DNA from: Clostridia bacterium
GTDB lineage: Bacteria; Bacillota; Peptococcia; Peptococcales; BICA1-8
Length of the DNA: 64,000 bases
Direction of reading: 5' to 3'
Assembly: GCA_030154225.1 (NCBI GenBank)
Contig: JASKKI010000003.1
Coordinates: 14,217 to 78,216 of the forward strand
In this document: positions 1 through 64,000 of the stretch, one piece after another
How the letters are laid out: each line of letters starts with the position of its first letter
Numbering within the stretch: position 1 is the stretch's first letter
The notes under the pieces: model-generated
What the model saw: the letters and a program-made list of their open reading frames with translations, nothing else
Database searches by the model: none
What the model was told of the DNA's origin: nothing
Translations under genes and position numbers: made by a program

Positions 1-117
1 AAACCTATCATCTAACCACATACCACCCTTAAAGCCCAAATAGATACTTACCGCCATGGTGGTTCCAAAGGAGATGCCAAAATGTACATATTTCAGGGCA
101 TTATTACCTCTCCCCAT
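1..117 (-). CDS. AtpZ/AtpI-like small membrane protein, N-terminal part only (runs off window edge)
   Basis: ATG at 117-115 with GAGGTG 7 nt upstream. Translation MGRGNNALKYVHFGISFGTTMAVSIYLGFKGGMWLDDRF resembles the hydrophobic core of AtpZ/AtpI proteins. Its position after upp/wecB fits an atp operon lying beyond the edge. Confidence 0.45.
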   Translation of the reverse strand, partial: MGRGNNALKYVHFGISFGTTMAVSIYLGFKGGMWLDDRF

Positions 118-289
118 TAATTTACACCTCTAAGCTGATTTTTATTTGTTCAAGTGGTGATTTTGGGCCAATAACTCAATTCTATTCTACTTGTATCGTG
201 ATTTTCCTCTTTTTTTTGCAATATAATACAAAATACTTTAAAATTAAATTATTTTGCTGTATGATTACTTATTGGAATTGTTACTTGTT

Positions 290-1444
290 TCACATATACT
301 TCCAATCCTCTGGTTTTTCATAAATAATCCCGAAATAATATTTTAATCCATTTACAATCCTGTGACAAGCATTGCCATCACCATAAGGATTAACCGCTTT
401 TTCCATTCTACCATAAAAATCTTGATTAGTTAATAATTCTCTAGTTATTTTGTGGATATTTTCACATTGAATCCCTGCCAGTTTAACTGTACCAGCCTCT
501 ACAGCTTCAGGGCGTTCGGTATTTTCCCTTAAAACTAATACAGGTTTTCCTAACGCCGGGGCTTCTTCCTGTATTCCCCCAGAATCTGTCAAAATTAAAT
601 ATGATTTGGCCATTAAATTGGCAAAAGGTTCATAATCTAAAGGTTCTATTAAATGAATACGATTATACCCACTCAATACCCGATGGGCCAGGTTTCGCAC
701 GACAGGATTTTTATGCACTGGAAAAATTATTTCGATCTCCGTAAATTCTTCATGTAATTTGACTAAGGCCTTAAAAATGTTTTCCATAGGTTCACCTAAG
801 TTTTCCCGCCTATGGGTAGTAACAAGTAAAACTTTTTTCTTCGCAAAATCAATATTGTCTAGTTTAATATCATTAAATTTATAATCAGCTTTTACAGTTT
901 TTAATAAAGCATCTATCACTGTATTACCGGTTACAAAAATATTTTTCTCACAGGCGCCTTCAGAAAGAAGATTGTTTTTTGCCGTAAAGGTGGGTGCAAA
1001 ATGTAAAGTCGCTATCCCCCCTGTTAACTTTCTATTTAACTCCTCTGGAAAAGGAGAATAAATATTACCCGAACGCAGACCAGCTTCAACATGGCCGACA
1101 GGAATCTGTTGGTAGTAGGCAGCTAAACTTCCCGCTAGAGTTGTGGTTGTATCACCGTGTACCAGTACCAGGTCAGGCTTTTCCTTTTTCAATATCTTTT
1201 CCAAACCCTTTAATGAACGACATGTTATATCATATAGTGTCTGTCCTGGTTGCATAATATTCAAATCATGATCCGGCATAATATTAAAAAGATTTAATAC
1301 CTGATCCAACATTTCACGGTGTTGTGCTGTTACAACAACAATATTTTCAAAATCTGCTTCCTTTTCTAAAGTATTAACCAAAGGCGCCATCTTGATTGCT
1401 TCGGGCCGTGTTCCAAATATGCTCATAATTCTAAAGGTAGTCAT
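290..1444 (-). CDS. wecB: UDP-N-acetylglucosamine 2-epimerase (non-hydrolysing)
   Basis: 384-aa ORF with the family motifs FGTRPEAIKMAPL, HVEAGLRS and DSGGIQEEAPALGKPVLVLR. Confidence 0.93.
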   Translation of the reverse strand: MTTFRIMSIFGTRPEAIKMAPLVNTLEKEADFENIVVVTAQHREMLDQVLNLFNIMPDHDLNIMQPGQTLYDITCRSLKGLEKILKKEKPDLVLVHGDTTTTLAGSLAAYYQQIPVGHVEAGLRSGNIYSPFPEELNRKLTGGIATLHFAPTFTAKNNLLSEGACEKNIFVTGNTVIDALLKTVKADYKFNDIKLDNIDFAKKKVLLVTTHRRENLGEPMENIFKALVKLHEEFTEIEIIFPVHKNPVVRNLAHRVLSGYNRIHLIEPLDYEPFANLMAKSYLILTDSGGIQEEAPALGKPVLVLRENTERPEAVEAGTVKLAGIQCENIHKITRELLTNQDFYGRMEKAVNPYGDGNACHRIVNGLKYYFGIIYEKPEDWKYM

Positions 1445-1461
1445 ATAATTAACCTCACAGT

Positions 1462-1522
1462 TTAGTTACTAGTGATCAGTCATTTAGTGCGAATGTGTGT
1501 TAGTGTGACTGTCTCACTGTCA
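1462..1522. repeat. Dispersed intergenic repeat, family A (TAGTGA / AGTCATTTAGTG / GTGTGTTAGTGTGA words)
   Basis: The 31-nt core at 1478-1508 matches 7129-7159 at 28/31 positions. Related copies lie at 58186-58338, with partial copies at 13168-13226 and 3135-3160. Confidence 0.8.
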
Positions 1523-1542
1523 TTCAGTATAGCTATTGGCAG

Positions 1543-1854
1543 CTATTTAGAGAGGTATCCTTTATCCATTAACTTTTGAATATGTTCTTCCAACATCAGG
1601 CCAATATCAACATTATAGTATTCTTCTAAAACATACATCATAGAAACTGCCGTCTGGGCAACATCTAAAAGCTCTCGGGTAATCATTCGCATTACTTCTT
1701 TTTCCTCTATTTGCGTCACTTCACCACTTAAACCACGAAATTTACCTATTGCCTGGGCTAATTCCCCGGCCTCCTCCATTAACTTTAGTGCAGTTGATTC
1801 CATGGTAGGAGCTAAATTGTTCAATTTAGGTAATGCAATAACTTTATGCTCCAT
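1543..1854 (-). CDS. MazG-like nucleotide pyrophosphohydrolase domain protein (small, single domain)
   Basis: 103-aa ORF. LMEEAGELAQAIGK and a later acidic helix resemble the all-alpha MazG/YpjD-type fold motifs. Confidence 0.55.
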   Translation of the reverse strand: MEHKVIALPKLNNLAPTMESTALKLMEEAGELAQAIGKFRGLSGEVTQIEEKEVMRMITRELLDVAQTAVSMMYVLEEYYNVDIGLMLEEHIQKLMDKGYLSK

Positions 1855-1900
1855 CCTTATTCCTCCAGTCTGGTCGTTAGTGGCTAACCTTAACCTTTAA

Positions 1901-2341
1901 TTAGTTCCACTCTTCCACTTCTACATTTGCTTCTTGTAAAATTTTCATGGATAATTCATCAGGGTAGCTAGCCTGGTAGACTATTTTTACAATACCGGCA
2001 TTAATGAGCATTTTCGCACATAATACACAGGGAAAAGTAGTACTATAAAGTGTTCCACCTTTAATCTGCACTCCATGAACAGCTGCTTGAATGATAGCAT
2101 TTTGTTCAGCATGAAGTCCACGGCACAATTCATGTCTTTCACCCCTGGGGACTTTTAGTTCTTCTCGCATACAACCGGTTTCCAAACAATGATCCAAGCC
2201 GGAAGGGGCACCATTGTATCCTGAAGCTAATATATGTCTATCTTTGACAATAATGGAACCAACTTGTCTTCTGAGACACGTTGAACGCTTAGCTACTACT
2301 TTTGTAATTTCCATGAAGTACTGATTCCAGCCAGGACGCAT
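1901..2341 (-). CDS. dCMP (deoxycytidylate) deaminase, ComEB-type
   Basis: Zinc motifs HAEQNAI and [15 protein letters not shown] moved the start to the internal ATG at 2341, which has GGAGG 8 nt upstream. The track start at 2362 would place that SD inside the coding sequence. Confidence 0.88.
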
Positions 2342-2371
2342 ATTGTCTACCTCCGTGAACATTATAGGTCG

Positions 2372-2462
2372 AGGTTTCGCTTCACTACATTACTCTAGGT
2401 TGAGGTTGAGAAAAAGACCAGAAATCAAACCCATATTTTACCTTAGCCTTAACCTCTACCTT
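2372..2462. repeat. Dispersed intergenic repeat, family E (AGGTTTCnCTTC ... TAGGTTGAGGTT) with an inverted partner
   Basis: AGGTTTCGCTTC...TAGGTTGAGGTTGAG at 2372-2410 resembles 11097-11128. An imperfect inverted partner CCTTAGCCTTAACCTCTACCTT lies at 2441-2462. Confidence 0.6.
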
Positions 2463-2488
2463 GGGACGAAATGAATTGCCTTAGCAAT

Positions 2489-3118
2489 TTATTTCGTTCC
2501 GAATAGTCTGTCTCCCGCATCACCTAATCCAGGTACTATATAACCATGTTCATTCAATTTTTCATCAACTGCAGCTACATAAATATCTACATCTGGATGG
2601 TCAGTTTTAATTCTCTCAATCCCTTCAGGGGCTGCGATTAAACACATAAGTTTAATATTTTTCACACCACGGTCTTTTAAAAATTTAATTGCCGCTGATG
2701 CCGAGCCGCCTGTAGCCAGCATAGGATCAATAACTATCAAATCTCTCTCTGTTAAATCAGTAGGTAATTTACAATAATATTCTACAGGCTCTAAAGTATC
2801 CGGGTCTCTATAAAGTCCAATATGACCCACTTTGGCTGCCGGAATCAATTTCAGCATACCACCAACCATCCCTAAGCCCGCCCTTAAAATAGGAACAAAA
2901 GCAACTTTTCTACCGGATATTACCTTGCATTTAGCTCTCGCTACCGGAGTTTGAATGGTCACATCTTCCAAGGGAAAATCCCTTGTAACTTCGTAGGTCA
3001 TTAACATTGCTACCTCTTCAACCAGTTCACGGAACTCTTTTGAACCTGTTTCCCGGGAACGAATATATGTTAACTTATGCTGGATTAGCGGATGATCTAA
3101 AACAAATACCTGAGACAT
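2489..3118 (-). CDS. upp: uracil phosphoribosyltransferase
   Basis: 209 aa. Typical Upp N-terminus and the PRPP-binding loop [11 protein letters not shown]. Confidence 0.95.
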
Positions 3119-3160
3119 TTATAACCCTCCTAATGTAAGTGTGTAAGTATAAGTTAGTTA

Positions 3161-4399
3161 TTAGTACTGAAACAGTGGAAATCTTTTTGTAAGATCTTTA
3201 ACTTTCCCTTTAGCTTCTTCATATTTTTTGTCTACCAATACCATATTAATTATTTCGGCTATTTCCTCCATTTCAACTATACCCATACCCCTAGTGGTAA
3301 CTGCCGGAGTACCAATACGAATACCGCTGGTTACGAAAGGACTTTCTGTTTCAAAAGGAATTGTATTTTTATTTACTGTTACCCCTGCTTCATCCAGCAT
3401 CTTTTCTGCCTCTTTACCTGTTAAGTTTTTCGCACGCAAATCAACCAGCATTAGATGATTATCTGTCCCCTCAGAAACCAACCTAAAGCCTTTTTCTTGT
3501 AAACTTTTAGCAAGGGCCTGGGCGTTATCCAGAATCTTTTGCTGGTATTTATAGAATTGGGGTTGAAGAGCTTCATAGAAAGAAACTGCTTTAGCTGCTA
3601 TAACATGCATTAAAGGGCCACCCTGAATTCCGGGAAAAATGGCTTTATCTATATCTTTAGCAAATTCCTCTTTACAAAGAATCATTCCACCGCGGGGTCC
3701 TCTTAACGTTTTATGGGTTGTAGTGGTAACAAAATGGGCATGAGGAACTGGATTTGGATGCAAACCGGCTGCTACTAAACCTGCAATATGAGCCATATCA
3801 ACCATCAAATAGGCCCCTACCTCATCAGCAATTTCCCTGAACTTAGCGAAATCAATAATTCTAGGATAAGCACTGGCACCTGCTACAATCATTTTAGGTT
3901 TTACTTCTCGGGCAATAGCCAGTACCTGATCATAATCAATGGTTTCAGTTTCTTTACTCACTCCATAGGCAACAAAGTTATAATACATACCTGATATATT
4001 AACCGGACTACCATGGGTTAAATGCCCACCATGGCTCAAGTTCATTCCCAAGACTGTATCACCCGGTTTAAGCATAGCAAAATAGACAGCTGTATTGGCC
4101 TGAGCCCCGGAATGGGGTTGTACGTTAACATGTTCTGCCCCAAATAACTTTTTGGCCCTTTCTCTGGCTAAATTTTCAGCTACATCTACATATTCACAAC
4201 CACCATAGTATCTTTTTCCCGGATAACCTTCTGCATATTTATTTGTCATTACACAACCTTGTGCTGCCATAACAGCCCTGCTCACGAAATTTTCAGAAGC
4301 TATTAATTCGATTTTATTTAATTGTCTTGCTTCTTCCCTGGCAATAGCTTCCGCCAATTCAGGATCAACAGGTAAAACAAATTCTTTGATATAATCCAT
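3161..4399 (-). CDS. glyA: serine hydroxymethyltransferase
   Basis: 412 aa. Contains LIASENF and the PLP-lysine region [14 protein letters not shown]. Confidence 0.97.
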
Positions 4400-4438
4400 C
4401 TTAAATCTCTCCTTTTTCCTTTTGGGTTAAGCTTGTTG

Positions 4439-4569
4439 GTCAGATAACTGCTTAAGGGTTTAGCTTAAGGGTCAGACGCTCAATGTCAACCCAGGTGTAC
4501 GTCAGACGAAACAGCTAGACCAATCAGCCATTGTCAGACGCAAAAATTTAACTACCTGGTATTTCCGAC
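4439..4569. repeat. Phased ~31-bp repeat array 1 (5 units, GTCAGAC cores)
   Basis: Cores start at 4439 (GTCAGAT), 4471, 4501, 4533 (GTCAGAC) and 4563 (TTCCGAC). Spacing is 32/30/32/30 bp. The array lies between the stop of the YwlG-like gene and the start of glyA. Confidence 0.85.
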
Positions 4570-4601
4570 CTACAAAATGTCCCTTAAGATATTGTTAGCA
4601 G

Positions 4602-5150
4602 TTACTTGCAGTATTTTGCCCTCTCGCCACCAATTAATTTCGGTCTTGTCCTGGCTAAAGTTAAGTGGGCATGACCAATAGATTTTATTTCTAATCTTAC
4701 GGGAACAGCCACTTTTTTCAAGTGCATACCGATAAAAGTATCACCTATATCTAAGCCGGCATGGGCTTTGACCTCTTCAACCAAAACTGCATTTTCCAGC
4801 TTTTCATAGGCTAAAGTTGCTAGAGACCCTCCGGCCTTCTGGTGTGGTATAACAGTTACTTCTTCCCAACCGTATTTCCGGGCTGCTTCCTTTTCAACAA
4901 CCAAAGCTCTATTCAGGTGTTCACAACACTGAATAGCTAAATATATTCCTTTTTCCTGGAGTGGTGGCATAATTTGACTCATAATTGCTTCTGCAATTTC
5001 CAAACTTCCCGCAGAACCTATCCTTTCACCTGCTACTTCACTTGTACTACAGCCCACAACTAAAACCTGCCCGGCTTCAAGTTTAGCCACCTCCAGCAGA
5101 CCCTCTATTGCTTTTTTTGTTTCCAACCTGATTTGTTCAAAATTAACCAT
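4602..5150 (-). CDS. TIGR01440/UPF0340 family protein (B. subtilis YwlG-like)
   Basis: 182 aa with VVGCSTSEVAGERIG. Conserved position between rpiB and glyA. Confidence 0.75.
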   Translation of the reverse strand: MVNFEQIRLETKKAIEGLLEVAKLEAGQVLVVGCSTSEVAGERIGSAGSLEIAEAIMSQIMPPLQEKGIYLAIQCCEHLNRALVVEKEAARKYGWEEVTVIPHQKAGGSLATLAYEKLENAVLVEEVKAHAGLDIGDTFIGMHLKKVAVPVRLEIKSIGHAHLTLARTRPKLIGGERAKYCK

Positions 5151-5177
5151 CCTTTGTCACCTCATTCCAGTCACATT

Positions 5178-5210
5178 CAAGAAGCAAGAGACAAGAAGCA
5201 AGAGGCAAGA
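5178..5210. repeat. Dispersed intergenic repeat, family C (GCAAGA words)
   Basis: CAAGAAGCAAGAGACAAGAAGCAAGAGGCAAGA. The 13-mer GCAAGAGGCAAGA at 5198-5210 recurs exactly at 40360-40372. Confidence 0.7.
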
Positions 5211-5221
5211 AAAAATCATAA

Positions 5222-5677
5222 TTATTTTGAATCTAATGCTCTTGTCTCTATTTCGTGAATCTTTTCTACCCTTCTTTGATGGCGGCCGCCGGTAAATTCA
5301 GTTTTTAACCAAATATCCACAATATCCATAGCTAAACCTCGGCCGATAACCCTCTCCCCCATGGTTAAAATATTTGCATTGTTATGTTCTCTACTTGCTC
5401 TAGCGGAAAAAGTATCATGGCATAAAGCAGCCCTTATCCCCTGAACTTTATTGGCGGCTATACCTATACCAATTCCTGTACCACATATTAAAATACCCCG
5501 ATCATATTCACCTGATGCTACGGCCCTGGCTGCTGGTAATGCTATATCCGGATAATCACAAGAATCTGTAGTATGGGTACCAAAGTCCTTATATTCCATA
5601 CCCTTTTCGTTCAGGTATTTTTTTATTTCTTCTTTTAAAGTAAAACCACCATGATCTGATCCTAAAGCAATACGCAC
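5222..5677 (-). CDS. rpiB: ribose-5-phosphate isomerase B
   Basis: 151 aa with MRIALGSDHGG and ILICGTGIGIGIAANK. Confidence 0.93.
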   Translation of the reverse strand: MRIALGSDHGGFTLKEEIKKYLNEKGMEYKDFGTHTTDSCDYPDIALPAARAVASGEYDRGILICGTGIGIGIAANKVQGIRAALCHDTFSARASREHNNANILTMGERVIGRGLAMDIVDIWLKTEFTGGRHQRRVEKIHEIETRALDSK

Positions 5678-5748
5678 AAACTCATCTCCTTTTACCTAAA
5701 AATGCTTAACACTTTTCTTTCTACACAAATTGAGTTTTTCCTTCATAG

Positions 5749-5772
5749 AATAAAATCACATGTGATTTTATT
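5749..5772. terminator. Perfect 12-bp-arm palindrome AATAAAATCACA/TGTGATTTTATT, probable terminator after the phosphatase gene
   Basis: Perfect palindrome 14 nt downstream of the 5786 stop. The A/T runs are part of the arms. Confidence 0.5.
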
Positions 5773-5785
5773 AGGTTTCGGTAGA

Positions 5786-6490
5786 TTATTGATGGTTAAT
5801 TATTTTATTTAACGCTTTTTCTATCACTTTATATAATTCTTGATAACAAGTTCGATAAGCTTCTAGAGGTTGTCCGAAAGGATCATCTATCTCAAGGTGT
5901 TGTATCTCTTTTTCAATTTTTTTAAGTTCTTCTCTTTCTTTTCTAATTTCCTGTTCCAACTGTTGATCTAAAGCAGTAAACTGAGCTAAAACATTACTTA
6001 GTTCTTCTTCTAATTTCTTTTTTTTATTTTCTAAATTTTGCAGAGTTTCTTTATGGTTTTCAAAAAAGTTTTCCTGTTTTTCCTTTATTCTTTGATAAAT
6101 ACTTTCAACCCTTTTTTGCAAACTTTCTTTATGGTCAAGATCCTGAACAAACTCTTTTAGCAAAAATACTTTTTCTTTAGCCTCAGGAGCTAGGTTAAGT
6201 AATTGCTGTTTGTGACTATTGGTCATGGTCAAAATAAGGTCTGCTTCTTTAATTAAATCAAGATTGATAGGTTTTGATTTAAAATCCCTTAAGTTTAAAC
6301 CATTTTCTTCTACAACTTTAATTGCATAATTAGAGGCTTGTACACCTTCTAAGGCACAGGTCCCCGCTGATGTAACAAAAATATCCGCAAATTTTTCTCC
6401 ATTTTCCGAAATTATTTTGGAAGCAATAGCCTCGGCCATGCTACTGCGGCAAGTATTTCCTGTACAAACAAATAAAATCTTTTTCCCCAC
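5786..6490 (-). CDS. low-molecular-weight protein tyrosine/arginine phosphatase (YwlE-like) with a ~85-aa coiled-coil insertion
   Basis: P-loop CTGNTCRS at aa 9-16 and DPFG loop at aa 203-206. A heptad-like K/E/Q-rich segment at aa ~116-200 separates them. Sits at the position of ywlE. Confidence 0.85.
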   Translation of the reverse strand: MGKKILFVCTGNTCRSSMAEAIASKIISENGEKFADIFVTSAGTCALEGVQASNYAIKVVEENGLNLRDFKSKPINLDLIKEADLILTMTNSHKQQLLNLAPEAKEKVFLLKEFVQDLDHKESLQKRVESIYQRIKEKQENFFENHKETLQNLENKKKKLEEELSNVLAQFTALDQQLEQEIRKEREELKKIEKEIQHLEIDDPFGQPLEAYRTCYQELYKVIEKALNKIINHQ

Positions 6491-6539
6491 CTTTTCACCC
6501 CTTACTACATTGGTTTCACTTCGTTAGCTTATTAAATAT

Positions 6540-7106
6540 CTACATTAAAAGCAATTTAAACCCAATTGCAACCAAGATAAAACCACTTAAAAGCTCTGCT
6601 TTTTCACCTACAGAACGGCTTAACCTTTTACCGAAAATTAACCCTCCAAAAGTCATAATTCCCGCAATAATACCCATAATTATAACTGTTAATGTTAAAT
6701 CTACCCTTATTGCCCCGAGGCCGAAACCAACTGTTAAAGCATCTAATGATACACTGGCAGCCATTAATACAAGACTAACAGGATGGCTAATGGATATAAC
6801 ATCAAAACCAGCTTGAGGTGTTCCTGTAAAATTCCTGCTTTCTTTATATATCTCCCATAAAGTACGGCCCCCAATGAATATTAGAACAATTGCCCCCAAT
6901 TTGCTGGCAATAGGTCCCACATAACTACCTAGTATCTGACCTAAATACAAGCCGGTTAAAGGCATAAATACATGAAAAAGGGCTACAACCATGGAAACCA
7001 GATAAATTTGCCGCCGTCTAACCCCACTTAAACCAATACCTATAGACAAAGAAAAGGCATCAATTCCTAGTGCAAAGGCAACTGCAAAAATTGTAATCAG
7101 ACTCAT
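6540..7106 (-). CDS. mntP: manganese efflux pump MntP (YwlD-like)
   Basis: 188 aa and six-TM-like. Internal duplication with LGIDAFS / SLDALTVGF motifs. Conserved position next to ywlC and ywlE. Confidence 0.85.
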   Translation of the reverse strand: MSLITIFAVAFALGIDAFSLSIGIGLSGVRRRQIYLVSMVVALFHVFMPLTGLYLGQILGSYVGPIASKLGAIVLIFIGGRTLWEIYKESRNFTGTPQAGFDVISISHPVSLVLMAASVSLDALTVGFGLGAIRVDLTLTVIIMGIIAGIMTFGGLIFGKRLSRSVGEKAELLSGFILVAIGFKLLLM

Positions 7107-7119
7107 ATTTACCCCCTAA

Positions 7120-7162
7120 TTAGTGACTAGTCATTTAGTGTGAAAGTGTGTTAGTGTAATAG
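7120..7162. repeat. Dispersed intergenic repeat, family A copy
   Basis: TTAGTGACTAGTCATTTAGTGTGAAAGTGTGTTAGTGTAATAG. The core at 7129-7159 matches 1478-1508 at 28/31. Confidence 0.8.
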
Positions 7163-7204
7163 TATAAGTCTATGTAATTAGCGGAAAAAACTTTCGTTTA
7201 TCTA

Positions 7205-8257
7205 TTAAATCCATTTTCCTCCGGCCGCTTTCATTAATCTATTCATCAATGCCGCACCTAGATTAGTTTCCGGAAAACTTTCCGCATAAATAACATCAAC
7301 TTTTTTCCCGTCAAACCACCTCAGCTTTTCAAAAAGATTGGATGTCATTCCCTCTAAATCTGCCCGTCTACCAAGTACACCCACTATAACACTTTCTGGT
7401 AAATCTTCAGGTAAAGCCTCATATATCTCTTGGGAAATCATTAAGCCCACTTTTAAAGTTCTATTTCCATTTTCACTAATTATTTTTTTTATTTTATTTA
7501 GTATTTCTTCTTTCCTCCCTTGAAGTAAAATTACCTCGGCTTCAGGAGAATAGTGAGTGTATTTCATTCCAGGGGAACGGGGTGTGGCTTTTAAATCATG
7601 TAAAGCTGTATCCAAATTAACAACTCCAATTTCCCCAATAAATTGCTCTCTGGTAATTCCACCCGGACGTAATATAGTGGGAATTTTTGTACTTAAATCA
7701 AGAACGGTAGACTCTACACCTATCCCAGCTTTACCTCCATCGATAATACCTGCTATTTTTCCCTTTAAATCCTGCCAGACATGCTCTGCAGTAGTTGGAC
7801 TGGGTTTGCCCGAGATATTAGCACTGGGGGCAGCTATAGGTAGTTCAGATAATTCTATTAGCTTAAGGGCAATAGGGTGGGCCGGCATTCTTATTGCTAC
7901 TGTATCCATGCCAGCAGTTATGATATCTGGTACTATCCTGGATTTAGGCATAACTAAAGTCAGTGGCCCCGGCCAAAATTTATTCATCAGCTTCTGGGCT
8001 AGAGGAGTAATCCGTGTAACTAAAGTTTCTACCTGTTTTAGATTATAGACATGTACAATCAACGGATTATCACTGGGTCGACCTTTGGCTAAAAAAATTT
8101 TTTTCACAGCTTCTGTATCAAGGGCATTAGCACCCAGACCGTATACAGTTTCTGTTGGAAAGCCAATAGTCTCACCCTGTTTAATTAGTTGTGCAGCTTC
8201 TTTTAATTTATTGAGGTCAGGATTATCCGCCTTCATTCTCCATATTCTTGTTTCCAT
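7205..8257 (-). CDS. tsaC: L-threonylcarbamoyladenylate synthase, Sua5/YwlC long form
   Basis: FPTETVYGLGANAL, GRPSDNPLIVHV and a Sua5 C-terminal domain. Start set at METRIW (8257). The 58-aa extension in the track ORF is not family-like and crosses a terminator hairpin. Confidence 0.88.
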   Translation of the reverse strand: METRIWRMKADNPDLNKLKEAAQLIKQGETIGFPTETVYGLGANALDTEAVKKIFLAKGRPSDNPLIVHVYNLKQVETLVTRITPLAQKLMNKFWPGPLTLVMPKSRIVPDIITAGMDTVAIRMPAHPIALKLIELSELPIAAPSANISGKPSPTTAEHVWQDLKGKIAGIIDGGKAGIGVESTVLDLSTKIPTILRPGGITREQFIGEIGVVNLDTALHDLKATPRSPGMKYTHYSPEAEVILLQGRKEEILNKIKKIISENGNRTLKVGLMISQEIYEALPEDLPESVIVGVLGRRADLEGMTSNLFEKLRWFDGKKVDVIYAESFPETNLGAALMNRLMKAAGGKWI

Positions 8258-8357
8258 TACTTTCACCAACCAAAAATTATAATTAATCTTAAATATTATA
8301 CCATTTATACATACTGAACCAGATATAGATTTTATTATAATTTTTCCATATGCTAAA

Positions 8358-8383
8358 GGGCAGACTTCTATTTTAGTCTGCCC
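8358..8383 (-). terminator. Hairpin GGGCAGAC-N10-GTCTGCCC downstream of the GntR/TrkA-C gene
   Basis: 8-bp GC-rich stem 38 nt after the 8421 stop. Only a short U run follows on the minus strand. Confidence 0.45.
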
Positions 8384-8420
8384 CAGTTTATGTTTTGTTT
8401 TTGATAAATAATAAGGTTTT

Positions 8421-9044
8421 TTATTTAACAAAGTTGTCCACTTTTTCTTTACTACCTTCCGGTCCGATATATACTAATATATCTCCTTCATGGATAATCA
8501 TTTCCGAATCGGGAGACAGGTATTCTTCACCACTTCTTTCAACTGCTAATACTGTAGCATCTGTATGGGCCCTAAAGTTAACCTCCTTCAAGCTTTTCTC
8601 TATTAAAGGAGAGCCTTTTTTTATTTCTACTTCTTCAACCTTCGGTAAGATGTTTATTAAACGGGAACTAAAAGCCATAATCTTTTTAATCTGATTTTCA
8701 ATAGCTAAGTCTAATTCCCTTCTTTTATCCAATAATTCAGCAAATTCCTGCTGGGCTTGGGCTAAACCTTTTCGTTGGTTAAAATTTTCAAGGTATTGTT
8801 TAGCGGCGTCTTGATCAATAACTATAATCCCTCTTCCCGCTACTACTTGAACGATATTCATGCTTTGTAATACTGCAACGGCCCTTCTTATTGTTTCTGG
8901 TGATACATTATATTGTCCAGCCAATGTGGAACGGCCATAAAGTTTTGTACCAACTTTATATTCATTATGAGCAATTTTAGAGGCTAAATCTACAGCAATT
9001 TGTTCATACCTGGCTATTTCAGTTAGATCTTTGAATTGACCCAT
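8421..9044 (-). CDS. GntR-type winged-helix regulator fused to a TrkA-C (RCK_C) ligand-binding domain
   Basis: N-terminus: STLAGQYNVSPETIRRAVAVLQSMNIV (wHTH). C-terminus: GSPLIEKSLKEVNFRAHTDATVLAVERSGEEYLSPDSEMIIHEGDILVYIG (TrkA_C-like). Confidence 0.75.
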   Translation of the reverse strand: MGQFKDLTEIARYEQIAVDLASKIAHNEYKVGTKLYGRSTLAGQYNVSPETIRRAVAVLQSMNIVQVVAGRGIIVIDQDAAKQYLENFNQRKGLAQAQQEFAELLDKRRELDLAIENQIKKIMAFSSRLINILPKVEEVEIKKGSPLIEKSLKEVNFRAHTDATVLAVERSGEEYLSPDSEMIIHEGDILVYIGPEGSKEKVDNFVK

Positions 9045-9079
9045 GACTATCCTCCTCAGTATAAAAATACAACAACTTC

Positions 9080-9108
9080 ATTATACGTTTTTGTTGTTAG
9101 ATTAACAA
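9080..9108 (-). promoter_or_regulatory. Putative sigma-A promoter of the GntR/TrkA-C gene (TTGTTA-17-TATAAT)
   Basis: On the minus strand the -35 is 9108-9103 and the -10 is 9085-9080, with a 17-nt spacer. An AACAAC/GTTGTT inverted repeat overlaps it and is a possible operator. Confidence 0.45.
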
Positions 9109-9149
9109 GCAGCTCCGTATAAAAATTTCAATTTTTCCTGCTAAAGGTG

Positions 9150-9178
9150 TTTACAAATATATGCCATAGTTATATAAT
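9150..9178 (+). promoter_or_regulatory. Near-consensus sigma-A promoter TTTACA-17-TATAAT firing on the plus strand
   Basis: -35 at 9150-9155, 17-nt spacer, -10 at 9173-9178. It is divergent from the promoter at 9080-9108. Confidence 0.6.
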
Positions 9179-9283
9179 GTGCTTGTAAGTACAAATTGAT
9201 ATTTTCCAAGGTTAAAGTACTCCGATTATTGGACACTTTAACTAAAAAACTTGCATTTGGTAAGAACAACCCTTACTAATCCT

Positions 9284-9336
9284 GCAGGTATCTATTCCAC
9301 ATCTCAGTGGTTTTAGGTATCTGCATTTTTATTTTT
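9284..9336 (+). terminator. Intrinsic terminator 1 of the plus-strand unit
   Basis: GCAGGTATCT (9284-9293) pairs with AGGTATCTGC (9315-9324): 10 bp including two G-U pairs. ATTTTTATTTTT follows. Confidence 0.55.
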
Positions 9337-9437
9337 AAGGCTTTTGGTTCCATGTCCCTAGATATGTACCTTAAGCTTAGATCCGACTGGCTATTTACAC
9401 TGCTAAAAAAAACATTTTAGTAATCTGTAAATATACC

Positions 9438-9477
9438 GACAGTCGGGCTGCTAAATTAGCACCCTACTGTCTTTTTT
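9438..9477 (+). terminator. Intrinsic terminator 2, about 50 nt upstream of the small ORF
   Basis: GACAGTCGGGCTGC-TAAATTA-GCACCCTACTGTC followed by TTTTTT. Confidence 0.7.
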
Positions 9478-9529
9478 GTCTCCTAAGGTTATATATGTGC
9501 TCTTAAGAATCTGAAAGGGGGTAATTAAT

Positions 9530-9679
9530 ATGCTTAAAATTAAAATGTTTTTTGGTATCTCTTTACTCGGCGCATTCATACTTGTCAACGCTTTGGCAAA
9601 TGTTATCTATAAAGAAGAACATACCGTTTCCAGCACGCAGCTTATTACACCTTATGGAACAGTATATCCTGCTAAATAA
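9530..9679 (+). CDS. Unannotated 49-aa small protein with an N-terminal hydrophobic helix or signal-like segment
   Basis: AAGGGGG SD followed by ATG at 9530. Translation: MLKIKMFFGISLLGAFILVNALANVIYKEEHTVSSTQLITPYGTVYPAK. TAA at 9677-9679, then its own terminator. Too short to appear in the ORF track. Confidence 0.55.
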   Translation: MLKIKMFFGISLLGAFILVNALANVIYKEEHTVSSTQLITPYGTVYPAK

Positions 9680-9716
9680 TTGTTAATTAGTAAGCCTTTT
9701 CATACACTTCTTTTTT

Positions 9717-9742
9717 TACCGCCACCAGGCGGTATTTTTTTT
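9717..9742 (+). terminator. Intrinsic terminator after the small ORF
   Basis: TACCGCC-ACCA-GGCGGTA followed by T8. Confidence 0.75.
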
Positions 9743-9776
9743 AGACTGTTCAAAAACGCGTATAACAAGGCATCTT

Positions 9777-10991
9777 TTATTTTACGTCATTAAAGACCAT
9801 TTTAATAAGTAATGGTGTTATCACTGTTGTCACTATAGTAATGGTAACCATAGCTGTATATAAATCTGTAGTCAATAGACCCGAGCCAAACCCTATATTA
9901 GCAACAATTAAGGCAACTTCTCCCCTGGAAACCATTCCAGCACCTATGCCTAAAGAACTTTTCAGATTAAAACCTGTAATTAAAGCCCCTGCCCCCGCTC
10001 CCATTACTTTGGTAATAACAGCAATTACCGAAGTTACTATAGTAAATATTAATAAATGTCCGGTTAGGCTATTTATATCTGCCATTACACCTATACTTAC
10101 AAAAAAAATAGGAAAAAAAAACGATTGGCCAATGGCTTCTACTTTTTCCAGTAAATTGAATTTATTCCCGGTTTTACTGATCATTATCCCGGCAAAATAA
10201 GCCCCCACAATACCTGCCAGGCCCAAATATTCAGCAAATATTGAAAAAATAAAAACAATTATTAAGGCTAAGGTTAATTCACCTTCTGTTACAAGTATTT
10301 TTGAAGCCAGTGCAAACAGCAGGGGGACAATTAAATATCCTGAGATAACAGCAAAGATAAAAAAAACAATGATTTTTAAAATAACTAAAGTTAAAATTGA
10401 AATCTCCTCCCCCCCTACTGTTAAAGCTAACACCATACTCAAAATTATTAATCCCAGTACATCATCTATTACAGCAGCCCCCAAAATAGTAAAACCTTCC
10501 CTGGAGCGCAACTTACCTATTTCCCTTAATGTTTGTACTGAAATGCTTACACTAGTAGAAACTAGAATTACACCTATAAATAAGGCAACATTAAAGGAAT
10601 AACCACTTAATAATCCATATCCCAGGCCCGCTCCTAAAGGTAAAAAAACTCCTCCTATCGCTGTAAAAAAAGAAGAAACTATACTTTTTCTAAATTCAGC
10701 GATATTTGTCTCGAGACCGGCTAAAAACATTAACATTAGTACTCCTACCTGGGCAAGTTCTTTTAAAATGATATTTGAGTGTAAAATATTCAATATAGAC
10801 GGTCCCAGAATTATACCAACTAAGAGTTTACCAAATAAAGATGGTTGGCCAAATTTCACGGAAAGATGACCCAGAATTATTACTGCAAAAAAAATAATGA
10901 CTAATTCTTTTAAAAAGCCATTTTGAACTAAGATATTTTTAAAGGCATAAGTTAATTGATAAAAAATAGCTAAAGTATAGGTTATCAACAA
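9777..10991 (-). CDS. cation:proton antiporter, CPA2 (Na_H_Exchanger) membrane domain only
   Basis: 404 aa and polytopic, with GQPSLFGKLLVGIILGPSILN. TTG start with AAAGGGGA upstream. It has no RCK domain of its own. Confidence 0.8.
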   Translation of the reverse strand: MLITYTLAIFYQLTYAFKNILVQNGFLKELVIIFFAVIILGHLSVKFGQPSLFGKLLVGIILGPSILNILHSNIILKELAQVGVLMLMFLAGLETNIAEFRKSIVSSFFTAIGGVFLPLGAGLGYGLLSGYSFNVALFIGVILVSTSVSISVQTLREIGKLRSREGFTILGAAVIDDVLGLIILSMVLALTVGGEEISILTLVILKIIVFFIFAVISGYLIVPLLFALASKILVTEGELTLALIIVFIFSIFAEYLGLAGIVGAYFAGIMISKTGNKFNLLEKVEAIGQSFFFPIFFVSIGVMADINSLTGHLLIFTIVTSVIAVITKVMGAGAGALITGFNLKSSLGIGAGMVSRGEVALIVANIGFGSGLLTTDLYTAMVTITIVTTVITPLLIKMVFNDVK

Positions 10992-11073
10992 TTATATCCC
11001 CTTTTTCCTCTGTCTCTTTGTTAAAATTTAATAAAATACTTTAGCTACTATTACTGGAAAATGATACCATAAG

Positions 11074-11096
11074 AAAAACTGGCTACGCCAGTTTTT
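11074..11096. terminator. Bidirectional-type terminator AAAAACTGGC-TAC-GCCAGTTTTT after prmC
   Basis: Stem CTGGC/GCCAG flanked by an A5 run and a T5 run. Confidence 0.6.
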
Positions 11097-11128
11097 AGGT
11101 TTCCCTTCGCCAGGTTTAGGTTGAGGTT
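11097..11128. repeat. Dispersed intergenic repeat, family E copy
   Basis: AGGTTTCCCTTCGCCAGGTTTAGGTTGAGGTT. Compare 2372-2410. Confidence 0.6.
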
Positions 11129-11189
11129 AAATTGTTACTGATTGTAAGAAGTCAAAAAAGCTAGACATTAATGATGATATGGTTTTTCC

Positions 11190-11209
11190 GGGCACTGGTC
11201 ACTGGGCAC
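11190..11209. repeat. Dispersed repeat, family B (GGGCACTGGTCACnGGGCAC)
   Basis: Matches 24032-24051 at 19/20. It abuts the prmC stop codon at 11211. Confidence 0.75.
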
Positions 11210-11210
11210 A

Positions 11211-12062
11211 TTATCTTTTTGCCTTAACTACCCTATCATTATTAGCCCAGTCTTTAATAATGCTACACTGGGAAAAACCCCTGGTGAGGCATAAATTTTT
11301 TACCTTTTCCCCCTGCTGCCAGCCAATCTCTACCAGAAGATATCCTGGAGATTTAAGATAATCAAACCCGATATTTATAATCTTCCTGTAAAATTCCAGA
11401 CCATCAGCTCCACCCCACAGGGCAATAAACGGCTCTTTCTTTACATCTGCCGGCAGGTCTTCCATTTCCTTGGTAGATAGATAAGGAGGATTACTTACAA
11501 TTAGATCAAAATCCATCCCTACTACCGGTTTAAAAAGGTCACCCCGGAAAAATTCTATTCTTTGAGAGACTTTATTTAATTCCGCATTATTCTTGGCAAC
11601 CTCTAAAGCTTCTCCAGATATATCAGTAGCGAAAACTACAGCACGGGGAATATATTTGGCCAGGCTAACGGCAATGGCCCCACTTCCTGTACACAAATCT
11701 AAAATTTTTAAAGGTCCTTTTCTCTCCCCAGCTAAATTAATTACCTCTTCAACCAGTACTTCGGTATCTGATCTGGGAATCAGAACACTTTTATTTACTA
11801 TAAAATCCAATCCCATAAAATTCTGCTTGCCAAGTAAATACTGTAAAGGTTCCCCTGCTTTCCTTGACTCAATGAAGTTTATAAATTCATTGACTTGCTC
11901 CACAGATAGAAATTGGTCTTGATATGCCAGCAGTTTAGCTCTGGAATAGCCAGATACTCTGGCTAACAAAAGCTCTGCTTCTATTCTTTTTTCTTTTCCT
12001 AAAAAAAGGGCCGCCCACTGCAATAATTGTTTTACAGTCTGCGGCTTAGTATAATCTCTCAT
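11211..12062 (-). CDS. prmC: peptide chain release factor N5-glutamine methyltransferase
   Basis: 283 aa with DLCTGSGAI and the NPPY motif. Lies directly after prfA. Confidence 0.93.
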   Translation of the reverse strand: MRDYTKPQTVKQLLQWAALFLGKEKRIEAELLLARVSGYSRAKLLAYQDQFLSVEQVNEFINFIESRKAGEPLQYLLGKQNFMGLDFIVNKSVLIPRSDTEVLVEEVINLAGERKGPLKILDLCTGSGAIAVSLAKYIPRAVVFATDISGEALEVAKNNAELNKVSQRIEFFRGDLFKPVVGMDFDLIVSNPPYLSTKEMEDLPADVKKEPFIALWGGADGLEFYRKIINIGFDYLKSPGYLLVEIGWQQGEKVKNLCLTRGFSQCSIIKDWANNDRVVKAKR

Positions 12063-13130
12063 TTATTCCACCTGCTTTAATTTTTCAGCTTGGTCAATAG
12101 TTATTAAAGCATCAATAATCTCATCTAATTCACCTAAAAGGATCTGATCTAATTTGTGTAAAGTTAGGCCAATTCTATGATCAGTTACTCGCCCCTGAGG
12201 GAAATTATAGGTTCTGATTCTTTCACTGCGGTCACCGGTACCTACCTGTGTTTTCCGGGTAGCAGCTAATTCACCCATTTGTTCTTCCTGAGCTTTTTCC
12301 AATAGTCTGGATCTCAATACTTTTAAAGCTTTGTCTTTATTTTTATGCTGTGATTTTTCATCCTGACAGGAAACAACCAATCCGGTAGGAATATGGGTTA
12401 TCCTAACCGCTGACTGGGTGGTATTAACCGACTGTCCACCAGGCCCACTGGAACAGAATACATCTATCCTTAATTCATTGGGATCGATTTGCACATCAAC
12501 TTCCTCTGCCTCCGGTAAAACTGCTACAGTAGCTGTAGAAGTATGAATGCGTCCTCCTGATTCGGTAGTTGGAACACGTTGTACTCGATGCACTCCACTT
12601 TCAAATTTCAGCCTGCTGTAAGCACCTAGACCCTGGATTAAGAAAATAACTTCCTTAAATCCACCTACATCTGAATAGTGGGCACTCATTATTTCTGTTT
12701 TCCAGCCCTTAGTTTCAGCATAGCGTGTATACATCCTATAAAGATCCCCTGCAAATAATCCGGCCTCATCTCCACCGGCACCTGCTCTAATCTCCATAAT
12801 AACGTTCTTTTCATCATTAGGATCCTTGGGTAAAAGTAGTATTTTTAATTCCTCTTCTAATTTTTCTTTCTTTTCCTCCAATTCCTCAATTTCCATCTCC
12901 ACCAGATCTTTCATATCGGGATCCAATTTGTCATCTAGTAATACTCTGGCCTCTTTAAGCTCTTCATTTACTTTTTTATAGGAGCGGTAGGCTTCTACAA
13001 TCTCTGTTAATTCTGATTGAGCCTTGGCATGTTTTTGTAATTCACTGGGATTATTAATTACTTCCGGGTCACTCATCAATACATTAAGTTCTTCGTATCT
13101 ATCCTCAAGATGTTGCAGTTTTTCAAACAT
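12063..13130 (-). CDS. prfA: peptide chain release factor 1
   Basis: GGQ motif (SGPGGQSVN) and PxT-type region ([10 protein letters not shown]). Start set at MFEKLQ (13130) with AGGGGTGA upstream. Confidence 0.95.
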
Positions 13131-13167
13131 TGTTTCACCCCTCAATGGCTTATATGTCAATTTATTC

Positions 13168-13226
13168 CGTTAGTGTTAAAATTAATATGAAATCACGACA
13201 CTTTATACTTACACACTCTCACACTG
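13168..13226. repeat. Family A-related inverted word pair overlapping the 3' end of the DUF1385 ORF
   Basis: GTTAGTGTT at 13170-13178 faces ACACACTCTCACAC at 13211-13224. The last six codons (NQCESV) and the stop of ORF 13209..14090 are encoded by the repeat. Confidence 0.55.
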
Positions 13227-14090
13227 GTTATTGTCCTTTTCTATTACTCTTTCTAAAGCCTTTATTGCGACTTCTATCTGACTATCATCAGGTTCACGGG
13301 TGGTTAACTTCTGCAGCATCATTCCCGGCCAGTTTAAAACCTTGATAATAGGTTTATCTGTATGTTTACCTGCATATTTAAGGAATTCGTATGATATTCC
13401 CGCAATGAACGGTAATAAAATAACCCGGGATATTAAGCGCCACCAGAAAACTTCTACACCCAGTAAAGAGAAGACTAGAATACTTATAACCATAACAATA
13501 AGCAAAAAACTCGTCCCACACCTAGGGTGCAAAGTTGAGTATTTTTGACAATTGGTAACAGTCAATTCTTCTCCAGCTTCATAAGTATGAATAACCTTAT
13601 GTTCCGCACCATGATATTGAAAGACCCTTTGGATATCTTTTAATACCGAGATACCAATTACATATAAGATGAAAATACTAATCCTGATAATACCTTCAAT
13701 AAGATTTTGCCAAAGGGGATCAGAGACATACTTTTTCAATAGATGGGCTAGAATTGCTGGAGTAATAAAAAATAATAAAATACCTAACCCTAAAGCCAGG
13801 GCTACTGTGAAAAACATTTCACCTTTAGTAAGCTCCTCTTCCTCACTTTCAGCTGATTCGTTAGCTGAAAAAGTTAGGGCTTTTATACCAATTACTAAAG
13901 CTTCAATCAAAGCAACACTCCCCCGTAAGAAAGGCCATTTTAAAAAAGGATATTTGTCAGCAATGCTTTCAATTTGCTCTATTTTACATGTAATATCATT
14001 ATTGCTTTTCCTGACCGCCATTGCCAAATTTTTTTTACCCCGCATCATTACTCCTTCGATGAGAGCCTGACCGCCATATTGGAAGTTCAT
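13209..14090 (-). CDS. DUF1385 family membrane protein
   Basis: 293 aa with YGGQALIEGVMMRG and YHGAEHKVIH. Its usual neighbourhood is upstream of prfA/prmC. Confidence 0.8.
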   Translation of the reverse strand: MNFQYGGQALIEGVMMRGKKNLAMAVRKSNNDITCKIEQIESIADKYPFLKWPFLRGSVALIEALVIGIKALTFSANESAESEEEELTKGEMFFTVALALGLGILLFFITPAILAHLLKKYVSDPLWQNLIEGIIRISIFILYVIGISVLKDIQRVFQYHGAEHKVIHTYEAGEELTVTNCQKYSTLHPRCGTSFLLIVMVISILVFSLLGVEVFWWRLISRVILLPFIAGISYEFLKYAGKHTDKPIIKVLNWPGMMLQKLTTREPDDSQIEVAIKALERVIEKDNNQCESV

Positions 14091-14290
14091 TCTATAATCA
14101 CCTACCTAACTTTTACATCAAGTGGCTAGTGGTTTGTTTTAACTTTATGAGTTTAGATAAGCTTATTATAAATCTCAAGCCACTATTATTCAAACCTATT
14201 TTTTTACCATCAAGCTAACTGATACAAAATTAAGGTTGTTCAAGAGCCATTAAAACAAGGTCCCTGGCATTAAAACCATAATACAAACAT

Positions 14291-14326
14291 AAAAAATGTG
14301 TCTACCTAAAACATAGTAGACACATT
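14291..14326 (-). terminator. Intrinsic terminator of the Mrp-like operon
   Basis: 10-bp stem AATGTGTCTA/TAGACACATT, followed on the minus strand by TTTTTT. Confidence 0.7.
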
Positions 14327-14392
14327 AAATACTGTGTTTCGTTAGAGCCAGGGACGTAGTTAGACGAAGCTTTACAAGAAGCTATTATAATT

Positions 14393-16120
14393 TTATGCTA
14401 TCCAGATATAAGAAACGGTAATTAAAAACACGATTAAACTCATCAATACTGTGACACCTATGGGAAAACGGTATCTATTTTCGTCATATTCAGCTAAAGC
14501 AGGTCCTTCTTTAGTTTGAGGTGCCCATTTTACCGGATTGGCAAAGAAAGGTAAAACACTTTTTAAGGCAGCCATTCCTTGTGCACCCAGGAAATCTCTG
14601 GTAGTGCAAACAAAGTTTACAATACCAATCATTAATGCTTTAACTGGTTTTCTGTAGAACCAATCTGTGTCGACAGAAATAGTAGGTTCTCCACCCAATT
14701 TAGGAATATAGATCCAGAATGCAGCCAAAGCTGCTACCAGGAGCTGAACTGTTGAGACTACGTGATCCCAGGAGTATGGGTGATACTCTGCTGCAAATGG
14801 AAGATATTGATATAAGAGGAAAGGAGCTACCCCGTACAAGGTACATAAGAATGCTCCACCTCCCATTGCTACGTACATGTTTAAGGGTAACTTTCTTTCT
14901 AATTTAATTCCACGGTCAGGACCAAAGAACATAAAATATGGTAACTTCAAGCCTGTGTGTAGCCATGTCCCTATACTTGCCAGGTAAAGTAACAACTCAA
15001 CAGCAGGCATATGATTATATGAAGCAGCAGATATAATCATCGACTTACTGATAAAGCCGTTCCATAAAGGTACACCGGAAATGGAGAAAGCCCCAATCAT
15101 ATAAAGGATAACCGCTACAGGCATTTCCCGGAAGAAACCACCCAGTTCTGTCAGCTTACGACGCCCTGTTGCATAAATTACAGCACCTGCACCCATAAAT
15201 AATAAAGACTTATACAGGATGTGACTGAAGGCGTGGGCAGTGGCCCCATTTAATGCCAAATCAGTTCCCATACCTACCGCTGCTACCATATAACCAACCT
15301 GACTGATAATATGGTACGCCAATAAGCGGCGTATATCATTTTCTAATACAGCATAGACAACCCCGTATAAGGCCATAATTACACCGGCCCAGATGAGGAG
15401 TTCAGTACCTGCAAATAATCTTATTAAAGTATAGACGGCAACTTTTGTAGTAAAGGAACTTAAAAACACACTACCGGTTATTGTTCCTTCTGGATAGGCA
15501 TCTGTCAACCAGGCATGTAGAGGTGGAATAGCAGCATTGATAGCTACTCCCAATAATATCAGCCAGAAGGCAGTATCATTAGTACCAGTTAACAGCATAA
15601 CATCCGGTTGCCCGGCCATCATTTTTAAGAATATCCCTGCTAGAAACAGGTTACCTCCAAAAGCATGAACTAGAATATACCGGAAACCGGCCCCCCGGGC
15701 TTGTGCATTTCCCCTGTACCAAATGAGGAAAACGGAGGATGCGGCCATTAATTCCCAGAAAAAGATTAATGTCATCCAGTCACCGGCAAAGACAACACCT
15801 AAGGAACTACCTGCATAAAGAAGACCCGCTGTAGCTTCCCAAGAATTTTTATTATGCAATGAGTAGATATTACCTAAAAGGGCCATTATGCTAAAAATCA
15901 AACCAAAAACCCAGGATAACTTATCTACTTTAAGTAAGATAAGCTGCATGTTGTTAATAAAATCTACGGACCATATTGTTTCTAGTTGTAGATTGAACAT
16001 AGAAAATACTGCTAAAGCCGGTACACCAACCATAACTGCCTGGCGAAGGCGAGTTGGCAAAAAGCCTGCTAAAATACCACCAAAGATCAATATCAACCCA
16101 GGATGTAAATTACCAAACAT
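14393..16120 (-). CDS. Mrp/NuoL-like proton-conducting antiporter subunit (third large subunit, with C-terminal extension)
   Basis: 575 aa of the Proton_antipo_M type (e.g. WLTDAYPEG, HAFSHILYKSLLFMGAG). Its start overlaps the upstream gene by 1 nt. Confidence 0.8.
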   Translation of the reverse strand: MFGNLHPGLILIFGGILAGFLPTRLRQAVMVGVPALAVFSMFNLQLETIWSVDFINNMQLILLKVDKLSWVFGLIFSIMALLGNIYSLHNKNSWEATAGLLYAGSSLGVVFAGDWMTLIFFWELMAASSVFLIWYRGNAQARGAGFRYILVHAFGGNLFLAGIFLKMMAGQPDVMLLTGTNDTAFWLILLGVAINAAIPPLHAWLTDAYPEGTITGSVFLSSFTTKVAVYTLIRLFAGTELLIWAGVIMALYGVVYAVLENDIRRLLAYHIISQVGYMVAAVGMGTDLALNGATAHAFSHILYKSLLFMGAGAVIYATGRRKLTELGGFFREMPVAVILYMIGAFSISGVPLWNGFISKSMIISAASYNHMPAVELLLYLASIGTWLHTGLKLPYFMFFGPDRGIKLERKLPLNMYVAMGGGAFLCTLYGVAPFLLYQYLPFAAEYHPYSWDHVVSTVQLLVAALAAFWIYIPKLGGEPTISVDTDWFYRKPVKALMIGIVNFVCTTRDFLGAQGMAALKSVLPFFANPVKWAPQTKEGPALAEYDENRYRFPIGVTVLMSLIVFLITVSYIWIA

Positions 16121-16356
16121 CAGTCCTCACCTCCACCGTAGAACTCTTCATCCCGTTGAATAAATAATTTACCTAATTTTTTAGAGATGACTATTATAGC
16201 TACACAACCAATAAAGCCATAAATTGTGTCAAAACCAATAAAACCATGCCACCAGTACTTAACATGATGGTGAACAAAGAACAAATCCAGGAGGATGAAT
16301 ACTACTGTAATAATCCCGCATATTGTTAATACCTTTTTAGTATCCATCATTACCAC
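16120..16356 (-). CDS. small two-TM membrane protein embedded in the Mrp-like operon
   Basis: 78 aa with two hydrophobic helices. Overlaps both neighbours, which suggests translational coupling. No family recognised. Confidence 0.55.
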   Translation of the reverse strand: MVMMDTKKVLTICGIITVVFILLDLFFVHHHVKYWWHGFIGFDTIYGFIGCVAIIVISKKLGKLFIQRDEEFYGGGED

Positions 16357-17864
16357 CCTCCCCCAACTAACTGAATACTTTTTACTATGCTTTGAGCAGA
16401 CATAACTGCTAAGTCATAGAAATTAGCTCCAAAGTTAGGCAATACACCTAATACCAGAGAAAGGGTAGCTGTAATAATAATGGGAATTAACATCATATTA
16501 CTTGCTTCACCAAACTTAGTAAATTTATCAGAAGTTTTAAAGAAAGCCATATAGCCAACAGGTACTAAATAGGCAGTACTTAACATAGCACTTCCAATCA
16601 ATACGGCAACATACAGACCTTTCCCCGCTTGTAAGGCACCCAGAGCTAAATTCCATTTACTGATAAAGCCAACAATAAAGGGAAAACCTGCTATACCGAA
16701 AGAAGCAATGGTAAAAGCAGCCATGGTAATAGGCATTCGTTTTCCAATACCTTTCATTCTACTAATTTCAGTTTCATGGGTAGTAACATTTATTGCTCCT
16801 GCGCAGAAAAAGAGAGTTATCTTCATAAAGGCATGGGCAATTATATGATACATTCCGCCTAAAAATCCTAATGGTGTCAAAAGTGATACACCTAGTACTA
16901 CATAAGACAATTGACCTACTGTTGAGAAGGCAAGTCTTCTCTTTAAATTGTCTTGTTTCATTGCTATTAACGAAGAAACAATTATAGTAAAGGCTGCTAC
17001 CCAAGCCAATACTGTTGCTACACCTATTTGGCTTAACAACTCCGGTCCAAAAACATAACCTATAACCCGTAAAATACCAAATGCACCTGCTTTAACAACG
17101 GCAACAGCATGTAACAAGGCACTAACAGGAGTAGGCGCAACCATAGCGGCAGGAAGCCAACCATGTAAAGGCATAACACCTGCTTTTACAGCAGTCCCAA
17201 TGATCATTAAAACAAAAATTGTTTGTAAAGCCCCTACTGAAGCATGATTAAGACTTAGGAAACCACCTGCCTGGAAATCTCCATTACCTACTATCAGGTA
17301 TGTCCAGACAATACCAATAAGGAACAATTGGCCAGCTATTAAAGTATAAGCAAGATATTTTCTACCTGATTTTATAGCCTCATCATTACGTGCATGGATT
17401 ACTAACGGATAAGTTGCAATAGTCAATATTTCATAAAATACAAAAAATGTTAGCAAATTAGCCGCAAAAGCTATCCCCATGGTAGCTGAAAGACAAACAG
17501 CAAAAGCAGCAAAGTAGCCAGTCTGGTTTTTTTCATGATGGCCACGCATGTAGCCAATGGAATAAAAGGAAGTTACAACCCATAAAGCAGAAGCTAAAGC
17601 TGCAAACAGCATCCCCGCAGTATCAACTCTTAATTGCAGAGAAATCCCTTTCGCAACATGGATGGGAGCAATCTCCAATACCTGACCGGACAAAACCAAT
17701 GGCAGCATCGAAAATACGATAGCTACTTTACCAAAGGCAGCTAAAATTGTCCATGATTCCCGGAGATTTGGGCGTTCACCTGTGATTAAAATCAACACTG
17801 CAGCGACAAGGGAAATTAAAACTGCCCATAAGGGTCTGTAATCTAGTAAGATTTCTGGTGCCAT
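16350..17864 (-). CDS. MrpD/NuoM-N-like antiporter subunit (second)
   Basis: 504 aa with LHGWLPAAMVAPTPVSALLHA and HAFMKITLFFCAG. Confidence 0.85.
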   Translation of the reverse strand: MAPEILLDYRPLWAVLISLVAAVLILITGERPNLRESWTILAAFGKVAIVFSMLPLVLSGQVLEIAPIHVAKGISLQLRVDTAGMLFAALASALWVVTSFYSIGYMRGHHEKNQTGYFAAFAVCLSATMGIAFAANLLTFFVFYEILTIATYPLVIHARNDEAIKSGRKYLAYTLIAGQLFLIGIVWTYLIVGNGDFQAGGFLSLNHASVGALQTIFVLMIIGTAVKAGVMPLHGWLPAAMVAPTPVSALLHAVAVVKAGAFGILRVIGYVFGPELLSQIGVATVLAWVAAFTIIVSSLIAMKQDNLKRRLAFSTVGQLSYVVLGVSLLTPLGFLGGMYHIIAHAFMKITLFFCAGAINVTTHETEISRMKGIGKRMPITMAAFTIASFGIAGFPFIVGFISKWNLALGALQAGKGLYVAVLIGSAMLSTAYLVPVGYMAFFKTSDKFTKFGEASNMMLIPIIITATLSLVLGVLPNFGANFYDLAVMSAQSIVKSIQLVGGGW

Positions 17865-19343
17865 CTAATTCCCACCCCCCGGAAGAGCGTATAGTAATAC
17901 TTGAGAGACAATTTGTTCATTAAATATTCCGATAACCAGAATTCCTAAACCAAGTACAACTATGGGTACTAACATTTGTAAAGGTAATTCCAAAGATCCT
18001 TTAACTTCTTCAGATGGTTCGGAAGCCTTTTTCAGATAAATATTTTCAATTACTCTGAAGAAGTAAATAGCATTCAATAAACTACTGATGATTATAATTA
18101 CCACATACGGCCACATATTGGCCTCCAAGGCTCCTAAAACCAAATACCATTTACTAAAGAACCCGGCTGTAGGTGGTAACCCAACCATTGAAAGAGCTGC
18201 TATGAGGAAAGCACCCATAGTGAGGGGCATTTTCCTGCATAATTGGGCATATTTCTCAATTGTATGTTCACCGGTCCGCCATTTCACACCACCGGCTACC
18301 AGGAACAAACAGCTTTTCATAATTGCATGGTTGATGATATGCAAAATAGCACCGATTAAACCTAAAGTATTACCAACGGCAAACCCTACAACTATATAAC
18401 CTATTTGGGCCACACTGGAATAAGCTAGCATTCTTCTAAAATCTTTTTGAGCAATAGCCATTATGGATCCTGCTATTATACCCACCGCTGCCAACCAACC
18501 CATTACCTCTAAGGCAGCTTTTACAGGTGCGGCAGCACTGCCGATGATAAAGAAGAAAAACCTTAATACAGCATACGCAGGTACCTTAGCCATTACTCCG
18601 GCAATAAATGCAGTTGCAGCCGGGTGGGAATAGGTATAAGCATCAGGTTGCCAACCATGTAGTGGAAACAACGCCATTTTTGTACCCAAACCGACCACAA
18701 ACATAACAATGGCTAATAAAACAACAGGTGAATCAATTAAAGGCGGTAGTTTTTCCACCAAATCAGCCATGTTCAGAGAACCAGTTATAGCATATAAATA
18801 GCCTATTCCTAATAAATAAAAGGATGCACCAATTGTACCAATCAACAAGTAACGAAAGGCGGCAACGGTAGCACGATGTCCACCGGCTGCAATTAATGCA
18901 TAACCGGTAAGTGAGGAAATTTCCAAGAAAACATAAAAGTTAAAGACGTCACCGGTCACTACCATACCTAAAAGGCCGGTAGTAAGGAGGGTATATAGTG
19001 AATAAAATATACCTTTTTTTAACCAGGTATCTTCTTTTAAGAAAGGCCCGGAATATATAGCGACAACTAAACTTACAAAAGAAATTAATACAGCCATTGC
19101 TCCACCAAGGGGATCAATTACATATTCTATGCCCCAGGGTGGTGCCCAGTTACCAAAATGGTAATGCCAAGTTCCTTGTGTTAAAGCATGAACCAGACTA
19201 CCAATTGAGCTTATAAGAGCCACTGAAATGGCAGCAATAGAAAGCCAGCGCACTAATGTTTTTGAAAAATAAGCAATAAAGGGAGAAGCTAAAGCTGCCA
19301 ATAGTGGAACAACAACGATTAGAGCTGGAAGCTGTTCTCTCAT
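17865..19343 (-). CDS. MrpD/NuoN-like antiporter subunit (first)
   Basis: 492 aa with FPLHGWQPDAY and HAIMKSCLFLVAG. Confidence 0.85.
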   Translation of the reverse strand: MREQLPALIVVVPLLAALASPFIAYFSKTLVRWLSIAAISVALISSIGSLVHALTQGTWHYHFGNWAPPWGIEYVIDPLGGAMAVLISFVSLVVAIYSGPFLKEDTWLKKGIFYSLYTLLTTGLLGMVVTGDVFNFYVFLEISSLTGYALIAAGGHRATVAAFRYLLIGTIGASFYLLGIGYLYAITGSLNMADLVEKLPPLIDSPVVLLAIVMFVVGLGTKMALFPLHGWQPDAYTYSHPAATAFIAGVMAKVPAYAVLRFFFFIIGSAAAPVKAALEVMGWLAAVGIIAGSIMAIAQKDFRRMLAYSSVAQIGYIVVGFAVGNTLGLIGAILHIINHAIMKSCLFLVAGGVKWRTGEHTIEKYAQLCRKMPLTMGAFLIAALSMVGLPPTAGFFSKWYLVLGALEANMWPYVVIIIISSLLNAIYFFRVIENIYLKKASEPSEEVKGSLELPLQMLVPIVVLGLGILVIGIFNEQIVSQVLLYALPGGGN

Positions 19344-19708
19344 TTGTTCATCCTCCGTAGTATATCATCTTCCTCAATCTCGCTATAGCGACCTTGAATT
19401 CGCATAAGTAATGCCAGTGCTACCCCGGTAGTACTTAAACTAACAACGATTGCTGTAAGCATTAGCGCATGAGGAAGTGGATTAATATAGTGATCTACAT
19501 TTGTATCATGACCAATCATTATGGGCAATGTTCCACCCATTTTTTGTCCTAAAACCAAGAAAAAGAGAATTACAGCCACTTGCATGATATTCATGGCCAT
19601 CAGTTTTTTCATAAAATTGTTATTATCCAGTATTCCATAAATACCAAGTAAGAAGAGGATTGCTATCAGCCAGTAGATTAAAGAACCGGCTAAAAATTCC
19701 TGAATCAT
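19340..19708 (-). CDS. MrpC/MnhC (NuoK-like) subunit
   Basis: 122 aa with three TM helices. 4-nt overlaps with both neighbours. Confidence 0.75.
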   Translation of the reverse strand: MIQEFLAGSLIYWLIAILFLLGIYGILDNNNFMKKLMAMNIMQVAVILFFLVLGQKMGGTLPIMIGHDTNVDHYINPLPHALMLTAIVVSLSTTGVALALLMRIQGRYSEIEEDDILRRMNK

Positions 19709-20142
19709 AATAAATCCTCCCCTCCCGTTAAGGCATCAAAAATAGTTATAATTGTAGCCATAACACAAATTGTTACACCTATTTCAATTCCCAGCATACC
19801 TAAAGCATGAAGTTCCGCCGGGTCATGTAAATCAATTGGAAATCTTCCATATTCTAAGAATTTCCCTCCAAAAATCATTGTTGAAAAACCGATTGCTCCG
19901 TAAATAAATGTCCCTATACCAGCTAAAATCAAAGCCGTAGTACCTTTTATATTAAAAATAGGTTCCCGTCCTTGAACTAATCTTGCTAAAACTACACCTA
20001 CAGCTAAGAGAGCACCTGCCTGGAAACCGCCCCCTGGGCTGTATTCACCATGAACAAGTACATATATACCATAAACAAGAGTAAAGGGAACAAGGACTCT
20101 AAAGGAAGTGTCTAAAATGATGCTGCCAAAACTACGATGCAT
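19705..20142 (-). CDS. MrpB/MnhB (MbhF-like) subunit
   Basis: 145 aa with the GGGFQAGALLA motif typical of MnhB-domain proteins. Confidence 0.75.
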   Translation of the reverse strand: MHRSFGSIILDTSFRVLVPFTLVYGIYVLVHGEYSPGGGFQAGALLAVGVVLARLVQGREPIFNIKGTTALILAGIGTFIYGAIGFSTMIFGGKFLEYGRFPIDLHDPAELHALGMLGIEIGVTICVMATIITIFDALTGGEDLL

Positions 20143-20447
20143 TAATTTTCCCCTCCTCTTTCTTCTTTATATTTTTTACTTGCAGCTGTCCGTAAAATCA
20201 TTACGGTGGCTATTCCTGCAATAAAAATAACTGTCGTTTCTCCCAAGGTATCATAGCCCCGATAATCCGCCAACGTTGCAGTTACCATGTTGGGGGAAGC
20301 AGTTTCTTCATAGGACTTTTCAATATAACGGGGTGATACATGAGTATTAGGTGCGGAATTAGCATCACCAATTAATGGTAAGCCGACTGCTGTATAAAAA
20401 TACACCCCAGCCATAAGGATAATCAAAACTAAAGATATCTTTTTCAC
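20142..20447 (-). CDS. MbhE-like small subunit (MnhB-related domain)
   Basis: 101 aa with the ADYRGYDTLGETTVIF motif. Confidence 0.65.
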   Translation of the reverse strand: MKKISLVLIILMAGVYFYTAVGLPLIGDANSAPNTHVSPRYIEKSYEETASPNMVTATLADYRGYDTLGETTVIFIAGIATVMILRTAASKKYKEERGGEN

Positions 20448-20689
20448 TGCTTACACCCCCTCTTAAGTTTATTTAGGGCAGCAATGAAGAAAACGGTAGA
20501 AAACACACCGATAACAGCTTCTGTAAATGCTACGTCGGGAGCACCTACGATCAAATACAAAAGCATAGCAAAGAAGCTAAAAGCTTCAAACAAAACAATA
20601 GCTGCTAATAAATCCTTAACCTTTAAAGCAGTAATACCTGTACCTATTAAAAATATTAATAATATTGTTTCAATAACTAACTCCAGCAT
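20444..20689 (-). CDS. DUF4040/MbhD-like subunit (homolog of the MrpA C-terminal domain)
   Basis: 81 aa with three TM helices and GAPDVAFTEAVIG. Confidence 0.65.
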   Translation of the reverse strand: MLELVIETILLIFLIGTGITALKVKDLLAAIVLFEAFSFFAMLLYLIVGAPDVAFTEAVIGVFSTVFFIAALNKLKRGCKQ

Positions 20690-20692
20690 TGT

Positions 20693-20992
20693 CTAATCCC
20701 CCTTCCGCATCCATGGTTTAAGACCACATCTATAAGCTTCACGACAAATGATATGGGTACCAATGGGATTAGCCAGTAAGATAAATAAAACAATGAACAT
20801 GAGTTTTATACTTGTTAAAGTCATTCCTTCATAAAGAGCAAGCCCAATAAAACTTAGAAGCATACCAAGAGTTTCACTTTTACCAGAGGCATGTAAACGA
20901 GTATAAAAATCAGGGAGACGCATAACTCCAATGGCAGCTACCAGTATAAAGAAAAATCCTAATAACAGGAAAATACTAGCAATTATCTTCAC
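20693..20992 (-). CDS. MrpG/MnhG subunit
   Basis: 99 aa with RLPDFYTRLHASGKSETLG. Confidence 0.8.
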   Translation of the reverse strand: MKIIASIFLLLGFFFILVAAIGVMRLPDFYTRLHASGKSETLGMLLSFIGLALYEGMTLTSIKLMFIVLFILLANPIGTHIICREAYRCGLKPWMRKGD

Positions 20993-21267
20993 TTGTTGAT
21001 GTCTCCTTTCCCCCCAATATACTTGGCTATTACAACTAAGCTAATAAAACCTAGGATAGCATAAGAAATAGAAATATCTACAAACATATCAGGGCGTTTG
21101 TTTAGATAACCAATTAAAATAACTAGTAATATGGTATCTACCCCGATAACTCCCAAACCATTTAATCTGTCATAGACACTGGGGCCTTGGAAAACACGGA
21201 AAAGCATAATAAAAATAACGATAACCAGTCCAACAATTAAAGCCATAAATAGATTGTCCATTGTCAT
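20989..21267 (-). CDS. MrpF/MnhF subunit
   Basis: 92 aa with RVFQGPSVYDRLNGLGVIG. Confidence 0.8.
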   Translation of the reverse strand: MTMDNLFMALIVGLVIVIFIMLFRVFQGPSVYDRLNGLGVIGVDTILLVILIGYLNKRPDMFVDISISYAILGFISLVVIAKYIGGKGDINK

Positions 21268-21845
21268 TATACTTCTCCCTCCCTTTGCGTGTTTAACTCT
21301 TCCCCTGTTTCTTCGTTAAAAAGACGACTAACACGAACCATCATTTCTCCCTGGCCATTCCCCAGACCTTGAGCTGCACCATCAGTTAAGGCATGAATGG
21401 TGTAAACACCGTCTTTTACATCCATAGTTATTGTTCCAGGGGTAAGAGTAATGGAATTGGCTAGTGTAACATGAGCCAATGGATTAGACATTGGTCTTTT
21501 AAACTGTACAACTTGAGGATTAATCGGCAACTTTGGATTTAATACAACCAATGCAATATCTATATTAGCCTTAATTATTTCTTTAAGTAGCCAAAACCAG
21601 TAAATCAAATATTTAAAATAAGCAAAATCAAAGGCCAGGAAATATCCTTTTCCATCTGCTGATGGTAAGCGCAACAAAGGAAGGGTTACCCAAGCCGAAA
21701 CAACAGCTGTTATAAAACCTATTGTTAAATATTTAGCCTCCATTTTACCTGATAACAAAACCCAAAAAACAAAAAGTATGGCTGTTAAAAAAATATAATT
21801 TTTTGTTTGAGATGTTCCTGAATTGTTATTCATTTTCATAATCAT
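21267..21845 (-). CDS. MrpE/MnhE subunit
   Basis: NSITLTPGTITMDV motif. Start moved to ATG 21845, which lies 7 nt after AGGTGG. The track uses GTG 21857. Confidence 0.78.
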   Translation of the reverse strand: MIMKMNNNSGTSQTKNYIFLTAILFVFWVLLSGKMEAKYLTIGFITAVVSAWVTLPLLRLPSADGKGYFLAFDFAYFKYLIYWFWLLKEIIKANIDIALVVLNPKLPINPQVVQFKRPMSNPLAHVTLANSITLTPGTITMDVKDGVYTIHALTDGAAQGLGNGQGEMMVRVSRLFNEETGEELNTQREGEV

Positions 21846-22299
21846 CAGCGATACCACCTAAAATAGAGTAAAATAAAGAATTAAATTAAAAAACTTTTAG
21901 TAGCCTTATTCATACATTTCTTATCTCTCTCTTCTAAAGAACTTTTCCTTACTCTATATAGAGGCTCTAAAATTACACCTCCTGTAAATAAAAATTTAAA
22001 AACCTCCTTTCTTAATAATTAGTAACTTTCTTAACATTATTAATTTAATTTTATCATAAAAAAAGCCTGTACCTCAAAAATTAAAATTATGCATTTCGAG
22101 ATAAGGACTTTATAAGTTGATAGTAATTTATAAATTCCTATATAGGATAACAGACAACTTATCAACTAGTCAACGTTTCTGGGTGAAATGCAATAATTAA
22201 GAATTTTTATAAATTATCTCTATTTAATGGATATTTTGCTAATCTAGTAAAAAATTCCTTTTTTATTTTGGAATACATAATACAATTTCTCTAAAAAGC

Positions 22300-22327
22300 A
22301 AAAAACTGCCGACTTTTTGTCGACAGT
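22300..22327 (-). terminator. Intrinsic terminator of rpmE
   Basis: On the minus strand: ACTGTCGAC-AAAAA-GTCGGCAGT followed by TTTTTGCTTTTT. Confidence 0.7.
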
Positions 22328-22349
22328 TATTAAGAGTAGAAAAACTCTT

Positions 22350-22550
22350 CTATTTAATACCATGTTTTTTCTTAAATGCTTCTACCCGACCGGCAGCGGC
22401 AACAGTACGTTGTTTTCCAGTATAGAAGGGATGACATTTAGAACAAATTTCTACTTTTAATTCACTTTTAGTAGAACCTGTTTCAAATTCATTGCCACAT
22501 GCACAAGTAACTTTTGCAGCACCATATTTTGGATGAATTTTTTCTTTCAT
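22350..22550 (-). CDS. rpmE: 50S ribosomal protein L31 (zinc-ribbon form)
   Basis: 66 aa: MKEKIHPKY... with CxC and CxxC Cys pairs (CAC ... CSKC). Confidence 0.95.
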
Positions 22551-22653
22551 TCGGGTTCACCTCTTTCCATCGGTTTCACTAGAACACTTATTATATTATA
22601 TATTCTTTAGTTAGGCCAGTCAACACTTTACTTCAGAGTACATTCTGCTTATA

Positions 22654-22696
22654 AGTTATACTGCATGATGTATCTAATGATGGGATGCCATTTCTT
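22654..22696. repeat. Left copy of a 42-43-bp direct repeat bracketing the radical SAM gene
   Basis: AGTTATACTGCATGAT (22654-22669) is identical to 23990-24005. A similar tail follows (...ATGAT..GATGCC.TTC.T). Confidence 0.75.
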
Positions 22697-22714
22697 ACTG
22701 TAATACTATCACAC

Positions 22715-23962
22715 TTACACATTTCTTTTTATCGGTTTGGTATAATTGCCTATTTCTACCCGGGGTAGTTCTTCAGCTAAAATGTCTAGAAAAGCCGGTA
22801 CACCTAAAGGATTTCCCTTAGGGACAGGAAGTTCAGCTAACAATACATCAGGATCAATATTTAAGTTTCGAACTTGAATAGCTTTCACACCTGTTTCCTT
22901 TACTAAATTTATTAAAGCAATAATTTCATCTTCACAGTCATTAATTCCCGGAAAAAACAGTAGGTTAAGATAGGTATATACACCATTAGCAGAGGCAAAT
23001 TTTAAGGATTCCTTTACATTTTGTAAACTATAACTTTTTGGATGGTAATAAGCATTATAAATTTGGGGATTGGCACTATTTAAACTTACTCGCAAAGAAT
23101 CAATACCTGCTAAACAAATTTTTTCTATTCCTTTTGTATAACCTGCATTAGTATTCATATTAATTGTTCCCTTACTGGTTTTTGCTCTAATTTTTAATAT
23201 TGCCTGTGCAATGAGGTCTGATTGCAAACTAGGTTCTCCTTCACAACCTTGTCCAAAACTTATAATTGCCTCCATCCCGTTATTAAGATGATGAACTCCG
23301 ATTTCAACAATTTCCTCTATCTTTGGCACATAATCAATCCTATTTTGGGGAGATGGACAACATTCACTGGGTTGTAAAGAAATGCAACCTATGCACTGGG
23401 CATTACATACAGGGGAAACGGGAATTCCTCCTTCCCATCTCTTATAAAATATATTTTGAGCAGTAAAACAACTATATTCTAAGGCGCAATGACTTAACTG
23501 TTTAAGAATTCTATTTTCAGGAAATTGATTTATCAGCTCTTGTACATTTTTTTTTAATTGAACAGTATTAAAATGTTTCGGATTCCACTTTTCATCTATA
23601 TCAGTAGCTTTCGCAGCAACATAAAACTTTCCTCTTTTAAAGGCTACTGCTGCATAACCGAATAGGGGTAATGGTTTAGACTTTCTGTCATTTATAAAAG
23701 CAGGTAACAGTGTTCTGGTAAAACCCTGGGGTAATAATGCGCCCACGGGATAACCGGCATCCTGGTATTTAAGAAATTTACCCTTTTTGTCCATGACTAC
23801 TGCTGTTCGTCCAGGTATCATGGTCAAGGTAGCACCATCTGGTAAAGGAATAAATTCTTCCTCTGTCGGCTCGACAAATATGTTACCCATTCTACCTAAT
23901 GCATAAAGATCATTGTGTTCATAAGCATTACCCTTTTCATCTGCATAAACAAAATTAAACAT
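22715..23962 (-). CDS. radical SAM protein of unknown function with a ~175-aa N-terminal domain
   Basis: CNAQCIGC (CxxxCxxC) cluster motif and a GQGCEGEPSL SAM-binding-like motif. No Cys-rich SPASM tail. GGAGGAG SD upstream. Confidence 0.8.
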   Translation of the reverse strand: MFNFVYADEKGNAYEHNDLYALGRMGNIFVEPTEEEFIPLPDGATLTMIPGRTAVVMDKKGKFLKYQDAGYPVGALLPQGFTRTLLPAFINDRKSKPLPLFGYAAVAFKRGKFYVAAKATDIDEKWNPKHFNTVQLKKNVQELINQFPENRILKQLSHCALEYSCFTAQNIFYKRWEGGIPVSPVCNAQCIGCISLQPSECCPSPQNRIDYVPKIEEIVEIGVHHLNNGMEAIISFGQGCEGEPSLQSDLIAQAILKIRAKTSKGTINMNTNAGYTKGIEKICLAGIDSLRVSLNSANPQIYNAYYHPKSYSLQNVKESLKFASANGVYTYLNLLFFPGINDCEDEIIALINLVKETGVKAIQVRNLNIDPDVLLAELPVPKGNPLGVPAFLDILAEELPRVEIGNYTKPIKRNV

Positions 23963-23989
23963 TACTTAACTCCTCCGGATTTAAGTTAC

Positions 23990-24031
23990 AGTTATACTGC
24001 ATGATTTATATGATAGTAGATGCCTTTCGTT
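23990..24031. repeat. Right copy of the direct repeat bracketing the radical SAM gene
   Basis: See 22654-22696. It lies 28-70 nt upstream of the radical SAM start codon. Confidence 0.75.
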
Positions 24032-24058
24032 GGGCACTGGTCACCGGGCACTGGTTAC
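24032..24058. repeat. Dispersed repeat, family B copy
   Basis: GGGCACTGGTCACCGGGCACTGGTTAC, 30 nt downstream of the M23 peptidase stop. Confidence 0.75.
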
Positions 24059-24087
24059 GAGACCTAGAAGTTTCCCCATAGAGCTGT

Positions 24088-24969
24088 TTAATAGTCAGTA
24101 TTACTAGTATAAATATACTTCAATGGATTAACAACCTTTCCATATTCATATATTTCAAAATGAAGATGGGGTCCGGTAGAGCGCCCTGTATTCCCCATTA
24201 AAGCGATAGTTTCTTTAGCCTTAACCCACTGTCCTTCTTCAACAAGTATTTTGCTGTTATGTCCGTAAAGGGTCTTATAACCATTTAAATGGTCAACTAT
24301 TACCGTTTTACCATAATTACCTTTCCAGCCGACAAAGATGACTTTTCCTCCCTGGGCGGCTTTAACAGGAGTTCCTGGTTTATTTGAAAAATCAATACCA
24401 GTATGAAACTCATCATGCCTGGGACCAAAAAGTGATGTTAAGATACCATGGGTTGGTGAATTCATAAAATACCTATAATTCCTGGAAGCAACATTTTGAG
24501 AAGTATTAGTCGTTATGGTTACATGGGCCTTAACACCGGGAATAGCTAAAATTGTTCCTTCGATTAATTTGTTAGGAAACCAAATATCATTAGCTAATAG
24601 GATTTGTTGGGGTAATATTCCATAAATATTGGCAATATCCCAGATAGTATCCCCGGCAGTAACTTCATGGGTTACTTCAAAAATCTTTGGTACTAAAATT
24701 TCCTGTCCCGGTACGATAAAATTTGGATTTTTGAGATCATTAAGAGCCGCAATTAAACCGGCATCACTATTAAATTTTCTACCAATACTATATAAAGTGT
24801 CCCCTTTATTAACAATATAAACCGTTGTACCGGATTCATTATAGCTACTGGCGGGAAGATCTAATACCAGAGGTTTATATTCCGTTGCTTCCCCTACTGA
24901 AAGATTGAAAAATATAGTTAGTAAAAAAACTAATATGGTTAACTTTAATTTTAGCTTTTTTATATTCAT
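24088..24969 (-). CDS. secreted LysM-domain M23 family metallopeptidase
   Basis: Signal-like N-terminus, two LysM repeats (YIVNKGDTLYSIGRKF and HEVTAGDTIWDIANIY), and M23 motifs HTGIDF and GPHLHFEI. Confidence 0.88.
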   Translation of the reverse strand: MNIKKLKLKLTILVFLLTIFFNLSVGEATEYKPLVLDLPASSYNESGTTVYIVNKGDTLYSIGRKFNSDAGLIAALNDLKNPNFIVPGQEILVPKIFEVTHEVTAGDTIWDIANIYGILPQQILLANDIWFPNKLIEGTILAIPGVKAHVTITTNTSQNVASRNYRYFMNSPTHGILTSLFGPRHDEFHTGIDFSNKPGTPVKAAQGGKVIFVGWKGNYGKTVIVDHLNGYKTLYGHNSKILVEEGQWVKAKETIALMGNTGRSTGPHLHFEIYEYGKVVNPLKYIYTSNTDY

Positions 24970-25147
24970 TATTTGTCTTCACTCCATTTATTTAAATTTG
25001 AAATCTTAAATATTTTGGGGTGAAGTTAGGGGAAAATATACATTTCTCTCTATGGTAAAATTTGTAGTAGTGTGATGACTCACTGGCCAATGGTTTTTTC
25101 TAGTAAGCCTGTATTTTTTGTTCGTTAACATAATTTGTCACCAGTCA

Positions 25148-26404
25148 CTATTTCACCAACTTCGGCCAGGCTCTGACCAGATCTTTATTTGTTTTCACTT
25201 TTGTTAATGCATCTGTGAGCATTTCCGCAACTTCTGCTGTATCGCTATTACTAAATGTCTTTCTAAACTGCCAGACAAAAGCCAATTCCTCTTTTGATAA
25301 AAGTAATTCCTCTTTTCTGGTGCCTGACCTTTTTACATCAATGGCCGGGAAAATTCTTCTTTCTGCTAATCTCCGATCTAAAATCAATTCCATATTACCT
25401 GTACCTTTAAACTCTTCAAAAATAACATCATCCATTCTACTACCTGTTTCAACTAAAGCTGTCGCTAAAATAGTAAGGCTTCCACCTTCTTCAATATTTC
25501 TAGCTGCACCAAAAAAACGTTTTGGTTTGTGCAAAGCACTAGGATCAACCCCACCTGATAAAGTACGGCCGCTGGGGGGAATTACCAGGTTGTACGCCCT
25601 GGCCAAACGGGTAATGCTGTCCATCAAGATAACTACATCTCTTTTATGTTCAACTAATCTTTTAGCCCTTTCTAAAACCATTTCTGCTACCTTAACATGA
25701 TTTTCAGGAGGTTCATCAAAGGTGGAACTGATTACTTCACCATTGACGGAACGCTGCATATCTGTAACTTCTTCAGGTCTTTCATCAATTAGTAAAATTA
25801 GAATTTCCACTTCAGAATGATTAGCTGAAATACTATTGGCTATTTCTTTAAGTAAAACAGTTTTACCAGCTTTAGGAGGTGCTACGATAAGTCCTCTTTG
25901 TCCTTTTCCTACCGGGGAAATTAAATCAATTATCCTGGGAGAAATGGCTTCACTACCATTTTCCAAATTTAATTTCTCTTGAGGATATATTGGAGTAAGT
26001 CCATCAAAATGAAGGCGTTCGGGGGATTTCTCCGGGGGATCACCATTAACCGTTTCAACTCTCAATAAAGCAAAATATCGTTCGGTATCCTTGGGTTTAC
26101 GAGCTAATCCGGCAACCTTGTCACCGGTTCTAAGATCAAATTTGCGGATCTGGGAAGGAGAAACATAAATATCATCTTGACTGGGAAGATATGCAAAAGG
26201 TCGAAGGAACCCATATCCATCAGGCATTATTTCCAGCACACCTTGGGCCTGCAGTTGTCCATCATTCTTAGTACTGGCTTTTTGAATTTCAAAAATCAAT
26301 TCTTTTTTTCTAAGCTTGGAATAGCCAGTCAATTCCATCTCCCTGGCTATTTTGTAGAGCTCAGCCATAGTTTTGGCTTCAAGCTCTGCAATATTAAAGG
26401 CCAC
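25148..26404 (-). CDS. rho: transcription termination factor Rho
   Basis: 418 aa. Rho N-terminal and CSD-like domain, then Walker [13 protein letters not shown]. Confidence 0.96.
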
Positions 26405-26416
26405 TATTTTCCCTCC

Positions 26417-26890
26417 TTAAATAAGAATTTTTTTATTTGGTTTACCCAGTTTGCGTTTGTATTCAATAAATTTCCGGCATAAAAAATATGAGATAATTCC
26501 AGCAATTATTGCATTTAAGCCACTGCCCATTAAAAAGGTGGTACTTAATTCTGTCCAATCTCCAAAGTGAAAAAATCCCTGATTAGCATTGATTGAACTC
26601 AAGTCTTTTGGTTGAATTTCTCGACTAGTTAAAAGTTTACCCATGGCAATATTTCCTATATAAAAAATCGGGATAGCCCATTTAAAAAAAACGGCACTTA
26701 GAACGGCAGCCACCTTGTTGACACGCAGTACTAAAGCAATAATATAAGCAAATATTAGCCCAAAACCAAAGGTAGGCAGAAAATCCATAGCGATACCAAT
26801 AGCTACCCCCTTAGCTATACTGGCCGGTTCATCTTTTAAACGTATAAATACTAACCACTTTAATTTTAACCACCGGTAAATTTTTCTCAC
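26417..26890 (-). CDS. DUF2062 family membrane protein
   Basis: 157 aa. SIAKGVAIGIAMDFLPTFGFG is typical of DUF2062. Confidence 0.65.
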   Translation of the reverse strand: MRKIYRWLKLKWLVFIRLKDEPASIAKGVAIGIAMDFLPTFGFGLIFAYIIALVLRVNKVAAVLSAVFFKWAIPIFYIGNIAMGKLLTSREIQPKDLSSINANQGFFHFGDWTELSTTFLMGSGLNAIIAGIISYFLCRKFIEYKRKLGKPNKKILI

Positions 26891-27175
26891 ATTATAATCC
26901 CCCTAGAAATACTAAAGCCAAGATCCATCCTCTGGTATTATTTAATTTAGTGTTCGAAATAATAGGAATAAAAAGAGTTGCTCAAAAGGCGGGAAAGGAA
27001 ATTGGTGTTTAAGTACCATAATTTAAGAATATCACAAAGTATGGAATGTGGCTAGACAAGTAATTTTTAAATATTAATATTATTTCACAAATATAAAAAA
27101 GTTAATCAATAAATAAAGTGCGTCCACTGACCCAATGTCTTTTTTGAGTAATGAACGCACAAGTATTTAATTTAT

Positions 27176-28147
27176 TTAGCCATCCATTTTAACATATTTA
27201 GGTTTTTTAGCAAAATAATGTTGAGCTTCAATAAATCTAACCGTACCTGTTTGACCACGCATAACTACAGTATGGGTAGTGGCTCTATCCTTATAAAACC
27301 GCACACCTTTTAACATCTCACCATCTGTAATTCCCGTTGCCGCAAAAATCACATCATCAGTGCGTACAAGGTCATCCAGTGTCAAAATTTTATTAATATC
27401 ATCTATACCTAATTTTTGGGCCCTTTTTATATCAACATCATCTTCTGGAATTAGCCTTCCCTGCATATCCCCACCCATACATCTTAAAGCAGCAGCAGCT
27501 AAAACACCTTCAGGGGCACCTCCAATGCCCATAACCATATCGACACCAGAATCAGGAAAAGCTGTAGCAACTGCCGGGGAGACATCACCATCAGTTATCA
27601 GTTTAATTCTGGCACCCAATTGCCTGATTACTTTTATCTGTTTCTCGTGGCGAGGACGATCTAAAAGTACTATTGTTAAATCCTCTACATTTTTTCCTAA
27701 AGCTTTAGCTACATTAATAACATTTTCTTCTACACTGAGCTCTAGACTTATAGCACCTTTAGCACCTGGACCAACAGCTATCTTTTCCATATACATATCA
27801 GGGGCATGGAGTAAACAATTTTCCTCGGCTACTGCCAAGACAGCTATTGATCCATTCATACCTTTCGCAACTAAGTTTGTTCCTTCTAAAGGATCAACTG
27901 CTATATCCACTTTGGGACCTTTACCTAAACCCACTTTCTCACCAATATAGAGCATCGGTGCTTCATCCATTTCTCCTTCACCAATAACAACAGTTCCTTC
28001 AATGTTTATTGTATCAAACATTGCACGCATGGCTTTTACTGCTGCATCATCTGCAGCTATTTTATCACCCTTACCCATCCACCGGGCTGAATTTAATGCT
28101 GCTGCTTCTGTCACCCTGGCGAATTCTAAGGCCAACTCCCTATCCAT
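27176..28147 (-). CDS. glpX: class II fructose-1,6-bisphosphatase
   Basis: 323 aa with DIAVDPLEGT and VMGIGGAPEGV. Confidence 0.94.
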   Translation of the reverse strand: MDRELALEFARVTEAAALNSARWMGKGDKIAADDAAVKAMRAMFDTINIEGTVVIGEGEMDEAPMLYIGEKVGLGKGPKVDIAVDPLEGTNLVAKGMNGSIAVLAVAEENCLLHAPDMYMEKIAVGPGAKGAISLELSVEENVINVAKALGKNVEDLTIVLLDRPRHEKQIKVIRQLGARIKLITDGDVSPAVATAFPDSGVDMVMGIGGAPEGVLAAAALRCMGGDMQGRLIPEDDVDIKRAQKLGIDDINKILTLDDLVRTDDVIFAATGITDGEMLKGVRFYKDRATTHTVVMRGQTGTVRFIEAQHYFAKKPKYVKMDG

Positions 28148-28176
28148 AAATTAATATCTCCTCCTATTTTTCCAAC

Positions 28177-28824
28177 CTATTTATCTTTTACTTGCTCCCA
28201 ATCTTTAAGAAAGCTCTCTAGTCCCAAATCAGTTAAGGGGTGTTTACACATTTGCATAATTAGCTTATAGGGAACGGTTGCTATATGGGCTCCCAATTTA
28301 GCAGCCTGAGCAATATGAATTGGATCTCTAATACTGGCAGCTATGATTTGGGTAGTATAATTATAATTATAAAAAACCTGACAAACATCGGCAATTAATT
28401 CCATACCATCATGGCTAATATCATCTAACCGTCCTACAAAGGGGCTGACATAAGTGGCTCCGGCATTTGCGGCCAAAATAGCTTGATTAACACTAAAAAT
28501 TAAAGTGGCATTAGTTTTTATTCCCATTTGAGCCAACTCTTTGATAGCTTTTAAACCTTCAGGGATTAAAGGTATTTTTATAACAATATTATTGTCAATT
28601 TTAACAAGTTCTTTGGCTTCGGAAACCATGTCTTCTTTAGTAGTACCTACTACTTCAGCACTTATAGGTCCATCTACAATCTCGGTAATTTCAGTTATAA
28701 CTTCCCGAAAATTACGACCTTCCCTAGCTATTAAAGTAGGGTTAGTAGTTACACCGGCAATAACACCTAATTGGGCAGCCTCCCTGATTTCTTCAACATT
28801 AGCGGTATCAATAAATAGTTGCAT
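28177..28824 (-). CDS. tal: transaldolase / fructose-6-phosphate aldolase family (short TalC-type)
   Basis: 215 aa: [13 protein letters not shown]..., GVTTNPTL, with the Schiff-base lysine region IVIKIP. Confidence 0.9.
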
Positions 28825-28879
28825 ATTATATGCCTCCTAGCGTTAGTTTAAAAGTAGACCTAAAGTTTCCCTTTACAGT

Positions 28880-29734
28880 TTAGGCTTTCCCGCTGCTTCC
28901 AAATAAACGAATCTTTTCCCTGACTATTGCAGTCATCTCTTCTCGTGCCGGACCTAAAACTTTTCGAGGATCTATTTCATTTGGTTTTTGAGCTAAAGCA
29001 TCTTTTACACCTTTCATAAACGCTTCCCGAATATTGGTATCAATATTAACCTTCCTTACCCCCAATTGGATAGCTTTTTGAATATCTTCATCAGGAACAC
29101 CCGATGAACCATGTAAAACAATAGGTATTTTAACTAACTCTTTAATTTTCTTCAATCTTTCAAAATCCAATTCAGGTTTTCCTTTATATTGTCCATGGGC
29201 TGTACCGATAGCAATAGCTAAAGAGCCTACACCGGTAGCTTCAACAAAAGTTTTGGCTTCTTGGGGGTCGGTAAACATGGCTTCTTTTTCGGAGACAATG
29301 ATATCATCCTCTGTTCCGCCAATTTTACCTAATTCAGCTTCGACGGAAATACCCAGGGGTCTTGCTATTTCTATAACTTTTTTTGTAATAGCAATATTTT
29401 CATCCAATGGTAGTTTAGATCCATCTATCATTACAGACGAAAACCCAAACCTCATGCATTTCAGCACCTGCTCAAAACTTGTTCCATGGTCCAGGTGTAA
29501 AGCAACTGGAATTGATACACTGTCAGCAGCAACTTCTACTAATTTTACTATGTAATTTAATCCTGCATACTTGATTGCTCCCTGGCTGGCTTGAATAATA
29601 ACCGGTGCTTTTTCGGCTTCCGCAGCGGCAACAATTGCCTGTACTATCTCCATGTTATTACAGTTAAAAGCTCCTACAGCATAACCCTCTGCTTCAGCTT
29701 TTTTTAAAAGTACATCAACATTAACTAAAGGCAT
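28880..29734 (-). CDS. fba: class II fructose-1,6-bisphosphate aldolase
   Basis: 284 aa with LHLDHG, AIGTAHG and VLHGSSG. Confidence 0.94.
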   Translation of the reverse strand: MPLVNVDVLLKKAEAEGYAVGAFNCNNMEIVQAIVAAAEAEKAPVIIQASQGAIKYAGLNYIVKLVEVAADSVSIPVALHLDHGTSFEQVLKCMRFGFSSVMIDGSKLPLDENIAITKKVIEIARPLGISVEAELGKIGGTEDDIIVSEKEAMFTDPQEAKTFVEATGVGSLAIAIGTAHGQYKGKPELDFERLKKIKELVKIPIVLHGSSGVPDEDIQKAIQLGVRKVNIDTNIREAFMKGVKDALAQKPNEIDPRKVLGPAREEMTAIVREKIRLFGSSGKA

Positions 29735-29826
29735 TTTTCTTCCTCCTTTTTTTTAAAATAACCATAAGAAAGAGGCTTTATAGCCCCTTCTCTAACTAAT
29801 TAATAGTATATGTTATATTCATGATT

Positions 29827-30495
29827 TTATTTTTTAATTCTAGTTTTACGTTTCTTAGGTTTCTTATCATCAATATATCTATAAGTTCCTTCAGTAAGAA
29901 TGACTTCTCCCAGTCTACGAACAATTTCCCAATCTTTAAAGGATTCTGCAAAGACAATGCCAACTGCTCCACAATCATTACAATGGAATTCCATACGGTC
30001 TGGATAAACTTCGACTTCCAAATTAAAATTACCACACCCACAATATAAATTGCCACTATCGGCAATAAAATGTAAATGTTCTAAAACCTTGTACATTATC
30101 TCAGGATTGATAAAATATTCGCCATAACCTAGTTCTTCAGCCATTTCCTGAACAGACTTATCCATATTCTGAACGTTTTTCCGTACTTCTTCTCTGGGAC
30201 CTATAAAACCTATTTCTACCCCGGTTTCTTCACAAATTAAAGTTAATAATTTCTCAGACCAAAACTCTTTGATAGAATAGTTAAATATATGCTTATCTTC
30301 ACACATACTGCATTCTATTTGCATCCAGTAGGTTTTACCTCTATTACGTCCCATAGTCAGGAGGTTGGTACCACATTCACAAGTAATACTTGCCTTACTA
30401 CTACCGGTCATACTAAAACGAGATAGTGCATAAAAGTCCATTTTACCGCAAATAGGACAGCGAAGAGCTACTGTCGTATAAGTTAATACAAGCAT
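29827..30495 (-). CDS. Cys-rich (multi zinc-ribbon-like) protein of unknown function with a basic tail
   Basis: 222 aa. Cys pairs CPIC, CECG, CSMC, CGCG and CNDC. C-terminal KKPKKRKTRIKK. Sits between spo0F-like and fba. I prefer it over the overlapping 89-aa ORF 29796..30065. Confidence 0.6.
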   Translation of the reverse strand: MLVLTYTTVALRCPICGKMDFYALSRFSMTGSSKASITCECGTNLLTMGRNRGKTYWMQIECSMCEDKHIFNYSIKEFWSEKLLTLICEETGVEIGFIGPREEVRKNVQNMDKSVQEMAEELGYGEYFINPEIMYKVLEHLHFIADSGNLYCGCGNFNLEVEVYPDRMEFHCNDCGAVGIVFAESFKDWEIVRRLGEVILTEGTYRYIDDKKPKKRKTRIKK

Positions 30496-30581
30496 TTTGT
30501 GGCTTCCTCCTTTCTAATGAATATAGTTAAATATACAACTCATTTAATGATTTCTTCATGAGAAGTTAAAATCCTGCAAGT

Positions 30582-30944
30582 TTATGTATTGGTGTTTTCT
30601 TTTAAAATATTTTCTACTAATTGAATTAACACATCTATGTCAAAGGGTTTACTTATAAAACCTGAAATATTAGCACCCTGAAGGGGTATATCATCATATG
30701 CGGTCATTAATAATACTTTAGAACGAATGTTTAACTTTTGTATACGGGAAATAGTATCAATTCCGGTTAATCCTGGCATTTTCATATCAATAATTATTAG
30801 GTCTGGCATCCAGGTTGCGGCAATTTCCAAAGCCTGTTGTCCATTAACTGCTTCTTTAATATTATATTTGTTTAAGGCAAGTTTTAATAGGGTGCGAACT
30901 CCATACTGATCATCAACAATAAGTATTTTCTGTTTTTCACCCAA
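30582..30944 (-). CDS. spo0F: single-domain response regulator (Spo0F-like receiver)
   Basis: ILIVDDQ, DLIIIDMKMPG and KPF motifs. Conserved position next to fba. Start set at TTG 30944, 4 nt after the G-rich SD. The symbol is inferred from synteny. Confidence 0.7.
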   Translation of the reverse strand: MGEKQKILIVDDQYGVRTLLKLALNKYNIKEAVNGQQALEIAATWMPDLIIIDMKMPGLTGIDTISRIQKLNIRSKVLLMTAYDDIPLQGANISGFISKPFDIDVLIQLVENILKENTNT

Positions 30945-31031
30945 GTAACCCCCCCCTTTTAACAATAATAATTCTTGAAAAAAAAAATTAATCCTGCCAA
31001 AACTGATTGAAAGGTTATTGAAAAAGTACCA

Positions 31032-32213
31032 CTATTTTGCTGCCATACTTATTTCTTCATATTTTTCTGTAATTTTTCTCACTCTTATTGGTTTTCCTTC
31101 TTTCATAAAAACCTTTGGTAAAGTTGGACTAATATTAGTTCTCCTTCCTGGCAACTCCACAATTTCACCTATTTTAATATCGGGAATATCCGAAACATCC
31201 AATATTGTCATTTGCATGCCAACCTTACCAATTATGGGAACATACTTGTCCCTAATTTTAACATATGTTTTTACCCGGGAATGATCAAGATAGCGTAATA
31301 TGGTTTTTCCTAAAATTTTTATTAAATCCATAACTCCTCCGGGCCTGGGAATGGGTTCAACGGAAAAACCGTGGGAAAAACCAACAGGAACAATAGCCGT
31401 TTTTGAATTCTTTTTTAGAATATGGGCTCGTTCATAACCTATGGAATGCCCTTTGGGTAGTTCATTAAGATAGGTAATTTGCCCCTTTAAGGCCCAGGCA
31501 TTTATTAATTGGCCATGAAAATCTTGTTTCCCGGCTACCTCTTGCCCATAAAGAATTGTTCCTGCTCTTACCATATCCAGATGCATTTCTGGAAATTTAG
31601 CTAAAGCAGCACTATTACAAATATGTTTCACGGGAATAATAAACCCCTTACTTTCTATAAATTCAATAGCTTTTAAAAACTCACTATATTGTTGCATTGT
31701 AAAAGAGAGATTATCCCACATAGCGGTAGCCAGGTGAGTATAAATTCCCTCTACCTCAATATTTTCATCATTTTTTAACAATCCGACCATCTCATCTAAT
31801 TGGGTATACTTAATCCCGGTACGTCCCAACCCTGTTTCTAACTTAATATGTGTTTTAACCTTTACTCCTTTATCTTTAATAAGTTTAATACTTTTTAAAT
31901 CAGCTAAGCTAACTGTAAGATCAAATTCTTTTATATAGTAGATATCTTCCGGTAAAAATGGACCAAAAACAAGTATAGGAACATTGATCCCTGCTTCCCT
32001 AAGCTGAATGCCTTCACTGATTTCAGTAACTCCCAGGTAATCTATGCCCTGATTTTCTAATTCTCGTGACACTTCAATTATGCCATGACCATAGGCGTCA
32101 GCTTTAACAACACCTAAAATTTTAGTCTCTTCCCGGACAAAATCTCTAACTTTTAGATAATTTTCCTTAATAGCATCTAAATTTATTTCAATCCACTTGT
32201 ACATTCTTATCAC
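31032..32213 (-). CDS. alr: alanine racemase
   Basis: 393 aa with the PLP-lysine motif VVKADAYGHG. Confidence 0.92.
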   Translation of the reverse strand: MIRMYKWIEINLDAIKENYLKVRDFVREETKILGVVKADAYGHGIIEVSRELENQGIDYLGVTEISEGIQLREAGINVPILVFGPFLPEDIYYIKEFDLTVSLADLKSIKLIKDKGVKVKTHIKLETGLGRTGIKYTQLDEMVGLLKNDENIEVEGIYTHLATAMWDNLSFTMQQYSEFLKAIEFIESKGFIIPVKHICNSAALAKFPEMHLDMVRAGTILYGQEVAGKQDFHGQLINAWALKGQITYLNELPKGHSIGYERAHILKKNSKTAIVPVGFSHGFSVEPIPRPGGVMDLIKILGKTILRYLDHSRVKTYVKIRDKYVPIIGKVGMQMTILDVSDIPDIKIGEIVELPGRRTNISPTLPKVFMKEGKPIRVRKITEKYEEISMAAK

Positions 32214-32260
32214 CTCGGTCTAGCTATAGGGTTAGATAAAGCTTACCGGTTTCATTTTCT

Positions 32261-32482
32261 GTCTGACAATACACCCGGGTAAACATCTTTCGTCTGACGT
32301 ACTTCTGGGTAAAGATTTTGCGTCTGACAACTCTTAAGGGTGCATCTTACCTGTCAGACAATTACTCACAGGTTAAACTCTTGTGTCAGACGTAAAAATT
32401 TAACTACCTGGTATGTCTGACCAAAAAGTCTAGCTTTTTAGCTTTGTCTGACGCACAAGCTAGACCCTTTAGTGTTTCTGAC
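32261..32482. repeat. Phased ~31-bp repeat array 2 (8 units, GTCTGAC/GTCAGAC cores)
   Basis: Cores start at 32261, 32292, 32322 (GTCTGAC), 32353, 32385 (GTCAGAC), 32415, 32446 (GTCTGAC) and 32476 (TTCTGAC). Spacing is 31/30/31/32/30/31/30 bp. Confidence 0.88.
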
Positions 32483-32505
32483 CAGCAAGCTTAGCCCAAA
32501 AGAAA

Positions 32506-33594
32506 TCATTTCTTTTTCAGTTTCTTCTTCAGAGCAATTAATTTCCGGATACCTTTTTGATATATAGGTTCTACTGTATGCCATAACCAGTAAGAGAAAG
32601 GTGCATAAACCAAATCAAATTCACCTACAAATTGTGTATAAACACCGTTAAAACCTTTTTTAAATTTAAATAGACCATAGAGGGGATTTTCTTCTGTTAA
32701 ATCTCCTGGTACCCCCCTGAAGTCATACAAAGTACAACCATTTTCTTTGGCCCACTTAATCATAGTCCATTGCAAGAGATAGTTAGGCATTACATTCCGA
32801 TAACTATTGCTGGAAGCACCATATATGTACCAGGCCTTCTTACCAAAAATAAAGGCTAAAGTTCCTGCAACATATTGACCGGCATATTCAGCCATAAATA
32901 GTTTTGCGTAACCCCGTTCTACTAAATAATCCCACATGTCTTCAAAATATCCATAGGAACGAACTAGAAAATTATCTCTCTCACAGGTTTCCAATAAAAT
33001 ATCATAGAAATTTTTCAAATCTGATTTTGAACATTTTGTTTTAATTGTTACTCCTTTTCTTTCTGCTAGGCGAATATTATATCTTGTTTTAGAGTGCATA
33101 TTTGCTAAAAGGGTTTCCAGGTCGGGAGTGATATCTAAGCGGAAGACAAATTTAGGTTGAATTCCTTCAAAACCTTCTCCCTTCTCCGCTGTCCGAAAAC
33201 CTCTTGATAAAAGAAGCTCTTTAAAAGCTTTATTTTCATTAGGTACATCAGGATCAATTTTTAAAAATATGGCATTATGTTGTTTTGCCAGCTTTTTAAC
33301 TTCTGTCAGGAGAAAATCAAAAACATCTTTATTTTCTATATCTAAAACAGGACCCCGGGGTGCGTAAAATATAGCTTTTTTAATTCCAGGTATAATCCTT
33401 TTTAAAATAGAAATAGCAGCAATAGGTTTGCCAGTTTCTTCTATAATCATTCTTAAAGGCTGCCAGCCTGTCTTTGCTTTTATTTCCCCCCATTCATATG
33501 ACTGTAAGATATGGCCCTTGGGAACGGAGGCAATAAAGTTATTAAAAATTTCCCTTTCATTTTCATTAATCAATCGTGCTTGCAATATTATCAC
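32506..33594 (-). CDS. FemAB-family peptidoglycan interpeptide-bridge aminoacyltransferase
   Basis: 362 aa with ILQSYEWGEIK and the overall FemAB-type pattern. Confidence 0.82.
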   Translation of the reverse strand: MIILQARLINENEREIFNNFIASVPKGHILQSYEWGEIKAKTGWQPLRMIIEETGKPIAAISILKRIIPGIKKAIFYAPRGPVLDIENKDVFDFLLTEVKKLAKQHNAIFLKIDPDVPNENKAFKELLLSRGFRTAEKGEGFEGIQPKFVFRLDITPDLETLLANMHSKTRYNIRLAERKGVTIKTKCSKSDLKNFYDILLETCERDNFLVRSYGYFEDMWDYLVERGYAKLFMAEYAGQYVAGTLAFIFGKKAWYIYGASSNSYRNVMPNYLLQWTMIKWAKENGCTLYDFRGVPGDLTEENPLYGLFKFKKGFNGVYTQFVGEFDLVYAPFSYWLWHTVEPIYQKGIRKLIALKKKLKKK

Positions 33595-33721
33595 ATCCTC
33601 TCCGCTTTTGGTTTGCTTATATGTCAGTGCGTAAGCTTATAGGCTTTAGTAACAGCTTCAGATTTCGACAAAAAAGTTTATAATCCTTTATAGTTTCTCA
33701 ATAAAACAGATTGTCTAAACT

Positions 33722-33750
33722 GAAAACCCCAGGGAATATCCCCAGGGTTT
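33722..33750 (-). terminator. Probable terminator of pyrG
   Basis: CCCCAGGG-AATAT-CCCCAGGG can fold as a CCC/GGG double stem. It is flanked by an A4 run and a T3 run, just after the pyrG stop. Confidence 0.45.
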
Positions 33751-33754
33751 ATAC

Positions 33755-35442
<1,688 letters not shown>

Positions 35443-35568
35443 GGTTTATTTGCTATAAGACATCTCTTACCAATTTGTCTGGGGTTAGTTTTTGCTACAC
35501 TTTAAAAGTCTATTCGCCTATTCTTTAATCGTCTACACGTTAACTCGTCATAACGCCCTGTCACAGTT

Positions 35569-37251
35569 TTACATCCTTTCAGGCGCACTTACTCCCAATA
35601 AATTAAGAACATTTCTTAAAGTAATACGTGTTGCATTAACTAAGACTAACCGGGCATATTTTAGTTCCTGCTCATCTGTTAGTACTCGGCAACTGTTATA
35701 AAAGGTATGGAAAGTACTGGCTAAATCATGAGCATACCTGGCAATACGATGGGGTTCTAATGCTTTTGCAGCTTGGGCAATCTCATCGGGTAAATCAGCT
35801 ATTTTTCTAATAAGTTCTATTTCCGCAGTTTCATTTAATAGTTTTAAATTCACATTAACTGCCCTAGGTAAGTTTTCCCCTGCAGCCTTTAAAATACTAC
35901 AAATTCTTGCATGGGCATATTGAACATAGTAAACAGGGTTCTCAGCAGAATCTTGTTTTGCCAAATCCAAATCAAAGTCCAAATGGCTATCGGGATTACG
36001 CATCACAAAGAAATAACGGGCAGCATCCTTACCTACTTCTTCAACCAATTCAGTAAGGGTAACATATTTTCCAGTTCGTTTAGACATCCGCACTATTTCT
36101 CCACCACGGAAAAGTCGAACTAATTGCATCAGAATTACGGTAAGGTTATCAGGATTATAACCTACAGCTTCTACAGCACCTTTCATCCGGGCTACATGAC
36201 CATGATGGTCGGCACCCCAGATATTAATAACCCAGTCAAATCCCCGATCAAATTTATTTTTATGATAAGCAATATCAGCTGCAAAATATGTTGGTGTACC
36301 ATTGGATCTAACGACAACTTCATCTTTATCCTCTGGACCAAAACGGCTGGATCGAAACCACAGGGCACCTTCTTGCTCATAAATTAAGTCCTTTTCTTTT
36401 AATAACTGGATAACCTCTTCAATTGCTCCGGACTCATGGAGTGTACTTTCGCTAAACCAAACATCATATTCTACACCAAATTCTTTTAAAGCATTACGGA
36501 TGGCAGTTATTTTTTCCTTAAGGGCTATTTCTACAAGCTTTTGTCGCCGTTCTTCCTGGTCTAATTTTAAATAGGCTTCTCCTTTATCATTTATAATCCG
36601 GCGAACTGTATCAATAACGTCTTGCCCATGATAACCTTCTTCAGGGAAAGGAAAATCATGTCCCAGTTCCTGGAAATACCTTGCTTCTAATGATTTACCA
36701 AAGTTCTCAATCTGGTTACCGGCATCATTTATGTAAAATTCCCGAGTTACACTATAACCGGCTTTCGTTAACAAATTTGCCAGTGTATCACCCAGGGCAG
36801 CACCCCTGGCATTCCCCATATGTAATAATCCCGTAGGATTAGCGCTAACGAATTCAACCTGTACTTTGATATCCTTACCTACTTCACTGGCGCCATAGTT
36901 TTCATCTTCTTTTTCTACTAGTGGTAAAACTTCAAATAACCAATGGGGATTTAAATAAAAATTTATAAACCCGGGACCGGCAATTTCAATTTTTTCAGCC
37001 CAAGTACCTTCTTTTTCAAATTTATCAACTATCAACTGGGCTATTTGTCGGGGATTCATTTTAGCCTCTTTAGCCATTAACATGGCAATGTTGGTAGCAA
37101 AATCACCGTGGGCTTTTTCCCGGGGTACTTCAATTATAAAACCTGGTATTTCTTCATATTTAATTTTACCCTCTGCTTTATTATTCTCTAAAGCCTCTAT
37201 AATTTGCTCTCTAATCTTATTTTTCAACTTTTCTACAATATTCATTGTCAT
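35569..37251 (-). CDS. argS: arginine--tRNA ligase
   Basis: 560 aa with the HIGH-type motif ([14 protein letters not shown]) and MSKRTG. Confidence 0.96.
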
Positions 37252-37540
37252 ACCTCACAATCTTTTATAGTAAATAGTGATACCCTTTTTTATTCTTTTA
37301 GATTAATATTTACCCTAAAACCTGTCAACCATCTATTTGACTAATAGTAATTATTTGTCTTTCCACATCCAAAATCTTATTATATGTATTTTTAGTTTTA
37401 CATTCTGTTATCAATCTTATCATAATTAAAAAAGATAAGGGTAACCTAATATATAAATGAAAAACGGTAAATTGCCAATGAAAGAATATACCAACTTTTT
37501 ACCATTGGTTATAGACTAAAAATTTAAGGAGGTTTTTCAA

Positions 37541-37897
37541 ATGTCCTCGATTCTGGCCTATTTTGAAACAACAGAAACGGCGGAAAAGGTTAAAAAAATT
37601 CTTGAGAATAAAGGGATAGAAACTATCCAAATGGATAGAATAAGTGAAGTACCTGCCCAAAATACCGGCGAATTTAATAATCCCATCAACAGAGCATATT
37701 CACTGGCAGCCTTAACAAATACTAGTGGTAATTTCCTAGGTGGTGATGTGGGTCCACTATTAAGTGCGTCTCCAGCCAGTAGCGGTTATGGTGGGGATCG
37801 TGTCGGCTCCCGAAATATTTTAATGACAATTGTTACTTCAGAAGATAAGATTGAAGAATGTGTGAAGATTATTAAACAAAATAAGGGTTTTGTATAA
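37541..37897 (+). CDS. hypothetical protein (118 aa)
   Basis: AAGGAGG SD 8 nt upstream. Two beta-alpha-like end segments flank a G/S/N-rich linker. A terminator follows. No family recognised. Confidence 0.6.
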   Translation: MSSILAYFETTETAEKVKKILENKGIETIQMDRISEVPAQNTGEFNNPINRAYSLAALTNTSGNFLGGDVGPLLSASPASSGYGGDRVGSRNILMTIVTSEDKIEECVKIIKQNKGFV

Positions 37898-37968
37898 GAC
37901 ATCTCTTTATCATAGGCTATATTCTTATTCAATATAAATATAGGATTGTCCTGCTACTGTAAATATTT

Positions 37969-37992
37969 AAAGCCCCTTTTTTACGGGGCTTT
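37969..37992. terminator. Bidirectional terminator AAAGCCCC-TTTTTTAC-GGGGCTTT between convergent genes
   Basis: 8-bp stem placed between the stops at 37897 (+) and 37996 (-). Confidence 0.7.
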
Positions 37993-37995
37993 AGT

Positions 37996-39345
37996 TTAGC
38001 GAATTGAAATTTCGAATTCTTTGGGCTTGGTCATTCTAACTATCCTTACATCTTCACCAGTATCAGCATTAACAAAAAGAATAAATCTTTCACTATCCAT
38101 TTTACCCCTTACTTCATAGCAGAGGATTTCTGTAGTTTCATATTCACTAGGAACTAGTGCCAGGTTTACTTGTTCTACTTTAAAATTGGGATTCATATCA
38201 TCGGTTACTTGCTGTTCCTGTAATTTGGGTGTAGATAAGGTGCGTTCCCGGTGGTAAGAAAGATAACTGGTTTGGTCAAAACTAATTACCTGACCATTAT
38301 CCAGGGCAACATGGGTTCTCACCATATCGGAATATAATCGTACTCCTTGTTGAGTAGGTACAAATGTAAGGATAGCTGTGTTGGTATCTGTATCTATTTC
38401 AACAAGGTCCATATTATTAAAACCATGTTCCTCAAGGAATTTTCGCGCCTCCTCTTCAGCAGCCTTAAAATCTATATTAGCTTCCTTGATCGGCCGCTGC
38501 ATATACATTTGAATTACCTGACCACCTTTTTTAGTCACTTCAACATATGTAGGAATCTCTTCCCCTTTTTTAAATGTTCGTACACCGTAAGTAGGAATCT
38601 TACCATTAGAACTAAAACTCATTTCAGCTTTAGTAATGGGCCCATCATGGTCATTCATAAATTTTCTGGCTATTTCTATTGCTTCATTTTCCGATATTTC
38701 TTTACCGCCAATGGGTTGAGGTTCAGGTTCTATCTTTTGCACACCTTCATCAAATTGTAAATCTGGGAAAGCCTTAACCTTATCTTCAATTGTTCTAAAT
38801 CCATCGGTAATGGTATTATCCGCCAAATCCTGACCTTTTCTTAATACTACTGTTTCCACCTCAACGAAACTTAAGTCTCTATCTAACACTGCTGCTTCGA
38901 TATTTTGCAACTCATTTTTTACTATTTTTGATCTTTTATAAAGCTCTTGCAGCTTATTCCATTCTTTTTCTGTCAGATCTTCTTTTTGCAGCTTATTTTT
39001 TTTCAGAATATAGTAGCTATAATCAGCTATATCATTTAAAAGTTGATCTGTTTTATCTAATTCAACCATTGTGATAGGTATTCCACCTAAATTGGAACTG
39101 GCGGAAAAGGTTTCACGCCATAAATTTGTTAAACTGAGCATAATTTGCTCCGGACTAGAACTTACTAGTGTCTGAGCCAACTGGGAATTGATAGTATCTA
39201 CATTCCAGACTAATTCATGGAAGCTTCTTTGATACTGGCTCTCAGCTCTACGGATCAGGTCCTGGTTTATACGATACTGATTATAGGCAAAATAGCCTGT
39301 GATCAGTAAAGCAACCAATAAGATAGGAATTACTACTTTACGCAA
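37996..39345 (-). CDS. ypeB: germination protein YpeB
   Basis: 449 aa. N-terminal TM helix, QYQRSFHEL region and C-terminal PepSY-like repeats. Lies directly downstream of sleB. Confidence 0.88.
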   Translation of the reverse strand: MRKVVIPILLVALLITGYFAYNQYRINQDLIRRAESQYQRSFHELVWNVDTINSQLAQTLVSSSPEQIMLSLTNLWRETFSASSNLGGIPITMVELDKTDQLLNDIADYSYYILKKNKLQKEDLTEKEWNKLQELYKRSKIVKNELQNIEAAVLDRDLSFVEVETVVLRKGQDLADNTITDGFRTIEDKVKAFPDLQFDEGVQKIEPEPQPIGGKEISENEAIEIARKFMNDHDGPITKAEMSFSSNGKIPTYGVRTFKKGEEIPTYVEVTKKGGQVIQMYMQRPIKEANIDFKAAEEEARKFLEEHGFNNMDLVEIDTDTNTAILTFVPTQQGVRLYSDMVRTHVALDNGQVISFDQTSYLSYHRERTLSTPKLQEQQVTDDMNPNFKVEQVNLALVPSEYETTEILCYEVRGKMDSERFILFVNADTGEDVRIVRMTKPKEFEISIR

Positions 39346-39360
39346 AATACATCCTCCCTT

Positions 39361-40056
39361 CTATATACCGAAAACATGTTTGCCTATGCGCAACATAATT
39401 CTCCGGGACCAAATCCATCTAGAAGTTGCAGTAGCAGGGTTCCAATAATACAATGCCCCGTGGGTTGGGTCATATCCGCTAATGGCTGCCCTTGCCGCCT
39501 TTAAAGAAGTACTGGTGGGGGGTCGGAAATACTGCCCGTCTCTTACTGCATCAAAAGCTCCTGGCTGGAAGCAAACTCCATAAACTGTATTAGGAAATTT
39601 GCTACTTTTTACCCTATTAAGGATTACTGCCCCTACTGCTACTTGCCCTATATATGGTTCCCCCCTGGCCTCACCTGTTATCATTTTAGCCAGAATAGTT
39701 ACATCATTACTACTAGTAGTTGTTTTACCCCTTTGGGCGGTTACTTTACCGGGACTTGCTTTATTTAAAGCAGCCCAAGTAGCTGGTCCTACAACACCAT
39801 CGACCTTTAACCCAAAGCGGCTTTGGAACCATTTTACGGAACGGAGAGTTTGCCACCCATAAATTCCGTCTATTTTTCCTTTATGGTAACCCAACTTTTT
39901 TAATTTACTCTGCAAGGTTTTAACATCCTGACCTGTAGAACCATAAACTAAAGTTCTATAGCCAAGGACACTGATAAAATCCATTCCCACAAAAACTATA
40001 AGGGTTGTTAAAAGCATAATAAAAGCCATCGCTTTTATTTTGGTATTTCCCAACAA
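39361..40056 (-). CDS. sleB: spore cortex-lytic enzyme SleB
   Basis: PG_binding_1 region ([19 protein letters not shown]) plus the hydrolase motif [25 protein letters not shown] start after AAGGAGG. Confidence 0.9.
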
Positions 40057-40113
40057 TTAATTAACCTCCTTTCTAATCAAGTAAACTTTTGCAAAAATAT
40101 TATTTGTAATTAT

Positions 40114-40146
40114 AAAAAAACTATGCCCTTAAGAGCATAGTTTTTT
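40114..40146. terminator. Bidirectional-type terminator AAAAAACTATGC-N8-GCATAGTTTTTT
   Basis: Stem CTATGC/GCATAG flanked by A and T runs, upstream of sleB. Confidence 0.55.
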
Positions 40147-40305
40147 AGTAAAATTCCTCCAGGAAAATACCACGGTAATAAGCCATAAATAAGTTCATAC
40201 TTTCGTTAGATAAAATAGTTTTACCTAAAAGAGTAAAAATTAGCCCACTTCTTAATACTGAGGAAGATTTATTTTTTGTTCTGCATTTAGCTACTATTAT
40301 TGCCT

Positions 40306-40333
40306 AAAAAAAACTGAGCTATGCTCAGTTTTT
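40306..40333. terminator. Bidirectional-type terminator AAAAAACTGAGC-TAT-GCTCAGTTTTT
   Basis: Stem CTGAGC/GCTCAG flanked by A and T runs, downstream of the 63-aa gene. Confidence 0.6.
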
Positions 40334-40349
40334 GGTCGATAGTCGATAG
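40332..40349 (+). repeat. Family D repeat TTGGTCGATAGTCGATAG (left, forward copy)
   Basis: A perfect 18-nt inverted match lies at 43064-43081. Confidence 0.85.
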
Positions 40350-40356
40350 TATTCAG

Positions 40357-40414
40357 GAGGCAAGAGGCAAGACTAAATCCTGCTTCCTGTTTCCTGCATC
40401 CTGCTTCTTGCTTG
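40357..40414. repeat. Family C repeat (GCAAGA words) as an imperfect inverted pair
   Basis: GGAGGCAAGAGGCAAGAC ... CTGCTTCTTGCTTG. It abuts the stop codon of the 63-aa gene. Confidence 0.65.
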
Positions 40415-40606
40415 TTACAGTTTTCTATCATATTCCTCTACCAAACTATCAAAAAGCTCCTCAATATTTATTTTAGATGATACAGCGTTTGGCCTAAAGG
40501 CATAATGCTTTTTGGATGATTGTGCGGCGTCCATCATTTCCACAAATAATTTAACGGATTTAATTGGGAGGTCTAACAATTCTGCTGCTCTTTGGATATT
40601 TTTCAT
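40415..40606 (-). CDS. hypothetical small protein (63 aa)
   Basis: AAAGGGGGTG SD upstream of the ATG. Helical, charged sequence. No family recognised. Confidence 0.55.
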   Translation of the reverse strand: MKNIQRAAELLDLPIKSVKLFVEMMDAAQSSKKHYAFRPNAVSSKINIEELFDSLVEEYDRKL

Positions 40607-40643
40607 TAAAAAGCACCCCCTTTCTCCGAATTTCAGTAAACCC

Positions 40644-40707
40644 GACCCATTCCTCTAAGGAAAGTACTCCAACCTCACCTCCTTAGGCAGGAATGGGTCT
40701 TTTATTT
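40644..40707. other. Nested two-tier stem-loop of unknown function
   Basis: Outer stem GACCCATTCCT/AGGAATGGGTC (11 bp) and inner stem CTAAGGA/TCCTTAG (7 bp), with an 18-nt loop. On the plus strand TTTTATTT follows. On the minus strand it buries AAGGAGGTGA. Confidence 0.5.
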
Positions 40708-40949
40708 ACTGCTTTACCTATTCTTTTGGAAATAGGTAACAGAGAAAAAAATGTATAATTTATCTTAGCATATTTTTACTGAAAATTATATAATTTTCGG
40801 ATAATTTGAGCATCTTAAATATTTTCCTTTTGAATAAAAATCATTTATTATTTATCGAATTTTTTTATAATTTTATATAATTGTTTAAATAATCAGTTAT
40901 ATTGATTAAAATATAAACATGTAAAAAAATGAACTTGGGAGGCAAGAAC

Positions 40950-42128
40950 ATGAATATCCATGAGTATCAAGGCAAGGAACTTCTACGCAAATACAAAGTA
41001 GCAGTTCCTAACGGTAAAGTAGCCTTTACTGAAGATGAGGCAGTTAATGCAGCAGAACAACTGGGGTCTGCAATTACAGTTGTAAAAGCTCAAATTCATG
41101 CGGGGGGACGGGGAAAAGCAGGCGGGGTAAAAATTGCCAGGAATGTAGATGAAGTACGCCGGTATGCCCGGGAACTGCTGGGGAAAGTACTGGTTACCCA
41201 GCAAACAGGTCCCGGGGGAAAAGAAGTAAAAAGACTTCTTATTGAGGAAGGCTGTGACATACAGCATGAATACTACATCGGAATTGTCCTGGATAGGACC
41301 CTATCCCGTGTTGTCATGATGGTTTCAGAAGAGGGAGGTACGGAAATCGAAGAAGTTGCTGAGAAAACTCCCGAAAAAATATTCAAGGAAGTTATTGACC
41401 CTGCTGTTGGTCTATTAGATTTCCAGGCCAGACGTCTAGCCTATAATATCAACATTCCTAAGGAACTGGTTCCCCAAGCTGTAAAATTTATGCGTGGTCT
41501 TTACCAGGTTTTTGTTGAAAAGGATTGCTCTATTGCCGAAATAAATCCCCTTGTAATAACTGGGGACGGAAAAGTTATAGCCCTGGATGCTAAACTAAAT
41601 TTCGATTCTAATGCTCTCTACCGGCAAAAGGATATTCTGGAATACCGTGACTTAGACGAGGAAGATCCGAAGGAAGTTGAGGCTTCTAAATATGATATTA
41701 GCTATATTTCCTTAGACGGCAATATAGCCTGCATGGTAAATGGCGCCGGGCTGGCCATGGCTACAATGGATATTATCAACTACTACGGCGGGAATCCTGC
41801 AAATTTCTTGGATGTTGGCGGAGGGGCTAATTCAAAAAAAGTTAAGGAAGCATTTAAGATAATTCTTTCCGACAAAAATGTAAAAGGAATATTTGTAAAT
41901 ATATTTGGCGGCATTACCAAGTGTGATGCTATTGCTACAGGTATTATTGAGGCAACTAAACAAATCGGCCTTACCCTGCCGCTGGTGGTCCGCCTTAAAG
42001 GAACAAATGTTGAATTAGGAAATAAGCTTTTGGACCAGTCAGGGTTAAACATTACCACGGCTGACTCTCTGGCTGATGGTGCTGAAAAAATTGTTGCTCT
42101 CGTAAATGGAAAGGTGGGAAATGACTAA
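40950..42128 (+). CDS. sucC: succinate--CoA ligase (ADP-forming) beta subunit
   Basis: [13 protein letters not shown]-terminus. Start set at ATG 40950, 7 nt after GGGAGG. The track begins 21 nt earlier. Confidence 0.95.
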
Positions 42129-43012
42129 TGTCGATCTTAATTAATAAGGATACCCGAGTTTTAGTGCAAGGTATAACAGGCTCAGCAGGCTTATTTCACA
42201 CCCGGCAGATGGCTGCTTACGGAACAAATGTAGTAGCTGGAGTAACACCGGGTAAAAGCGGAACCATGGTTGAAAGTATTCCTATTTTCGATACCGTAGA
42301 TACTGCTGTAAAGAGAACAGGGGCTAATGTTTCCATTATCTTCGTACCGCCGGCCTTTGCAGCCGATGCAATAATGGAAGCAGTTGAGGCCGATTTAGAT
42401 CTCGTTGTCTGCATAACAGAAGGTATTCCTGTCTTAGATATGGTAAAAGTGAAGCGTTACATGGAAGGAAAACGGACCAGGCTGTTAGGGCCTAACTGCC
42501 CGGGTCTGATTACTCCGGAAGAGTGTAAGATTGGTATCATGCCGGGATATATTCATAAGAAAGGAAACATTGGCATTGTTTCCAGGTCCGGTACCCTTAC
42601 ATACGAAGCCGTACACCAGCTTACTCCTAAAGGAATCGGTCAGTCTACAGTTATAGGCATCGGCGGTGACCCCGTAAGTGGGATCAACTTTATTGATGTC
42701 CTGAAGCTGTTCAATGAGGATAAAGATACCTCTGCTGTAGTCATGATTGGAGAAATAGGAGGAACTGCTGAAGAAGAAGCTGCAGAATGGGTTAAGGCTA
42801 ATATGATAAAACCTGTCGTTGGTTTCATCAGCGGCCAGACTGCACCTCCAGGTAAAAGAATGGGTCATGCAGGCGCTATCATATCCGGCGGTAAGGGAAC
42901 AACCGCTGAGAAAATTAGAATCCTGCAGGAAGCCGGCATCAGGGTTGCCGAAACACCTGCTGTAATTGGGGATACACTAGTTGAGGTGTTAATTGAGAAT
43001 GGACTTGTCTGA
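42128..43012 (+). CDS. sucD: succinate--CoA ligase alpha subunit
   Basis: 294 aa with SRSGTLTYE and the phosphohistidine loop MGHAGAI. Confidence 0.96.
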
Positions 43013-43023
43013 CACTGGACACC

Positions 43024-43058
43024 AAATAAATAAACGGGCAAAGCCCGTTTATTTATTT
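43024..43058. terminator. Bidirectional terminator AAATAAATAAACGGGC-AAA-GCCCGTTTATTTATTT
   Basis: 16-bp perfect arms between convergent sucD and the malic enzyme gene. Confidence 0.8.
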
Positions 43059-44328
43059 ATAAGCTATCGACTATCGACCAAGAATTGAACTCGCTGTTTT
43101 TTTTATTTAAAGTCATCATTTTTCTGCAATTTTCTGCTACAACTTCAGGGTCAACCTTTAGCCGAGCAACACCGCTCTTAATTGCAGCTTCGGCAACGGC
43201 AGCTGCTACCGCCGGGGCAACTCTCTCGTCCAAAGGGCTGGGAATTACATAATCCGGCGCTAGTTTATCACCTACAAATTGGGCTATAGCCTGAACTGCA
43301 GCAATTTTCATCTCTTCGTTGATGTCTGTCGCTCTAACATCTAAAGCGCCTCTAAACACGCCGGGGAAAGCGCTTACATTGTTTACCTGATTTGGATAAT
43401 CGGATCGGCCTGTACAGACTACCCTGGCCCCTGCCTCCCTTGCCTCTTCCGGCATAATTTCCGGTGTAGGGTTAGCCATAGCCATAACAATAGGATCGGG
43501 ATTCATGCTTTTTACCATTTCTTTAGTTACCAGCCCGGGGCCGGAAAGACCAATAAACACATCGGCACCTGCTATGGCCTCGGCCAGCTTACCTTTAATT
43601 TTTTCTTTATTTGTTATTTTAGCCATTTTTTCTTTAGCGCTGTTCATTCCTTCCGTTCTGCCTTCATAAATAACACCTGTTCTGTCGCAAAGAATTACAT
43701 TTTGTATACCCATACTGATTAACAGTTTAACTACAGCAGTTGCCGAAGCTCCCGCGCCATTTACTACAACCTTTACTTTTTCAAATTTTTTATTAACTAT
43801 TTTACAGGCATTTACTAATGCTGCCATGGCAACAATAGCTGTTCCGTGCTGGTCATCATGGAAAATAGGAATATTTGTTTCTTTTTTTAGCCTTTCTTCT
43901 ATTTCAAAGCAGCGAGGTGCTGAGATATCTTCAAGGTTGACCCCGCCAAAAGTAGGTTCCAGCATTTTTACTGTCTCCACAATTTTGTCTACTTCTTTAG
44001 TGGCTACACATATAGGGAATGCATCTACACCACCAAAAGTTTTAAACAATACAGCTTTTCCTTCCATAACAGGCAGAGCTGCTTCCGGTCCGATATCACC
44101 CAAACCTAATACTGCAGTACCATCAGAAACAACGGCCACCAAATTCCATTTGGAGGTATATTCATATACTTTACCGACGTCTTTTTCAATTTCTTTACAG
44201 GGCTCAGCTACGCCAGGGCTGTAAGCAAGGGTTAAATCCAGGGAAGTTTTAACAGGTACTTTACTGACAACCTCAATTTTCCCTTTGTTGTCTAAATGCA
44301 GTTTCAGCGCTTGCTCTTTCAGATTCAT
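43057..44328 (-). CDS. NAD(P)-dependent malic enzyme (short, YtsJ/MaeA-like)
   Basis: LAYSPGVAEPC, VSDGTAVLGLGDIG and FHDDQHGTAIV. The extreme C-terminus may be an artefact of repeat read-through. Confidence 0.9.
   Translation of the reverse strand: MNLKEQALKLHLDNKGKIEVVSKVPVKTSLDLTLAYSPGVAEPCKEIEKDVGKVYEYTSKWNLVAVVSDGTAVLGLGDIGPEAALPVMEGKAVLFKTFGGVDAFPICVATKEVDKIVETVKMLEPTFGGVNLEDISAPRCFEIEERLKKETNIPIFHDDQHGTAIVAMAALVNACKIVNKKFEKVKVVVNGAGASATAVVKLLISMGIQNVILCDRTGVIYEGRTEGMNSAKEKMAKITNKEKIKGKLAEAIAGADVFIGLSGPGLVTKEMVKSMNPDPIVMAMANPTPEIMPEEAREAGARVVCTGRSDYPNQVNNVSAFPGVFRGALDVRATDINEEMKIAAVQAIAQFVGDKLAPDYVIPSPLDERVAPAVAAAVAEAAIKSGVARLKVDPEVVAENCRKMMTLNKKNSEFNSWSIVDSL
43064..43081 (-). repeat. 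Family D repeat (right, inverted copy), read into the malic enzyme ORF tail
   Basis: CTATCGACTATCGACCAA is the reverse complement of 40332-40349. It encodes the last residues (SWSIVDS of ...SWSIVDSL) of ORF 43057..44328. Confidence 0.85.
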
Positions 44329-44376
44329 AATAATTCCGCTCCTTTATTTAATAATTATTTTTTACCCCTTTTTTTA

Positions 44377-44940
44377 TTAAATACTATACTCTTCTACACC
44401 TCTTTCATAAAGGTTATTTCCTTCGCAATCAATAGCCACTATACAAGGAAAGTCTTCCACTTCCAGGCGGTAAACAGCCTCCGGACCCAGCTCAGGGTAG
44501 GCTACAACCTCCGCCTTTTTAACAGACCGGGCAATAACTGCAGCCGCCCCGCCAATTGCCGCCAAATATACAGCCCCATACTTTTTCATAGCCTCAATTA
44601 CTTTTCCATTACGGGGTCCTTTACCAATCATGCCTTTTAAGCCCAACTCAATCAATGTCGGGGCATAAGCATCCATTCGTCCGCTGGTAGTGGGGCCGCA
44701 GGAACCAATTGCCTGGCCAGGTTTAGCAGGTGCAGGTCCCACATAATAGATGATTTGATTTTTAAGCTCGATGGGCAGGGCTTTTCCTTCTTTTAAAGCA
44801 TTTACAAGGTTTTTATGAGCCGCATCCCTTCCCGTATAAATGACACCGGTGATGGCTACACGATCACCTGCCTGCAAATCCTTTATTTCGTCAGCAGTTA
44901 AGGGGGTAGTAATCTTTTTTATGCCGGCCATTCCTTTCAC
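44377..44940 (-). CDS. class I (Fe-S) fumarate hydratase, beta (C-terminal domain) subunit
   Basis: 187 aa with GVIYTGRDAAHK and GKGPR motifs. Confidence 0.88.
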   Translation of the reverse strand: MKGMAGIKKITTPLTADEIKDLQAGDRVAITGVIYTGRDAAHKNLVNALKEGKALPIELKNQIIYYVGPAPAKPGQAIGSCGPTTSGRMDAYAPTLIELGLKGMIGKGPRNGKVIEAMKKYGAVYLAAIGGAAAVIARSVKKAEVVAYPELGPEAVYRLEVEDFPCIVAIDCEGNNLYERGVEEYSI

Positions 44941-44949
44941 TCCCTTTTA

Positions 44950-45795
44950 CTATAAAATTGCTTCACTGTGCCTGGAAGCATGACAGTTTAAATTCACCGC
45001 TACCGGTAAGGTAGCGATATGGGTGGGGAAGGCTTCAATATGAACAGCCAGAGCGGTAACTCTGCCTCCCAAGCCCTGAGGCCCAATACCCAGGCGATTA
45101 ATTTTTTCTAAAAGTTCTTCTTCCAAGGCTCGATAGTTGGAATCAGGGTTATACTCCCCTGCTTTACGGGTCAGCGCTTTTTTGGCCAGTATAGTTGCTT
45201 TTTCCATGGTTCCGCCTATGCCTACTCCAACAACAACAGGCGGGCAGGGGTTACCACCGGCCTCCCGGACAGTTTTCAGAATGAATTCTTTAACTCCTTC
45301 TATACCGTCAGAGGGCTTAAGCATTTTTAACGCACCCATATTTTCACTTCCGGCACCTTTAGGGACAATCATGATTTTTAATTTATCGCCAGGAACGATT
45401 TCCATATGGATTACTGCCGGAGTATTATCACCGGTATTCTTCCGTAAAAAAACCGGATCGTTTACTACCGATTTCCTCAGATATCCATCTTTATAACCCT
45501 GGCGCACACCCTCATTGATGGCATCAACCAGGCTTCCTCCTGTAATGTGTACATCCTGACCCATTTCAACATATACCACCGTAATACCTGTATCCTGACA
45601 CATTGCTTGGGTCTCCCGGCGGGCCAGCTGCACATTGTCTATTATTTGCGCAAAGATATACTTGCCAAATTCCGATTCTTCTTGGGCCTGATTATTTTTA
45701 ATTAGTTCTTCTACATCCTGGGGCAGGTCACAGGCTGCATTAATACACAATTCCCTGACCGTTTCAACTATTTTGTTAATAGCTATCTCTTTCAT
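44950..45795 (-). CDS. class I (Fe-S) fumarate hydratase, alpha (N-terminal domain) subunit
   Basis: 281 aa with CQDTG and PPVVVGVGIGG. Confidence 0.88.
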   Translation of the reverse strand: MKEIAINKIVETVRELCINAACDLPQDVEELIKNNQAQEESEFGKYIFAQIIDNVQLARRETQAMCQDTGITVVYVEMGQDVHITGGSLVDAINEGVRQGYKDGYLRKSVVNDPVFLRKNTGDNTPAVIHMEIVPGDKLKIMIVPKGAGSENMGALKMLKPSDGIEGVKEFILKTVREAGGNPCPPVVVGVGIGGTMEKATILAKKALTRKAGEYNPDSNYRALEEELLEKINRLGIGPQGLGGRVTALAVHIEAFPTHIATLPVAVNLNCHASRHSEAIL

Positions 45796-45836
45796 ATCAA
45801 TCCACCTCCCAATCTCGTAATACTACATATTTCAAC

Positions 45837-46580
45837 CTATTTGGTGAACAAGGATTTAATTGAGTACCAGGAAACCTGACCTTTTAGCTCAGCCAGGGAC
45901 TCCGTCAGCGGAATCTCTTTAGGACAGGAGCGGACGCAGTTTTGCGAGTTACCGCATTCCATGATGCCGCCTTTATCCATTAATGCTTTATAGCGGGCTT
46001 CTTTTTTATTTTGCCCTACTGGATGCAGGTTAAAGAGGTTAGCCTGGCCCACGGCATGGGGCCCAATGAAAGTCGTCTTATCATTATAATTGGGGCATGA
46101 TTGGGCACAAACACCACAGGTCATACAGCGGGACAAATTATATCTTTTTTCCTGAATTTCCTGGGATATTTTGGGGCCTGGTCCTAAATTAAAGGTGCCG
46201 TCAATATCAACCCAGGCTTTAACCTTTCTTAAGGCATCAAATAAGGCCGTCCGGTCGACAAGCAAGTCACGAACCAGCTTAAATTTATCCAGCGGCTCTA
46301 AGGTAATAGGCTGTTCCAGGCTGTCAACTAAAGCAGTACAAGCTTGACGGGCTTTGCCGTTAATAACCATGGAACATGCACCACATACTTCTTCCAGACA
46401 ATTACTTTCATAAACAACCGGTGTAGTTTTTTCACCTTTTGCATTTACAGGCTTTTTAGCAATGTACATTAACAACGAAATAATATTTAGATTCGGTTTA
46501 TAGGGAACTTTAAATTCTTCCCAGTAAGGTTGGGCCTGAGGACTATTTTGTCTTTTTATTTTTACATGTACTGTTTTCAT
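45837..46580 (-). CDS. sdhB: succinate dehydrogenase/fumarate reductase iron-sulfur subunit
   Basis: 247 aa with Cys clusters CLEEVCGAC, CMTCGVCAQSCP and CGNSQNCVRSCP. Confidence 0.92.
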   Translation of the reverse strand: MKTVHVKIKRQNSPQAQPYWEEFKVPYKPNLNIISLLMYIAKKPVNAKGEKTTPVVYESNCLEEVCGACSMVINGKARQACTALVDSLEQPITLEPLDKFKLVRDLLVDRTALFDALRKVKAWVDIDGTFNLGPGPKISQEIQEKRYNLSRCMTCGVCAQSCPNYNDKTTFIGPHAVGQANLFNLHPVGQNKKEARYKALMDKGGIMECGNSQNCVRSCPKEIPLTESLAELKGQVSWYSIKSLFTK

Positions 46581-46594
46581 TTACTTTCCCCCCT

Positions 46595-48337
46595 TTATTT
46601 ACTATCTACATCATATACCCGTTTAACAGGCTTAATCTCGCCGGCATCAACAGGTACATAGGAAAATTGAGGTCCATCAGGAGTGTATGCAGCTTTAGTA
46701 GTCTTCATCCAGTTTTCATCATCCCGTTGGGGGAAATCAGGCTTATAGTGGGCTCCCCTGCTCTCGTTACGATAATAGGCCCCTAAAGTAATTACTCTGG
46801 CCAGCTCCAGCATATCCCATAAGCGGCGGGTAAAATGAACACTCTGGTTGCTCCATTTTCCGGTATCGGGAATACCGATATCCTGGTATCTTTCCATTAG
46901 TTCCTGAATTTTTTCATCGGTTTCTTTTAATTTGTCGTTATAACGAACCACCGTAACATTATCTGTCATCCAATTGCCCAGCTCCTCATGGAGTTCATAG
47001 GGATTCTCCCGGCCCGACATCTTATAAACCTTTTCCACCAATTCGGTTTGCTTTCTGACTTCCCGTTCATAAACAGAAGCAGGTATTTCTTTGTTTTTAT
47101 CGCTGCCGTTAATATAGTCTGCTGCAGCGGGACCGGCTACCATACCGGAATATACCGTGGAAAGCAGGGAATTGGCGCCTAATCTGTTTGCTCCATGGAA
47201 TTCATAATCACATTCCCCGATGGCGAAAAGTCCGGGTATATTTGTCATTTGTTTATAATCAACCCATAATCCGCCCATTGTGTAGTGCATACCAGGGAAT
47301 ATTTTCATGGGAACCTTGCGGGGGTCATCACCAATGAATTTTTCATAGATTTCAAGAATACCGTACAATTTTCTATCCAGCTCTTCCCGGGGAATGTGGG
47401 ATACATCCAGATAAACCATGTTTTCACCATTAATACCCAGCTTCTGATTGACACAAACGTCAAAGATCGCCCGGGTAGCAATATCTCTGGGGACCAAATT
47501 ACCATAAGCTGGATACATTTCCTCCAGAAAATACCAGGGCTTTCCATCCTTATAAGTCCAAACCCGGCCGCCTTCTCCCCGGGCCGATTCAGACATGAGG
47601 CGCAGTTTGTCTTCTCCCGGGATAGCTGTCGGGTGTACCTGAATGAATTCACCATTAGCGTATATGGCCCCTTGACGATATACGGCACTTTGCGCACTTC
47701 CTGTATTGATGGTTGAGTTGGTACTTCTTCCGAAAATCATGCCGATTCCACCGGTAGCTAGAATTACTGCTCCGGCCGGGAAATGCTTTATTTCCATAGT
47801 AGCCAGATCCTGGGCAACCACTCCCACACATTTTCCCTCATCATCCAAAACGGCGGAGAGAAAATCCCAGCCTATATACATTTTTACTTTGCCTTGATCC
47901 TCAAAACGCCTTACCTGTTCATCAAGGGCATATATTAGCTGCTGACCGGTTGTGGCTCCTGCAAAGGCTGTTCTCGCAAATTTTGTACCACCAAAACGCC
48001 TGAAATCAAGGTTTCCTTCAGGTGTTCTGTTAAAGGGCACACCCATCCGGTCAAAAAGGTAGATAATATGGGGGGCAGCTTCACACATAGCTTTAACAGG
48101 AGGCTGGTTAGCTAAAAAGTCTCCCCCGTAAATAGTGTCATAAAAATGCTGCCAGGGAGAGTCCCCCTCCTTTTTAGTATCAATTGCGGCATTAATACCG
48201 CCTTGAGCACAAACTGAATGGGAACGCTTCACAGGGACAAGGGAAATCAAATCTACAGTTAAGCCGCTTTCTACCCCTTTAATAACAGCAGAAAGGCCTG
48301 CCAGACCTCCTCCGACCACGACTATCTTTTTTGACAT
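46595..48337 (-). CDS. sdhA: succinate dehydrogenase/fumarate reductase flavoprotein subunit
   Basis: 580 aa with FAD motif VVGGGLAGL, the HSVCAQGG histidine site and HPTAIPG. Confidence 0.95.
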   Translation of the reverse strand: MSKKIVVVGGGLAGLSAVIKGVESGLTVDLISLVPVKRSHSVCAQGGINAAIDTKKEGDSPWQHFYDTIYGGDFLANQPPVKAMCEAAPHIIYLFDRMGVPFNRTPEGNLDFRRFGGTKFARTAFAGATTGQQLIYALDEQVRRFEDQGKVKMYIGWDFLSAVLDDEGKCVGVVAQDLATMEIKHFPAGAVILATGGIGMIFGRSTNSTINTGSAQSAVYRQGAIYANGEFIQVHPTAIPGEDKLRLMSESARGEGGRVWTYKDGKPWYFLEEMYPAYGNLVPRDIATRAIFDVCVNQKLGINGENMVYLDVSHIPREELDRKLYGILEIYEKFIGDDPRKVPMKIFPGMHYTMGGLWVDYKQMTNIPGLFAIGECDYEFHGANRLGANSLLSTVYSGMVAGPAAADYINGSDKNKEIPASVYEREVRKQTELVEKVYKMSGRENPYELHEELGNWMTDNVTVVRYNDKLKETDEKIQELMERYQDIGIPDTGKWSNQSVHFTRRLWDMLELARVITLGAYYRNESRGAHYKPDFPQRDDENWMKTTKAAYTPDGPQFSYVPVDAGEIKPVKRVYDVDSK

Positions 48338-48372
48338 TTCTGTTCCTCCTTTGTTTCATGTATTAGCTTTTT

Positions 48373-48981
48373 TTACATAAATGCAAACATAGCCCTAATC
48401 CAAAAAATATTAAAGATAACAAAAAGTACTATAGTTATGCGGCTGAATGCCAATTGAGCTCTGGCCCCTCTGAGGATACCCCAGTTAATGGCAAATCCCC
48501 ATAAACCGTTGCAAAAATGGAAGGCTGCCGCAGTAACGGAGACAGCATAAAAAGCTGCAATCAAAGGGCTGTTTAACTGACTGTGAAGGACTTCATAAAA
48601 TGAGCCATTATTTCCAAATTTAACGGTAAAGAGATGATAGAGGATAAAGGCAAATATTATCAGCCCGGAAATTCTTTGTAGATAGAACATCCAGTTTCTG
48701 GTATAGGAATAAGATTTGGGGTTATTTCTGGCCTGGTAAACAATATATAATCCCATCAGGCCATGGATAAGCAGCGGCAGGGCAATTAAAAACACCTCTA
48801 AGACCCAGAGTCCGGGAAGGCTTTCTAAAAACTCCACTGTTCCGGCAAAAGCTTCTACACTAATAATGGCTGTGGAATTTGCCACCAGGTGTTCGATTAA
48901 AAAAAGGCCTAAGGGAATTATGCCAAATAGAGAATGAACTTTACGTAAAGCGAATTGATTATAATTTCCCGATTGATTCAT
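48373..48981 (-). CDS. sdhC: succinate dehydrogenase cytochrome b558 subunit (Bacillus type)
   Basis: Taken from MNQSGNY (ATG 48981, AAGGAG 8 nt upstream) it is 202 aa and aligns with the 5-TM B. subtilis SdhC pattern. The upstream 53 aa in the track cross a hairpin. Confidence 0.85.
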   Translation of the reverse strand: MNQSGNYNQFALRKVHSLFGIIPLGLFLIEHLVANSTAIISVEAFAGTVEFLESLPGLWVLEVFLIALPLLIHGLMGLYIVYQARNNPKSYSYTRNWMFYLQRISGLIIFAFILYHLFTVKFGNNGSFYEVLHSQLNSPLIAAFYAVSVTAAAFHFCNGLWGFAINWGILRGARAQLAFSRITIVLFVIFNIFWIRAMFAFM

Positions 48982-49271
48982 TGAATACACTCCTTTGTAA
49001 AAATTTTGTGCTGCATGTTTGTAAATAATAGTACAAATATAAAAACAGGCTGTAGTATAAAAACTATACTTACAGCTTGCTAAGGCGGCTCCCGCAAATT
49101 TGTGAAATCGGTTTGCTCTCTCATAAATTTTCCCCTCCATTTTAAATATTTATCCGATTATATTTTCGAATTATTATGTATAATGTATAATATTCTGAAT
49201 TTATAGGCAAGTAAAAAATAATAAGTATTTTCTGGAAATTTTATTAAAAAAAATTATAGTTTCCACTTTTT

Positions 49272-49907
49272 TTATTCTGCAAATTCAACCTTAAAACCTA
49301 TTTTCCCGGCTACACCGGCGGACATGTTACTTCTCCATGGTCTCACTTCAAGGGCCTCCCTAAAGGCCTGACCTGCGGCTCGGAAAATGCTTTCCCATTG
49401 ATGGTGCCCATGGTTTGGTCTGGCCTTCATTAAATCGATATGCAGTGTACACTGGGCGCCTTGCACAAAACCCTCCAAAAAGGATACTAAATCTTCGGAA
49501 TGGATACCTTCTGTGGTTTGAGGAATGCTGATGTCATGGAAATTCAAATCTAAAAAGGTCCGATTTTCAAAGCTCAGGACTGCCTGGGCCAATGCTTCAT
49601 CTATGGTAGCTAAGGCAAATCCAAAACCTCTGGCTCCTTGAACAAGTTTCTTTTCCAGCAGCTCTTTGCATGCTCTGCCCAAGGTAATTCCTACATCTTC
49701 ACAAATAACATGGTTTAAAAAAAAGTGATCCAGTTCAACATTAATACCGATATTTAGTTCACTGCGCCAGGCTATCTGTTCAATCATATGATTAAAAAAT
49801 GCCAAAGGTGTATTTATGTTTTTTTTACTTTCAGGGTCCCTCGGCCCATCATCCAGGATAACAATAATTTTTGATTCTAAAGTCTGCCTTTCCACTTTTA
49901 CTTTCAT
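49272..49907 (-). CDS. hisB: imidazoleglycerol-phosphate dehydratase homolog, divergent
   Basis: IGPD-like blocks ERQTLESKI, FFNHMIEQ, LNHVICEDVGITLG, TIDEAL and GHHQWESIFRA. Several canonical residues are altered (see findings). Confidence 0.7.
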   Translation of the reverse strand: MKVKVERQTLESKIIVILDDGPRDPESKKNINTPLAFFNHMIEQIAWRSELNIGINVELDHFFLNHVICEDVGITLGRACKELLEKKLVQGARGFGFALATIDEALAQAVLSFENRTFLDLNFHDISIPQTTEGIHSEDLVSFLEGFVQGAQCTLHIDLMKARPNHGHHQWESIFRAAGQAFREALEVRPWRSNMSAGVAGKIGFKVEFAE

Positions 49908-49949
49908 TTTTACACCACCATTCTATTTGCTATTAGGTTTAACTTTAAG

Positions 49950-50263
49950 GTCTGACATTTGCTTAAGGGTCTAGCTATTGCGTCTGACAACTGCTCATGA
50001 GTTTAGCTTGTATGGCTGACAATTGCTTATACTGCAAGTTTTATGGGTCTGACATACTTCTAGGTCAGTTTATTGCGTCTGACGCAAGCATTGCATGTTA
50101 AAATATTATCAGACGCTCAATGTTCACCAAGATGTATTTCAGACGCAAAATATTCACCCAGAAGTACATCAGACGGAAAATGTTACTCAGAAGTATATCA
50201 GACGCAATATGTTAACCCGTAAGTATTGTCAGACGCAAAATATTCACCAGAAATACGTCCGAC
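49950..50263. repeat. Phased ~31-bp repeat array 3 (11 units) with an orientation switch
   Basis: GTCTGAC-type cores start at 49950, 49982, 50014, 50047 and 50077. TCAGAC-type cores start at 50108, 50138, 50168, 50197, 50228 and 50257. Spacing is 29-33 bp. Confidence 0.9.
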
Positions 50264-50284
50264 CCGAGATTTCAACCCACAAGC

Positions 50285-51574
50285 TCAGCGATTTTCGACC
50301 GCCAGGGCGTGGGTCTCAAAACCTTCTTCCCTGGCAAAAAGGGCCGCCTTATCTCTTACCCTTTTATAGCCTTGTTCAGTAACATAACCTACAGATGAAC
50401 GTTTTAGGAAATCAAAAACCGATACACTGGAATAGGTTTTAGCAAAGCCACCTGTGGGTAAAATGGCATTAGGCCCTAAAAGAAAGTTAGCTAAAGTTAT
50501 GGGAGCATTGTTGCCAAGTAGGATTTCTCCCGCGTTTTTGATTTTAGGTAATACGGCCCAGGGGTCACTGGTCATAATTTCCATGTGTTCCGGTCCATAC
50601 ATATTTACAAAATCTATAGATTGTTCAAGGTTCTCAGTTACAATTACCCCTCCATAACCATTAAATACATTATTTACAAAGTTCTTTCTTTGATCCGAAA
50701 GCTTTACTAATTGCTTTTCAATAATTTGTTTAACTTCTTCAACCAGGCTTTCCACATGGGTAACTAAAAGACTGGCCGAATCGGGACCATGTTCTGCCTC
50801 TATCATTAAATCAAGGGCAACTTTTTTGGCATCAGCAGTTTCATCTGCTAAGATAATAGCTTCACTAGGACCTGCCGGAGGGCCAACATCCAATACACCA
50901 CTTAATAAACGCTTAGCTGCGGTAACATATGAATTACCGGGGCCAATTATTTTACTGCAAGCAGGGATAGTTTCTGTACCGTAGGCGATAGCGGCAACTG
51001 CTTGAATACCACCTACTTTATAAATTTCTTTGACACCTGCCACTTTGGCAGCGGCTAAAACACTATCATCTAAACTCCCTATTGAATTAGGTGGGGTTAC
51101 AATAACAATCCTGGGAACTTGGGCCACAATAGCGGGAATGGCTAACATTAATAATACCGAGGGAAAACTACCTTTACCTCTGGGTACATAAAGACAAACA
51201 TCAGAAATGGGACTGGTTTGTTCTCCTACCATTACACCTGGAACTGTTTCCGTAAACCAGAGGGGTTCCGGCATCTGATGTGTATGAAACTTTTTAATAT
51301 TAGTGGCAGCAAACTCTAAAGTTTCTTTAAATTCTTTACTAATCCTTTCGTAACCAGCATTTATTTCCTCTTCAGTAACCTTTAAAGTTTCCGGTGACAA
51401 TTTAGCTCCGTCAAACTTTTCAGTATAATAACATACTGCCTTATCTCCTTGAGTTTTTACATCATTTATGATTTCCTGGGCAACCTTTAATTGCTCAGTA
51501 ATATCGGTTTCCGCTCTTTTTAATATTTTACCTTTGGTTTTTTCATCGAGCTCTTTCCATTTATAAATATTCAT
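50285..51574 (-). CDS. hisD: histidinol dehydrogenase
   Basis: 429 aa with GPGNSYVTAAKR and IEAEHGPDS. Confidence 0.95.
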   Translation of the reverse strand: MNIYKWKELDEKTKGKILKRAETDITEQLKVAQEIINDVKTQGDKAVCYYTEKFDGAKLSPETLKVTEEEINAGYERISKEFKETLEFAATNIKKFHTHQMPEPLWFTETVPGVMVGEQTSPISDVCLYVPRGKGSFPSVLLMLAIPAIVAQVPRIVIVTPPNSIGSLDDSVLAAAKVAGVKEIYKVGGIQAVAAIAYGTETIPACSKIIGPGNSYVTAAKRLLSGVLDVGPPAGPSEAIILADETADAKKVALDLMIEAEHGPDSASLLVTHVESLVEEVKQIIEKQLVKLSDQRKNFVNNVFNGYGGVIVTENLEQSIDFVNMYGPEHMEIMTSDPWAVLPKIKNAGEILLGNNAPITLANFLLGPNAILPTGGFAKTYSSVSVFDFLKRSSVGYVTEQGYKRVRDKAALFAREEGFETHALAVENR

Positions 51575-51575
51575 C

Positions 51576-52175
51576 TCAGCCCCTTCTTTCCTTTAAAACT
51601 TCAAGAATTTGACGATAGTCAATATCTTTTTCTTTAAAAAGAACAAATAAGTGATATAAAAAATCTGCGGATTCCTGAGCCAGCTCCTTTTTAGTGTTAT
51701 TTTTGGCAGCTATAATAACCTCGGCTGCTTCTTCGCCAACTTTTTTCAAAATTTTATCTATACCCTCATTAAATAAATAAGTAGTATAGGATTTTTCAGG
51801 TCTTTCTTGATACCTTTGCTCTATTATTTTAATTAAATTTTCTAATAACAGATTGCTTCCTTCGCCAAAACAGCTCTCCGTACCTAAATGACAGGCTGGT
51901 CCCCGTGGATCAACCTGAACTAAAAGGGTATCATAATCACAATCTAATGCTATACTTATAACCTTTTGAACATTTCCCGAAGTACCACCTTTATGCCAGA
52001 GAGTTTTCCTGGACCTACTCCAAAACCAAGCTTCTTTTGTTGCTATAGTTTTTTCTAAAGCTTCTTTATTCATATAAGCCATCATTAGTACTTTACCTGT
52101 TAGATAATCTTGCAGAATAGCAGGTATTAAGTTATCACTATTCCATTTTATACTTGTTACCTCTAGTCTAACCAT
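51576..52175 (-). CDS. hisI: bifunctional phosphoribosyl-AMP cyclohydrolase / phosphoribosyl-ATP diphosphatase
   Basis: 199 aa. HisI block [17 protein letters not shown]...DCDYDTLL, then a HisE block [12 protein letters not shown]. Confidence 0.93.
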
Positions 52176-52930
52176 CTGATGGGTACCCCCTTATCCTTTA
52201 AAAAGCTTTTAATCTCTGGAACAGAGGTTTCTTTATAATGAAAAATAGAAGCAGCCAGTGCTGCATCAGCATCAGTTTTATCAAATACCTGCCAAAAGTC
52301 CTCTTTTTTACCTGCACCACCTGAGGCAATAACGGGTATAGAGACAGACCGGCAAACTTCTTTGGTAAGATTTAAATCAAATCCTTCTTTATGCCCGTCA
52401 CAATCCATACTGGTTAATAATATTTCTCCTGCACCTAATTCTTCTACTTTCTGGGCCCACTCGATAACCGGTAGATTGGTAGGTTTACTGCCTCCATGGG
52501 TGAATACTTGCCAGGTACCCCATTCCCCATTAAATTTGGCATCTATAGCTACTACCATGCACTGATTGCCAAAAATCTCGGCACCCTTATTTACAAGGTA
52601 GGGGTCTAAAACTGCAGCAGTATTTAGACTAACTTTATCAGCTCCAGACCTTAATACTTTTTTTATATCTTCCGTTGAGTTAATACCACCACCAACAGTA
52701 AAAGGTATGGTAATGGTTTCCGCTGTTTTCCGGACAATTTCCAGCATTGTTTTCCGACCTTCAACACTGGCCGAAATATCTAAAAAAACCAGTTCATCAG
52801 CTCCATGTTGATCATAGAAAGAAGCTAATTCTACAGGGTCCCCAGCATCTCTAAGATTAAGAAAACTTACTCCCTTAACCACGCGACCATCTTTAACATC
52901 TAAACAAGGAATTATTCTCTTGGTTAGCAA
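52163..52930 (-). CDS. hisF: imidazole glycerol phosphate synthase cyclase subunit
   Basis: 255 aa with [17 protein letters not shown] and ASGGAG. Confidence 0.96.
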
Positions 52931-52932
52931 AT

Positions 52933-53670
52933 TTAGCCCTCCTTTAGCTGAGCGATTAATGCACTTAAATTAATGTCTCCTGTATAAAGGGCTCGCCCGA
53001 TAACTACACCGGTAATTCCTAAATTCTGATACCTGACCAGGTCTAACACGTCGTTGGTGGTGCCAATGCCACCAGCAACAATTACTTCTTTATTGGTCCT
53101 GGCTGCAATATTTAAGGCCTGTTTAATATTTGGTCCGGACAATGTCCCATCTTTTTCGATATCAGTATAAATAAAAGTTTTAATCCCTTTTTCAGCTAAA
53201 TTTTGGGCTGCATCCAGAAGATTTTTTCCCGACTGTTCTAACCAACCTTCACTAAAGGCCTGGTCATTACGACCATCTAGAGATACTATTATCCTTTTAT
53301 CTCCATACTCTTCTATCAAGGTTTCTACCAATTTGATATTTTTTAATGCCGCCGACCCGATAATAACCCTTTGGGCACCACTATCCAGATAAGCCTTGGC
53401 AGCTTCTTTTGTTCTTATTCCCCCACCAATCTGAATATTAATTTTAAACTTAGATAAGATATCTTTGATTACCTTAAGATTTTCCGGTTTACCCGTTTTA
53501 GCACCATCTAGGTCAATAATATGCAGCCAATCAGCACCCGCTTCATACCATTTGGCAGCAGGTTCTAAAGGATTATCATAATATTTACTTTCCAAACTAT
53601 AATTGCCTTGAAGAAGACGAACACATTTTCCACCCCTAATATCAATTGCAGGGTAGATAGTAAGAGTCAT
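52933..53670 (-). CDS. hisA: 1-(5-phosphoribosyl)-5-[(5-phosphoribosylamino)methylideneamino]imidazole-4-carboxamide isomerase
   Basis: 245 aa with [15 protein letters not shown] and VIVAGGIG. Confidence 0.95.
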
Positions 53671-54275
53671 TTAACCACCTCCAATTGCTCTACCCAATTT
53701 TTGAGTAACTGCATTCCTACTGAACCGCTTTTTTCAGGATGGAACTGCATGCCTACCACATTTTCTCTACCTACTATAGCCGGTAGTTCTAGACCATAAA
53801 ATGTTGAAGCTAAAATATTTTCCGTTTTCGTATCAGCATAATAAGAATGAACAAAATAAACGAAACCGGCAGAAAATCCTGCAAAAAGATAATGATTTTT
53901 AACAATTTTTAATTGATTCCATCCCATATGGGGTACTTTTACACCAAGGGGTATTTTTTTAATTATCCCCGGTAGAATAGCCAGACCTTTATGACAACCA
54001 TGTTCTTCACTTTCTGCAAATAAAAGCTGCATACCTAAACATATACCCAGTAAAGGTTTGCCTGTTTTTACCCAATGAAGTACTACATCTTCTAATCCTT
54101 TTCTTTTTAAATTTTTCATGGCATCGCCAAAAGCACCTACACCGGGCAAAATTAAAGCTGAACAATCTTCTGTATCGGCTTCTTGGGATACCAGTTTATT
54201 TTGGCAGTCCAATCTACCCAATGCAGCCCGTAAACTAAAAATATTACCCATTTCATAATCTATAATTCCAATCAT
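53667..54275 (-). CDS. hisH: imidazole glycerol phosphate synthase glutamine amidotransferase subunit
   Basis: 202 aa with [16 protein letters not shown] and QFHPEKS. Confidence 0.95.
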
Positions 54276-54892
54276 CCCCGAACACCATCTTCCAACTTAT
54301 TAACTAATTCTTCAATAACGGTATTTTTTAAGTGGTAAGTAGCTTGATTGACAATTAACCGGCAGGATATATTTGCTATCTGTTCCAGTTCAACAAGACC
54401 ATTTTCTTTAAGGGTCCTCCCGGTGGAAACAATGTCTACGATATAATGACTTAACCCTAATAAAGGGGCTAATTCTACTGAACCATTAAGCTTTATGATT
54501 TCAACCTGCTGACCCTTTTCTCTAAAATAAGTGGAAGCAATTTTAGGGTATTTAGTTGCGATTCTAGGCATTTCACCTCGATCACAGGTTTTATCGGGTT
54601 TACCACAGATGGAAATCCGGCAAAGACCTATCTTGAGGTCCATAAGCTCATATAATCCTTCTCCCCATTCTAGTAAAACATCCTTACCTACTATACCTAC
54701 ATCTGCAACACCATACTTGACATAAGTAGGCACATCCTGAGGCTTAGCCAAAATAAATCTGATATCATCAACTTGATCATCTAAAATTAATTTCCTACCT
54801 TCTTTGACCTCTTCATTAATAATGCCGGACTTGATCATTAGAGAATTGGCTTCTTCCAGAATTCTCCCCTTTGGAATAGCAATAGTTAGCAT
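54272..54892 (-). CDS. hisG: ATP phosphoribosyltransferase, short form
   Basis: 206 aa. The short HisG type pairs with HisZ. Contains [14 protein letters not shown]. Confidence 0.94.
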
Positions 54893-54931
54893 ACCGTCAC
54901 TTCCTTACCTTAAAGTTCTATGAACCATGAA

Positions 54932-56080
54932 CTACGAACTTTTTATTATTTCCCCAAATCCTTTTATATAATTTTCCGTAACTGTATTTTCTAGAGCCAT
55001 TATCACGATTTTACCCTGTTTCCTCAGTTCCTCAGCCCTTTTAATTGCTGGTAGACGGTTTTTTGGAGAATAAATTAAAAGTGTTTTATCTTGACAATAA
55101 GCAGGACCTTGCTCCTTGATAATAACCCTTACTAAATCATCCATATTGATGGCAAATCCGGTAGCCGGGGCCGGCCTGTCGAAACTGGCTAAAAGACCGT
55201 CATACCTACCTCCGGAACAAATTGGATAGGGATGCCCAGCACAATAAACATTGTAAATTAGTCCTGTATAATAGTATTGCCTACCGACATGGCTTAAATC
55301 ATAGCAAACATAATCAGCTAGTTCATATTGGGTAAGTATTTCCCATAAACCGGAAAGTTCATGAAAAACATTGTGCCAATCCGACGTAGAAAACCAACTT
55401 TTGGCTTCTAATATATTATTTAAATCTCCACGGAATTTTAATATTTTCTGAAGATAGGTTTTATACTGATCACTGATTGATAACTTGTTAACTAAATCTT
55501 TAAAACCTACGTAATCATGTGTTAAAAGATATTGAAACAGTTGATTTTCAATTATTTCATCACAACCAATCTCTTTAAAAAGCAGGCGTAAAAATTTGGT
55601 ATGCCCTATAGATACTTTAAAATCAGAGTTAGTACTTTTTAAAATTGTTTTTACTGCTAAAGTAATTACTTCGGCATCAGCTTCCAGATTTTCCAAACCT
55701 AGTAGTTCTAAGCCCAATTGGTTAATTTCTTCAATACCATGACTACCTAGATTTCGATAAACCTTCCCTTGATACATTAGCCGAATGGGAAATTCTACAT
55801 CCCTGTAAACTGATGAGACAAATCTGGCAATAGGTGTTGTTAAATCGGGTTTTAAGATAACTGTTTTTCCTGTGGGGTCTAAAAACTTAATCAACTTTTC
55901 TTCCTGTATTTTAGAATAAAGCCCTACTGTTTGGTGATATTCGATAACAGGTGTCTCTATTTCTTCATAACCCCATTTTTCCAGTAAATCCTTGGATTTA
56001 GCTGTAATTTCCCTGATTAATATTAATTTTTCCGGCAAAACATCCTTTGTACCCAATGGTTTTTCGAAACTAAGGGGCAT
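54932..56080 (-). CDS. hisZ: ATP phosphoribosyltransferase regulatory subunit
   Basis: 382 aa, a HisRS-like catalytic-domain paralog lying directly upstream of the short hisG. Confidence 0.9.
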   Translation of the reverse strand: MPLSFEKPLGTKDVLPEKLILIREITAKSKDLLEKWGYEEIETPVIEYHQTVGLYSKIQEEKLIKFLDPTGKTVILKPDLTTPIARFVSSVYRDVEFPIRLMYQGKVYRNLGSHGIEEINQLGLELLGLENLEADAEVITLAVKTILKSTNSDFKVSIGHTKFLRLLFKEIGCDEIIENQLFQYLLTHDYVGFKDLVNKLSISDQYKTYLQKILKFRGDLNNILEAKSWFSTSDWHNVFHELSGLWEILTQYELADYVCYDLSHVGRQYYYTGLIYNVYCAGHPYPICSGGRYDGLLASFDRPAPATGFAINMDDLVRVIIKEQGPAYCQDKTLLIYSPKNRLPAIKRAEELRKQGKIVIMALENTVTENYIKGFGEIIKSS

Positions 56081-56133
56081 TCATATCACTCCATTAATGC
56101 TTTAGCATGTTAAATTATAAATATATTGCTCTG

Positions 56134-56162
56134 ATAATACCATAACTTACCCCAAAGGTCAA
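56134..56162 (-). promoter_or_regulatory. Putative his operon promoter (TTGACC-17-TATTAT with TG extension)
   Basis: On the minus strand the -35 is 56162-56157 and the -10 is 56139-56134, preceded by TGG. The leader to the hisZ ATG is short, with no T-box or attenuator visible. Confidence 0.5.
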
Positions 56163-56198
56163 TGAAATCTATTTAAAATTTTGTTAATTTTTTTATTC

Positions 56199-56228
56199 TT
56201 GACACTTTACCTGAAGTGATGCTACAAT
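56199..56228 (+). promoter_or_regulatory. Promoter of the T-box leader (TTGACA-18-TACAAT, TGC-extended -10)
   Basis: -35 at 56199-56204 and -10 at 56223-56228. It lies back to back with the his promoter. Confidence 0.6.
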
Positions 56229-56249
56229 TTAGGAAAATTTTAAAAAGAC

Positions 56250-56492
56250 AAAACTATGACAGAGAAGAGTAATTGGTAGAATGCTAGCTAAAGAGAGTCG
56301 GTGCTGGTGGAAATCCGATGCTAGGACCCAATGAAGCCACTCTGGAGTGTTGTGTTGAAATATTAAGTAAACAAACCGGCTTCCACCGTTATAGGAAAGT
56401 GATTTGCACTAAGGGGGTCAACTATGACCAACTAGGGTGGTACCGCGTGATAATCTCTCGTCCCTACAATTTATGGGACGGGAGTTTTTTTT
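56250..56492 (+). promoter_or_regulatory. T-box riboswitch leader, alanine (GCC) specifier
   Basis: Stem I GA motif UGACAGAGAAGAGUA; AG bulge AGAGAG with distal GGUGG. Specifier loop GAA-GCC-A with GCC at 56336-56338. T-box sequence AACUAGGGUGGUACCGCG at 56430-56447. Terminator stem 56455-56484 followed by U8. Confidence 0.88.
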
Positions 56493-56520
56493 AATTTGTA
56501 TAGAATGAGGAGGTAAAAAA

Positions 56521-57012
56521 ATGCGTGATTTACAGAAAGAAATTTTGGAATTGCTGGAAAAGGACAGCCGCCTGTCCAAAACCCAACTAGCTAAGATGCT
56601 CAATGTCACCCCGGAAGAAGTTGAACAAATCATTTTTGAGTTGGAACAAGATAATGTGATCTTAAAGTACCATACGGTTATTAACTGGGAAAAGCAAGCA
56701 TGTCCGAGGGTCACAGCCTTAATTGAAGTAAATATTACACCTCAAAGGGAAGTTGGTTTTGATAAAATTGCTGAACGTATCTACCGTTTTCCTCAGGTCA
56801 AGTCCGTCTATCTAATGTCGGGTTCCTACGATTTATGTGTAATTATTGAAGGAGAAACAATGCACGACATATCCTTTTTCGTGGCTGAAAAATTAGCACC
56901 TTTAGAACACGTAAACGGTACTAAAACCCATTTTGTGATGAAACGTTACAAAGAGGATGGAGTGATCTTCAGCGGAGAAGAAAAAGATAAAAGGTTGGTG
57001 GTCTCACCATGA
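56521..57012 (+). CDS. alaR: Lrp/AsnC family transcriptional regulator (B. subtilis AlaR-like)
   Basis: 163 aa with an HTH_AsnC N-terminus and an AsnC_trans_reg C-terminus. Overlaps the downstream aminotransferase by 4 nt, as in alaR-alaT. The symbol is inferred from the arrangement and the T-box specifier. Confidence 0.65.
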   Translation: MRDLQKEILELLEKDSRLSKTQLAKMLNVTPEEVEQIIFELEQDNVILKYHTVINWEKQACPRVTALIEVNITPQREVGFDKIAERIYRFPQVKSVYLMSGSYDLCVIIEGETMHDISFFVAEKLAPLEHVNGTKTHFVMKRYKEDGVIFSGEEKDKRLVVSP

Positions 57013-58175
57013 CAATTAACCCTGGTTCTTTTATCAATGAAGCAGTAAAAAGTATCCCACCTTCAGGAATAAGAAAATTTTTTGATCTGGTCAGCCAAAC
57101 AGAAGGGGTTATTTCATTAGGTGTTGGTGAACCCGATTTCGTTACACCCTGGCATATTAGAGAGGCCTGTTATTATTCCTTAGAAAAAGGGTTCACTATG
57201 TATACATCTAATTATGGAATGCCTGAGTTAAGGAAAGCAATTAGCGTCTATTTACAAAAATATGCACTGGAATATAATCCTTTAGATGAGATTTTGATTA
57301 CAGTAGGGGTAAGTGAAGGAGTAGATTTAGCCTTAAGGGCCCTTACTTCTCCCGGTGATGAGATATTAATACCAGATCCATCTTATGTTTCTTATGCACC
57401 CGGAGCCATTTTAGCCGGTGGAACTCCTATCCCCCTGAGTACCTATGAAAAAGATGAATTTAAATTAACTCCTGAGGAATTGGAACATAAAATTACCTCT
57501 AAATCAAAAGTTTTAATCCTTACCTTCCCTAACAACCCAACGGGAGCTATTATGACTAAAGAAGACTTGGAGAAGATTGCTCAACTGGTAGAAAAATATA
57601 ATTTAGTAGTAATTTCTGATGAAATCTACAGTGAACTAACTTATGAAGGTAAGCATTATTCCTTTGCTGCCTTACCCGGAATGTGGGAAAGAACAATTAC
57701 CCTTAATGGTTTTTCAAAAGCATTCGCCATGACAGGCTGGCGTATTGGTTATGCCGCTGCCCCTAAGGAAATTATTAGCGCAATGATGAAAATTCACCAG
57801 TTTAGTATCTTATGTGCTCCAATTATGGGCCAGAAAGCCGCTTTAGAAGCCTTAATAAACGGTGAAAGTGAAATGAAAAAAATGGTCCATTCCTTTAACC
57901 AGCGTCGGAATTTAATTGTTAATGGTCTAAGAGAACTGGGGCTGGATTGTTTTGAACCCAAAGGTTCATTTTATGCTTTTCCATCTATTAAAAAAACAGG
58001 AATGACTTCAGAGGAGTTTGCAGAAAAATTACTACTGGAAGAAAAAGTAGCAGTGGTACCGGGAAATGCCTTTGGTGAAAGCGGAGAAGGATTTATCCGC
58101 TGCTGCTATGCCGCATCAGTGGGAAATATAAATGAAGCTCTGGAAAGAATGGGAAGGTTCCTGAATAGGCTATAA
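57009..58175 (+). CDS. alaT: class I PLP-dependent aminotransferase (AlaT-like alanine transaminase candidate)
   Basis: 388 aa with NPTGA and the PLP-lysine block SKAFAMTGWRIGY. Substrate is inferred from the Ala T-box and the AlaR-like partner. Confidence 0.65.
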   Translation: MTINPGSFINEAVKSIPPSGIRKFFDLVSQTEGVISLGVGEPDFVTPWHIREACYYSLEKGFTMYTSNYGMPELRKAISVYLQKYALEYNPLDEILITVGVSEGVDLALRALTSPGDEILIPDPSYVSYAPGAILAGGTPIPLSTYEKDEFKLTPEELEHKITSKSKVLILTFPNNPTGAIMTKEDLEKIAQLVEKYNLVVISDEIYSELTYEGKHYSFAALPGMWERTITLNGFSKAFAMTGWRIGYAAAPKEIISAMMKIHQFSILCAPIMGQKAALEALINGESEMKKMVHSFNQRRNLIVNGLRELGLDCFEPKGSFYAFPSIKKTGMTSEEFAEKLLLEEKVAVVPGNAFGESGEGFIRCCYAASVGNINEALERMGRFLNRL

Positions 58176-58185
58176 ACTGGCTGCG

Positions 58186-58338
58186 CCGGTTTAGTGGCTA
58201 GTGATGGAGTCTAGATATATTACGTGTGACGGCTATAGGGTTAGTGTGAGAGTGTAAAGAAAAGGCATCAGATGCTATTTCTTACGCACTTTCACACTAA
58301 CACACTGTCACACTTTATGAATACTAGGTACTGATCAA
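58186..58338. repeat. Two family A repeat copies in inverted orientation (long imperfect hairpin between convergent genes)
   Basis: GTTAGTGTGAGAGTGTAAAGAAAAG (58240-58264) faces TATTTCTTACGCACTTTCACACTAAC (58276-58301) around the palindrome GCATCAGATGC. Flanking TAGTGA / ACTAGTCAC words extend the arms. Confidence 0.8.
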
Positions 58339-58364
58339 ATGGGTCTAAGCACTAGTCACGTGAC

Positions 58365-59567
58365 CTAAAATTTTTCTGTATCGGAATTCTTTAGATAATC
58401 CCTTAAGATTACAACAGGATGTTTAACAGGAACACTTGTACCGTGCATGATTTGTAATTTACAGGTTCCGCAATCGGTTATTACAAAAGGCACCTGACTA
58501 TTTTTAATATCTTTAAACAAAGGATCCCCAATGGCCATAGCTATGGGGTATTTTTCCTTTTTGAAACCAAAAGTACCAGCTATTCCACAGCAATAGTTAT
58601 CTTCTATAATAAGGTCTTTAACAGCTACCTTTTTCAACAAGTTTGCTGCCGGAACCCCAATACCTTGAGCCTTTAAGTGACAAGGTACATGATAATATGC
58701 TTTCTTAATTTTTTCTTTATTTTCATTAAAGGGCAATATCTCTTCTTCCTCTAATAGCTCAAATAAGTCCCAGACATTTTGCTTGAGCTCGGCACTATTT
58801 GTACCGGGAATAATATTAGTGTATTCTTCCTTTAGGGTAAGTCCACAACTGGAACAGGTAGTGACAATTTTGTATCCCTCTCTAATGTATTTCAAGAAAA
58901 CACCAGTATTTTTTATGGCCATCTCCCGTGCTTCGTCTAACAAGCCGTTACTCATAACAGGTGTTCCACAACAATTAACCGATGCCAGCTCTACTTGGAA
59001 ATCATAAGCTTCTAAAATGTCAATAGTAGCTTGAATAATTTCGGGCTCATTAAATGAGGCATAACAACCAGGGTAATAAAGAACTTTCTTATCATTTTTA
59101 CTATTTCTAATTTTAATTTGCTGTTTTAGATATTTAGGAAAGTCACGATTAGCTATACCCATTAAGCCCATCACTGACTTGGTTAAAGGAAATTTTAGAG
59201 CGAAATTAACAAGGCCAGGGATTTTGCTGCCGATTTTCCCCCAACAGATATTATGGGCTAAAATCCAGTCACGGAATTTACTAATAGATTGGCCTTGTAA
59301 TCTAGCCTTATTTTTCATATTATAATATGAAGGTTTTACCCCGTGGGGGCAAGCAATATCACATCTCTTGCAATTAGTACAAAGAGCTAGACTTTCATCT
59401 ATTTCTAAAGGTTTTTCTTGACCTTTAGCTAAACGTAAACGTTCCAATTCGGGGCCCAGTTGTTTAGGACCGGGAAAGTCCGGATAATTGGCTACAACGG
59501 GACATTGGGTATGACAGGTACTACACTTCAGACAGTGATCTAAATTCCGTTCATTGCCATTACTCAT
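58365..59567 (-). CDS. glpC: anaerobic glycerol-3-phosphate dehydrogenase subunit C
   Basis: 400 aa. Two ferredoxin-type motifs (CLKCSTCHTQCP and CTNCKRCDIACP) plus CCG-type Cys-rich domains. Confidence 0.88.
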   Translation of the reverse strand: MSNGNERNLDHCLKCSTCHTQCPVVANYPDFPGPKQLGPELERLRLAKGQEKPLEIDESLALCTNCKRCDIACPHGVKPSYYNMKNKARLQGQSISKFRDWILAHNICWGKIGSKIPGLVNFALKFPLTKSVMGLMGIANRDFPKYLKQQIKIRNSKNDKKVLYYPGCYASFNEPEIIQATIDILEAYDFQVELASVNCCGTPVMSNGLLDEAREMAIKNTGVFLKYIREGYKIVTTCSSCGLTLKEEYTNIIPGTNSAELKQNVWDLFELLEEEEILPFNENKEKIKKAYYHVPCHLKAQGIGVPAANLLKKVAVKDLIIEDNYCCGIAGTFGFKKEKYPIAMAIGDPLFKDIKNSQVPFVITDCGTCKLQIMHGTSVPVKHPVVILRDYLKNSDTEKF

Positions 59568-60837
59568 TTAAGATCCCTCCTTTAGCAGCCAATAATCCCG
59601 CTTTATACCCTGAAGTCAAGGCAACTCCGTTTCCGCTTTTTTCCACAAATGGATCATATCCAGCTAAAGTAGCGCCAGCCACAAAGACATTTTTCAATAA
59701 GGTTTCTTTTGTTTGAGGATCAAATGGTTGGAGCCTATCATTAACATTTACCCCTGCATAGGACAAAGGCTGGCCTTCTAAGCTGAAAAAATCATGTAAA
59801 GAATACTCTCTTGGCACCTGAATAGGTAAACCAAAGACATCTTCTTTAATTTCCCTGGGCAATACCTGTAAACCTTCCCCCAAAATACCTCCGGTGGCCA
59901 GGCAAAAGTTCTGGGCTTTTATTTTCTTCAACCTATCATTGGCAGTATAAATACTTATTTCTTCACAGTAACCATCCAAAAATTTAGCATAAGCGACGGG
60001 ATAACCTATGATAAACTCTACACCTTTATTTTTTAAATATAATTTGAAACTTTCAGCTAAACGATATCCCATTACCGATGGAGGTAAAGTGGGGATTTCT
60101 AAAAGTTCACAATTTAAGCTTTGTTCTATATTGCTTATAACTTCTTGCCAGCGGGTTACTCCTAAAACAGCAGGAATTAGTATTAAAGAATCTCTAACAT
60201 TTAAATTTATTAATTGGTCTATTAACCCATTTCTTACTTGAGGCTTTTCTAAAGCTAGTGCCAGATCGTAACTGTTAAGTTCTCTGGATATGTTTAACTG
60301 TAAGTCAATCCACAGCGGCTTTACCTTACGGCCTAATTGCAATTCCAGATTTTGGGCAACATAGGCAGGATAAAAATCAACCAGTTCTTTTATACCAACC
60401 ACCACTATTTCCCGGTCTACTGTTATCTTTTTATCCGTTGATTTAGGATAAAGTGTTGTAGGAACCAATGCTCCGGCTGCTGTCGGCATCATCATATTAG
60501 CATTTAAAGAACCGGTATAAGGTAGTCCCATTTCCTCACTGACAAGTAAAAAATCATTAAAAGCTTTAATAATAATATCTTTACCAACTTTGGCATATGG
60601 ATGATTGGGATTTTCTACAATTAAACTATCCAATATTTTTTGCGGATTAACTACAGGTTTTTTGGAAGTAGTAGGATAATAACCTAATAAGTCTATATAT
60701 CCCGACGAAGAATATAAATTACCCATCCCTTTGGCTATTACAAGAACTTGCTTTCCCTCTTTTACAGCAGCTAAAGCCGCACTAAAACCTGCTAAGCCAG
60801 CCCCTATTACTACTACGTCATAATTCATTGTTATCAC
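59560..60837 (-). CDS. glpB: anaerobic glycerol-3-phosphate dehydrogenase subunit B
   Basis: 425 aa with FAD motif VVVIGAGLAGF. Sits between glpA and glpC with overlapping ends. Confidence 0.85.
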   Translation of the reverse strand: MITMNYDVVVIGAGLAGFSAALAAVKEGKQVLVIAKGMGNLYSSSGYIDLLGYYPTTSKKPVVNPQKILDSLIVENPNHPYAKVGKDIIIKAFNDFLLVSEEMGLPYTGSLNANMMMPTAAGALVPTTLYPKSTDKKITVDREIVVVGIKELVDFYPAYVAQNLELQLGRKVKPLWIDLQLNISRELNSYDLALALEKPQVRNGLIDQLINLNVRDSLILIPAVLGVTRWQEVISNIEQSLNCELLEIPTLPPSVMGYRLAESFKLYLKNKGVEFIIGYPVAYAKFLDGYCEEISIYTANDRLKKIKAQNFCLATGGILGEGLQVLPREIKEDVFGLPIQVPREYSLHDFFSLEGQPLSYAGVNVNDRLQPFDPQTKETLLKNVFVAGATLAGYDPFVEKSGNGVALTSGYKAGLLAAKGGILNE

Positions 60838-62338
60838 TTTCCAATCGTTCTAAGTTCAATAAACCTAAATAAATACCCCGGGTTAATTGTGTTTCTTGAG
60901 CCTGCTGTCCCCATAAAACCGGTTTACTACCTTTCCAGCGTTCTTCAATGTGATCTTTCAATAGTTTATTAGCTTCAGTTACTTTTAAATTCCTACTCTG
61001 ATGATAATATCCTGTAGCTCTAAAGGTACAAAAGGTACCCTGACAGGGTCCCATTCCTAAACGGGTTAATCTCCGAACATCACTTAATGAAAAATGGCCT
61101 TTCCCTTCTATGGACTGATCTAACATTTTCTTACTTACCATTTCACATTGGCACAAATACTCTCCCGGTTTTGCTCCATTTTTGGGAACAGGAGCATAAA
61201 TCATTTCTTGATGGGTGATACATGGTTTATCCACACCTAACTTCTCTGCTACAAAATCCACAGCAGCTTTAGCCATTAAACGATAAGTTGTTAGCTTACC
61301 ACCCACTACTGAAACCAGACCCTCTAATCCCGTTAATTGACTATGATCAATTAAGGTAAAATCACGGGTTGCCTCCCTACCTAACTGACCGCCGTCCGGT
61401 TGGTAGAGAGGACGTACACCGGCAAAGGCCCTTATCAATCGCATATTTTTTAAATCAGGTATTAAATTAGAACCTTCTGCTAATAATTCCAGAACTTCTT
61501 CCAGAGTTGCTTCAGTATCATCCGGATTATTTGTTACTTTGGATGTTGTTCCGAAGACTGTAACACTACCATGGGGTACGAAAATATCTCCATCACCCGG
61601 TGGGCGCAAGTGATTTAAAACCCTGTTGGTAATCCGGTGGTTAAAGATTACCAGTACTCCTTTATCAGGGTTTACATTAATATTTTGGCCTGCTAAACCG
61701 GCAATTTGACCAGCCCAGGCCCCCCCCGCATTTATTACATATTGACACTCTACCAGTTCTTCCTTACCGGTGTATTTATCTTTTAGATATACACCACAGA
61801 CTTTATTCTTTTCTAATTTGAAACCGATTACCTTAGTGTAGTTTCTGGCCATTGCTCCTAACTTTTGAGCAGAAAGAACATTGGCGGCAGCTAATGTAAA
61901 TCCATCTACTGCTGCATCGGGAACAAAATATGCCTTTACTACATCGGGGGTTAAAGCTGGCTCCTCCTTTAATAATTCAGTTGGAGATATTTCCTTAGTT
62001 TCAATTCCTGCCTGAGCACAACCGGCAAGCCACTTATCAATATAACCGGGATCATCATTTTTGGTGGCAATGAACATACCTCCGGTATCTTCGATACAGT
62101 CAGGAGCAATTTGCTTTAGGATTTTATTTTCCTGGATACACTCTTCAGCAGAGTGCAAATCTTTTACAACATAGCGTGCTCCACTGTGCAAAAGACCGTG
62201 GAATCGTCCACTGGTACCGGTTGCCAGGTCATTTTGCTCCACTAGGAGACAATCTATTCCCCTTAGAGCCAAATCTCTTAGGATCCCGGTTCCGGTGGCC
62301 CCCCCACCAATAACTACCACCTGAACTTTATTATTCAT
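60818..62338 (-). CDS. glpA: anaerobic glycerol-3-phosphate dehydrogenase subunit A
   Basis: 506 aa with VVIGGGATGTG and a C-terminal BFD-like 2Fe-2S Cys motif (CQCE...CQGTFC). Confidence 0.9.
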   Translation of the reverse strand: MNNKVQVVVIGGGATGTGILRDLALRGIDCLLVEQNDLATGTSGRFHGLLHSGARYVVKDLHSAEECIQENKILKQIAPDCIEDTGGMFIATKNDDPGYIDKWLAGCAQAGIETKEISPTELLKEEPALTPDVVKAYFVPDAAVDGFTLAAANVLSAQKLGAMARNYTKVIGFKLEKNKVCGVYLKDKYTGKEELVECQYVINAGGAWAGQIAGLAGQNINVNPDKGVLVIFNHRITNRVLNHLRPPGDGDIFVPHGSVTVFGTTSKVTNNPDDTEATLEEVLELLAEGSNLIPDLKNMRLIRAFAGVRPLYQPDGGQLGREATRDFTLIDHSQLTGLEGLVSVVGGKLTTYRLMAKAAVDFVAEKLGVDKPCITHQEMIYAPVPKNGAKPGEYLCQCEMVSKKMLDQSIEGKGHFSLSDVRRLTRLGMGPCQGTFCTFRATGYYHQSRNLKVTEANKLLKDHIEERWKGSKPVLWGQQAQETQLTRGIYLGLLNLERLESDNNEL

Positions 62339-62350
62339 TTGTCTGCCTCC

Positions 62351-63862
<1,512 letters not shown>

Positions 63863-63891
63863 TCATAGAAGAGTGCTGGCTTACACACTTT

Positions 63892-63925
63892 TAAAAAAGC
63901 TGGGCACCCTCACGATAACCCAGCT
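63892..63925 (-). terminator. Intrinsic terminator between the upstream partial gene and glpK (possible GlpP-type antitermination target)
   Basis: On the minus strand: AGCTGGG-N14-CCCAGCT followed by TTTTTT. It lies about 50 nt upstream of the glpK start and 13 nt after the upstream stop. Confidence 0.6.
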
Positions 63926-63937
63926 AATTTACTTCTG

Positions 63938-64000
63938 TTATATTTCCAGGATGAGTGGTCTTACTATTTCACTACCATTGACCTTAATATTTGTAGTTGG
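63938..64000 (-). CDS. 3' end of an unidentified upstream gene (partial)
   Basis: Open frame running off the window edge and ending ...PTTNIKVNGSEIVRPLILEI with TAA at 63940-63938. Identity cannot be determined from 20 residues. Confidence 0.3.
   Translation of the reverse strand, partial: PTTNIKVNGSEIVRPLILEI

Follow-up and report, generated by a model that had tools for sequence, protein, structure and literature searches.

The spacer between a FemAB-family gene and alr in a Clostridia bacterium is one copy of a clade-restricted, two-armed, modular intergenic repeat family

The array between the FemAB-family gene and alr

The window, which is the whole stretch of 64,000 nucleotides that was analysed, corresponds to contig C27:14217-78216 of the 2.68-Mb assembly of this genome (35% G+C; hereafter G000). 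On the minus strand it has the gene order pyrG, FemAB-family gene, repeat array, alr and response regulator. The 292-bp spacer between the FemAB-family gene and alr (fem-alr spacer) is filled by the array, which starts directly behind the fem stop codon and stops 23 nt short of the first codon of alr; if one extra weak unit is counted at each end beyond the cores described in the initial annotation, the array extends over 32237-32505. The features of the locus, followed by two sister arrays in the window, are:

31032-32213, minus strand: alanine racemase gene (alr), 393 aa, the downstream gene; Pfam PF01168 (E = 1.2e-59) and PF00842
32237-32328, minus strand: reverse arm, 3 units with cores at 32261, 32292 and 32322; from orientation scores, nhmmer unit hits and sequence
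32329-32384, no strand: centre module, two atypical pseudo-units around core 32353
32346-32376: hairpin of the centre module, stem CTTACCTGT (32346-32354) and ACAGGTTAA (32368-32376), loop of 13 nt (32355-32367); stem checked directly
32385-32505, plus strand: forward arm, 4 units with cores at 32385, 32415, 32446 and 32476 (TTCTGAC); from orientation scores, nhmmer hits and the 35/38 match of the first unit
32506-33594, minus strand: FemAB-family peptidyltransferase-like gene, 362 aa, the upstream gene; Pfam PF02388, E = 2.9e-65
4415-4593, no strand: sister array, two reverse and four forward units, between a DUF436 gene and glyA
49926-50287, no strand: sister array, about 5 reverse units, hairpin-type centre GCAAGCATTGCATG and 6 forward units, between hisD and hisB

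On recomputation the seven exact GTCTGAC/GTCAGAC cores (32261, 32292, 32322, 32353, 32385, 32415 and 32446) and the single TTCTGAC (32476) were found exactly where they had been placed before, and the distances between them (31, 30, 31, 32, 30, 31 and 30 bp) kept their 30-32 bp regularity. The initial annotation had interpreted these cores as an eight-unit array whose orientation flips twice. Two flips are indeed seen if orientation is read from the middle base of the heptamer. However, the core is near-palindromic, and its middle base is therefore a poor guide to orientation, whereas the 23-25 nt between cores are directional. Each inter-core segment was scored both ways against the consensus G-CAAAA-nn-TT-n-ACC-nnn-AAGTAT. 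By this scoring of whole units the array changes orientation once, at core 32385, where five reverse segments give way to four forward ones; segments of the reverse arm scored 10.5 and 17 in reverse and -1.5 and -7 in forward orientation against the family consensus. Instead of an eight-unit array, the actual structure is two arms and a distinct centre, which is the invariant architecture of the family (see below).

Read forward on the minus strand, the units of the reverse arm have the form GTCAGAC-G-CAAAA..TT.ACC...AAGTAT. The outermost of them (32237-32260) is weak, and the 23 nt separating this arm from the alr start codon contain the ribosome-binding site. At the other end the forward arm adjoins the stop codon of the FemAB-like gene (32506-32508). 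The hairpin of the centre module forms the apex of the predicted fold of the spacer. Over 73 bp (32333-32405) the centre is 92% identical to the centre of an array on another contig (C79:9928-10000), the arms of which differ.

Neither a sigma-70-like promoter nor an intrinsic terminator was found in a scan of the fem-alr spacer. A candidate promoter TTCACC-N17-CAAAAT across unit junctions was rejected, because it lacks conservation at -11 and nothing promoter-like turned up in the scan. A coding reading was dismissed as well, since units of 30-32 nt shift the frame and GTCTGAC gives an in-frame TGA within three units. No Rfam family matched the array at gathering score, nor did any reach E <= 1 when 32150-32570 was compared. 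Elsewhere in the window lies a T-box leader (RF00230, 131 bits; 56247-56468, plus strand), which is unrelated to the array.

The GTCWGAC heptamer occurs 16 times in the window, compared with 1.84 expected, and none of 100 shuffles reached 16. The earlier view that the three arrays share homologous units and not the core alone was borne out. Segment 32385-32422 matches 4533-4570 at precisely 35 of 38 positions, reverse-complemented units resemble the array at 50 kb (0.91 for 32299-32321 and 0.75 for 32268-32291, outside the core), and inter-core segments have a mean similarity of 0.54, with 0.83-0.96 for the best-matching pairs among the three arrays, whereas 24-mers drawn at random from intergenic DNA of G000 average 0.46 (sd 0.05). 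From these likenesses a common origin, spread or homogenisation had been proposed. For unit comparison and a maximum-likelihood tree the three arrays were cut into 27 units. Similarity was 0.533 within and 0.537 between loci (permutation p = 0.62), the locus label needed 12 changes on the tree versus 12.6 when shuffled, and 22 of the 27 units had their best partner at another locus; the only well-supported pair in the tree joins a 4.5-kb unit with a 32-kb unit. What remains of the proposal is one spread family with subtypes common to several loci, without homogenisation or concerted evolution within a locus. The homology of the units thus goes well beyond the heptamer, and the shared subtypes together with the lack of a within-locus excess indicate spread rather than local origin. 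Genome-wide, unit identity came to 0.51 for pairs from one arm, 0.45 for pairs from opposite arms and 0.49 for pairs from different arrays.

Units, arms and centres in the genome

G000 contains 183 heptamers, and the distances between neighbours peak at 29-32, 60-63, 90-93 and 121-123 bp. As these peaks derive from the whole assembly, the phasing is real and genome-wide. With an nhmmer unit model iterated on G000, about 165 units were detected in 32 multi-unit arrays, all of them intergenic. The unit is 30-32 bp long, approximately three helical turns, and consists of the invariant near-palindromic core GTCWGAC and a directional, semi-conserved segment G-C...A..TT.AC.....AGTA. Conserved besides the core are G8, C9, A13, T16, T17, A19, C20 and A26-A29, and the same positions stand out in the logos of G000 and of its relative G008. 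Judged from the sequences, these shared positions would be the signature of one predicted, conserved factor that reads the unit in double- or single-stranded DNA, or else of continued copying from similar masters.

Within the arms the units are arranged head to tail, and both arms point away from the centre module. Reverse units precede forward units in every G000 array; for the two-armed arrays (26 of 26) the probability of this by chance is about 1e-29. The arms are often unequal, and single-arm arrays account for 7 of the 32 in G000 and for 10 of 21 in a sample from G008. The centre is often a short hairpin whose stem takes in the two innermost cores. A few types of centre recur between arrays with different arms, namely the hairpin AGCATTGCATGCT, a CACTGGK heptamer run and the fem-alr type. 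Unit quality did not depend on rank from the centre (rho = 0), and growth from the centre or from the edges was not seen.

The arrays fill entire spacers. Each of the three window arrays does sit between co-directional genes, as had been remarked (DUF436 to glyA, FemAB-like to alr, hisD to hisB), but neither this setting nor the three loci are special: there are 32 arrays in the genome, and 25 of the 27 with two neighbours lie between co-directional genes, which is no different from the background of 83%. The DUF436/glyA and hisD/hisB neighbours were assigned by Pfam; other arrays are presumably next to tsaD, glmM, etfAB, tex, a P-type ATPase gene and gerA-type genes, as judged by reading of the translations. 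The flanking genes are unrelated, ordinary housekeeping genes. On the chromosome the arrays are clustered, with 12 neighbour pairs closer than 10 kb compared with 2.7 expected (0/2000).

Five G000 arrays were found at contig ends (C12:10321-10520, C31:8898-8994, C49:27952-28074, C48:1-295 and C64:1-270). Because arrays break the assembly in this way, the number of 32 is a lower bound; the identical units at the ends of C31 and C49 suggest that these two contigs probably adjoin. Near-identical whole arrays at two loci were not found in G000, thus recent movement is not supported.

Distribution and turnover in related genomes

The genomes G001-G008 are relatives of G000 in one family of uncultured subsurface Clostridia, G008 being Clostridiaceae bacterium BRH_c20a. 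A triple-core pattern had 28 matches in G000, 16 in G004, 2 in G005, 7 in G006, 12 in G007 and 57 in G008, the last of which is to be read as at least 57, so that the range per genome is 0 to at least 57. It was absent from three other family genomes and from 32 sister-family genomes; three genomes of the family have no arrays or relics only. When a stricter pattern was applied to all 88 species of the class, matches were obtained in five genomes, all of this family, with zero control hits. Five to six of the nine family genomes have the pattern, whereas the 79 remaining species lack it; only one of the 13 families of the class is represented. A GTDB-wide scan was dominated by chance matches in GC-rich genomes; among the matches listed there were at least four true member loci, from three records (Clostridiaceae bacterium BRH_c20a, Peptococcaceae bacterium BICA1-8 and Clostridia bacterium AS01afH2WH_13). 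A phage, plasmid or viral origin was rejected, as there were no blastn matches and six viral pattern matches do not fit the unit model.

The polarity rule holds also in G008, where 21 arrays sampled by position obey it, as do 27 arrays found in a fully read portion of 742 kb. The units of this genome are cleaner (31-32 bp), with GTCTGAC in the reverse and GTCAGAC in the forward arm, and the usual centre, GTCTGAC-ACAAGC...GCTTGT-GTCAGAC, is a hairpin with a stem that includes the two innermost cores. Beside one array centre of G008 (C29:31528-31662) there are four adjacent, nearly identical units (GTCTGAC AATTACTTATGGGTCTAGCTTTTGC), a sign of recent tandem duplication. The same GTCTGAC AATTACTTATGGGTCTAGCTTTTGC unit is carried by the contig end G008:C56:1-71.

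All nine genomes of the family have fem and alr in synteny. The content of the spacer in the relatives is as follows:

G001: three forward units
G002: no units, 46 bp between the aligned gene ends
G003: one forward unit
G004: heptamer run only
G005 (C94:1-355): GC-rich unit variant, amplified three-unit block
G006: heptamers and one unit
G007: 3 reverse units, centre, 2 forward units
G008: 6 reverse units, centre with heptamers, 4 forward units

Across genera the number of units is thus 0, 1, 3, about 5 or about 10, and the sequence of the spacer has turned over completely while the repeat persists. In metagenomic relatives outside the family, fem and alr are 10-25 bp apart and there are no units. 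The GC-rich variant of G005 is organized in a higher-order block of three units (approximately 90 bp), which is repeated at least three times and runs into the contig end; these repeats indicate that arrays can expand by multi-unit blocks. At two other loci, arrays of G008 and G004, or of G008 and G007, are matched by empty spacers of 36-39 bp in G007 or G000, and the comparison of filled and empty sites at these two loci revealed no target-site duplication and no sharp terminal sequence. One orthologous array differs between G008 and G004 by whole units. Between the genes for the transketolase subunits there is a full array in G008 and G007, and a clean spacer of 39 bp in G000 (C110:5787-5825). 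These comparisons suggest that the element is old in the family, where it appears to be gained or lost locus by locus and remodelled unit by unit.

Possible roles and comparison with known repeats

The fem-alr spacer is one copy of a clade-restricted, two-armed, modular intergenic repeat family, which resembles selfish or neutral DNA more than a control element of fem or alr. The family has apparently not been described before; a literature search on GTCAGAC repeats and on BRH_c20a turned up no account of it. The explanation that we favour, with moderate confidence, is selfish or near-neutral, non-autonomous DNA of the BIME/REPIN-like kind, which is read at its core by a putative protein and tolerated in operon spacers. 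The shared architecture, the unit subtypes common to several loci, the restricted and patchy distribution, the variation in copy number, the filled and empty sites, the lack of strand and orientation bias, the absence of promoter, terminator and Rfam signals, and the clustering of arrays were counted for the selfish or neutral reading. Counted against it were the private hairpins of the single RAYT gene (see below), the search for a mobilising or binding protein, which found none, and the absence of a gene between arms, of a target-site duplication and of near-identical whole arrays in G000. Persistence in the same spacer and the strict conservation of the core and other positions across genera could instead reflect a host function. 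The element would have entered operon spacers in an ancestor of the bacterial family, and its core would be recognised as DNA by a sequence-specific protein. It may have persisted because it carries no promoter or terminator and would be read through within the polycistronic transcript. Change would take place mainly as slippage between cores adds or removes whole units, as several units are amplified together, and as loci exchange blocks.

A host role at the level of DNA is possible but doubtful. The units would then be phased landing pads for an abundant, clade-specific DNA-binding protein (nucleoid-associated, gyrase/IHF-like or partition-like), a dimer of which would sit on the palindromic core, on one helix face, with assembly proceeding outward from the centre as has been proposed for E. 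coli BIMEs. Such a protein would be consistent with a nearly invariant core in an otherwise varying unit, with the same extra positions conserved in two genera, with the length of the unit near three helical turns, with the strict polarity away from the centre in every array, with the regional clustering, and with retention of the repeat in the fem-alr spacer across genera despite the turnover of its sequence. It is less easily reconciled with the three family genomes that have no arrays or relics only, with the empty sites of related genera and a copy number of 0 to at least 57, or with unbalanced arms and the common single arms, and in our search no mobilising or binding protein for the units, and no candidate for this role, was found. 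A more far-reaching proposal, to which we attach little probability, is that the 31-bp unit is the recognition module of a putative clade-specific protein nucleating at the central dyad or hairpin and loading outward along the arms; the arrays would then be new chromosomal organising or fork/supercoil-handling sites, or the ends of a new mobile element replicating as a module. If the outward-loading reading were true, such a mechanism would have left its footprint in the strict outward polarity of more than 50 arrays.

At the level of RNA, the arms could pair in the fem-alr transcript as a long imperfect hairpin and act as a processing or stability element (RNase III site, 3'-exonuclease barrier), or bring the stop and the start into proximity for translational coupling. 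The spacer folds far better than its shuffles (RNA, z = -6.9 for the plus strand and -4.0 for the mRNA sense; DNA, z = -4.6), the flanking genes are co-directional, with neither promoter nor terminator between them, and arrays extend from the stop codon to shortly before the ribosome-binding site. We nevertheless consider this role unlikely. The antisense strand folds better at the fem-alr locus (-96 versus -87 kcal/mol), and 11 of 19 two-armed co-directional arrays have their more stable fold in the sense strand (p = 0.57). Complementarity between arm units that share a rank (0.445) does not exceed that of any other pair (0.49), and this lack of rank-matched pairing indicates that the fold stems from the generic consensus and not from maintained pairing. 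Arms are unbalanced, many arrays have a single arm, which can be in either orientation relative to transcription (5 versus 5 in G008, 3 versus 3 in G000), some arrays are between convergent or divergent genes, and there is no Rfam match. The absence of a sense bias, of rank pairing and of an orientation rule for single arms argues against a strand-specific RNA element. The palindromic, phased cores upstream of alr might also be taken for operator sites of a transcription factor controlling alr or cell-wall genes. With units in 32 spacers beside unrelated housekeeping genes, no promoter in the spacer, and relatives that have the same gene pair but no units, such gene-specific regulation is highly improbable and close to refuted.

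REP, BIME, BOX and NTS repeats have repeatedly pointed the way to new DNA-handling enzymes (RAYT, Ssn), and influences on the stability of mRNA and the plasticity of genomes have come to light through them as well. The present family has an unusually strict and simple grammar (the 7-bp dyad is invariant, units recur every three helical turns, and the arms always diverge from a centre), which makes it a clean system for finding a reader protein, and its arrays reside in housekeeping operons of spore-forming subsurface bacteria. In practical terms, the repeat fragments the assemblies of its host genomes, and it could pass for regulatory sites before alr, hisB, glyA or germination genes. New from this analysis are the polarity rule and the centre modules, the absence of concerted evolution and of an orientation rule with respect to transcription, the filled and empty sites, and the separation from the heptamer and RAYT elements.

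Selfish or near-neutral DNA of BIME/REPIN-like kind implies comparison with REP, BIME and REPIN sequences. These share with the GTCWGAC family short intergenic units in tens to hundreds of copies, often inside operons and clade-specific, mosaic clusters of unit subtypes and other motifs, and foldable inverted arrangements. Dispersal of the family is of the REP type (32 arrays, 165 units, all intergenic, one family of the class). A CGTC at the core junction (GCGTCTGAC), where G8 and C9 are conserved, is a candidate counterpart of the conserved GTAG or CGTC tetranucleotide at one end of the REP unit. The REP/BIME/REPIN unit is a self-folding imperfect palindrome of 20-40 nt, whereas in the GTCWGAC unit only the 7-bp core is dyad-symmetric; there is no hairpin inside a unit, and three consensus units fold at -9.3 kcal/mol only. 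The former alternate in orientation and have hosts among Proteobacteria, the latter are direct tandem units within each arm and have a Firmicute host.

A further difference is that REP/BIME/REPIN sequences flank their cognate RAYT (Y1 transposase), whereas the RAYT homologue of G000 is without GTCWGAC units. It is the sole one in this genome (C90:17193-18026, minus strand, 277 aa; NF047646, 83.5 bits versus a cut-off of 80) and ends in a C-terminal sigma-70 region-4-like helix-turn-helix; in relatives up to 19 copies are present, the maximum being that of G008. The gene is bracketed by GGGACGGTTC hairpins, two tandem copies downstream and one inverted upstream, and this GC-rich hairpin repeat is private to the RAYT locus and occurs nowhere else in G000. 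GTCWGAC was absent within 1.5 kb of six Y1 loci in six genomes (the G000 RAYT and five in relatives). A link between the arrays and RAYT was rejected, because the two are not physically associated and because, over nine genomes, Y1_Tnp copies and arrays increased together only roughly.

MITEs are marked by defined terminal inverted repeats, target-site duplication and near-identical copies, whereas filled and empty sites at two loci of the GTCWGAC family showed neither duplication nor sharp ends, and no two whole arrays of G000 were near-identical. CRISPR loci have identical repeats of 24-48 bp and unrelated spacers, whereas here the constant part is 7-9 bp and the 'spacers' are mutually homologous. 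Mycobacterial MIRUs are tandem intercistronic units of 40-100 bp, in one orientation relative to transcription and with small coupling ORFs. Like the arrays described here they fill operon spacers with a variable number of tandem units, and they can also provide the upstream gene with its stop codon, but they are without the opposed arms and the invariant palindromic core. The BOX elements of Streptococcus pneumoniae have the structure boxA-(boxB)n-boxC (PMC3049150). They too are modular intergenic repeats of a Firmicute, foldable, with variable tandem internal modules and situated in transcribed spacers. Nevertheless, in BOX the variable module is central between distinct ends, whereas the GTCWGAC arrays have variable arms, a distinct centre and ordinary outermost units, and there is no sequence relationship between the two. 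The NTS/dRS3 repeats of Neisseria are recognised by the GIY-YIG nuclease Ssn (PMC11893778); the likeness lies in an oriented repeat of approximately 30 bp whose flank is of the CGTC type, which numbers hundreds of copies, gathers around genes and has a dedicated protein reader (PMC11893778). NTS is, however, a hairpin adjoining its nuclease gene, whereas the GTCWGAC unit forms no hairpin and no unit-flanked gene was found.

Two inverted tandem-repeat arms around a centre are also present in cassettes with PF05635 genes in the relatives. In these the arms consist of 7-8 bp repeats and flank a gene, whereas GTCWGAC arms consist of 31-bp units and none encloses a gene; no gene was found between a reverse and a forward arm in all of G000 or in 742 kb of G008. 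PF13366 was absent from eight of the nine genomes, with a single match in G005. The PF05635 genes, whose product we take to be the four-helix-bundle 23S rRNA IVP, occur in all relatives G001-G008 and not in G000, and are enclosed by inverted CACTAGT/CACTGGG heptamer runs, not by GTCWGAC units. Since heptamers bracket PF05635 genes in the relatives, heptamer runs are a second element that shares spacers, and sometimes array centres, with the GTCWGAC family. G000 itself has 16 intergenic runs of the 7-bp repeat CACTGGK/CACTAGT, five of them in centres of GTCWGAC arrays, and by their sequence these look like gene-less remnants of the PF05635 cassette family. Heptamer runs are located in the window at 11193-11209 and 24035-24051, and on contigs C8, C11, C41, C87, C89, C94, C103 and C107.

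Follow-up and report, generated by a model that had tools for sequence, protein, structure and literature searches.

Interspersed intergenic repeats, among them REP/BIME, BOX and MITEs, are known to affect mRNA stability, the rearrangement of genomes and the quality of their assembly, and for each a dedicated protein partner or mechanism has come to light. BOX, a modular intergenic element from the Firmicute Streptococcus pneumoniae, is arranged as boxA-(boxB)n-boxC with a variable number of internal tandem modules, and its partly complementary ends form a stem-loop. The STAR elements of S. aureus are direct repeats of a GC-rich 14-mer with spacers of ~40 bp, while the mycobacterial MIRUs are VNTRs that carry small ORFs overlapping the flanking genes. 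Arrayed transposase-binding sites are found within transposon ends, as in the TnsB sites of Tn7, the L1-3 and R1-3 sites of Mu and the 19-bp repeats of Tn402/Tn5053. The foldback (FB) elements of Drosophila have long inverted arms comprised of tandem short units (up to 31 bp), which vary in number, and we know of no described bacterial counterpart. The REP/BIME and REPIN sequences of Proteobacteria are abundant, strictly intergenic and frequently intercistronic, species- or clade-specific and hairpin-capable, form composite arrays with regular unit spacing, and are long-lived at orthologous loci (PMC2817692, PMC8049555). Within BIMEs the orientation alternates unit by unit, and each REP unit is a palindrome (PMC2817692).

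We analyzed a 64,000-nucleotide stretch of DNA, hereafter the window, from the metagenome-assembled genome (MAG) of an uncultured "Clostridia bacterium", whose HisD is 100% identical in many subsurface metagenome assemblies. The spacer between hisD and hisB in this window is occupied by an array of ~30-bp units in two arms. T units read ...GGGT...GC followed by GTCTGAC, and A units read GTCAGAC followed by GC...ACCC..., each with a non-core part in one of two flavors, f1 and f2. The features of the locus, in window positions, are as follows.

49272-49907, minus strand: hisB, imidazoleglycerol-phosphate dehydratase, the downstream cistron (Pfam PF00475 IGPD, 7.6e-31)
49908-50284, unstranded: the whole hisD-hisB spacer, one two-armed array of 11 cores, one of which is common to both arms
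49928-50084, plus strand: arm of five T units, ...CTTAAGGGTCTAGCTATTGC followed by GTCTGAC on the plus strand, mostly of flavor f2, adjoining the hisB start (unit HMM segmentation and flavor scores)
50073-50087, unstranded: symmetry center TTGCGTCTGACGCAA, with a single GTCTGAC core common to the innermost unit of each arm (inverted repeat pairs)
50084-50106, plus strand: innermost A unit, with the flank GCAAGCATTGCATGTTAAAATAT
50107-50285, plus strand: arm of six A units, TCAGACGCAAAATrTTCACCCAGAAGTA, of flavor f1
50285-51574, minus strand: hisD, histidinol dehydrogenase, the upstream cistron (Pfam PF00815 Histidinol_dh, 1.5e-149)

The initial annotation had described eleven GTCWGAC-type cores, 29-33 bp apart, that fill a 377-bp gap between hisD (ORF end at 50285) and hisB (start at 49907) and switch orientation once, at the palindrome TTGCGTCTGACGCAA (50073-50087). 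All of this was reproduced. In the T half, GTCTGAC lies at 49950, 49982, 50047 and 50077 and GGCTGAC at 50014; in the A half, xTCAGAC lies at 50108, 50138, 50168, 50197 and 50228 and GTCCGAC at 50257. The remaining his junctions all overlap or are under 40 bp, as had been stated (39 bp or shorter in the gene table), and the description of phased ~30-bp units with conserved sequence between the cores was borne out. Tandem Repeats Finder placed 5 copies with a period of 30 at 50104-50252 and reported another array at 32256-32330. Allowing no more than 3 mismatches, a consensus 20-mer matched at 6 places, which belong to only two of the three window arrays described below, against 0.00 expected from 100 shuffles. 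The autocorrelation peak at a lag of 32 had a z of 6.8 relative to shuffles.

The outermost unit of the A arm is degenerate and abuts the hisD stop codon. At the other end, the f2 arm stops ~25 nt before the hisB ribosome-binding site, GGTGGTG, which lies outside the predicted hairpin discussed below. The motif at the center of the array, AACATGCAATGCTTG on the sense strand, is also present in the his array of a related Bacillota MAG (L007), in a second array from that MAG (L007b) and in L056. One unit, at 50025-50054 (sense GTCAGACCCATAAAACTTGCAGTATAAGCAAT), is atypical in that it has no ACCC box, and it is kept as such in L293 and partly in L007. This unit contains ATGTCA followed after 18 nt by TATAAG, and its L293 counterpart sits directly upstream of the hisB ribosome-binding site; it may be an internal hisB promoter.

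Using a unit HMM, we segmented 80 units from 11 arrays. The unit spacing within an arm was 30.67 ± 0.99 bp (range of 29-32). The unit consensus is TGTCAGACGCAAAATsTTmACCCwkAAGTA, with a single-orientation consensus of TGTCAGACGCAAAATCTTAACCCATAAGTA. Twelve positions are nearly invariant (T3, C4, A5, G6, A7, C8, A14, T17, C21, C22, A27 and G28), A14 being present in 100% of 77 units, and the other positions are variable. It had been suggested that the period places every core on one face of the DNA helix; a spacing of 30.7 ± 1.0 bp would be compatible with this arrangement.

Ten of the 11 arrays contain one switch from T to A units such that the cores face the center, the exception being the L056 array, which has A units only; the reverse order, A to T, was found in 0 of 11. 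In the two-armed arrays, one core at the junction is common to both arms. Since about seven two-armed arrays can be counted as evolutionarily independent, random polarity would produce this layout with a probability of roughly 2^-7. Outside the core, units come in two discrete flavors, f1 (...AAAATGTTCACCCAGAAG) and f2 (...TCAAGCTAGACCCTTAAG), which segregate to opposite arms (permutation p < 0.0002). Systematic differences between the arms lie at positions 15, 16, 19 and 25, and the f1/f2 differences are all transversions. Unit identity was lower between opposite arms (0.58) than between different arrays (0.60) or within the same arm (0.65). Thus, the inverted halves that the initial annotation had recognized do reflect a single orientation switch, but they are not simple inverted copies since the flavors of the arms systematically differ. 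Relative to transcription, the arrays occur in both orientations, f1-to-f2 at his and L103 and f2-to-f1 at femAB-alr, L102 and L178. The outermost units are the most degenerate.

Two further arrays of the same family are present in the window.

4417-4570, unstranded: third, short array of 1-2 T units followed by 3 A units, at the junction of a DUF436 gene and glyA (SHMT)
32205-32505, unstranded: second array of ~6 T units followed by ~4 A units, at the femAB/alr junction, orthologous to the array L054 from BRH_c20a

Matches to the unit HMM across the 64-kb window are confined to the his array and these two intergenic arrays. Elsewhere, another array of the family lies upstream of purC. With the same ~30-bp unit at three intergenic sites of the window, the array is not specific to the his operon. 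A regulator dedicated to that operon, acting through an attenuator or an array of operators, would explain an array inside the his operon but leaves those at DUF436/glyA, at femAB/alr, upstream of purC and elsewhere unaccounted for, and several relatives have no array at hisD-hisB. A degenerate CRISPR array, which the period of ~30 bp superficially resembles, fares no better, and we consider both extremely improbable. What would be its spacers are conserved, the orientation changes within the array, a full period measures ~30 bp and no cas gene was found among the window ORFs scanned or annotated. Here the earlier argument, that conserved sequence between the cores is at odds with CRISPR, holds.

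For the initial annotation, absence of the motif from the rest of the genome and from relatives would have pointed to a neutral local duplication. Instead, besides the three loci of the window, at least six genomes of related uncultured Bacillota carry the unit family, BRH_c20a and BICA1-8 among them. Relatives were retrieved at HisD identities of 76-83%. In Desulfonispora thiosulfatigenes (L010, HisD identity of 73%) the HMM detected no units. Arrays of the family were located in the following.

L007: Bacillota MAG, two loci
L008: further relative
L054 and L056: Clostridiaceae bacterium BRH_c20a
L102: MAG AS01afH2WH_13
L103: Peptococcaceae bacterium BICA1-8
L178: JGI contig

We scanned genome contigs for three phased GTCWGAC cores and metagenome contigs for three phased CGTCTGA. 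Among the matches listed from both scans, the only true members by HMM were from BRH_c20a, BICA1-8, MAG AS01afH2WH_13 and one JGI contig; the remainder were mostly chance matches in high-GC genomes and unrelated repeats at the ends of gut contigs. So far, the family is known only from a small group of uncultured subsurface Clostridia.

Two other repeats were also noted. Metabacillus sp. 84 (L052:6120-6440) carries a tandem array with a ~31-bp period, ~11 copies and two GTCAGAC per unit, in which the unit is GTCAGACAAyGAGGTGAT plus GTCAGACAAGAAT and the flanks are unrelated to the family. Many human-gut metagenome contigs (L130-L249) have ends of ~70 bp that match three phased CGTCTGA but not the unit HMM, probably an unrelated repeat that breaks assemblies.

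We compared the hisD-hisB gap among relatives, across which orthologous outer and inner units are recognizable.

Window: 377 bp, two-armed array
L007: 386 bp, two-armed array
L008: 221 bp, two-armed array
L009 (BRH_c20a): 420 bp, variant-core array
L291: 133 bp, a different repeat family
L293: 118 bp, two A units only, orthologous to window units
L294: 66 bp, no units besides an outer T and an outer A
L292: 58 bp, solo core
L010 (Desulfonispora): 10 bp, no units

The his arrays of the window species (L001) and L007 are colinear unit by unit and have the center motif AACATGCAATGCTTG in common. Fourfold degenerate sites of hisD and hisB are saturated between these two species (identity of 0.19-0.38 versus 0.29 expected). 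In orthologous units the family-conserved positions are 87% identical and the other positions 49%, the latter to be compared with 44% in non-orthologous units. Thus, the information specific to each unit is nearly lost, while the motif is kept. Overall identity is similar in other intergenic regions that could be aligned, for instance the T-box leader described below; one convergent spacer was unalignable. These comparisons show that the motif positions have been maintained between species while other positions approached saturation. The array in the hisD-hisB spacer is real, old and under sequence constraint.

Gain and loss are evident at other junctions. The femAB-alr array is common to the window species and BRH_c20a (FemAB 84% and Alr 66% identical), and at the malic-sucD junction an array is present in L007 and absent from the window species. 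The his and femAB-alr arrays thus each occupy a matching junction in species between which synonymous sites have become saturated. Variation in unit number of the VNTR type, which had been raised as a possibility, was not seen in the his array, as 8 near-clonal assemblies agree in its length and differ by one SNP. By contrast, a different repeat family does show a strain-level indel. The spacer between the fumarase-C and malic enzyme genes is 223 bp in L003 (17199-17421) and L005, from other samples of the same species, versus 48 bp in the window strain, and the additional 175 bp are filled with GGTTACGCTACGCTAGGTTAAGG-type repeats.

Changes have also spread within individual arrays. In the L007 his array the GC beside the core has become TA in four T and two A units, and the other L007 array is unchanged. 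The BRH_c20a his array (L009:11291-11710) has a new core in both arms, GGTCGGCATGACG and CGTCATGCCGAC, with a period of 32-33, and the femAB-alr array of the same organism retains the standard core. A hisH-hisA array in L293 (L293:7578-7904) has the variant core TTGGTTAGTTAA and TTAACTAACAA, again changed in both arms. Both variant arrays, in L009 and L293, retain the two-arm layout, the 30-33 bp period and the parts GTGAACAT and AAGCTAGAC. Arrays thus gain and lose units and are homogenized locally, within each array.

This turnover is what might be expected of neutral, minisatellite-like DNA, in which palindromic tandem arrays emerge and grow by slippage and unequal exchange, in a lineage whose control of intergenic DNA is lax, and no factor recognizes them. 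The homogenization is local to the array (the TA variant is confined to the his array of L007, and L009 and L293 have new cores), divergence is greatest in the edge units, a pattern also seen in satellite arrays, and several other small tandem or inverted repeat families occur in these genomes. However, concerted evolution alone would homogenize all positions, and here 12 are held at 87-100% while the others are near saturation, which argues for a sequence-specific trans-acting factor. In addition, the same unit and its two flavors are found at unlinked loci in at least seven species-level genomes, and array length is stable within species. We judge a purely neutral origin to be improbable.

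Other small intergenic repeat families lie in the window at 2363-2488, 11100-11210, 24030-24060, 40335-40413 and 58176-58364. They are runs of inverted 7-nt sequences (GGGCACT/GGTCACT, AGGTTGA/CCTTAAC, GTCGATA, GAGGCAA...TCCTGCT), often placed just after genes or terminators. The lineage is unusually rich in such DNA.

We then considered RNA structure, since the initial annotation had envisaged the read-through his mRNA folding upon itself. The spacer RNA is predicted to form one hairpin, whose longest pair spans 355 nt, at a free energy of -118.3 kcal/mol (z = -5.8 to -6.1), and in this respect the proposal stands; the mirrored units lack a consistent pairing register, however, and variant-core arrays fold weakly. 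The base of the predicted hairpin lies just past the hisD stop on one side and ~30 nt ahead of the hisB ATG on the other. In the minimum free energy (MFE) structure, the last ~29 nt, which include the hisB ribosome-binding site, are unpaired. As single-stranded DNA the array had a fold z of -4.9. The unlike flavors of the arms limit hairpin complementarity to about half of each unit, and single consensus units do not self-fold (0 to -2.3 kcal/mol versus -20.5 for a REP-like control).

A functional RNA hairpin of the REP/BIME type would block exonucleases or direct processing and so uncouple the hisD and hisB mRNA levels. In its favor, the two-armed arrays are always convergent, and the predicted hairpin of the his array bridges the gap between the hisD stop and a point shortly ahead of the hisB ribosome-binding site. 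MFE z values for the seven larger arrays (-3.5 to -7.4) lie below those of control spacers (-0.4 to -2.3), whereas the short and variant-core arrays (-1.1, -1.7, -2.0 and +0.3) fold no better than controls. Within an array, core changes do affect both arms, namely GC to TA in L007 and new cores in L009 and L293. A covariation test with two orthologues gave twelve double changes, but these reflect one GC-to-TA unit variant spread within the L007 array, and mirrored units are not consistently matched. At 8 positions the two arms differ systematically, in each case by a transversion, so that a helix would contain purine-purine or pyrimidine-pyrimidine clashes, and identity between opposite arms falls under the between-array baseline. 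Furthermore, a helix needs neither an isolated invariant A14 and T17 nor conservation of sequence across species, one-armed arrays exist (L056 and L293 his), and the elements occur in both orientations relative to transcription. We therefore regard the RNA-hairpin reading as rather unlikely.

The position-specific conservation and the spacing of 30.7 ± 1.0 bp could also be those of a non-mobile array of phased sites for a host protein, for example a nucleoid-associated or global regulator such as an Lrp-like wrapping protein whose sites lie approximately three turns apart, and the arrays would then serve the architecture or regulation of the host chromosome. Lrp-type sites are ~30-32 bp apart, and long retention at orthologous junctions would suit such a role. 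Yet no candidate protein emerged, and close relatives differ in presence or absence at the same junction without obvious consequence. Variant cores stand beside standard cores within one genome, and there is no evident reason why a host regulator should require a strict two-arm layout with unlike arms. We consider this unlikely.

Instead, we tentatively favor a reading to which we attach a little less than even weight: a non-autonomous foldback/MITE-like mobile element, or a host-retained descendant of one, whose units are predicted recognition sites for a sequence-specific factor. The fixed phasing, together with two flavors conserved across species, points to recognition by such a trans-acting factor. 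This would most likely be a DNA-binding protein that assembles along the arms at approximately three helical turns per unit. The invariant polarity, unlike arms, both orientations, intergenic dispersal and presence or absence between relatives resemble fused transposon ends, and the two unlike arms would be the counterparts of a transposon's left end and right end, each with its array of transposase sites. On these grounds the element would most likely be foldback- or MITE-like and non-autonomous, or a host-retained descendant, as opposed to a regulator of the his operon, and its origin is probably a non-autonomous mobile element.

Such an element would have to be tolerated within an operon. 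The GTCTGAC core places a TGA in every T unit of the window arrays. Combined with the 29-32 bp spacing, this yields stop codons in all three frames, from either direction of transcription because the layout is strand-symmetric. A scan inside the his array found no sigma-70-like promoter or intrinsic-terminator-like site. Coding potential and MIRU-like ORFs were rejected, as the sense strand contains ORFs of 20-26 aa only. We propose that stop codons in all frames and the lack of promoter- or terminator-like sites may make the array innocuous, and that the bulged mRNA hairpin might close on itself to bring the hisD stop near a free hisB ribosome-binding site.

Some observations weigh against the mobile-element reading. 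The outermost units are the most degenerate, the opposite of the expectation for active transposon tips, and copies within one genome are ~60% alike, showing no sign of recent transposition. At this identity the near-identical dispersed copies that define a MITE or non-autonomous DDE element are lacking. The arrays with a core altered in both arms (L009 his and L293 hisH-hisA), in genomes that have the standard core at other loci, do not sit easily with a single essential protein binding every array. No transposase or RAYT was found among the window ORFs scanned or annotated, and no autonomous copy or trans-acting partner protein was found in the ~250 kb of clade DNA sampled. Alignment of the outer ends and one filled-versus-empty site revealed no convincing target-site duplications or sharp termini, and that sole comparison (L007b versus L001) was not a clean insertion. 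A more specific version, in which the arrays belong to an undescribed system of uncultured subsurface Bacillota and a sequence-specific protein, transposase-like or domesticated and possibly present as two paralogues matching f1 and f2, polymerizes along the sites and pairs the unlike arms, is speculative and we hold it to be somewhat doubtful. If true, this would add a foldback-type element with arrayed arms, the first from bacteria, or else a host-maintained nucleoprotein array of a new kind.

We searched for the identity of the element elsewhere. In Rfam, at gathering and permissive thresholds, the best matches to the array were noise with E values of 1-10, the sole family in the window being a T-box located elsewhere, and the arrays from relatives had no match. 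No similarity was detected by blastn against plasmid and phage collections, and a scan of IMG/VR yielded no true member among 41 pattern matches. Iterons or centromere-like arrays of plasmids and phages were rejected, given the chromosomal housekeeping-gene context and this absence of plasmid or phage similarity. The core does not appear to fit the Spo0A, CtsR, LexA or Tn402-IR motifs. A literature search using sequence strings, organism names and repeat vocabulary returned no description of the family. Thus, the element, which the initial annotation did not recognize, matches no described family in the Rfam, plasmid and phage collections or literature searched, and the ~30-bp two-armed repeat family is apparently undescribed.

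The T-box leader identified by Rfam (131 bits) lies at window positions 56247-56468 on the plus strand, divergent from hisZ, and is conserved in L007 and L009. It precedes genes for a 58-aa ORF, an AsnC-type regulator and a class I/II aminotransferase, the last of which is possibly the missing hisC.

The arrays account for the unusually long intercistronic gaps in these MAGs. They could be mis-called as CRISPR or small ORFs and are usable as lineage markers. Should there be a partner protein or an autonomous copy, the family would represent a new class of element in a poorly known subsurface lineage; if there is neither, it would illustrate cleanly, in a natural setting, how palindromic tandem arrays undergo concerted evolution.

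Finally, we compared the arrays to the known systems. The initial annotation had offered STAR as the nearest analogy. STAR and MIRU do share short conserved units at fixed spacing in intergenic or intercistronic DNA, but the analogy is loose, since STAR consists of direct repeats only, in an unrelated sequence and a different host. The unit sequence, period and orientation all differ from those of STAR. Relative to MIRU, which likewise consists of direct repeats only, the array has two opposed arms, a constant length in 8 assemblies and sense ORFs of 20-26 aa. The arrayed ends of transposons, and MITEs derived from them, share direct repeats within each end, ends that are mutually inverted and a left and right that are similar but non-identical. 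Here, however, each arm has 4-7 evenly phased units, the arms are contiguous with a common central core, no TG...CA tips or target-site duplication were detected and the tips of the array are its least conserved part. FB elements share inverted arms that are tandem arrays of short units, in variable number, but they are eukaryotic, with kilobase-scale arms, and are unrelated in sequence to the array family. In BOX the boxB copies are all direct, whereas the array family has tandem units in both arms, and the sequences are unrelated. With REP/BIME and REPINs the family shares intergenic and often intercistronic positions, regularly spaced composite units, restriction to a clade, the capacity to form hairpins and long persistence at orthologous loci. 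It differs in that its units are non-palindromic, with at most one orientation switch per array (11 arrays), its hosts are Bacillota and no RAYT was found among the window ORFs scanned or annotated. The layout, in which phased non-palindromic units form two unlike arms around a common core, is absent from the bacterial sources searched. Although it fails the defining features of REP/BIME/REPIN and of BOX, it is these elements that the array family works most like.
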